Assembly (NCBI GenBank): GCA_026014495.1
Contig: JAOZIF010000103.1
Location: 1-33,755 of the forward strand
Direction of reading: 5' to 3'
Source: Candidatus Bathyarchaeum sp.
Lineage (GTDB): Archaea; Thermoproteota; Bathyarchaeia; Bathyarchaeales; Bathyarchaeaceae
Length of the DNA: 33,755 nt
Shown here piece after piece: positions 1 through 33,755 of the stretch. Every line of letters begins with the position of its first letter. The stretch's first letter is position 1. Under the pieces are notes generated by a model, which saw only the letters and a list, made by a program, of their open reading frames with translations, had not been told where the DNA came from and ran no database searches. A program made the translations under genes and the position numbers.

Positions 1-326
1 CAACGGAAGAAAAACGGGGACTGAAAAGGCTCAAGCACACAAAATGAAAAATAACAAAAAGCAATAGTAGCTGTTTTGTTTTTTTCGTTTTTCTCCTCTT
101 AATGCGCGTGCAGGAGCCTCAGCAAACCCCATTTCTTCTGACTTTTCTTAACTTGGATATGTTATGTTCTTTCTTCTCTATTTGGTACACCTCAAAAAAC
201 ATTGTAAACAAAATGAAAAAGAAGCACATGCCAAAAACTAGCAGCTTAGCATCTTAACGGTGTTTCAGCCATAAACTATCAGCGTGTTTGCTAAACAAAA
301 AAAGGGGGATGGAAAGTTTTTTGTTG

Positions 327-518
327 TCATTCCCTTGTTTTTGTGAAATATGATACTGCCAGAACCACCAACGCCATGCCTACTATGCCTTTAACGTCAT
401 TTGGCGAAAACAATTGACTGGCTGGGTCTACAGTCGTCAGGATTGCATCAGCGAGCAAAATTGCAGCGAAAGCTAGCACTATCAATCCTATAATTAGTTT
501 ATCTGTTTTCATAAACAA
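327..518 (-). CDS. Small two-TM membrane protein, unknown function
   Basis: 63-aa ORF with two hydrophobic stretches (LIIGLIVLAFAAILLA; IVGMALVVLAVSYF) and a basic C-terminus. Confidence 0.55.
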   Translation of the reverse strand: MFMKTDKLIIGLIVLAFAAILLADAILTTVDPASQLFSPNDVKGIVGMALVVLAVSYFTKTRE

Positions 519-592
519 GCTTTTTCTCGTATTTTCCTTATAGTTTTTACTATAGCTAAACTTTTGACAAAAAAGAGGAAAAAGAAAATATT

Positions 593-871
593 GTGGCTAA
601 CGTGGGTTTGAAAATCAAGTATGGCGTAGAACTGAAAGAAGGAAAAAACAAAGGAAACTTTTCAACAGTTGGAGACAAAGAACACATGCAAATTATTTCA
701 CTGTATGCGGAAGGTAACAGCTACGCGGTAATTTCTGACCAGCTCAGCCGTTCAACAAAGACGATAAGCGACCACATGCGAAAGCACAACAACTCAGTTA
801 AACGAAGTGTCTTATGTCCTGTTTGTCGTAGAGCTGGAGACGAGTTTTGGGGAAAAGAAGTCTTTAAATGA
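593..871 (+). CDS. Small HTH DNA-binding protein with C-terminal CxxC
   Basis: IISLYAEGNSYAVISDQLSRSTKTISDH fits a LuxR/sigma-r4/IS30-type HTH; followed by CPVC. Confidence 0.6.
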   Translation: MANVGLKIKYGVELKEGKNKGNFSTVGDKEHMQIISLYAEGNSYAVISDQLSRSTKTISDHMRKHNNSVKRSVLCPVCRRAGDEFWGKEVFK

Positions 872-1034
872 ATAAAAAAATCTTTGAAAACGCATATGTG
901 ATTGAAGTGTTTACCCTCATTTACTTACAACTGAACTCCCCCACAAAAAAAAGAAAAATAATAAAAGAGTAAATTCCTAAATCTAACGTTAAACTAAAAA
1001 TAACAATAAATAACGGTTGGAAGTTAATTAAAAC

Positions 1035-1742
1035 ATGGTTTTCCCAGCCAAAGTTTTTGAAATCAAAGATGAACTTAATTTTGGTTTAACTGTTCAGAAA
1101 CTAAAAGATTTCCGTGAAGAGCAAAGCTACGAGAAGAACAACGGAGAAACCGTGAATCTAGTAACACAAATCTTGGACCTTAGTATTGCAGAGAATCTGA
1201 TTTCAGGCGTTTTAAGTACAGATTTTATGCAAAGCCGCTACTACCAGCGCACCCTAGTTGAAAACCCTGTTACTGAAGAAGCACATTTCTGGGTAACTCG
1301 CTTTGAGAACCGAGCATTTCTGATTGTGGTAGCGCCTTCTGTAGCTCGTGGCGTAAAAAAGCTACTATCCAGTCACGTGGCTAACAAGCTCAGCAAGATT
1401 CTTTTCATAACCCCAAGAGTAATTGTTGAAACAACAATTCCGCACGAAACCCTCAAAACACTTCATGAATCAAATCCACAAGCAACACGCTTAATCTGGT
1501 TTGACCAAGTTGAAATACCCGGAGTAGAAAAGCTGTGCTTAGCAGGTTCAGGTCTTGCTGACACACAACTCTATCAGGATTATCTGGCTCATGGACAGAT
1601 TTGGTACGTGGTTTTTGAGGCACAAGAGCGTGGGCTTACAATGGGAATCACACGAAACAGTGTATTAACCCTTTTTAGTAAGAGCACAAAAGACGACCTT
1701 ATCAATTATATCCGTGAAAACCTTTTGAAGCTAATCGAATAA
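1035..1742 (+). CDS. Hypothetical protein, probably a conserved TACK-archaeal family
   Basis: 235-aa ORF with globular composition; resembles uncharacterised crenarchaeal-type proteins from memory only (LHESNPQAT..FDQVEIPGV..WYVVFE); no function recognised. Confidence 0.7.
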   Translation: MVFPAKVFEIKDELNFGLTVQKLKDFREEQSYEKNNGETVNLVTQILDLSIAENLISGVLSTDFMQSRYYQRTLVENPVTEEAHFWVTRFENRAFLIVVAPSVARGVKKLLSSHVANKLSKILFITPRVIVETTIPHETLKTLHESNPQATRLIWFDQVEIPGVEKLCLAGSGLADTQLYQDYLAHGQIWYVVFEAQERGLTMGITRNSVLTLFSKSTKDDLINYIRENLLKLIE

Positions 1743-1748
1743 AGCAAA

Positions 1749-2279
1749 TTATTGTCGCATGTTGTATGCACGTTCTCGCCATCTTTGGTTCCAGCTCTTC
1801 CATCCTGTTTTCACAAGCTTTTCTCTCAGATGTGGTTTTTCTGCAACCCATTCCAAAAAAGTATTGAAACTTCGTTTGCCTTCTAGGCGCTCAAATTCTA
1901 TTCCCACTTCTTTGCACCAGTTAGCGAAGCTACGCTCAACCATTTCCTGAAGCTCTCCAGTGACTTCAATTTCTTCAACTCTGAAACCCTGTTTTCTAAG
2001 GTAGTTGCGCACACTAGAAAGAACATAACCCGAGCATACATTAAAAACGGTTTCATCATCAGGTTGCATAACTTTCACAATCTCTTCTGCAATCTTAACT
2101 GCGTCTTCAAGGTAGCGTTTATTTTGAAAATTAGGCGGCTGGAACGAAGAAATAGGGATTCGACGTTCCATGTACCTGTGTTCTGGAAGTTTCAGGGCGC
2201 CTATTACTACGCCCAATATTAGGTCGCCCCAGCCTGAGTCGTCGATTAGTATCTCTTTTTTGTACAGGAATTTATCCAA
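1749..2279 (-). CDS. Uncharacterised RNase H-fold-like protein (paralog 1)
   Basis: N-terminal ILIDDSGWGDLILGVV resembles the RNase HII IDEAGRG strand; shares CxGY and KTGW motifs with 32539-33051. Confidence 0.6.
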   Translation of the reverse strand: MDKFLYKKEILIDDSGWGDLILGVVIGALKLPEHRYMERRIPISSFQPPNFQNKRYLEDAVKIAEEIVKVMQPDDETVFNVCSGYVLSSVRNYLRKQGFRVEEIEVTGELQEMVERSFANWCKEVGIEFERLEGKRSFNTFLEWVAEKPHLREKLVKTGWKSWNQRWRERAYNMRQ

Positions 2280-2365
2280 TTCTAGAACCTACCTGAAGAA
2301 TGATGATGTGATTTAAAAAAGAATAAAGGGGGTAAACCGTAAAAAAGTTGCCTATTGCATATATT

Positions 2366-2950
2366 TTACTTGTTTACTGGACATAAGGGCAGAATTGTTC
2401 TGTCGTATGTTTCGTTTAGAACCTCAGCAATTCCTGTGTAGATTGCGCTTGCTCCACAGATTATTCCTTCAATTCCCGCGATTGTTTGCAGGTCTGCGTT
2501 GCCTGTCACTCGATATGCTGCTAACAAGAAGAACAGTATAACTAAACTGCCAAAGACGAACTGTATTGCACGATTCTTTTTGATTGTTCCACAGAACATC
2601 AGTAACGTGAACATGCCCCACATAAAGAAGTATGCCGCCATAGCTGTATCACTTGGTGCTGTAACTGCTGGAGACAGAAGTGTAAAGTTGGGAAGCAGTA
2701 GCAAGATTACAAGAGACCACCAGAATAAACCGTAAGAACTGAAAGCAAGAGTACCAAAGGTGTTTCCCTTTTTGAATTCCATTGCCCCAGCAATCACTTG
2801 GGCTAACCCGCCGTACACTAGTCCCATTGCAAGTATCATGCTGCCTAGTGAATATAGACCTGCGTTGTGTAAGTTAAGAAGTACTGTAGTCATTCCAAAT
2901 CCTAATAACCCTAGAGGTGCTGGATTTGCTAGTTTATCACCCATTATCAT
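2366..2950 (-). CDS. satP: Acetate/succinate permease, GPR1/FUN34/YaaH (SatP/AceP) family
   Basis: Signature [28 protein letters not shown]; about six TM helices. Confidence 0.92.
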
Positions 2951-3188
2951 TTCACTCTTGTTTGAGTTTGGGGTTTACTAAGATTTGCTAAATATAAGTT
3001 TTCGCTAGGAAGAGATTCATTTATGTGAAATCTGCGTTTTCTGAGAAGACACTATCCCTTTTGTTCATAAAAATGCTTATTTGGCGCGAGTTTTTTGTTT
3101 TTAAGTCTGTTCCACTAAAAGAACAAATTGTTCTCTAAGCAGAGTTATTTAGAAGTTTGAAGTAATACAGTTGTGGAGCTTGACTGAA

Positions 3189-3998
3189 ATGAAAAATAGC
3201 ATAAAACTTTTTCCAGGAACCATTATTGGATTGATACTGGGAATTCTTGTGGCTGTGCCTCTACTGTATACAACTGTTGTGGTCGCCCCTATCACATCCT
3301 CAAGTAGTTCTGGGTTATGTGATGTTGAGATAGTGTATGCGTACCTTGAACGACAGAATACAACCGTGGTAACTGTTGGTTATGATGAAGATACTGGGAG
3401 ATCAATCACTGAAGAACTGGATGAACCAAATGTGCGAGCAATAGCTGTAATCAATGTTACACGTAATTTTGCAATAGTAACTCCTAGTATCGCTGAACTT
3501 TGGGTGTATCAAGTTGAGTTTTACACTGATAAAGGCAGCATTTCAAATGTAACTTACTACATGGGCGTTCTTTCTGAGGAGCCACCAGCGTTAAATTCGC
3601 TAGATGACCTTCATTCTTCACCTTTTCAGATAACAATGAATCAACTTATGAACTACTCTAGCTACATACCCGAAATATACAGCGGTGAAAACGGCGGAGG
3701 TGGAGTCTATACCTATTGGCCTATCGGTAATCCAGTTACTCAGTTTTTGCCAGCGGGTGACAACGATTGGGTTTCTGCTGTTGACACGTCCGAGACGATC
3801 TTCGTACGCGTGAAAGAGCTCGGTTGGATAGTATATGGTGATTCTACTGAGGTTGTTGTTCTACCTGAACCTAATGTCCTTGCGGATGTTCAACTGGACA
3901 TTTATAATTATGGATACCTGCATAACATTGGCATGTCTAATGAGCATCTAGCCGAAATTGAACTGCTTGACCCAGCACCATGGGATTTCTATGAATAA
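3189..3998 (+). CDS. Membrane-anchored exported protein, unknown function
   Basis: ATG at 3189 (ORF track extends to TTG 3171); N-terminal basic residues then a TM helix, Ser-rich linker, acidic beta-rich domain with several N-x-S/T sequons. Confidence 0.7.
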   Translation: MKNSIKLFPGTIIGLILGILVAVPLLYTTVVVAPITSSSSSGLCDVEIVYAYLERQNTTVVTVGYDEDTGRSITEELDEPNVRAIAVINVTRNFAIVTPSIAELWVYQVEFYTDKGSISNVTYYMGVLSEEPPALNSLDDLHSSPFQITMNQLMNYSSYIPEIYSGENGGGGVYTYWPIGNPVTQFLPAGDNDWVSAVDTSETIFVRVKELGWIVYGDSTEVVVLPEPNVLADVQLDIYNYGYLHNIGMSNEHLAEIELLDPAPWDFYE

Positions 3999-4025
3999 AT
4001 AGAACCATGAAATGAGGACAATACA

Positions 4026-4472
4026 GTGGCGAATGATGACAACACAGAGCTTGAGGGCACAACATTCACTGTGTACACCTACGTAGTCAAAGAAAACAAT
4101 CCTGTAGGTCCACGTGAAGTCATGCGAGGTGTGAACCTAAGTAGCCCCAGCGTAGCTTACAGGCATCTCCAAAAACTTGAAGATTTGGGCTTGCTAGAGA
4201 AGAACGCGGCAGGCAGGTACATCATAAAAGAGAAAGCAAAAATCAGTGGGTACCTGTGGGTTGGCAGAACACTGGTGCCCAGGCTCATTTTTTATTCCCT
4301 TTTTTTCACTGGATTATTGAGTGCAGAAATCGCCAGTGTTCTAATCCGTTATTTAACATATGGGCTGTTCCCTGATGTGCTTCTTGTTTATCTCACATTG
4401 ATAACTGCAATTGCTCTGATGCTGTTCTTGATTGAAGGGCTATCTTTGAGGAAAAAAGCAATCCTTGAGTAA
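4026..4472 (+). CDS. Winged-HTH transcription regulator with two C-terminal TM helices
   Basis: GPREVMRGVNLSSPSVAYRHLQKLEDLGLL is a wHTH (LexA-N/ArsR-like); hydrophobic segments LIFYSLFFTGLLSAEIASVLI and VLLVYLTLITAIALMLFLI. Confidence 0.8.
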   Translation: MANDDNTELEGTTFTVYTYVVKENNPVGPREVMRGVNLSSPSVAYRHLQKLEDLGLLEKNAAGRYIIKEKAKISGYLWVGRTLVPRLIFYSLFFTGLLSAEIASVLIRYLTYGLFPDVLLVYLTLITAIALMLFLIEGLSLRKKAILE

Positions 4473-4571
4473 CCTGTACATCCTGTAAAACTCTTTTTTT
4501 GTTCATTCTTCATAAATGTCTGTTTTGTAATAGTATATGCTGGATAGATAGGAAAAGGTGAATGTGACAAT

Positions 4572-5324
4572 TTGGTGAATCGGAGACGTCGATACCGTCG
4601 CGGGTACCCCGTTGCGGTTCTTGTAGGTTTTGAAGATACTCATGCGCTGTTGTGGCACATATTTAGTCGTGTAGTTAAGCCATCATTTAGGTTAGAGCTT
4701 AACGGAAAAAGAACAGACGAAAAGGTTTTGTACAATTTTCATGAATCAGTCATTGACGCCATAAAACCTGTGCTTAAAGAGGGAGTAAGAAGTGTTGTTG
4801 TTTCAGCTCCAGCAAGAACAACCTACGCCGCAGACTTTTTAGAGCACATAAAAAAACATCACATGTATCTGATTCAATCAAGAAGCACAAACAGAGCAAA
4901 TTTCGGTGAATTAATTGGCTCTGCGGATGATCAAATCAAGGTTGCTGAACTGGTTAAAACCACGGAATTCACGAAAATAATCGAGCAAACAACTTCTGAA
5001 GAAGCTGACCAAATTGTTGACAGTTTGGAGAAGCACCTTTATGGTTCAGGAGACAACTCTGTTGTTCTGTATTCCTTAAAAGAAATCGAAGACACAATCT
5101 ATGCCAGAGAAAAAAAGAAGTTAACACGAACAGAGTATCTGCTACTCACAGACAAGTATCTGTCAGAAAGTAAACAAAAGAGCCGAATTCACAGACTGCT
5201 ACAGATAGCTAAGAACAAAAAAGTGAAAACACGTGTAATAGACGCTGAGACTTCAGCAGGCAACAGGGTCAACCAGTTTGGAGGCATAGTTTTCTTTTCT
5301 AGACCAAACTATTCAACTGCGTGA
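4572..5324 (+). CDS. Pelota/aRF1-like protein (middle and C-terminal domains only)
   Basis: VRSVVVSAP, VLYSLKEIE, EYLLLTDKYL and KTRVIDAETSAGNRVNQFGGIVFF parallel Pelota domains 2 and 3; N-terminal Sm-like domain absent. Confidence 0.7.
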   Translation: MVNRRRRYRRGYPVAVLVGFEDTHALLWHIFSRVVKPSFRLELNGKRTDEKVLYNFHESVIDAIKPVLKEGVRSVVVSAPARTTYAADFLEHIKKHHMYLIQSRSTNRANFGELIGSADDQIKVAELVKTTEFTKIIEQTTSEEADQIVDSLEKHLYGSGDNSVVLYSLKEIEDTIYAREKKKLTRTEYLLLTDKYLSESKQKSRIHRLLQIAKNKKVKTRVIDAETSAGNRVNQFGGIVFFSRPNYSTA

Positions 5325-5336
5325 CTAACCTAAACT

Positions 5337-5993
5337 TTAGTCAGTGAACATTGCCTTGATTAGTATAACATCTTCTACTGGCATTTCATTGTATGTTTCC
5401 ACGTTTGAGATTGCATCAACAACATCCATGCCGTCGATTACTTCGCCAAAAACTGAATAGTCCTCATCTAGGTAATTGTTATCAACAACGTTAATGTAGA
5501 ACTGGCTACTTGCCGAATTTTTTAGAACAGCACCTGTTGAGTCACTTTGTTTTGCCATTGCTATGGTGCCCCTGTTATTTTCGTTTGTGTCCGTAAATTC
5601 GTCTTCTATATTAGCTACTGTTCCTCCAGACCAGTCTCCAGTTGTTGGGTCACCGCCCTGAATCATAAAATCTGCAATCACTCTGTGAAATGTTGTATTA
5701 TCATACGCACCCTGTTCCACTAGATTTTTGAAATTTTCTGTTGTGATAGGCATGTCATCACGTAACTGGATTGTAATGTTGCCCATGCTTGTTGTAAGCA
5801 GAACTTTCATTGAAGTGGAAACAGTATCATCAATCAAATCATCATCTTCGTTTGGGTCAACATTGTCTGTCATCATAACCATAACTGCTCCAATTATTAT
5901 TGCAACAACAGCCAACAGGGCAATAGCTACTATTATTTTTGTGTTGCTTTTCTTTTTGCGCTGTCTACGTTTGCGATATTTACTGGAAGTCAT
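5337..5993 (-). CDS. Cyclophilin-type peptidyl-prolyl cis-trans isomerase with N-terminal TM anchor
   Basis: FHRVIADFMIQGGDP, GTIAMA, SQFYIN, YSVFGEVIDGMDVV; basic N-terminus plus TM helix. Confidence 0.93.
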   Translation of the reverse strand: MTSSKYRKRRQRKKKSNTKIIVAIALLAVVAIIIGAVMVMMTDNVDPNEDDDLIDDTVSTSMKVLLTTSMGNITIQLRDDMPITTENFKNLVEQGAYDNTTFHRVIADFMIQGGDPTTGDWSGGTVANIEDEFTDTNENNRGTIAMAKQSDSTGAVLKNSASSQFYINVVDNNYLDEDYSVFGEVIDGMDVVDAISNVETYNEMPVEDVILIKAMFTD

Positions 5994-6066
5994 ATCACAC
6001 GCTTATGATGTCCCATAATTTAAATCATAGGGAATAACACCCAAAAATATGTGCAACTATGTTGCA

Positions 6067-6351
6067 TCAAATGCCTAACTCTTCTTCAACCTCTTCTTTT
6101 CCGCGTTGCAGCTCCTCAACTTGTTCCTTATCTTCTCTTAGCAGCAAAGTATGGAATTCACCCATGTGTGTTTTTTCTTCTTTTGCTACATCCAGCAACA
6201 CTTCGCGAAGTGATTCATTTTCCGTTGCTGCAGCCAACTGCTCATACAAACTTACAGCATCCAACTCAGCAATAATTGCCAGTCTCAAAATTTCACGGTC
6301 AGTAAATTTTTTTCCAACTTTTTCAATTTTAATCGGCTTTTCTGATAACAT
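6067..6351 (-). CDS. Encapsulin-cargo-type ferritin-like protein (EncFtn/Flp, rubrerythrin-like half-ferritin)
   Basis: ILRLAIIAELDAVSLYEQ...EEKTHMGEF closely matches the EncFtn ferroxidase motifs (E-x-x-A..Y, EExxH) of the Pyrococcus Flp domain. Confidence 0.85.
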   Translation of the reverse strand: MLSEKPIKIEKVGKKFTDREILRLAIIAELDAVSLYEQLAAATENESLREVLLDVAKEEKTHMGEFHTLLLREDKEQVEELQRGKEEVEEELGI

Positions 6352-6500
6352 AATTATTCACCTGTATACAACAAGGAATAATAACAATGATAACATTTTC
6401 GCCACGCCAAAATATTCGTACAACCCGAAACATAAACATAATAATTATTCAAGCAACATTTACTAACTGCTATACAACTTCTCTTAGGGAGGCACGGTGA

Positions 6501-7673
6501 TTGGCAGGTAAACCATTAGTTTCAATCGTATCTGCTGGCTTATCCAAGTTTGGACGCCGCGAAGGAACAATGTGTAGAGAACTTTTTGCTGAAGCAACCA
6601 AAGAATCATTTGACAGATGTTCTAATCTTGACCCCATAAAAGACATTGAAGCTTTGTTTGTTGGTCACATGGGTGAATCCTATGAACACCAAGGACACAC
6701 TGGACCCACATTAGCAGACTGGACGGGTTTACTACCAAAACCTGCAATACGAATAGAATCTGCATGTGCTTCATCTGGTTCAGCCCTTAGAACTGGAATA
6801 ATGGCAATACTTTCTGGACTACACAAAATAGTAATGGTTGGCGGCGTAGAAAAAATGACACACCGCACAACAGCAGAAGTAACTGAATATTTGGCTATGG
6901 CATCAGATATGCCCTTTGAGCAGTGGAATGGAATAACATTTCCTGGACTGTATGCCCTTATGGCTACAGCACACATGAACAAGTACGGCACAACCGAAGA
7001 ACAGATGGCTCAAGTCGCAATTAAGAACCATCACAACGGAACATTGAACCCAAAAGCTCATATGCAAAAAGAAATTACCCTAGAAAAAGCCATGAACTCA
7101 AAGGTTGTTGCATGGCCCCTAAAACTCTATGACTGCTCACTGATAACTGACGGCGCCAGTTGCCTAATTTTAACTCGCCCCAATATCGCAAAGAAATACA
7201 CAGATACTCCAGTTGACATAATTGGTTCTGGACAGGCAAGCGATACAATAGGTCTGTATGAACGAGAAACACTCACGTCACTTAAAGCTGCAAAAATTGC
7301 TGGACAAAACGCCTACAATATGGCAGGATTAAAACCCAAAGATGTGAATGTAGCAGAGGTTCATGACTGCTTCACAATAGCCGAGCTACTAGCATACGAA
7401 GACCTAGGTTTTTGCAGTTCGGGAGAAGGCGGAAAAATGATACAACAAGGAACAACTGAACTGGGAGGAAAGCTTCCAGTGAACACTAGTGGAGGATTGA
7501 AATCTAAAGGGCATCCTGTTGGAGCAACTGGCACCGCCCAAGCATACGAAATCTATTTACAACTAACAAATCAGGCTCAAAACAGACAAGTTGAGGGGGC
7601 AACAATAGGGTTAACCCATAATGTCGGAGGCTCTGGAGCCACAGCTAGCGTACACATTTACAGGAGAAACTAA
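6501..7673 (+). CDS. Archaeal thiolase (acetyl-CoA C-acetyltransferase family)
   Basis: ESACASSG (catalytic Cys), EVHDCFT, NTSGGLKSKGHPVGATG; RBS GGAGG upstream of TTG start. Confidence 0.93.
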   Translation: MAGKPLVSIVSAGLSKFGRREGTMCRELFAEATKESFDRCSNLDPIKDIEALFVGHMGESYEHQGHTGPTLADWTGLLPKPAIRIESACASSGSALRTGIMAILSGLHKIVMVGGVEKMTHRTTAEVTEYLAMASDMPFEQWNGITFPGLYALMATAHMNKYGTTEEQMAQVAIKNHHNGTLNPKAHMQKEITLEKAMNSKVVAWPLKLYDCSLITDGASCLILTRPNIAKKYTDTPVDIIGSGQASDTIGLYERETLTSLKAAKIAGQNAYNMAGLKPKDVNVAEVHDCFTIAELLAYEDLGFCSSGEGGKMIQQGTTELGGKLPVNTSGGLKSKGHPVGATGTAQAYEIYLQLTNQAQNRQVEGATIGLTHNVGGSGATASVHIYRRN

Positions 7674-7675
7674 AA

Positions 7676-8074
7676 ATGTCTGATGAACAACAATTTACAA
7701 TATCAACATTCTATAACTTTGTAAATGAAAAGCGTCTTATGGCTGCCAAGTGCAGCGCATGTGGTAATGTTATTCTGCCGCCAAAACCAATGTGCACCCA
7801 GTGTCTGTCCACCGACTTGAATTGGATTGAGCTGGAATGTTCGGGGAAATTGGTTAGTTATACAGTTATCCATGTTGCACCAGAGCAGTTTCAGTCTTTG
7901 GCCCCATACATTGTTGGCATCGTAGAGTTCAAGAACGGTCTTCGTTTACCTGGAATGATTAATGATGTACATTTTGAAGACGTCAAAATAGGAATGGACC
8001 TCAAACTTTGTTTTGGCACATCAACTTCATCGCAATGGCCTAGCTGGAGCAGATACTTCTTTAGACCCGTTTAA
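7676..8074 (+). CDS. DUF35 Zn-ribbon/OB-fold thiolase partner
   Basis: CSACG..LPPKPMCTQC zinc ribbon plus OB fold; starts 2 nt after the thiolase stop. Confidence 0.9.
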   Translation: MSDEQQFTISTFYNFVNEKRLMAAKCSACGNVILPPKPMCTQCLSTDLNWIELECSGKLVSYTVIHVAPEQFQSLAPYIVGIVEFKNGLRLPGMINDVHFEDVKIGMDLKLCFGTSTSSQWPSWSRYFFRPV

Positions 8075-8085
8075 TAATCTCTATT

Positions 8086-9540
8086 TTATTCTTTTTCAAA
8101 GCGATAAGATAGTTTTCCTTTTTTGCTTGTTTTTTGGATGGTCATAGTAAATTGGGCTCCTTTTCCATGGTTACCTGTTTCCTGTATTTCCCAGCCGTAA
8201 GCGTCACAAATTTTTCGTATTAAATATAGCCCGTAGCCTGTGCCTTTACCATAACCTTCACCAAAGATTCTTTCTTTCTCATCATCTGGTATTCCAATCC
8301 CGTTATCCTCATAAATCAGCCTCAACTGCTTTTTTTCATCTCTATACTCTACTTTAATTTGACTAACAGTTTCTCCATGCTCCAACGAGTTGTGAATTAG
8401 ATTATAGAACAGTTGCCTGAGCAACGAATCCGCCAGAACAGTCAATCTTGAACACTTGTTCACAAATCTTATGTTTTCTACTCCAGAAAACAGCATAGAC
8501 GCTTCGTTAAAGACCTTTTCTACATTTGAGTACGCTAATTCTTCAATACCTAGCATCTCATAGGAACGTGCAAACTCGAAAATTTGCTCCATTTGATCTA
8601 CTGCTGATTCAACGGATTGTAAGTATTCTAAGGCATTATTGTCTTCAGGTAACACTCTTTTAGCCAGATATATGTTGTTTAATATAACCGAAAGTTTATT
8701 TCGCGCGTCATGTCGCGTCAATCTGCCGACAACGCCTAACTTCTCATTAATCATCACTAGTTCGTTTATTGTCACCTCTAAGGAATTCCAAGCAGTTACA
8801 TTTTCAGAAATGTTTCGGCCATAAACGTTTGCGTATCCCTCTTTAGGTATCGGTGCAATCACAAATGAGAACAGTTGATTGTTACATTCAATTTCAACCT
8901 CTTCAGTCAAACCTGAACGAAGAGCACTAGCAACTGACTGTCGGAGCCCTTCGGGTACAAATTGCTTATTTTCTTTATTCAACTCACAGTTATGTTGTTG
9001 GGCCGATTTATTTGCATAACAAATCAACCCATCTGTGGTGACACGCAAAACAGGATTAGGATTCTCAGAAGGAAACTTAGCGATGTTACGAAGTTGTTTT
9101 TCTGCCTTCTTGGCTTTAACCGCTTTTTTGATGCTATGCGCAAGTTCCACATATAATGTGTTTTTATTTCCATTTTTGTTGAAGTACCGCTCTACATCAC
9201 GAGTAATAGCTTCAATCGCCACTTCTTCTCTACTTTCTCCAGTAAATAAAACAAACGGGACATCATTTCCATTGGCTCTTAATTCCTCTAATAAGTCTAA
9301 CCCAGTTTTTTCAGGCAACTGATAATCAGAAACAATCACATCATACTGGTGTTGTGCAATTTTTTGTTGGGCTTCTCTGACTGATAATGCAGTTTCTATT
9401 TGGAACAAACCCTGCTTTTCTAAATACCGTTTAGAGCTGATTAAAAAATCCTCATCATCATCTACATGCAAAACACGTATAATCTCATTGGTTAGCCATA
9501 ACTCAGTTTTTGGTAACTGTTCACTAGGTAGTTCTGTCAT
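8086..9540 (-). CDS. Hybrid response regulator-PAS-histidine kinase
   Basis: REC (VLHVDDD, IVSDYQLP, FTG), PAS-like (FPSENPNPVLRV), H-box (TRHDARNKL), HATPase (YNLIHNS, DNGIGI, GTGYGL). Confidence 0.9.
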   Translation of the reverse strand: MTELPSEQLPKTELWLTNEIIRVLHVDDDEDFLISSKRYLEKQGLFQIETALSVREAQQKIAQHQYDVIVSDYQLPEKTGLDLLEELRANGNDVPFVLFTGESREEVAIEAITRDVERYFNKNGNKNTLYVELAHSIKKAVKAKKAEKQLRNIAKFPSENPNPVLRVTTDGLICYANKSAQQHNCELNKENKQFVPEGLRQSVASALRSGLTEEVEIECNNQLFSFVIAPIPKEGYANVYGRNISENVTAWNSLEVTINELVMINEKLGVVGRLTRHDARNKLSVILNNIYLAKRVLPEDNNALEYLQSVESAVDQMEQIFEFARSYEMLGIEELAYSNVEKVFNEASMLFSGVENIRFVNKCSRLTVLADSLLRQLFYNLIHNSLEHGETVSQIKVEYRDEKKQLRLIYEDNGIGIPDDEKERIFGEGYGKGTGYGLYLIRKICDAYGWEIQETGNHGKGAQFTMTIQKTSKKGKLSYRFEKE

Positions 9541-9673
9541 GTTCTACTCCAGCATTCTAACTTTAAAACGCATTAAACTTGAAGATTTAGTCTCAATTTA
9601 ATGAAATCTAGCTATAACCATTATGACCTCGGGGTATAGAGCGTTAATCCTGTTAAATCAGATTCAGAACACC

Positions 9674-10354
9674 TTAAACCTGCTCATTAATCTGCAGTAT
9701 TAACTTTGGCAAGTCACTGACTGAAGAGGCAATGTAATGAGCACCAGAACGCATCAACTCGTCCATGGATGAAAGCCCAGTTGTCACTCCAACAGAAATA
9801 ACATTTAGCTTAACAGCAGCAGTTACATCTTTGATGCTGTCTCCAACTAATATTGCTTCATTACTCTTAACATTCAATGTGCTCAATACAGCTTCTACAT
9901 GAACAGGGCTGGGTTTAACTGCAGACACAGACTCGCGAGGGAACACTGCATCAAAAAAGTTTCCAAGATTAAAGCGATTAAGAATGTAACCTGCTGCTTT
10001 TTCGCCACTTATGGTGCATAAAGCGATTTTTAGATTCAAGTCTTTTAAGGCTTGGAGCATTTCAGGTACTCCTTGAAACATTTCTGTTGTTTTGGCACTT
10101 TCTAACTCGAAGCTTTCAACGATAGAGAACACCACTTTTTCAGTCAATACAAATTTTTGGTTTGAGATTCCGTTTGCAGTCAGATACTTTTTCACTTTTA
10201 CTAACATATCAAACGCGGTTTCTTTCATTGAAAACAGTGATCTTGGAATGCCTTGCTCTGTGAGATACTGTATGACTTTTGTTCTGCATGAATTAACGTC
10301 AAGATTGAAAGATACAAGAGTTCCGTCAAGGTCAAAGATAACTGCTTTAATCAT
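9674..10354 (-). CDS. HAD-superfamily hydrolase (phosphoglycolate phosphatase-like)
   Basis: Motif I FDLDGTL, motif III KPSP, motif IV VGDSIKD. Confidence 0.9.
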   Translation of the reverse strand: MIKAVIFDLDGTLVSFNLDVNSCRTKVIQYLTEQGIPRSLFSMKETAFDMLVKVKKYLTANGISNQKFVLTEKVVFSIVESFELESAKTTEMFQGVPEMLQALKDLNLKIALCTISGEKAAGYILNRFNLGNFFDAVFPRESVSAVKPSPVHVEAVLSTLNVKSNEAILVGDSIKDVTAAVKLNVISVGVTTGLSSMDELMRSGAHYIASSVSDLPKLILQINEQV

Positions 10355-10378
10355 TTAATCCGCTCGTTTATGAATAGA

Positions 10379-11443
10379 TTAAATTAGTTGGACAGCCGAA
10401 GCTTTGAATGTCAGATACACTTCAGAGCCGACATTTAGTTTCATTTCACTTAGCGATTTCTTTGTTATTTGAACGCTAAATTTCTTTCCTGCATCAACAG
10501 TCAACTTGGCTATTGAACCTAAATCTGCAATTCCAACAATGGTTCCTTTGAAAACGTTTCTTGCGCTAGATTTTAGAGGGTTATTTGAAACCAAAATATC
10601 TTCAGGTCTCACGTGAACTGTAACTTTTCCGGGGCTGCTAACTGACGCTTCAATTTGCAGATGCTGATTAACATCTATTATAGATGTGCCTTCTTTGGTG
10701 TTTTTGGCTGTTCCTGAAAAAACGTTTTCTAGACGCGCAAAGCTTGTCAAGTACTTGTTTGATTTACCAAAAATATCTTGATTTGTTCCAACCTGTTTTA
10801 CGGTTCCGTCAATAAGTAATGCTATTTTTTCGCTTATGGCTTCGGCTTGAAACATGTTGTGTGTTGCTAACACTATTGTTGTTTTCTTTTCTCTATTTAT
10901 GCGCTGAATTGTTTCTTCAATTATTGAAACATTTTTTGGGTCAAGATTGACCGTTGGTTCATCTAAAAGAAGGAGCTCTCTGTCTAATGCTAATGCACGT
11001 GCAAGAGATACTCTTTGTTGTTCCCCACCAGACAATTTTTTTGCGCGCCGTTTTTCAAACCCTTCAAGACAGACCAGTGTTAGAGATTCGCTAACTTTGT
11101 TGTTGATTTCTTCTTTAGAAAGCTCGTTGTTTAGTTTTAGGCCATAAGCGATGTTATTGTAGACTGTTGTGTCAAAGAAAACAGATTTTTGGAATACTAG
11201 AGTGGCTTTTTCTCTGAGAGTAATTTGGTCGTTTGCTGCAATCTGGGTGTTTCCGTAAAAGAGTGTTCCGCGTGTTGGCGTATCTAGACCTGCAATTATT
11301 CGTAAAATTGTTGTTTTTCCAGACCCGCTTGGTCCCAACAATGTTGTTATTTTTCCATGAGAAATTGTTAGATTAACGTTTTGAAGTGCGTTTACTTCTC
11401 CAAATGATTTCCACAGATTACATAATTCCATTAGTCCAGCCAT
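10379..11443 (-). CDS. tupC: Tungstate ABC transporter ATPase with C-terminal TOBE domain
   Basis: GPSGSGKTT, LSGGEQQR, LLLDEPT, SARNVF TOBE; operon with tupAB. Confidence 0.88.
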   Translation of the reverse strand: MAGLMELCNLWKSFGEVNALQNVNLTISHGKITTLLGPSGSGKTTILRIIAGLDTPTRGTLFYGNTQIAANDQITLREKATLVFQKSVFFDTTVYNNIAYGLKLNNELSKEEINNKVSESLTLVCLEGFEKRRAKKLSGGEQQRVSLARALALDRELLLLDEPTVNLDPKNVSIIEETIQRINREKKTTIVLATHNMFQAEAISEKIALLIDGTVKQVGTNQDIFGKSNKYLTSFARLENVFSGTAKNTKEGTSIIDVNQHLQIEASVSSPGKVTVHVRPEDILVSNNPLKSSARNVFKGTIVGIADLGSIAKLTVDAGKKFSVQITKKSLSEMKLNVGSEVYLTFKASAVQLI

Positions 11444-11448
11444 TTTGT

Positions 11449-12135
11449 TTAACGCTTCCTTAGATAGCTGATTGATATGTTTAGAATGTAAACGATGCTA
11501 ACCAGTATGACGCCTAAAGCGATACTTAATGGGATTTTTCCTCTGCTAGTTTCCAAAGCAATAGTGGTTGTTAACATTCGGGTTTGATTGTAGATATTGC
11601 CTCCTACCATCATTGCGACACCCAACTCGGCAAACGCCCTATTAAAACCTGCAAGAATCGCAAGTATCACACCACCAGAAGCTTCTCGAAGAATAGATAA
11701 TGAAGCTTGAATTTCTGTTGAGCCCAATGTCCTTGCTAAATCTCTAATATCCATGTCAATTGCTTCAATGGCACTGATTATGAAGCTGACAAGTATGGGC
11801 GTTATAAGAATGGCCTGTCCAATACTGATCAATAATGGCGTGTAGAGAAGCCCAAACAGACCTAATGGTCCAGATCGTGAAAACAGCAAATATAGTACCA
11901 GACCAAGTACAACTGTGGGAAAACCAATAAAAGCATTAAAAGAACCACGTATAAATCGTTTGCCCCGGAAATTCTTTAAACCTAATACAGTGGCCATGGG
12001 TATGCTCCAAAGCGAAGCCATAACTACTGCCAATCCAGAAACGTACAGTGATAGACCTGTAATTCTGTAAAGCTCTGGATCAATAGAAAAAATAAGTTGG
12101 AATGCTTTGATTATTCCCTCTACTATGGCTGTCAC
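11449..12135 (-). CDS. tupB: Tungstate ABC transporter permease
   Basis: FIGFPTVVLGL, GQAILITP, ELGVAMMVGGNI..TRMLTT TupB motifs. Confidence 0.9.
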   Translation of the reverse strand: MTAIVEGIIKAFQLIFSIDPELYRITGLSLYVSGLAVVMASLWSIPMATVLGLKNFRGKRFIRGSFNAFIGFPTVVLGLVLYLLFSRSGPLGLFGLLYTPLLISIGQAILITPILVSFIISAIEAIDMDIRDLARTLGSTEIQASLSILREASGGVILAILAGFNRAFAELGVAMMVGGNIYNQTRMLTTTIALETSRGKIPLSIALGVILVSIVYILNISISYLRKR

Positions 12136-12146
12136 TTAATGCCCGC

Positions 12147-13184
12147 TCATTTTAGTAATTGGACAATCATCGCATTTAAGGACGACAGGGCAGTTAAGAA
12201 AGTTAGGTCGCCTGCCTCGTATCTTTTATCCTCTGGACATTCTGTTCCGTCTATGAATGCTGCGTCTTTAATCCAGCTTGCTATTGTGGGGTCTGTGTTT
12301 TCTGCGAGAACCTCAACTGCAGGGTTAAATAGGGCTTGACCAAATTCGTCGACACCAAAATCAGCGAGTATATTTTGAACGTCATCTGACACCAAGAAGT
12401 CTATGAATTTCATTGCTTCATCAAAGTGTACATGTGACAAACTTTCGTTTTGGGGATCACATGCTATTGCACTGTAAACATTTAGTGTTTCTTGTCCTGC
12501 CTCAACCATTATAAGTAATTCAATGTTACCCGAGACATAATTGTTTAGATAACTACCCATATCACATAAAGTGTATGCCAGTTTTTCGTTTGCCATAGCC
12601 AATGTTGCCGTCATGCCCGAGCCGCGTTCTAAGTACCAGTCTGTTTCTCTTAGTTCTGTTGTGTCTTCTCCTCCAGCAGTCCATAGCCTCTTTTCCATTG
12701 CGTGAGTGCCTGAGCTGTCGCCTCTGGACACCCAGATTGCATTACCTGTTTCTCCCGCTTCTTTTATTGTCAGCAAGGCATCTGTTGGACTAAGTCCTTT
12801 TATGTTTGCGGGGTCGTCTTCTGGACCTACGATAACAAAAAAGTTGTATGCAAGGATTTTTCTGTTAACTCCGTAACCTTCTTCAAGAAATGCTGCTTCT
12901 CGAGTAGCGTCGTGGACAAGGATCATGTCTGCGTTTCCATCTTTTGCTGTTTGTATTGCTAATCCTGTTCCTTGTGAAATGAAAGCGACGTCGATATTTG
13001 GGTATAATTCTTCGAATTCTGTCTCGATTACATCAAGTAATCCTGTTTCGTCGAGGCTAGTTGTTGTGGATACGGTTAGACTTACTTTTTCTTGTGGTGC
13101 ATTTAGTGTCCATGCGGCTAAGCCGACTCCAAAGACAACGATTGCGACTAAGATTATTCCGTAATATTTTCTCATACAGTTCAC
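12147..13184 (-). CDS. tupA: Tungstate-binding protein
   Basis: TupA signature STTTSLDETGLL, GTGLAI, D..LVH, SRGDSSGTH; N-terminal TM anchor. Start GTG 13184 or ATG 13175. Confidence 0.92.
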   Translation of the reverse strand: MNCMRKYYGIILVAIVVFGVGLAAWTLNAPQEKVSLTVSTTTSLDETGLLDVIETEFEELYPNIDVAFISQGTGLAIQTAKDGNADMILVHDATREAAFLEEGYGVNRKILAYNFFVIVGPEDDPANIKGLSPTDALLTIKEAGETGNAIWVSRGDSSGTHAMEKRLWTAGGEDTTELRETDWYLERGSGMTATLAMANEKLAYTLCDMGSYLNNYVSGNIELLIMVEAGQETLNVYSAIACDPQNESLSHVHFDEAMKFIDFLVSDDVQNILADFGVDEFGQALFNPAVEVLAENTDPTIASWIKDAAFIDGTECPEDKRYEAGDLTFLTALSSLNAMIVQLLK

Positions 13185-13208
13185 CGATATGCATCATAAA
13201 ACATAGCA
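13185..13208. promoter_or_regulatory. Putative ModE box between the tupA TATA box and start
   Basis: CGATAT-N12-ATAGCA, same 24-bp geometry as the site at 14013; TATA-like TTAAATAA on the minus strand at 13212-13219. Confidence 0.6.
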
Positions 13209-13370
13209 GAATTATTTAACTTTTTAGTTCAATTATGCGTCAAGATGTCACATCATATTGTTATAAAAACAATATTTGGTTTACAAATAAGATCCATTTC
13301 ATCATAATGTAGTTGTGCCAACTATTTTTTTTTAAAAAAAAAGATGGGTGTGGGTTATGTTTTTGATTTT

Positions 13371-13850
13371 CTATGAAACTACAATTATCAGTGTATTGCT
13401 GTCGTAGTCAGCCGGGTCGCCCATATATCCTACATAGATTGTTAAGTAGAACACGTGTGTAGTGGCAGTATTACAGTATAAGGTATATTCTAATAGTCCC
13501 TCTTCCGTATCATCCCGCCAATCGTAATCATAGACTTCCCGTCGATCAAGGTCATACCATAAGTGCTCCATGAAATAAGTGGCAACACAAGTTCCGGACT
13601 GTCCTGAATCAGTCCAATCTCTGAAATAGTATTGGGTTCGTATTGAAACAACATCTCCAACATCAACATATATCGTTTTGGCCCCGGACCAACGTATGTC
13701 AATTCCGACACTTACTCCCCCTACAGGACTATCCCAACAGTATAATTCTCCAACAGTCACCAGGTGTGTATCTGCTTTTACTGGATTAAAAATTCCAAAC
13801 AGCGGTAGAAGCATTGTCATGCTCAGTAGAATTGCTTTGAGTTTATTCAA
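13371..13850 (-). CDS. Secreted protein, unknown function (beta-rich)
   Basis: Probable TTG start at 13850 after AGGGGGA RBS; signal peptide MNKLKAILLSMTMLLPLFGIFNPVKA; Tyr/Asp/Trp-rich mature part. Confidence 0.7.
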   Translation of the reverse strand: MNKLKAILLSMTMLLPLFGIFNPVKADTHLVTVGELYCWDSPVGGVSVGIDIRWSGAKTIYVDVGDVVSIRTQYYFRDWTDSGQSGTCVATYFMEHLWYDLDRREVYDYDWRDDTEEGLLEYTLYCNTATTHVFYLTIYVGYMGDPADYDSNTLIIVVS

Positions 13851-14012
13851 TTCTGTTCCCCCTGTTTGTACAAACACGAATTATTATTTAAATATTTTTC
13901 CAAATTATGCCTAATTGTTATATTATTTTTAAAAAACATTCTTATTATATGCCATAATAAACAATTAATGGAAAGCGGTTGGCACCACGTTGTTGAGATG
14001 TGAAATAATAAA

Positions 14013-14036
14013 CGATATAAATGTACATTCATATCG
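14013..14036. promoter_or_regulatory. ModE-type operator (24-bp near-perfect palindrome)
   Basis: CGATATAAATGTACATTCATATCG matches the CG-N-TATATA-N6-TATATA-N-CG ModE consensus geometry; abuts TATA-like TTTAAAAG (minus strand, 14037-14044). Confidence 0.75.
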
Positions 14037-14157
14037 CTTTTAAATTTTTCGTGCGATGATAGTCAACATCTCAACTGAATTTACGTCTATTTATTCTACT
14101 ATTCTGTTCCCTTACAATATGCAACCATTATTTTATATGTGCAACATGTTATCTAAT

Positions 14158-14733
14158 ATGTTGAAGCCCATGCTCACTGACAATAAACATAAAGTTCTAT
14201 GCAAGGTTTGGCTCGAATACAAAGGAGAGCCCCTGCTTGGAAAAGGTGGCGCAGAAATACTAGAAACAATCAACGACGTAGAATCAATTTCTAAAGCAGC
14301 AAAAAAGGCGAAAATGTCCTACAGGTATGTCTGGAATTATCTGGCAAAAATGGAAAAAAGGTTAGGTGAACCTGTAGTAAAAACATTCAAAGGCGGTAGC
14401 AAAGGAGGCGGCGGAGCAACACTCACGGATTTTGGCAAAAAATTGTTGAATGAATATCGTCGAGCCGAGTGTTACATGAGTGAAGTTATGGGTGACCAGA
14501 CATGTTGGGAGGATATTGGATTGAAAATAAGTGCAAGAAATAGACTAAAAGGAACTGTTCAGAGTGTAGAAAAGGGCATAATAACAGCGAAAGTCAAAAT
14601 CAAAATTGATGCACCTGCTGTAATAACGGCAATCATATCCAAAGAAGCTGTTGAAGAACTGGGTGTAAAGACAGGCGACAGCATTGAAGCCGTAATTAAG
14701 GCTACTGAAGTGATGGTTGCAAAAGACAAATAA
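14158..14733 (+). CDS. modE: ModE-family molybdate/tungstate-responsive regulator (wHTH + single TOBE)
   Basis: SISKAAKKAKMSYRYVWNYL, GGSKGGGGATLT, KISARNRLKG TOBE. Start ATG 14158 or 14170; upstream ORF extension looks non-coding. Confidence 0.9.
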   Translation: MLKPMLTDNKHKVLCKVWLEYKGEPLLGKGGAEILETINDVESISKAAKKAKMSYRYVWNYLAKMEKRLGEPVVKTFKGGSKGGGGATLTDFGKKLLNEYRRAECYMSEVMGDQTCWEDIGLKISARNRLKGTVQSVEKGIITAKVKIKIDAPAVITAIISKEAVEELGVKTGDSIEAVIKATEVMVAKDK

Positions 14734-14775
14734 AACCATCTTTTGTTACTTTTATTCGTTGATTTCTAGCGGAGC

Positions 14776-14796
14776 GGATACAAAAGCATCAACAAA
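14776..14796 (+). repeat. 21-bp dispersed repeat, copy 1
   Basis: GGATACAAAAGCATCAACAAA, identical to copies at 18172 (-) and 19708 (+); followed by CTCCT as in copy 19708. Confidence 0.95.
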
Positions 14797-14895
14797 CTCC
14801 TAAAAACAAGCAAAAACAGGATAGTTACAGCCTCTTTTTTCGGCGGTAATGTTTTTACTTCTGGTCGTCCTTTTTTTGTTTAGAGGCAATGGGAC

Positions 14896-15300
14896 ATGAA
14901 AGTTTTTAGTGAAAAAATTGTTTTTTCGACCAAAGGTGAAATAGAACTCAAAGACTTGACTGGAAAGGTTCATGAAGTTGTACGAACGTCTGGAGTTAAA
15001 AATGGGTTAGTTCATGTTTTCGCGCCACATGCAACCGGGGTACTCATTTTAACTGAACATGAGCCAAGCTTAGATAGTGATGTTAGAGATTTTCTTGAAA
15101 AAATAATTCCCAAGCATGGCGGATACCGTCATCAATCAAATGCTCACTCACATTTAAGATCGATGCTTCTAAGTCCAGACAAAACGTTGCCCATCATGGA
15201 TGGTCAAGCAATATTTGGCACATGGCAGTCTCTTGTCTTTGTGGAGACAGACGTATACCCCAGACAACGAACAATCATCATGCAGGTACTCGGAGAATAA
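14896..15300 (+). CDS. yjbQ: YjbQ/UPF0047 family (secondary thiamine-phosphate synthase)
   Basis: VHVFAPHATG, EHEPSLDSD, NAHSHLRS, FGTWQSLVFVE. Confidence 0.9.
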   Translation: MKVFSEKIVFSTKGEIELKDLTGKVHEVVRTSGVKNGLVHVFAPHATGVLILTEHEPSLDSDVRDFLEKIIPKHGGYRHQSNAHSHLRSMLLSPDKTLPIMDGQAIFGTWQSLVFVETDVYPRQRTIIMQVLGE

Positions 15301-16005
15301 ACGTTCACTAACGAAGCTTATATGCCAGACAAACGGGCGGTAGTCATAACCAAAAGTTAAGGCGTCAAAAAACAAGAAATCAACTGCAAAACTGTATTTT
15401 ATGCCTCTTGCTAATCAAACATTGTCTGTTTTACAATGATTCCAGAATGTTTTAGAAAAAAATATCAAATAACAAAGAATTTGTATGCTTGAAATAAAAC
15501 GAAACATAACGAAAGTCAGCAATATTTACATTTATATGACAATTTTTAAGCATTCAACTATTTATCATGTGCTTTTTTAACGCATCAATTCCAGTTGTTT
15601 TATGTTTTACCTTAATTAGAACATCAAAACTGGATTGTAATCAAACGAAAAACGACGAAAAAAGTCCAGAACAGTAAACCGAAATGTAAGGGTGACAATT
15701 CCACTTTGTTTGTGACTGGATGGCATATGCAAATGCATACTATTCAATCAAAGCAACCAATAACGGTGACGTTCTCTAGATTTTTTTGACACTCAGAACC
15801 CAAAAATGAAGAGAATGTGCCAAAAGTGTCAATTCAAACAAACTCATTTTACAACATACTGTTAAATAATATTGGCTTTCGTCACTCTTCGGCTAATTTA
15901 GAAAAACAAATCGTTTGAAAAAATCAGGTGACGACTAGCCAGTTATGAATTCAATAGAAACATCTTATTGAAGACAGCTTTTTTTCAGGAAAATTCATGC
16001 TGGAA

Positions 16006-16161
16006 TAAACTAATTTGTTTTTGACTGCAATTTATTCACACTTCTGTGCGGCATATTAGGAGACTAATAGAAGTTCATTGTTGAAAACTAGCTTTTTTTC
16101 TGAAATTTTTGCACTGCACAAGTTTGATGTCAAACATTCACACGTATATTATTACATAATA
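16006..16161 (+). repeat. Approx. 150-bp intergenic element, copy alpha (45-bp core at 16064-16108)
   Basis: Core CTAATAGAAGTTCATTGTTGAAAACTAGCTTTTTTTCTGAAATTT is 43/45 identical to the reverse complement of 27136-27180; flanking blocks are also conserved. Confidence 0.85.
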
Positions 16162-16227
16162 GCTCTGGTCCTCAGCACGTAATCTACTATGTATATAAAC
16201 TTCGAATGCAATCGCAAAATTTTTTGG

Positions 16228-17409
16228 CTACCATTTCATGTGTATTTCAACTGTGTCACCGTCTTCAAGATTAAAAGCTCCGCCAACCTTTTGTGGACTA
16301 AAACGTAGCCTTTTTGACCATACTTTAGCATATGAAAACTGGTTATAAAAATCAGTGTGAATTCGCTTAGCCAAATCAAACACTGTGGACCCTTTTTTGA
16401 TTGTAAATGGCCGCATAGAAGCATCTTTCTTATTCGGCTCCTTTGTGTAAACCCGAATAATATCCAGCATACCAAATATTTCAGACCCCAATTTATCTAT
16501 GCCCTCCTTTGTTGTACATGACACAGCAACAACATTCATTTCTTTTCCCACAACCTTTTTCAGCTGCTCCAACCGCTCAGCAGCCAATGGATGATCCATT
16601 TTGTTAGCCAAAATCAGGGCAGGACGATACGCCTTTCCCTCAAAAATTGCCTCTTCAACATCATCAAACGTAGCTTCGCCACGAATCTTAATCGTAGCAT
16701 CACGTATTCCATAGCTTTTCATAAGTTGCGCCAAATCCTTAACAGTACAATCAACCAGCTTCCCTAAAACAATAAACTTCAATTTCGCACCCATATGCTT
16801 CTTCTCAATGTCGATACGAGCCTTGGGCTTTTTTGTAAGAATCTTTGACTTCTCCAGTTCTTTAGAAATAAGCAAAAATTGTTCAACTGGATTCTGAGAC
16901 AAATCCACCATCAAAACTAAACCGTCAGCGTTTCTGGCAGAGGTCAAAGTCTGCAATCCCCATGCACCACCCTCTGAAGAACCCTCCATAAGTGCCGGAG
17001 TTTCAACCATCTGAAGCTGCAGGTCTTGATAATTGAACATCCCTGGTGTTTGCTCGGTCGTGGTGTACGGATAATTCAATACCGCCACTTTTGAGTTAGT
17101 TAAAGTAGACAACAGACTGCTACGCCCAACATTGGTTGGACCCAAAATAACAATTTGTGCATCACCCTCTTTTTCAACAAATACTCTGGGTCCAGTTGCT
17201 ACACCGGTTCGCTTCTGTTTTTTGTCTTCAATTTCCTGTTTTAGCACTGAAATCTTTCGCTTGACTTGAGCCCGAAGATTTTCTGTACCTTTATGCTTAG
17301 GAAAAAGACCCATGAACTCTTGAAGCTTCTTAATTTTTTCCTCAGGGTTCCTAGCCAAAGACGCCTCACGATATTTCTGTTTAGCCTCTGCAGGAAGATT
17401 AGCGGGCAT
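16228..17409 (-). CDS. DRG/OBG-family GTP-binding protein with TGS domain (degenerate G1/G3)
   Basis: Start MPANLP at 17409; GPTNVGRSS, NYPYTT, ETPA, ANKMD; C-terminal TGS (IRVYTKEP..LEDGDTVEIH). Confidence 0.88.
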   Translation of the reverse strand: MPANLPAEAKQKYREASLARNPEEKIKKLQEFMGLFPKHKGTENLRAQVKRKISVLKQEIEDKKQKRTGVATGPRVFVEKEGDAQIVILGPTNVGRSSLLSTLTNSKVAVLNYPYTTTEQTPGMFNYQDLQLQMVETPALMEGSSEGGAWGLQTLTSARNADGLVLMVDLSQNPVEQFLLISKELEKSKILTKKPKARIDIEKKHMGAKLKFIVLGKLVDCTVKDLAQLMKSYGIRDATIKIRGEATFDDVEEAIFEGKAYRPALILANKMDHPLAAERLEQLKKVVGKEMNVVAVSCTTKEGIDKLGSEIFGMLDIIRVYTKEPNKKDASMRPFTIKKGSTVFDLAKRIHTDFYNQFSYAKVWSKRLRFSPQKVGGAFNLEDGDTVEIHMKW

Positions 17410-17585
17410 AGAGCAGTCATCTAGATAGTAACTCACAGTGGAAAGAGATATTATCTTTTCGAAAAATCGATGACTAAACAGTCTTTTAACAGGATATAGC
17501 CAACGAAAATCAGTTAATTAAAATTGAACCAAACACATCATGATTATGGTAATTAATGATTCTCACGACAAGGGGAACACAAAGC

Positions 17586-18155
17586 ATGAAGAAATCACAC
17601 GTTTTTGACCCCAGACACATTGAGGCACTAGAATCAAAAGAAAGAACAGCTTGGCAAAATCCAGAAGAAATAATTCCAATTCTAAACCTTAAACCTTCAT
17701 ATATCGCAGCTGATTTGGGGTGCGGAACAGGCTACTTTACGATTCCACTTTCTCGCAAAGTCAAGAAGGTCTACGGTATCGATGTTCAAAATGAAATGCT
17801 AGCTTTTCTTGACCAAAAAATTCAAAAACAAAAAATAAGAAACATCGAAACTATACTCGCAAAAGAAAACAAGATTCCACTCCCAGACGAAAGCATAAAC
17901 TTTCTGCTGACAGTAAACACACTCCACGAATTCCATGACCGAGACGCGATACTCAAAGAAATAATACGAGTAATAACAACACAAGGACAAGTAGCCGTAA
18001 TCGATTTCAAAAAGGAAAACATGAGTTTTGGTCCTCCTAACTCAATCAGGGTTTCTAAAGAGAAATCAATTAGACTCTTCGAGAAACAGGGCTTGACCGT
18101 TTTAGACTCACATACCCTCAGGTACCATTATCTTATAGTTTTTGGGAAAAAGTAG
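17586..18155 (+). CDS. Class I SAM-dependent methyltransferase
   Basis: ADLGCGTGYF motif I, VYGIDVQ, NTLHEF; likely ATG at 17586. Confidence 0.88.
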   Translation: MKKSHVFDPRHIEALESKERTAWQNPEEIIPILNLKPSYIAADLGCGTGYFTIPLSRKVKKVYGIDVQNEMLAFLDQKIQKQKIRNIETILAKENKIPLPDESINFLLTVNTLHEFHDRDAILKEIIRVITTQGQVAVIDFKKENMSFGPPNSIRVSKEKSIRLFEKQGLTVLDSHTLRYHYLIVFGKK

Positions 18156-18171
18156 TGTTCTATGAAAGAAA

Positions 18172-18194
18172 TTTGTTGATGCTTTTGTATCCAC
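18172..18194 (-). repeat. 21-bp dispersed repeat, inverted copy (23-bp match to copy at 19706-19728)
   Basis: TTTGTTGATGCTTTTGTATCCAC is the exact reverse complement of 19706-19728. Confidence 0.95.
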
Positions 18195-18416
18195 CATGAT
18201 TGAGAAAAACTTGCATTCGTCTTTCATACGCAAAATTGATGTCATTGCTTACGTTTTCACCAATGTAATTTTTTTGTTTCTCATGAGATTTGCGCCAAAA
18301 ATAACCTGCTTTTGAGCTTTGATTTTGAGAGTAAGCCTTTGTATGCTGCCGCAAGTAGGCAAAACTAGCCACTTCTACCACGTATACCCAACGAATTTAG
18401 ACAATTTAGTGATGAT

Positions 18417-18453
18417 GGTGCACTATAAAATACATATTATTTTATACATCACC
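18417..18453. other. 37-bp imperfect palindrome upstream of the recombinase
   Basis: GGTG-cac-TATAAAATA-catat-TATTTTATA-cat-CACC. Confidence 0.6.
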
Positions 18454-18511
18454 AAGCATTGAATATCCCTCAAGACGGTGTTTTAGGACACATCACCCAA
18501 AAATTATTTCA

Positions 18512-18533
18512 TAACAGTTCTCATCAACTGTCA
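18512..18533. promoter_or_regulatory. 8-6-8 inverted site A, candidate recombinase binding site, abutting its TATA box
   Basis: TAACAGTT-CTCATC-AACTGTCA; TATA-like TTAAATA at 18537-18543. Confidence 0.5.
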
Positions 18534-18579
18534 ATATTAAATAGAACCAACAACCATAAACAATTGAGCGCACCTAAAA

Positions 18580-19275
18580 ATGGATGACCTGACGCTACCT
18601 GAAGTCGAAACAGTAAGAAAAAGAATAGAAACAGCAACAAAAAAAGAGGCAAAGTTTTGCTTAATGGCAGCATACCTTTTTTGTGCAAGGGCATCCGAAG
18701 TAATAGGGGCAACAAACCGCTATGACCTAACACATAACCAAACTGTAGCACGCGGACCAACCGGACAAGACGTCAAAATTGAAACGTTTGAAATTGGGGA
18801 CACAAAAACAGAAGCTGCAATCTTTACAGTTAGAACTGCGAAACGTGACGGAAAAATAAGAAAAATCGCATTACCTCTCGAGAAAAGTTTTGAACCCTGG
18901 ACTGAAAAATTATACACATATTATATCGATCACGGAAACGACAAAGTCTTTCCATTCACAAGACAGAAAGCATGGGATTATGCACAAGAAACTTTCGCAG
19001 GCTTAAGCTACCCCATAGACAAATACAACATGTATGACACAGAAGGTCTCAAACCAAAACCGATCAAGGCACACATGAAACCATTCAGAACTCACGCCCT
19101 GCGCCACTTACGGGCAACAGAATTAATTGAAACATTCGGATTTACAGGTTTTGACCTTTCTGTTTATGGTGGTTGGACCCTGCGCAGTATGGTCGGTGTC
19201 GGTTCAGCTATGTCTAGATATGCCCACTTAGACTGGCGAAGATACTTCCCCAAATTACTTAAGAAAAGGTTTTAA
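18580..19275 (+). CDS. Tyrosine recombinase, catalytic domain only
   Basis: Complete catalytic set: R (ARASE), K (TAKR), HxxR (HALRHLR), W (YGGW), Y (RYAHL); 231 aa, first Arg at about residue 37. Confidence 0.9.
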   Translation: MDDLTLPEVETVRKRIETATKKEAKFCLMAAYLFCARASEVIGATNRYDLTHNQTVARGPTGQDVKIETFEIGDTKTEAAIFTVRTAKRDGKIRKIALPLEKSFEPWTEKLYTYYIDHGNDKVFPFTRQKAWDYAQETFAGLSYPIDKYNMYDTEGLKPKPIKAHMKPFRTHALRHLRATELIETFGFTGFDLSVYGGWTLRSMVGVGSAMSRYAHLDWRRYFPKLLKKRF

Positions 19276-19411
19276 CTTATTCAAAGAAGTCGTGTTTTTA
19301 GCATCAATTTCCCGATGGTTTCTATGTAATGAGTTTCTGGAATGTGACCTTGTTAAAATCAGCATCTTAATTGAAGAAAATATACAATTTAATGTTAAAA
19401 CAATGGTGATG

Positions 19412-19433
19412 TAACAGTTTCGTCAAACTGTTA
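19412..19433. other. 8-6-8 inverted site B (perfect 9-4-9 palindrome)
   Basis: TAACAGTT-TCGTCA-AACTGTTA; arms match site A at 15/16 positions. Confidence 0.55.
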
Positions 19434-19670
19434 GATTTGAAGGCTACTTATAAAAAATCAGTAAATTACACAGAACGCAAACCCAGCCTTCAATATCTTT
19501 CAAGTCAACTCTGAGCATAAATTTCAGTTCCAAAAATTTTGAAATGTTCCACAGCCAACAATAAACACTCATGATTTTTACACAAAAAAGGTAGACCTGC
19601 AAGACACAAAAAGCACTACTGTTCACACCATTTTTTAGGACAAAACACATTACAGCATTAAAAAATAACG

Positions 19671-19702
19671 TTTTGAGGCCTCAAAAGAGATGCACTGCAT
19701 CT
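19671..19702. repeat. Two adjacent perfect palindromes directly before the 21-bp repeat
   Basis: TTTTGAGGCCTCAAAA (19671-19686) and AGATGCA-C-TGCATCT (19688-19702). Confidence 0.8.
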
Positions 19703-19705
19703 AGT

Positions 19706-19728
19706 GTGGATACAAAAGCATCAACAAA
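19706..19728 (+). repeat. 21-bp dispersed repeat, right-hand copy
   Basis: GTGGATACAAAAGCATCAACAAA (core 19708-19728), followed by ACTCCT. Confidence 0.95.
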
Positions 19729-19861
19729 ACTCCTGACCTTTAACACTAAAACTCATTTTTGATAATTAAACTTTAGCGGTTCAATGAGTGTACCACAACG
19801 TTTTCAAATTGAAAACAATTACAGCTATACCAACTAAGTTTCAGCGAACAGGTAGCAAACG

Positions 19862-20545
19862 ATGACAGACAATGTTGTGGTGACTTCTTCATTGTGCAGG
19901 CAATTTGAAATTGACGGCGTAGTTGTTAAAGCGCTACAAAACATAGACCTTACTGTTGAGGCGGGCGACTTTGTTTGTATATATGGTCCATCAGGTGCAG
20001 GAAAGACAACTTTACTCAACTTAATCGGTGCATTAGACAAACCGTCAACCGGAAAAATTCTTGTCTTTGATCACGACCTTAGAACGTACAACGAAGATTT
20101 TTTGGCTACTTTCCGCGCAGCACATATCGGATTTGTTTTTCAGTCATATAACCTAATTTCAACTCTAACAGCAAGTGAAAACATCTCTTTTGCCATGGAG
20201 CTAGCAGGATGGAAAAACAACCGAATTCACGAAAGATCAGAAAGCTTGCTTAAAATGGTTGGTTTAGAACAGCGTAAAAACCATTTTCCTGCGCAACTTA
20301 GTGGAGGCGAACGCCAAAGAATAGCATTTGCTCGTGCATTAGCAAACGAGCCCCCCCTTCTTCTCGCAGACGAACCTACAGGAAATTTAGATATCGAAAC
20401 TGGTTTAGAAATTATCCGAATTCTTGAACAGATTAAAACTGAAGGCAAAACAGTTATCGTTGCAACTCACGACGAAAAGTTACTGAATTTAGCAAGTCGT
20501 TCTTTATGTCTTAAGGATGGGAGGCTCACAGACAAACTTGAGTGA
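19862..20545 (+). CDS. ABC transporter ATPase, LolD/MacB type
   Basis: [43 protein letters not shown]. Confidence 0.92.
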
Positions 20546-22403
20546 AATCAATTTTCCGATAAAAGATTTGTCAAGAAGAAAACAGCAGACAACTTTGACT
20601 ATTATTGGTTTGACTGTAGCCACAGCTGCAACAATTTTTTTGGTCCTTTTTGGAAGTAACTTGGGTTTTGAAATCGGTTTCATCACTCAAGGAGGGAAAT
20701 TAACGAGTGGATTTTATAACATATTTTCTCAATTTATTCTGATTGTCAGCATTCTAAATGTTGTAACAGGTCTCATTATAACATCATTTCTTGTTCAATT
20801 GACAATGTCTACACGAATACGAGACATTGGGGTGATGAAAGCATCAGGTTGTTTAAGCAGACCAGTTTTTGCGTATTTTTTTACAGAGTTGTCTTTGATG
20901 GTGTTAGTCAGCACAACAGCAGGAATAATTATCGGAATTTCACTTTACTATTGTTCTACAATTTTTCTGAGCATTGCAGGTTTTTCTATTTCACAAAACC
21001 TTGACATAACCGCAATTCTTGTTGTTTCACTGGTCACAATTGTTTTTTCTCATATTTTTGGAGCGTTACCTATAAAAAAAGCATCAAAAGCAAAACCAAT
21101 AGAAGCTATGTCTCCCATATACGAAGAAGAAACAAACGCAACAGTGGGACATAAAGTTCCTTCAAAACTTGGGTTTACATTTAAAATGGCGTACCGCAAT
21201 TTGCTTCGTAGACAATCCACAACAATTCACGCAATAATCTGCTTCACAGCGGTTTTAACCTTGATTACAGTTACAATCACGGGTGGACTGATCGCCAACA
21301 ACACCACTTCAACTTACGTTGAACGCGCAATAGGTAGGAACGTTGTTCTAGTGGGACATCCAAAAATCACAGAACGTTACGTTAATTTACTCTCACAATT
21401 TTTTGAATATACACCAAATGAACAGTTCAATTATAATGATTCAAGTTTTGCTATTTCAGGGCAGTTGGTAAGCGATTTGGGGACAATTCAAGGTGTAACT
21501 ATTGTTGATCCGAGATTAGTGTTAGAAACATCAGTTAGAGAAAGCCTTGGAGTAGTACTTGACCCCGTAGAAAAAACAGAAGCTATACTAATTGGGAGCA
21601 ACCGAACAGATACAGCACTGGTTGTAGGGGTACAACCTGAAAACATCATTAACGACTGGCTATTTTTTGGCGAAAAACTAGGGGTAAACGAGACAAATGT
21701 TGCAATGATTGGTGATACATTGGCCGTTAACATGTTTGAGGATGCAACAAATCAAAGAATCAAAATTTTTGATTATAGCGAGTCTCCTTATGACATAGTT
21801 GGGGTATGTGTTGACACTCTGAACAACGGAAAAGTCGTGTACATGCCTCTAGAAACAATGCACAAAGATACAGGACAATCGGGTTACAATCTTGTTTTTG
21901 TTCAAATTGATTCATCAAACAATCCACAAGTTTTTGACCAAATAGAAAAAATGGTAAACGACGAGAATTTGAATGCCATTGAACTTAATTTGGTTTTGGA
22001 TAAGCACATTAATTTCTTGAACAGCATCTGGTCATTGATTATGTTTTTGCCGCTTTTCACGTTGGTAACTGCTGTAGTTGCTCTTTTCAGTTATATTACA
22101 TTGTCAATTTCAGGTCAGCAACATGAATTTGGTATTATGAGAGCAGTTGGAGCCAAACAAAAAACCATAATTAAAATCATTTTTTGTCAAGTGACATTAA
22201 TTATCTTAGTCAGTGGTATGCTTGGAATTTTTGCTGGGTCATCCATTACTTTCGAGTTATTAATCCCTGACCCTGTAATTTCGCAATCAACAATTAGTTC
22301 TGCATACACTTTGTTAATCGCAATAGTGGGGCTACTCTGTGTGTTTAGTCTATATCCAGCAGTGAAAGCTGCAAACAAAACAATTATCGATGCCATTTCG
22401 TAA
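20538..22403 (+). CDS. FtsX/MacB-family ABC permease
   Basis: Likely TTG start overlapping the ATPase stop; two FtsX-type TM modules (RIRDIGVMKASG; QQHEFGIMRAVGA) and one large extracytoplasmic loop. Confidence 0.88.
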   Translation: MSEINFPIKDLSRRKQQTTLTIIGLTVATAATIFLVLFGSNLGFEIGFITQGGKLTSGFYNIFSQFILIVSILNVVTGLIITSFLVQLTMSTRIRDIGVMKASGCLSRPVFAYFFTELSLMVLVSTTAGIIIGISLYYCSTIFLSIAGFSISQNLDITAILVVSLVTIVFSHIFGALPIKKASKAKPIEAMSPIYEEETNATVGHKVPSKLGFTFKMAYRNLLRRQSTTIHAIICFTAVLTLITVTITGGLIANNTTSTYVERAIGRNVVLVGHPKITERYVNLLSQFFEYTPNEQFNYNDSSFAISGQLVSDLGTIQGVTIVDPRLVLETSVRESLGVVLDPVEKTEAILIGSNRTDTALVVGVQPENIINDWLFFGEKLGVNETNVAMIGDTLAVNMFEDATNQRIKIFDYSESPYDIVGVCVDTLNNGKVVYMPLETMHKDTGQSGYNLVFVQIDSSNNPQVFDQIEKMVNDENLNAIELNLVLDKHINFLNSIWSLIMFLPLFTLVTAVVALFSYITLSISGQQHEFGIMRAVGAKQKTIIKIIFCQVTLIILVSGMLGIFAGSSITFELLIPDPVISQSTISSAYTLLIAIVGLLCVFSLYPAVKAANKTIIDAIS

Positions 22404-22419
22404 TATAACAATTGATGAA

Positions 22420-23139
22420 CTAATCACTATTGAGATAATCTGACAGCTTAGGCCCTATTTCGGCTTGGAAATGAGCTAATTCCATCTTATGCCCCACAAA
22501 CTCGTCAACAAAATTTTGAATTTGCAATATTGGAACAACAGGCACTTTGTTGTAAAACTTGACTGGACCAGGAAACAAAGACAATATCGCAGGGAAAAGT
22601 GTTGCTTGTTTCCAATTGCCTAACCCTATTTTTTGTTGCAAGAAATGTAATGAATTTGCTAGAACTTGTGTTCGCTTGGCTTGTGCAGCAGCAACACGTG
22701 TTATCGCTGAATTGCCCCAACCTCTCCGCCAACGTTTACAATCTACGCAAACAATAATTGGTTCACTATACGCTACGACATCGATCTCCCATCTTCTTTG
22801 TTCCGCTTTGAACCTGAAATTTCGTTTGATTACAAAATTATTTTTTTCAAAAACTTGTGCTGCAAAATTTTCAAACTCTTTCCATTCAAGAACGTTACAT
22901 ACTCTTTCAATATCTGTTCCATGATTGATTGCGTGAATGGCAAGTTTGACTCGTTGGTTCGAAGATAGTTCGATTTGTTCGTTTTCACATTCGATGAATC
23001 CAAAGTCACAAAGACCACTCAAAACGTTGTTAATCAAATGAACAGGAACGTTTGATTCACGGGCAATAACCTGCTTAACCGCAGGTTTACCATTTGCATG
23101 TTTTAAGATAGCAATTATTACTTCTGTTTTTGCGGTCAT
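22420..23139 (-). CDS. wHTH + Mrr-like PD-(D/E)xK endonuclease domain protein
   Basis: LEWKEFENFAAQVFEKNNF...EIDVVA...VCVDCKRW is Mrr_cat-like; N-terminal helical/wing region. Confidence 0.72.
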   Translation of the reverse strand: MTAKTEVIIAILKHANGKPAVKQVIARESNVPVHLINNVLSGLCDFGFIECENEQIELSSNQRVKLAIHAINHGTDIERVCNVLEWKEFENFAAQVFEKNNFVIKRNFRFKAEQRRWEIDVVAYSEPIIVCVDCKRWRRGWGNSAITRVAAAQAKRTQVLANSLHFLQQKIGLGNWKQATLFPAILSLFPGPVKFYNKVPVVPILQIQNFVDEFVGHKMELAHFQAEIGPKLSDYLNSD

Positions 23140-23165
23140 TTACTTTCTTTTTCCAAAATTGTTTT

Positions 23166-23924
23166 TTAGATAAACAGGTCGTCTTCTGGAAGGCGTATCA
23201 ATTTTTTTGCAGTTGATGTTTCAGATTTTGGATACAAATACCCTCTAACTATCGCTACGGGGATACCTTCGTTTGTTTGTCCAATAACCAGTTCAGCAGC
23301 TGAAGCTAACTCGTCGGCAATTGCTGTTCTTTTTACTCTAATGGTATACCCAAATAGGTCTTTTTTTCCTCTTCTATCTAGTAGTGGCTCAAATCCGGAA
23401 GTGCCTAAAGCTATGTTGATTTCACCCTGACGGAGGGGACGACCATGGGTATCTGATACAATTACAGCCACATCTTTCTTAGAGATTTTATTCAAAGTCT
23501 GCCGTATTGTTTGGGCTGATTGATCAGAATCTTCAGGTAAAAGAGCTACAACAGTGTGTCCAGGAACGTTAGACTGATCAATTCCGGAGTTAGCACAGAC
23601 CAAACCCTGTTTTGTTTCGGTGATAAATTTTCCTTTACTCATACGTACAATACTTTTGGATTCTCTAAGAATAACCTCTACAAGCCTAGGGTCTTTATTT
23701 GTTCTCTCAGCAACTGATGTGGCAAACTTTGAAGGATTAACTGTTTTTAAGTCTACAACGTTTCCTTCAGCTCTCGCAACTACTACATGAGTAATCACTA
23801 TCACATCACCATTTTGTATAGGTGTTCCCTGCTTTTCGGCAGCTTGACATATCATCAAAGCTAGATTGTCCCCTTTTTTTATTATCGGCAATCCTGTTAC
23901 AGGATATATCTCAACTTTATTCAA
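23166..23924 (-). CDS. cofE: Coenzyme F420-0:gamma-glutamyl ligase
   Basis: GLPIIKKGDNL, CANSGIDQSN, VIVSDTHGRPLRQG, ADELASAAELVIGQTNEGIPVAIVRG. Confidence 0.9.
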   Translation of the reverse strand: MNKVEIYPVTGLPIIKKGDNLALMICQAAEKQGTPIQNGDVIVITHVVVARAEGNVVDLKTVNPSKFATSVAERTNKDPRLVEVILRESKSIVRMSKGKFITETKQGLVCANSGIDQSNVPGHTVVALLPEDSDQSAQTIRQTLNKISKKDVAVIVSDTHGRPLRQGEINIALGTSGFEPLLDRRGKKDLFGYTIRVKRTAIADELASAAELVIGQTNEGIPVAIVRGYLYPKSETSTAKKLIRLPEDDLFI

Positions 23925-24246
23925 TCACAAAGCCTCGTCAGTAGATTCACTTTGAGGGTTTAATAGTATTCGCCTCTTAAAACAAGTAATAATTTCAGAT
24001 AAATGCTCATTTATATGTTCTGTATGCTATTACTTTTACAGTTTTATAATAAAAAATGTTTGGACACCCTAGTAATTATGTAAGACAATTCGAAACATTT
24101 GACCAAAAAAATAAAAAACTAAGCAGATATTTTGCAGCACAAATAATATTTTTGTTAATAATCAATTGAATCTAACATTAAACGAGATTAGTAAATTAAC
24201 TTAGAAAAGCTTTTTTCCTCTTTAACTCTTGAGATACATTGATGTT

Positions 24247-24576
24247 TTAAAAGCTCACAAGCTCAGGCTCCAGCTGCCCCAAAACAATATGTTCACTTGT
24301 CCATTTTTCAATGCAATTGTTACTGAAGTTAAAGCCAGATTTTGTATCATAACCTGCTTGAAGTGGTTCGATGTAACCAGTTGGCCACCTTGAATTGTCT
24401 GTATTGACATTAATGGTGCATCACACGTAAAGTCAATGAATAAGTTCCAGTAGAATTTTCAAATCCAGTTAAAGAACAGATAAATGGGCTTTGAACGTCG
24501 ACTTTGTCGATAACCAACTGTGCAGTGTTTTCTACAACAATTTCAAAGTTTTTCTTTTTGTTCTTCGGAACTAACT
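24247..24576 (-). pseudogene. Possible relic of a beta-rich exported protein gene
   Basis: Two adjacent open stretches in different frames (FEIVVENTAQLVIDKVDVQ...GTYSLTL; TINVNTDNSRWPTGYIEP...) without a clear start. Confidence 0.2.
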
Positions 24577-25379
24577 ACTATTATGAATTTGGTTTATCCA
24601 TCAAAAAAAGCAATAGTCATTGCCACTTCCAAGCTTTGGAGAAACCCCTTGGTGGGGATTACTGTTGATTTCTGCATTTCGTGTTACTTCGGTTTAGCAT
24701 ACAGCAATTTATTGTTCAATCAACTATTCAACAACATGAAAATTATAGCATAAATGCCAATTTCGAAATCCAACAGCCATAAATTCGCCGTGAAAAAATA
24801 AAAAATGTACAATTTCGTTTAATTTCGCAAGAAACAGAAAAACAAGGAAACCTAAGTTGAACGTCGATACTTCACAACCTGATGGATATCCATAAAATAG
24901 AAAGAGGGGAGGGTACAAAAAAACAGAGAAAACAGCTTTCAAAAATTTTGTTCAGGCTAATTACCCCCTATAAGTTCTGAACGTAATTTCAATCACATTT
25001 TTAGAACAAAAATGCCAAGTTACACTGTAGTCGTAATGGCCTTTACACAGTTATTTGGTGATACTTTGTATAATGTTTACATCACCATCTGAGTTTGAGG
25101 GTTTTTAGATTATCAAAAACTGAAAGTGACAAGTAAAGACTCTATTTTTTATTTTGTTTTTTCACTGTGTGAAAACAAAAATAGTTCAATATATAAGCTT
25201 CGAAGATAATCGTAAAATTTTAACACAAAAAAGCTTTTTGATAACGTGATCGAATAAAAAACACTCGGGTTAAAGTAAAAGAACAAAAAACGATGTTTGG
25301 ATTCTATGAATAATCGGGGCAGACTGCCTCTCTGGAAAAAAGCAGGAAGTCAGAAAAGGAGTAAATGAAAATATAATTC

Positions 25380-26027
25380 TTATGTTATTAACACTAATCC
25401 GAACGTCTCTGGCTTTCCTTTCATTGGAAAAGGTATAGGCATACCTGCATTCGCTAATGTTTGCTTTATGTTGACACCCACTGATTGTGCAGTGTATCGT
25501 GCCTTTGTTGGATTAATACAGACTTTTTGTTTGACGTTACATTTGTCACATATTAGGCAAGACCCTGTAGTGAAGCCTAATGCAAGAGTGTAACCTTTAT
25601 TCATAGCGGTCTTTTCGAGATCGCAAACCATTTTTAACAATTTTAGTTTGTCCTTCTTCCAAGACGCCCAAAAAGCATGTATTTGTTTTTGCATTTCTTT
25701 TGTTAAAGATGGGTCGTTTTCGTTTTTTGACAGAAGTTTTGCAACTTCTGGTGAAACATCTATTTGACTTTTAAATTTTAGGACAAGTGCGTAACTGTAT
25801 TCGCTTAAAGTTTTTTTAAATTCGTCAACGCTTGGTGAGTAAGGTGGGCACATTAGTGTTTTTCCGTAATGTTTGCAGCCTACGCGGCATTTTAGGACAA
25901 CACGGTTCTCGACAACTATTTGGTTTGCCGCAATCACTTTTGCCTCTGATGCACCAAGCTTCAGTGCTAAATCTTTAAGAAATAAAAATTGTTTTGGGTC
26001 TGTTTCATGCTGCATTAGAATGTTCAC
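25380..26027 (-). CDS. DUF2284 metal-binding protein
   Basis: IVVENRVVLKCRVGC..YG...CPP and GSCLICDKC...C..P..AR Cys pattern. Confidence 0.85.
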   Translation of the reverse strand: MNILMQHETDPKQFLFLKDLALKLGASEAKVIAANQIVVENRVVLKCRVGCKHYGKTLMCPPYSPSVDEFKKTLSEYSYALVLKFKSQIDVSPEVAKLLSKNENDPSLTKEMQKQIHAFWASWKKDKLKLLKMVCDLEKTAMNKGYTLALGFTTGSCLICDKCNVKQKVCINPTKARYTAQSVGVNIKQTLANAGMPIPFPMKGKPETFGLVLIT

Positions 26028-26045
26028 GTTTTTCCTAGTTTTCTT

Positions 26046-26924
26046 CTATACCTTGATTTCAGAGCGGATGTAATTTATAATTTCGTCGGCTATGTTTATT
26101 TTCGTAACCGACTGCAGTCCTTTCCATCCGGGTTGACTGTTTATTTCTATAATTACTGGTCCGTCTGGTCCTTCTATTATATCTACACCTGTAACTTTGC
26201 AGCCTATAACTTTGGCTGCTTTAACTGCAAGGTTTTCCAGTTCCTCAGGTATGTCTAGGAATACTGGTTTTGCTCCAAGGCTAACGTTGGTTTTCCAGTT
26301 TTCGGATATTCGTTTCATGGCGGCTATTACTCTGTCGCCTATGACGAAAGCACGGATATCTGAGCCTCCATGGGGAATGAATTGTTGTAGATATAATACC
26401 CCGTGATGAAATGAGATTGTTCTGAATACTCTTGCTGCAATGTCGGGGTCATTGATTCTGGTTGCTCCTACTCCTCTTGAGCCAAAGAGAGGTTTTACTA
26501 CGACGTCCCCACCTAGTTCGTGGAAGCATTCTAGTGCTTCATCGTGACTTTCTGTTACTGCCGTACGAGGTACAGGTAACCCATTTTCGTGGAAGAGTGT
26601 TAGGGAGTTGTATTTGTCTACGGAACGTTCTATTGCTAGGGGCGGGTTTATGACTAGCAGTCCTAGTCGTTCTAGTCTATGGAGAAGGTTCATTCTGAAC
26701 AGTATTTCTTCAAGGGAGCCTCGTCCGATGGGCCGAGTTATCAGGGCATCTATGTCCGTGAAAAGATTAGTTTGGTTTACTGAAGCTTCAGGACTGTAGT
26801 TTACGCGTCCAATGATTGGGCGATAACCAAAACAGATGTGAGATATGTTCTGTTTTTCCATTGATTTACGTAGTTGTGTGGAGCACCATCCATTTTGGTC
26901 TCGAGTCATGATTCCCAGTTTCAA
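26046..26924 (-). CDS. RimK-family ATP-grasp alpha-L-glutamate ligase (MptN/CofF-like)
   Basis: VINPP..IE..VDK, VVKPLFGSRGVG, YLQQFI..GGSDIRAFV, WKTNVSLG, GVDII, EINSQPGW. Confidence 0.88.
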   Translation of the reverse strand: MKLGIMTRDQNGWCSTQLRKSMEKQNISHICFGYRPIIGRVNYSPEASVNQTNLFTDIDALITRPIGRGSLEEILFRMNLLHRLERLGLLVINPPLAIERSVDKYNSLTLFHENGLPVPRTAVTESHDEALECFHELGGDVVVKPLFGSRGVGATRINDPDIAARVFRTISFHHGVLYLQQFIPHGGSDIRAFVIGDRVIAAMKRISENWKTNVSLGAKPVFLDIPEELENLAVKAAKVIGCKVTGVDIIEGPDGPVIIEINSQPGWKGLQSVTKINIADEIINYIRSEIKV

Positions 26925-27080
26925 GCATTATCCCTTCAAGCATCAAAATATTATGCTTACAGATTAAAGTAATGCTTACAAACTTTTTGTTAAACAATTT
27001 CGAAAGATTCTGGAAACAGCGTTTTGATGGCGTCTTGTTTTTTGAACACACAAACTATTTTTCAACAATGATGGTTCGTT

Positions 27081-27248
27081 TATTATAGTCTACTATCTGG
27101 CGTGAATTTTTGGTATCAAACTGTTGTGGTGATTGAAATTTCAGAAAAAAAGCTAGTTTTCAACAATGTACCTCTATTAGGATACTAATATGCGGATGAT
27201 TGTGTGAATGACTAGACCCGTTGATTTTTTTGAAACAAACTGGTTTAA
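27081..27248 (-). repeat. Approx. 150-bp intergenic element, copy beta (core at 27136-27180)
   Basis: Reverse complement aligns with 16006-16161. Confidence 0.85.
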
Positions 27249-27280
27249 TGTAATTTTTAGTCTCAAGATCAGATATTGTT

Positions 27281-28258
27281 TTAGAATTTGTGAATTAGCT
27301 GTGAGAGATTTTGTGGCGTTTTTTGTTTCGCCGACAGGTTGAGTTGTATATAGGCGCCGTGCTTATTGTTGTATGGTTTGCCTTTTCGAGAAAATAGTGT
27401 TATTACTTGTCCGCTGTGGATGATGTTGTAGCCGTTTGGGCATGATTGGTGTCCACGAATCAGTGTTTTGACGTTGAGCATTCTTAGAAGCTTGTTTGTG
27501 ATGTCTTCACCGAATAGTTTTCCAAATCCTCTTGGTGAAGCGATAGTTCCGGTTATTCCTGTCCAAGGGTCATTCCATAGGATTTCTTCAAGGTGGTGTG
27601 TTTTTGGGTGTGTTTTGTGGGCGTAAGCGATGGCATTGATTGTTTTAGCTTGACTTGGGGCTCCGCCGTGAAGCAAAACGTATCTATCCTGTATGATTAC
27701 AGCAGTGTATAGATAGTTGAAAAGTTTTCGTAGTTCCAAGTAAGCCTCTGAACTTCTTTCGCCGAACTTGTTTTTTAGATGAAGTGAAAGGTCATGAGGA
27801 GATGCACAGAGGTCTATGGGTCCTTCGTGGTTTCCTCTCATTAAGATGACTCGTTTAGGAAACATTGCTTTGAGTTTCAGTACAACATAGTAAACTTCGG
27901 GAGAATTGATGCCACGGTCTCCGTAATCACCAAGAAAAATTAAAACAGGTTTATCCTGCTTTAAGCTATACAAAAAATGGCTTGTTTCCAGTATGTAAAC
28001 TAAACTTTTCAAGTCACCATGCAAATCACCCACAATGATTGCTTCACCAGTAGCGGGAACTTCAACAAGCCTACCCGTGATGTGTAGAGTCCCAATCTTT
28101 CCGTCTTCATCTCGTAATTGCGTACAAACATACCTGATGAGTCTAAGAAACTCGTCAATACTGATTTTGGTTGACTCTTCAGCTAAAACGGAGGCAGTAT
28201 TCATGTGAGATTTCATGTTGCTCACCTGTTCAGCCAGATTAAAGATATGGTGAGCCAA
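27281..28258 (-). CDS. PPP-family Ser/Thr metallophosphoesterase
   Basis: GDLHG, GDYGDRG, RGNHE, LHGG, WNDP, RGHQ; true start may be ATG 28216 (GGTGA RBS). Confidence 0.9.
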   Translation of the reverse strand: MAHHIFNLAEQVSNMKSHMNTASVLAEESTKISIDEFLRLIRYVCTQLRDEDGKIGTLHITGRLVEVPATGEAIIVGDLHGDLKSLVYILETSHFLYSLKQDKPVLIFLGDYGDRGINSPEVYYVVLKLKAMFPKRVILMRGNHEGPIDLCASPHDLSLHLKNKFGERSSEAYLELRKLFNYLYTAVIIQDRYVLLHGGAPSQAKTINAIAYAHKTHPKTHHLEEILWNDPWTGITGTIASPRGFGKLFGEDITNKLLRMLNVKTLIRGHQSCPNGYNIIHSGQVITLFSRKGKPYNNKHGAYIQLNLSAKQKTPQNLSQLIHKF

Positions 28259-28292
28259 CCTAAAAATTAGGTTGCTGCGTGCTGTAGAAGAG

Positions 28293-29519
28293 TTACATTA
28301 CGAATGGTATTACAACAATCATTAACAGAATGAAAACGATTGTAGCAGTCACAGTATATGTTATTCGAGAGATTGACTTCTCGCTTAGTTTTCTACCAAA
28401 AATGCTTTTTAAAGAGATGTCCAGCATTCGTCCCCCATCCATTGGATAAATCGGTAATGCATTGAATACGGCAACGTTGACGTTTACGAACCACACCCAG
28501 AAGAGAATGTTTGCATATACATGCCAGTATGTTCCCAGCGGATGAGTGTAAAATGGAATCAGAGAATCAGAGAAAGGAACAATTCCAGAATACAACGATG
28601 GTGGAAGCAGATACAGGTAAAATGAGTCGGGAGTTAATGTTAGATAATAGTTTACAGGACTTGCTGGGTCAAACAAACCTACACCCATGACAGTCCTGTT
28701 TTCAAACTCAGTTAACGTTACATCTGTAGAAAACTGTTCATCAAACTTTTCTCCCCTAATTACAGTCACATGAACAGTATCTCCAGAATTTTTACCTGCA
28801 ATTGACGAATTCAAAATCACATAATTGTTAACAGGTACATTATCAACTGAAACAAAAACGTCCCCAGGCAACAGCCCCGCCTCATCAGCAGGCATACCAT
28901 CAGTAACACTGGAAATGTATATTCCATCAACTACTGGAGTCAACCCATTAACAATAAGAAGAAGAGCAATGAGACAAGCTATAGCTACAATAATGTTTCC
29001 TGCAATACCTGCAGCCATAACTCGCAAGGAATCCCGAGGTTTTGCTTTTGCAATCTGTTTTTCATCAACATCGACAAATGCACCAATAGGAATAATCAGA
29101 AAGAAAAGCAGCCCACTTGAGTTAACGGTTAGCCCACGATTTCTTGCTATAATTCCGTGAGCTCCTTCATGAATCACTATTGCACAGACTATTGATAGCC
29201 ACCCATAAAATATTGGAAGAATGGGATTAATTCCGGGTAACATAAGATATGATGCTAGACCCAGTTCACTTGTTGCCTCCCGAGCAACAGGAGTCCACAA
29301 TAACGTAACTAGGCTACTGCAAAGCAGGTATAGCCCCAATGCGGCAACAATAGGCACAACAACAAGAGAAAACCAAGAAATCAACCGTGAAGACCTAAAT
29401 GAACCAAGACGATCAAAAACTCCACTAAACACCTGTGTTCTAACAGTCAACAGAGGAAAATTGAACTCGACTCTACCTGGTTGTTTTTCTTCTTCTTCTT
29501 TAAATTCCTTGTCAGCCAA
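28293..29519 (-). CDS. Site-2 protease (M50) with PDZ domain
   Basis: HEGAH, GAFVD, AAGIAGN, PDZ (GMPADEAGLLPGDVFVSVDN), FNALPIYPMDGG. Confidence 0.93.
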   Translation of the reverse strand: MADKEFKEEEEKQPGRVEFNFPLLTVRTQVFSGVFDRLGSFRSSRLISWFSLVVVPIVAALGLYLLCSSLVTLLWTPVAREATSELGLASYLMLPGINPILPIFYGWLSIVCAIVIHEGAHGIIARNRGLTVNSSGLLFFLIIPIGAFVDVDEKQIAKAKPRDSLRVMAAGIAGNIIVAIACLIALLLIVNGLTPVVDGIYISSVTDGMPADEAGLLPGDVFVSVDNVPVNNYVILNSSIAGKNSGDTVHVTVIRGEKFDEQFSTDVTLTEFENRTVMGVGLFDPASPVNYYLTLTPDSFYLYLLPPSLYSGIVPFSDSLIPFYTHPLGTYWHVYANILFWVWFVNVNVAVFNALPIYPMDGGRMLDISLKSIFGRKLSEKSISRITYTVTATIVFILLMIVVIPFVM

Positions 29520-29604
29520 ATGATATCCACCAATTACTCAGCCCATAATACAGAATGCCCCTATAAATCATCTGACATTTTCCGTTATTAACAGATGGTA
29601 AATT

Positions 29605-30291
29605 TCAGTTTTTCATTTTTTCTAATTTTTTCTTGACAGCATCGCTTTCCAGTTCTCTTAATGCATTAGAGGCTATCCATCTGGAGGCTTTAGAGTCAAT
29701 TTCTAAAATCTCTCGGGCAACAGTTATGGCAACCTTATTTAGGTTAGAGTTTCTTTTTCCGATGTTTCGAAGTGCCCAGTTGACCGCTTTTTTCACATAG
29801 TTACGATTATCCGTAGATTCACGTTTTATTACCGAAAGAAAGTCAATGAATATTTCGTCTGGAGCATTATAGTGTACAGCTAAACTAGACAAAAGCGCAA
29901 AAGCAGCTCGTTTAATGAACACTTCATCGCTTTTGGACCAGTCAAGAATTTTCTGCCACACAAGAGAATGCCTACTGAAAAAATTATTACAAACTTGATC
30001 ACAGACATCCCAAGAGTTAAAGTCATTCACCCATTCGTCCATTTGACGTTCTGTCAGTTGCTCAGGTTCACCAATCATTGATGCTAAAATCATTGCATCT
30101 GGAATTTCAGTCTTCCACAATTCAAGCGCTAGAGCATGATTTTTTCCATGTTCCCTCGCCATTTTTCGAAGCTCTGGAATTGATACACCCAACCTGTTTT
30201 CAGTTACAATACCATACCTAGCCATTCCAACTAACTGATCAGGTCTAGCTTTAACATTTAATTGCTTCAAAATTTTATTGACCGAAGACAT
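29605..30291 (-). CDS. DNA alkylation repair protein (AlkD-like HEAT repeat)
   Basis: GVSIPELRKMAR, FNSWDVCD, FIKRAAF, YVKKAVNWALRNIGK. Confidence 0.88.
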   Translation of the reverse strand: MSSVNKILKQLNVKARPDQLVGMARYGIVTENRLGVSIPELRKMAREHGKNHALALELWKTEIPDAMILASMIGEPEQLTERQMDEWVNDFNSWDVCDQVCNNFFSRHSLVWQKILDWSKSDEVFIKRAAFALLSSLAVHYNAPDEIFIDFLSVIKRESTDNRNYVKKAVNWALRNIGKRNSNLNKVAITVAREILEIDSKASRWIASNALRELESDAVKKKLEKMKN

Positions 30292-30472
30292 TATGCTTTT
30301 TCACTTCAAGTTATTAAATGAATTTCCTTGCTAAATGTCATATCCTTCTTTCGTTCTTCAGCAAATTAAAACAGAAAATACAATAACATTAATACTCAAT
30401 AATGCTCTATCAAAAAGCAAGCAGCAGATTTAATTCACCATAACTCATGATTAACCGGAAGCGTGACCAAAA

Positions 30473-31660
30473 ATGGACACCATTGAAGTCAAAGAATTGA
30501 CAAAATTTTTCGATAAAGATGTTAAGGCTGTAGATGGCATTAGCTTTAGCGTACAAGAGGGAGAGATACTAGGATTTCTTGGTCCTAACGGAGCAGGTAA
30601 AACCACAACCCTGAACATGCTATCAACATTGTTGCGCCCAAATGGTGGCACCGCAACCATAAACGGTCACGATATTCTTACAGAACCAGATGCTGTCCGT
30701 CGTAGCATAGGCTACGTATTTCAGGACCCCACACTAGATATAGAATTAACTGGCAGAGAAAACTTGGATTTCCATGGTCGCTTATACGGTCTTGATCGAA
30801 ATACTCGACAGCAAAGAATCAAAGAGGTACTGGAGCTAGTTCAACTAACTGACCGTGCCGACAACTTTGTAAAGACGTACAGTGGCGGAATGAAACGCAG
30901 ACTGGAAATTGCGCGAGGCTTATTACATTATCCAAAAGTTCTATTCCTAGATGAACCAACACTAGGTTTAGACCCCCAGACTCGGCGTTCAATCTGGGAA
31001 CACATTTTGCGATTAAACCAAGAAAAAAAGGTCACAGTTATTCTAACTACCCACTACACTGAAGAAGCAGATTATCTTTGTAAGCGCATACTCATTATAG
31101 ACTTTGGCAAAGTTGTAGTGTTGGACACCCCCAACAAGCTGAAGGAACGCTTGCAAGGGGACGTCGTCAGCTTAACTTTCAAAGACACTGCAGCAATAGA
31201 AAAGTTTCGACCACTTTTAGAAAAAAAAGAATGGATACACAAAATCAACGTTGTCGCTTCAGGCAACAACTACGCTGCAATGAGCCGAATGATGCAAACA
31301 TCGCCACAGATGGTAAACAGTATGGTTGATAATGAAAAAACAATACAAGAAGAGACCTCGCCTCCCAAGGACACTGAACAGGCAGTGTTTGAGAAAAACA
31401 TCCAGTTTAGTGGTGAACAATGCTCAAAATGCTTGAATCTACTTTTAGATAATGGTGGACATAGAATACCAGAAATCGTCAAGTTAGCTGAAGAAGCAAA
31501 AGTCATCTTGGAATCTGTGGAACTACGCAAACCTACACTCGATGACGTCTTTTTGTCAGTGACTGGGCGCAACATACGTGAAGAGGAAGGCAGTTTCATA
31601 GACATGGTACGCCGACACAGAATAATGCGACAAGCACGTGGAAAACCAACTAGAAATTAA
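30473..31660 (+). CDS. ABC-2 exporter ATPase (DrrA/NodI-like)
   Basis: GPNGAGKTT, YSGGMKRRLEIA, LDEPTLGLDP, TTHY, KPTLDDVFLSVTG. Confidence 0.93.
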   Translation: MDTIEVKELTKFFDKDVKAVDGISFSVQEGEILGFLGPNGAGKTTTLNMLSTLLRPNGGTATINGHDILTEPDAVRRSIGYVFQDPTLDIELTGRENLDFHGRLYGLDRNTRQQRIKEVLELVQLTDRADNFVKTYSGGMKRRLEIARGLLHYPKVLFLDEPTLGLDPQTRRSIWEHILRLNQEKKVTVILTTHYTEEADYLCKRILIIDFGKVVVLDTPNKLKERLQGDVVSLTFKDTAAIEKFRPLLEKKEWIHKINVVASGNNYAAMSRMMQTSPQMVNSMVDNEKTIQEETSPPKDTEQAVFEKNIQFSGEQCSKCLNLLLDNGGHRIPEIVKLAEEAKVILESVELRKPTLDDVFLSVTGRNIREEEGSFIDMVRRHRIMRQARGKPTRN

Positions 31661-31689
31661 CAATAACCAATAGAGAAGGAAAAAATGAA

Positions 31690-32478
31690 ATGGTGCAACC
31701 AATATCCAAACAAGCAATATATGTAGTGTTCTTACGAGAACTGAAGCGATACTGGAGAGCAAAAGCAAGGGTAATCTCATCAGTAGCCCAAAGCATCTTC
31801 TTTTTAGCTATCTTTGGTCTAGGATTGGGAAGTTTCGTTGGCGATATAGGTGATGTAAACTACCTCTCATACATGGCACCTGGAGTAATTGGCATGGGGC
31901 TTTTGTTTGGTTCTGTGTTCTCAGGAGTCTCTGTAATTTTCGACAGACAATTCGGATTCATGAAAGAAATGATGGTTGCCCCTGTCAGCCGAACCAGTAT
32001 CATACTAGGAAAAATTCTTGGAGGCGCAGCCACCGCGACAATACAAGGCATAATTTTGCTGGTAGTAGCTGCAATCATGGGAGCGTTCACGCCATCAATT
32101 GCACTAGTTACAGGAGCATTTGCTGCGATAGGAGCAATGCTTCTTATTACATCAGGTTTTGTCGGACTTGGAGTAGCAATCGGATCAACTCTAAACGATT
32201 TTCACGCGTTTCAATTATTATCCACATTTGTAATGTGGCCACTATTCATGCTATCAGGAGTATTCTTTCCTATAGACGGAGCACCACTAGCTCTTCAGGC
32301 AGCTATGCTAGCAGATCCCATGTTTTATGGGGTTGAGCTGTTACGATGGTGTCTTTTAGGTTCTGGAACAGCTATACTTGGGCCCTTTGGTTGGCTAATT
32401 AGTTTGACAGTTGTCATTGGTTTCAACGCTTTAATGATTGGTTTAGGCACCTATCTTTTCTCTCGTGCCCAAATCTAA
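31690..32478 (+). CDS. ABC-2 type permease
   Basis: YLSYMAPGVIG, DRQFGFMKEMMVAPVSR, LFMLSGVFFP; about six TM helices. Confidence 0.92.
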   Translation: MVQPISKQAIYVVFLRELKRYWRAKARVISSVAQSIFFLAIFGLGLGSFVGDIGDVNYLSYMAPGVIGMGLLFGSVFSGVSVIFDRQFGFMKEMMVAPVSRTSIILGKILGGAATATIQGIILLVVAAIMGAFTPSIALVTGAFAAIGAMLLITSGFVGLGVAIGSTLNDFHAFQLLSTFVMWPLFMLSGVFFPIDGAPLALQAAMLADPMFYGVELLRWCLLGSGTAILGPFGWLISLTVVIGFNALMIGLGTYLFSRAQI

Positions 32479-32538
32479 ATCAACGCCTTTTTATTGCATC
32501 AGTAACAATCAATTGAATAACAAAAAAGGGATTAAAGA

Positions 32539-33051
32539 ATGACAATCATCATAGATGACGCTGGAATGGGTGACCTTCTTTTTGGTGTTGTTATCGCAGC
32601 ATTTCGAGATTCAACACAGGAATTCAAATACGGCATTATTGACGTGAAATACTTTCGGGCAAAATTTTTTACAAGTAAAGCATACTTGACACAATGCTCA
32701 AAGATTGTAGATAAACTACTTACTGAAATGAAACCAGAACCCGAAGAAGAAATTCATCTTTGCCGAGGCTACATTTTTGATGATGCTATCGAGAAACTAA
32801 AACAAAAATATGGCGAAGATCGAATTCATCGAATCAAAGTCATTGGAGAAGCACAGGACCTTGCAGAAACAGCTTACCTTGATGAGATTAGAAACTTAGG
32901 TTACGAACCTATTGAAGAAAGAGAAAGTAAACGTGCAAAAAGCTTTTTTCACATGATGAATTGGCTGAAGAAAAATCCATCCATGGTGAAATATGCCAAA
33001 ACAGGTTGGCCAAGGCTGCAAAGATATAAATTTTTTAGGCTAAAAAAATAG
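32539..33051 (+). CDS. Uncharacterised RNase H-fold-like protein (paralog 2)
   Basis: IIIDDAGMGDLLFGVV, CRGYIFD, KTGW shared with 1749-2279. Confidence 0.6.
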   Translation: MTIIIDDAGMGDLLFGVVIAAFRDSTQEFKYGIIDVKYFRAKFFTSKAYLTQCSKIVDKLLTEMKPEPEEEIHLCRGYIFDDAIEKLKQKYGEDRIHRIKVIGEAQDLAETAYLDEIRNLGYEPIEERESKRAKSFFHMMNWLKKNPSMVKYAKTGWPRLQRYKFFRLKK

Positions 33052-33121
33052 TTGAATTCGATTTTTTCGAGAGCTTTATTAATGCTTAAAGATTTATTGC
33101 TCTAAAATTGAGGCACCAGCA

Positions 33122-33755
33122 TTGGCTATAATCGGTATTTCTCTGTTCGTTATACTCTTGCTGCTGGGATTTATTGTAGCTTTACCTTCATCCATGTGCG
33201 GTCTTGGAGGAGGATTCATCTTGGTTCCTACTCTGATTATAGTTTTTAATTTGGCGCCACAAAACGCGATAGCCGTTAGTTTAGTAGCGATGTGTGGAAC
33301 AACCATCTCTGCATCAATAGGATACATTAAACAAAAGAGGGTTGATTACAAACTTGCATTAATTTACGACGTGTTTGATATTCCAGGCGTGATAATTGGG
33401 GCATACCTGACAACTATTCTACCCCAAAACTTTTTGATCGGTTTATGTGGGGTTGTAATTCTTGTTCTATCCATGCTTATGTTAAAGAATCTCAAAAAAG
33501 TTTTGAAGACAAATGAGGAGTCAGATGTGCAGTGTAATGGATGGAAACGAAAAGTAAGTGACTCGATGAATAAAGTGTTTGAGTATCAAATACGTAAACC
33601 AAGTTTAATAATTGTAAGCAGTTTGCTAAGCGGTCTTGTCACGGGTTTAGCGGGATTAGGTGGAGGAATTACAGATACAACAACAATGATTTTATTGGGC
33701 ATACCTGCACACATAGCTGTTGCGAGTTCCGAGTTTGCCATGGCATTAACAAATG
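33122..33755 (+). CDS. Sulfite exporter TauE/SafE family protein (3' truncated by window end)
   Basis: Own translation from TTG 33122: SSMCGLGGGFILVPTL...VDYKLA...GVIIGAY...GLAGLGGG; open to the end of the window. Confidence 0.85.
   Translation, partial: MAIIGISLFVILLLLGFIVALPSSMCGLGGGFILVPTLIIVFNLAPQNAIAVSLVAMCGTTISASIGYIKQKRVDYKLALIYDVFDIPGVIIGAYLTTILPQNFLIGLCGVVILVLSMLMLKNLKKVLKTNEESDVQCNGWKRKVSDSMNKVFEYQIRKPSLIIVSSLLSGLVTGLAGLGGGITDTTTMILLGIPAHIAVASSEFAMALTN

Follow-up and report, generated by a model that had tools for sequence, protein, structure and literature searches.

A fim-like, putatively invertible DNA segment bounded by an 18-bp site conserved in an order of Bathyarchaeia

What do three identical 21-bp sites do around a small tyrosine recombinase gene in an archaeal genome? 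The question is raised by a stretch of 33,755 nucleotides from Candidatus Bathyarchaeum sp. (contig JAOZIF010000103.1), here called the window, in which the original prediction saw a three-site, shufflon-like switch belonging to the recombinase. Inversion switches are barely known in this archaeal group. Archaeal chromosomal invertons have been called "only minimally investigated", with 12 putative cases in 42 long-read data sets and 0 in Bathyarchaeia (PMC10028968), and in a 2021 review on tyrosine recombinases in archaea, phase variation comes up solely as a general function of these enzymes (PMC8371274). The answer proposed here is that positions 18172–19728 of the window are probably an invertible DNA segment, and comparative sequence analysis identifies it as a fim-like archaeal inverton.

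The exact 21-mer GGATACAAAAGCATCAACAAA occurs at 14776–14796 (+), 18172–18192 (−) and 19708–19728 (+). A scan of the window reproduced these predicted positions and strands and found no further match, even allowing 3 mismatches; 100 dinucleotide shuffles of the window gave 0 matches. The predicted perfect 23-bp inverted repeat enclosing 1557 bp was likewise confirmed. Its arms are S2 on the left (18172–18194, minus strand, core 18175–18192) and S3 on the right (19706–19728, plus strand, core 19708–19725), and the remaining copy, S1 (14776–14796, plus strand, core 14776–14793), is a solo site 100 nt upstream of yjbQ. The invariant part of the site across relatives is its first 18 nt, the final 3 nt being variable. 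This 18-bp core, GGATACAAAAGCATCAAC, can be written G[G/T]ATAC-ARAAG-CATCAAC; what variation there is falls mostly at position 2 and in the centre, at positions 7–11. Dyad symmetry is weak (GATAC-AAAA-GCATC), and a centre of 4–5 bp is short for the overlap region of a tyrosine recombinase, which weighs against the recombination-site reading. A C-rich CTCC follows most sites across relatives; the upstream TCTAG listed in the prediction is not general. In one genome (G021) and 9 metagenome contigs checked, the centre of S3 reads NTTT with the arms kept and S2 canonical; such natural altered-centre variants may be locked in one orientation.

The source genome holds 6 copies of the core. The three beyond the window are one exact copy (C103:1597) and two with 1 mismatch each (C29:35 and C72:217). 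The C72 copy lies within a TrmB-family gene, so an intergenic position is not universal. Within that gene, the core shows no change at 6/6 synonymous positions, and the flanks are variable.

Inversion was read from comparisons between genomes and contigs. Throughout the family, two cores in inverted orientation flank a homologous segment of 0.25–0.33 kb. In the window this corresponds to the ancestral switch segment (18195–18490), which can be aligned to the 0.3-kb region between sites in other genera and in genomes lacking the recombinase, REC; the 1557-bp invertible segment (18172–19728) is this ancestral part plus an inserted REC module. The motifs TCACCA, GTAGGCAAAAC and GGTGAT..GGTGA are conserved in the ancestral segment, and an AT-rich TATA-like stretch lies near one of its ends (~18424–18447). 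In a comparison of two relatives (G131 and G152), the inner 250 bp align on the plus strand between two flanks that align on the minus strand, and the strand changes at the sites. Across species, the orientation of the segment relative to yjbQ divides 7 vs 6, and inversions are present in genera without REC. The REC-bearing form inverts as well: in 2/37 metagenome contigs of the genus (L118 and L141) the S2–S3 segment is reversed between collinear flanks. Alignments of L118 with L119 and L116, and of L141 with L126, switch strand at the 18-mers, and against L119 the flank alignment extends through S2 before the inner alignment reverses. L141 and L126 come from a common sample, with only 79% identity. 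Within the genus, ~19/19 reference loci and 35/37 contigs share one orientation, suggesting that switching may be rare. At the level of sequence, site conservation, segment homology across genera and natural inversions that break at the sites are demonstrated, and the S2/S3 inversion switch appears real and widely conserved in Bathyarchaeia.

S1 behaves differently. The order TOBE>S1>yjbQ<DRG is kept in all ~19 reference loci and in the 14 metagenome contigs spanning S1–S2, none of which carries an S1–S2 inversion, and no deletion product of S1–S3 excision was found among reference loci and metagenome contigs. Of the multi-site inversion first proposed, and of the changes in gene order expected among relatives, only the S2/S3 flip survives. 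A promoter swap, in line with the predicted exchange of upstream regions, would be plausible. The comparison with shufflons was abandoned as well, since the segments carry whole, unrelated genes rather than swapped C-termini in the 3' part of a gene. The position of S1 is constant in all loci of the genus; in other genera, its place is taken by the yjbQ-proximal member of an inverted pair.

Among sampled genomes, 24/24 from the genus Ca. Bathyarchaeum and 106/151 from the order carry the core, with a control near zero, and a search among 185,579 species genomes showed it to be nearly restricted to Bathyarchaeia. Genomes carry 1–10 copies, and 30 distinct inverted pairs spaced 200–420 bp apart occur in relatives. 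The sites extend across the order and persist in genomes without REC. Under the inverton explanation as a whole, the core is probably a site of recombination, and its conservation extends across an order of Bathyarchaeia. Inversion alone does not account for this conservation, since the solo sites (S1, C103, C29 and the TrmB-internal copy) are conserved equally with paired ones.

REC (18580–19275, plus strand) encodes 231 aa and consists of a catalytic domain only. Its assignment as a tyrosine recombinase was upheld by motifs, by a PHROG_1 integrase match (2.9e-11) and by fold, but not by Pfam, where PF00589 scored 15.2 bits (E = 0.019), below the 27.1 cut-off. The catalytic R-K-H-R-H/W-Y residues (R37, K88, H172, R175, W199 and Y214) do not vary among 29 homologues. 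The AF2 model (pLDDT 83) has Cre, Flp, TelA, XerH and topoisomerase IB as top Foldseek matches, with probability ~1.0 but E of only 4e-3 and TM 0.45–0.50.

A second minimal tyrosine recombinase of ~195 aa, c3, adjoins the inverted pair in relatives where REC is absent, at a distance of 22–430 bp in most sampled genera, rising to ~850 bp in one. Of its R-K-HxxR-W-Y motif residues, R51, K78, H138 and R141 are invariant and W162 and Y174 nearly so; its fold matches XerH (E = 4e-6, TM 0.72), and its Pfam matches are sub-threshold at 18–21 bits. Two contigs from other samples that carry an identical c3 stop 26–29 nt past the distal site, which hints at a graph branch. In family f11, 3/34 genomes have c3-like genes, one of which lies inside an inverted pair; in family f9 such genes occur in 2/35 genomes, and neither REC nor c3 is near the sampled sites. 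A close relationship between REC and c3 was considered and rejected, as BLASTP aligns only the HxxR..GW stretch (E = 0.13).

Which enzyme inverts the segment is a separate question. REC may be the invertase of S2/S3, an assignment held with somewhat less than even confidence. The rival reading that fares best accepts the switch as real and makes REC a mere passenger, an integrase left over from a mobile element that inserted into the segment; it would be a protein that acts on or is autoregulated via palindromes of its own while a trans-acting recombinase, c3-like or other, flips the 18-mers. Two such 8-6-8 palindromes travel with the gene. The first, pal-1 (TAACAGTT-N6-AACTGTCA, 18512–18533), precedes the start of REC by 68 nt and is present in every REC+ locus, with a variable spacer, and in none of the REC-less loci. 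The second, pal-2 (TAACAGTT-TCGTCA-AACTGTTA, 19412–19433), lies downstream of REC, is perfect, and is invariant, spacer included, in all REC+ loci. The more distant REC homologues (54–71% identity) sit in a provirus-like setting among small ORFs without family matches; they have different upstream palindromes, at −66 in L040 and L041 and at −210 in L042, and all of them lack the 18-mer. The sites on which REC acts may thus be others, and its palindromes leave the invertase role an inferred one. The claim that the sites belong to REC had to be given up, because they are order-wide, are kept without REC and are absent from these homologues. The passenger reading also draws on the inversions in REC-free genera and on 5–6 tyrosine recombinases in the source genome besides REC; no resolvase-family gene was found there. 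Against it, flipped REC+ contigs exist, though no c3 was found in REC+ reference genomes, and in 13/15 genomes REC is an intact gene with strong purifying selection acting on it (dN/dS ~0.04–0.06). Furthermore, REC and c3 exclude each other (about 15 vs 4 loci), and such strict exclusivity at one locus suggests functional replacement. The passenger reading is a serious possibility to which we give roughly a third of our confidence.

In the preferred reading, the inverton would derive from an ancestral unit of fim-like order: c3, an inverted repeat, a segment of ~0.3 kb and a second inverted repeat, often with yjbQ as neighbour. In most Ca. Bathyarchaeum genomes, the source included, c3 is gone, and REC, an unrelated minimal tyrosine recombinase with its own palindromes, lies inside the segment. 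Exchange would be catalysed by a tyrosine recombinase, either REC, the sole candidate at the locus, or an enzyme acting in trans. The ancestral switch segment plausibly carries an outward promoter. The left flank (16228–18155) consists of a DRG-type GTPase gene (16228–17436, minus strand) and a variable methyltransferase gene, MT (17556–18155, plus strand), and the right flank of an ABC ATPase and an FtsX/MacB-type permease (19862–22403, plus strand), co-directional with REC; all were assigned by Pfam. In the assembled orientation, the putative promoter and REC would read toward the ABC/FtsX exporter, and in the flipped orientation toward MT and DRG. The flanks themselves vary. The methyltransferase is missing in G018 and G001, with S2 placed ~60 nt upstream of DRG, and the ABC/FtsX pair is missing in G003, G004 and G008, where c0, a gene with wHTH and Mrr_cat domains, abuts S3.

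A comparison with known systems places the locus closest to the E. coli fim switch (FimB/FimE, 314-bp fimS). Both have an invertible segment of ~0.3 kb between short inverted repeats, an adjacent recombinase of ~200 aa without an N-terminal core-binding domain, and neighbour genes read from either side. The Bathyarchaeia system, in contrast, is archaeal, has a core of 18 bp rather than the 9 bp of fimS, reuses it at 1–10 places per genome, and in this window has the recombinase inside the segment; its promoter is putative, and neither c3 nor REC belongs to the FimB/E family at the sequence level. Hin/Gin-type segments share a recombinase gene within a segment that, here, REC may invert, but they use serine recombinases and a Fis-dependent enhancer, whereas both candidates here are tyrosine recombinases. 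The invertible promoters of Bacteroides (Mpi/Tsr master invertase) likewise have one conserved repeat at several loci and need no enzyme encoded at each. They belong to another domain of life and adjoin surface polysaccharide loci, whereas many Bathyarchaeia sites are solo rather than paired and have housekeeping-type neighbours. Archaeal Xer/dif (XerA) shares tyrosine recombinase chemistry, and the fold of c3 is nearest to XerH/XerA. However, dif is a single-copy 11-6-11 imperfect palindrome, TAA-N6-TTA, as in TTTTGATATAATGTACCTTATATGACAA of T. kodakarensis (PMC2958812, PMC11840125), whereas the 18-mer is multi-copy (six in the genome) and weakly symmetric, and c3 and REC lack the N-terminal domain.

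Several assets meet at this locus: its recombination site is defined, two minimal recombinases are candidate invertases, and flipped alleles occur naturally, as do variants with an altered site centre. With a relative, Ca. Bathyarchaeum tardum, in enrichment culture, programmed DNA inversion becomes directly testable in an abundant, largely uncultured class of sediment archaea, and compact recombination tools could be built on the 18-bp site and its minimal recombinases. In strain M17C-01 of that relative (CP122380.1), sites lie at 1,206,247–1,206,264 (−) and 1,207,722–1,207,739 (+). A wider reading is offered tentatively and is rather improbable as a whole: an order-wide, multi-locus recombination network on one 18-bp site, combining a 0.3-kb phase-variation switch at the population level with reshuffling of housekeeping blocks (yjbQ, Hjc, ABC/FtsX and the Tsr3 operon), driven by interchangeable c3 and REC, the latter captured from a provirus-like element.

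Could the 18-mers instead be mainly binding sites of a conserved DNA-binding protein, as regulon operators or architectural elements, with inversions incidental to the inverted repeats? In families without a nearby recombinase, a recurring set of genes (yjbQ, an Hjc-like gene, ABC/FtsX, c0 and the Tsr3 operon) has solo sites 35–220 nt upstream. One site lies within the TrmB gene, and the single-copy c0 is within a few kb of sites in most genomes where both positions are listed. These placements would suit an operator, but the core is 18/18 identical over >300 sites, above the usual operator level, and site orientation relative to neighbouring genes is inconsistent. In two families, moreover, minimal recombinases stand beside or inside inverted pairs. 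At 18–23 bp, the repeats fall short of what routine homologous recombination needs, yet segment orientation stands at 7:6. The binding-site explanation is therefore unlikely. An IS- or MITE-like element whose termini are the 23-bp inverted repeats and whose 'transposase' is the tyrosine recombinase would place a recombinase gene between such repeats as seen here, but it is highly improbable, because the 1557-bp unit is single-copy at one syntenic position in all genomes without target-site duplication, the repeats and inner 0.3 kb remain without REC, and solo sites have no flanking homology in common.

Several further candidates were rejected. A replication origin or terminus does not fit, as orc1/cdc6 is unlinked to the sites and the complete G005 genome shows a flat GC skew where sampled; we take the 18-mer to be unlike ORB elements as well. 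Gene stops ~16–20 nt from a site (MT and f13) recall integrons, but there is no IntI, attC structure or array. An inversion of c4-ABC-FtsX-c0 between G121 and G138 was set aside, since homology runs past one site and is not cleanly site-bounded. The c0 protein was dismissed as a site-binding partner, being single-copy in 119/151 genomes, many of them without sites. Rfam and tRNA scans of the window gave no matches, and a structured RNA in the 0.3-kb segment is unlikely, as no conserved structure was found there (RNAalifold −7.7 kcal/mol, no covariation). A small ORF in the segment (KVASFAY...) has a partly conserved frame with indels and no clear start. Finally, the TOBE/HTH gene has its own ModE-box-like palindrome at 14003–14046, separate from the 18-mer, which was accordingly rejected as a ModE operator.

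The inverted core pair around the recombinase gene is, judged from genome comparison, an invertible switch. Other genera in the family have such a pair around a homologous 250-330-bp segment with the common motifs GTAGGCAAAAC and GGTGAT..GGTGA. The structure of this segment in two genomes, G131 and G152, is telling: flanks on both sides are reverse-aligned up to the sites and the inner 250 bp is forward-aligned, a difference that amounts to a clean inversion with its ends at the repeats. Motif order places the segment in one orientation relative to the adjacent yjbQ in 7 species and in the other in 6 (13 species). Within the genus, a metagenome scan with the window recombinase (REC) as query yielded 37 informative contigs, 35 of which have the window arrangement, while the REC segment is flipped in contigs L118 and L141. 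Alignment of L118 with L119 runs on the minus strand in the flanks through the 18-mers (3592-3609 and 5106-5123) and on the plus strand in the inner region (3668-5024). Gene order across relatives, which the original prediction proposed to compare, thus shows a segment that flips at its sites and bears out the predicted inversion of the recombinase cassette. An assembly artefact is an unlikely source of the L118 and L141 flips because assemblers commonly finish with k-mers longer than these repeats (18-23 bp) and the flip occurs in two different species.

The 21-mer occurs in the window at exactly the three predicted positions, 14776(+), 18172(-) and 19708(+), where the number expected by chance is 0. 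The first is S1 (14776-14796); S2 (18172-18194) and S3 (19706-19728) form the perfect 23-bp inverted repeat, also as predicted. The sites are not confined to the recombinase locus: the proposed genome-wide count gives six copies in the window's own genome (2.19 Mb, 196 contigs), three of them outside this locus, and sites are present where REC is missing. The 18-bp core GGATACAAAAGCATCAAC is found in 24/24 sampled genus genomes and 106/151 order genomes, at 1-10 copies per genome, against almost no matches to the reversed pattern used as control. A search of 185,579 species genomes matched almost exclusively Bathyarchaeia and included Ca. Bathyarchaeum tardum M17C-01 (G005). Position 2 of the core is G or T among 324 distinct sites; most other variation is central (positions 7-11), with rarer changes at position 17. 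Uniform-mismatch searches and a compiled table, the latter biased by the choice of sites with intact arms, agree on this. A core variant, GGATACAGAAGCATCAAC, lies within a TrmB-family regulator gene of the own genome (L006, C72:217-234), where it encodes the peptide FVDASVS. Across five genomes none of the six synonymous positions within its 18 nt changes, whereas adjacent codons vary, so it is the nucleotide sequence itself that is constrained. Sites are also frequent in families f9 and f11, around a recurring set of housekeeping genes, and no recombinase was found beside them. Some f9 loci (L082-L089) hold dense clusters, with as many as 6 sites within some 9 kb at a spacing of roughly 0.6-3.2 kb, among genes for an Hjc-like resolvase, Tsr3, macro-domain and MobA-like proteins and ABC/FtsX, whose order varies among genomes.

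From left to right, the window encodes a TOBE/HTH regulator, yjbQ, a DRG GTPase, a methyltransferase (MT), REC, and an ABC ATPase with an FtsX permease. REC (18580-19275) is a divergent tyrosine recombinase consisting of the catalytic domain only. Its match to Pfam PF00589 is sub-threshold; the predicted family is supported by a match to the PHROG_1 integrase (2.9e-11), by the catalytic residues R37, K88, H172, R175, W199 and Y214, invariant in 29 homologues, and by an AlphaFold model (pLDDT 83) whose structural matches are solely Cre, Flp, TelA, XerH and topoisomerase IB. Its dN/dS against orthologues is ~0.05. REC was detected in 15/24 genus genomes. The REC-less genomes G011, G013, G020 and G024 keep S2 and S3 ~300 bp apart around a region homologous to window 18195-18490, so REC is a ~1.2-kb insertion in an older 0.3-kb segment. 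REC also has sites of its own, 8-6-8 palindromes of the form TAACAGTT-N6-AACTGTTA at 18512 (68 nt upstream of its start) and 19412, present in all REC+ loci and in none of the REC-less loci. Homologues of 54-71% identity are surrounded by small ORFs without family matches, in what looks like a provirus; the 18-mer is absent near them, and two have different palindromes upstream. The old segment also holds a candidate short reading frame at 18195-18381 (- strand; …KVASFAY…SQNQS.K…F[RK]T.IS), partly conserved across genomes.

A second minimal tyrosine recombinase, c3 (~195 aa), neighbours the pair in other genera and in Bathyarchaeum genomes that lack REC, mostly at 22-430 bp and once at ~850 bp. 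It has residues R51, K78, H138, R141, W162 and Y174, matches PHROG integrases at 1e-7 and resembles XerH in fold (E = 4e-6, TM 0.72). At the locus, REC and c3 are mutually exclusive in the genus (about 15 REC+ and 4 c3+ loci). This probably reflects one replacement event and so counts as a single observation, which suggests that the two are functionally equivalent. An independent repeat of the window architecture is found in family f11 (L148, G079:C137:608-1616), where a c3-like minimal recombinase gene lies between two inverted copies of the variant GGATACAGAAGCATCGAC that are 990 bp apart. In L094:2320-2459 (G056) and L275, a piece of the c3 3' end sits inverted between the intact gene and the closer site, as if left by an earlier rearrangement beside the switch. 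L276 and L278, from two different samples, carry identical c3 and each end 26-29 nt past the distal site, possibly because the assembly graph branches at the repeat.

In the proposed mechanism, a tyrosine recombinase would exchange strands within the 18-bp cores of S2 and S3 and invert positions 18172-19728; this accounts for the S2/S3 pair, not for the solo sites or those of f9 and f11. The ancestral enzyme would be c3. That REC serves the switch in its own genome is conceivable, if somewhat doubtful; alternatively, a trans-acting recombinase would do so, and this genome encodes 5-6 other tyrosine recombinases, with no serine recombinase found. At its D-motif end, some 130-155 nt before the REC start, the old segment has a putative promoter-like feature, an AT-rich TATA-like stretch. 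As assembled, this end and REC would read toward the ABC/FtsX exporter; flipped, the D-motif end would read toward DRG and, in antisense, MT.

In other genera, the pair member closer to yjbQ lies where S1 lies here. Neither the predicted S1-S2 inversion (14.8-18.2 kb) nor the predicted S1-S3 excision (14.8-19.7 kb) has left a product in any genome or contig compared. In G021 and 9 contigs checked, the S3 centre is altered (GGATACA-NTTT-CATCA[A/C]C) and S2 is canonical (loci L105, L108, L111, L112, L115, L121-L123, L131 and L038). An NTTT centre with arms kept would fit a central crossover region, where heterology would lock the switch, making these loci candidate naturally locked switches.

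By likeness, the nearest analogue is the fim switch, which also has a minimal recombinase beside a 0.3-kb segment between inverted repeats; Bacteroides invertons likewise reuse one repeat at several loci. Tests for Xer/dif, shufflon, integron and IS family membership placed the system in none of these, and the shufflon-like multi-site switch once envisaged finds no support. Invertons are barely documented in archaea (PMC10028968), and a review of archaeal recombinases describes no phase-variation invertase (PMC8371274).

Two further repeats lie in the window. An intergenic 58-nt inverted pair (16051-16108 and 27136-27193) is 91% complementary across 11 kb. The palindrome CGATATAAATGTACATTCATATCG (14003-14046), which separates a WtpA/ModA-like ABC operon from the TOBE/HTH gene, resembles an operator of the ModE-box type and is distinct from the 18-mer.
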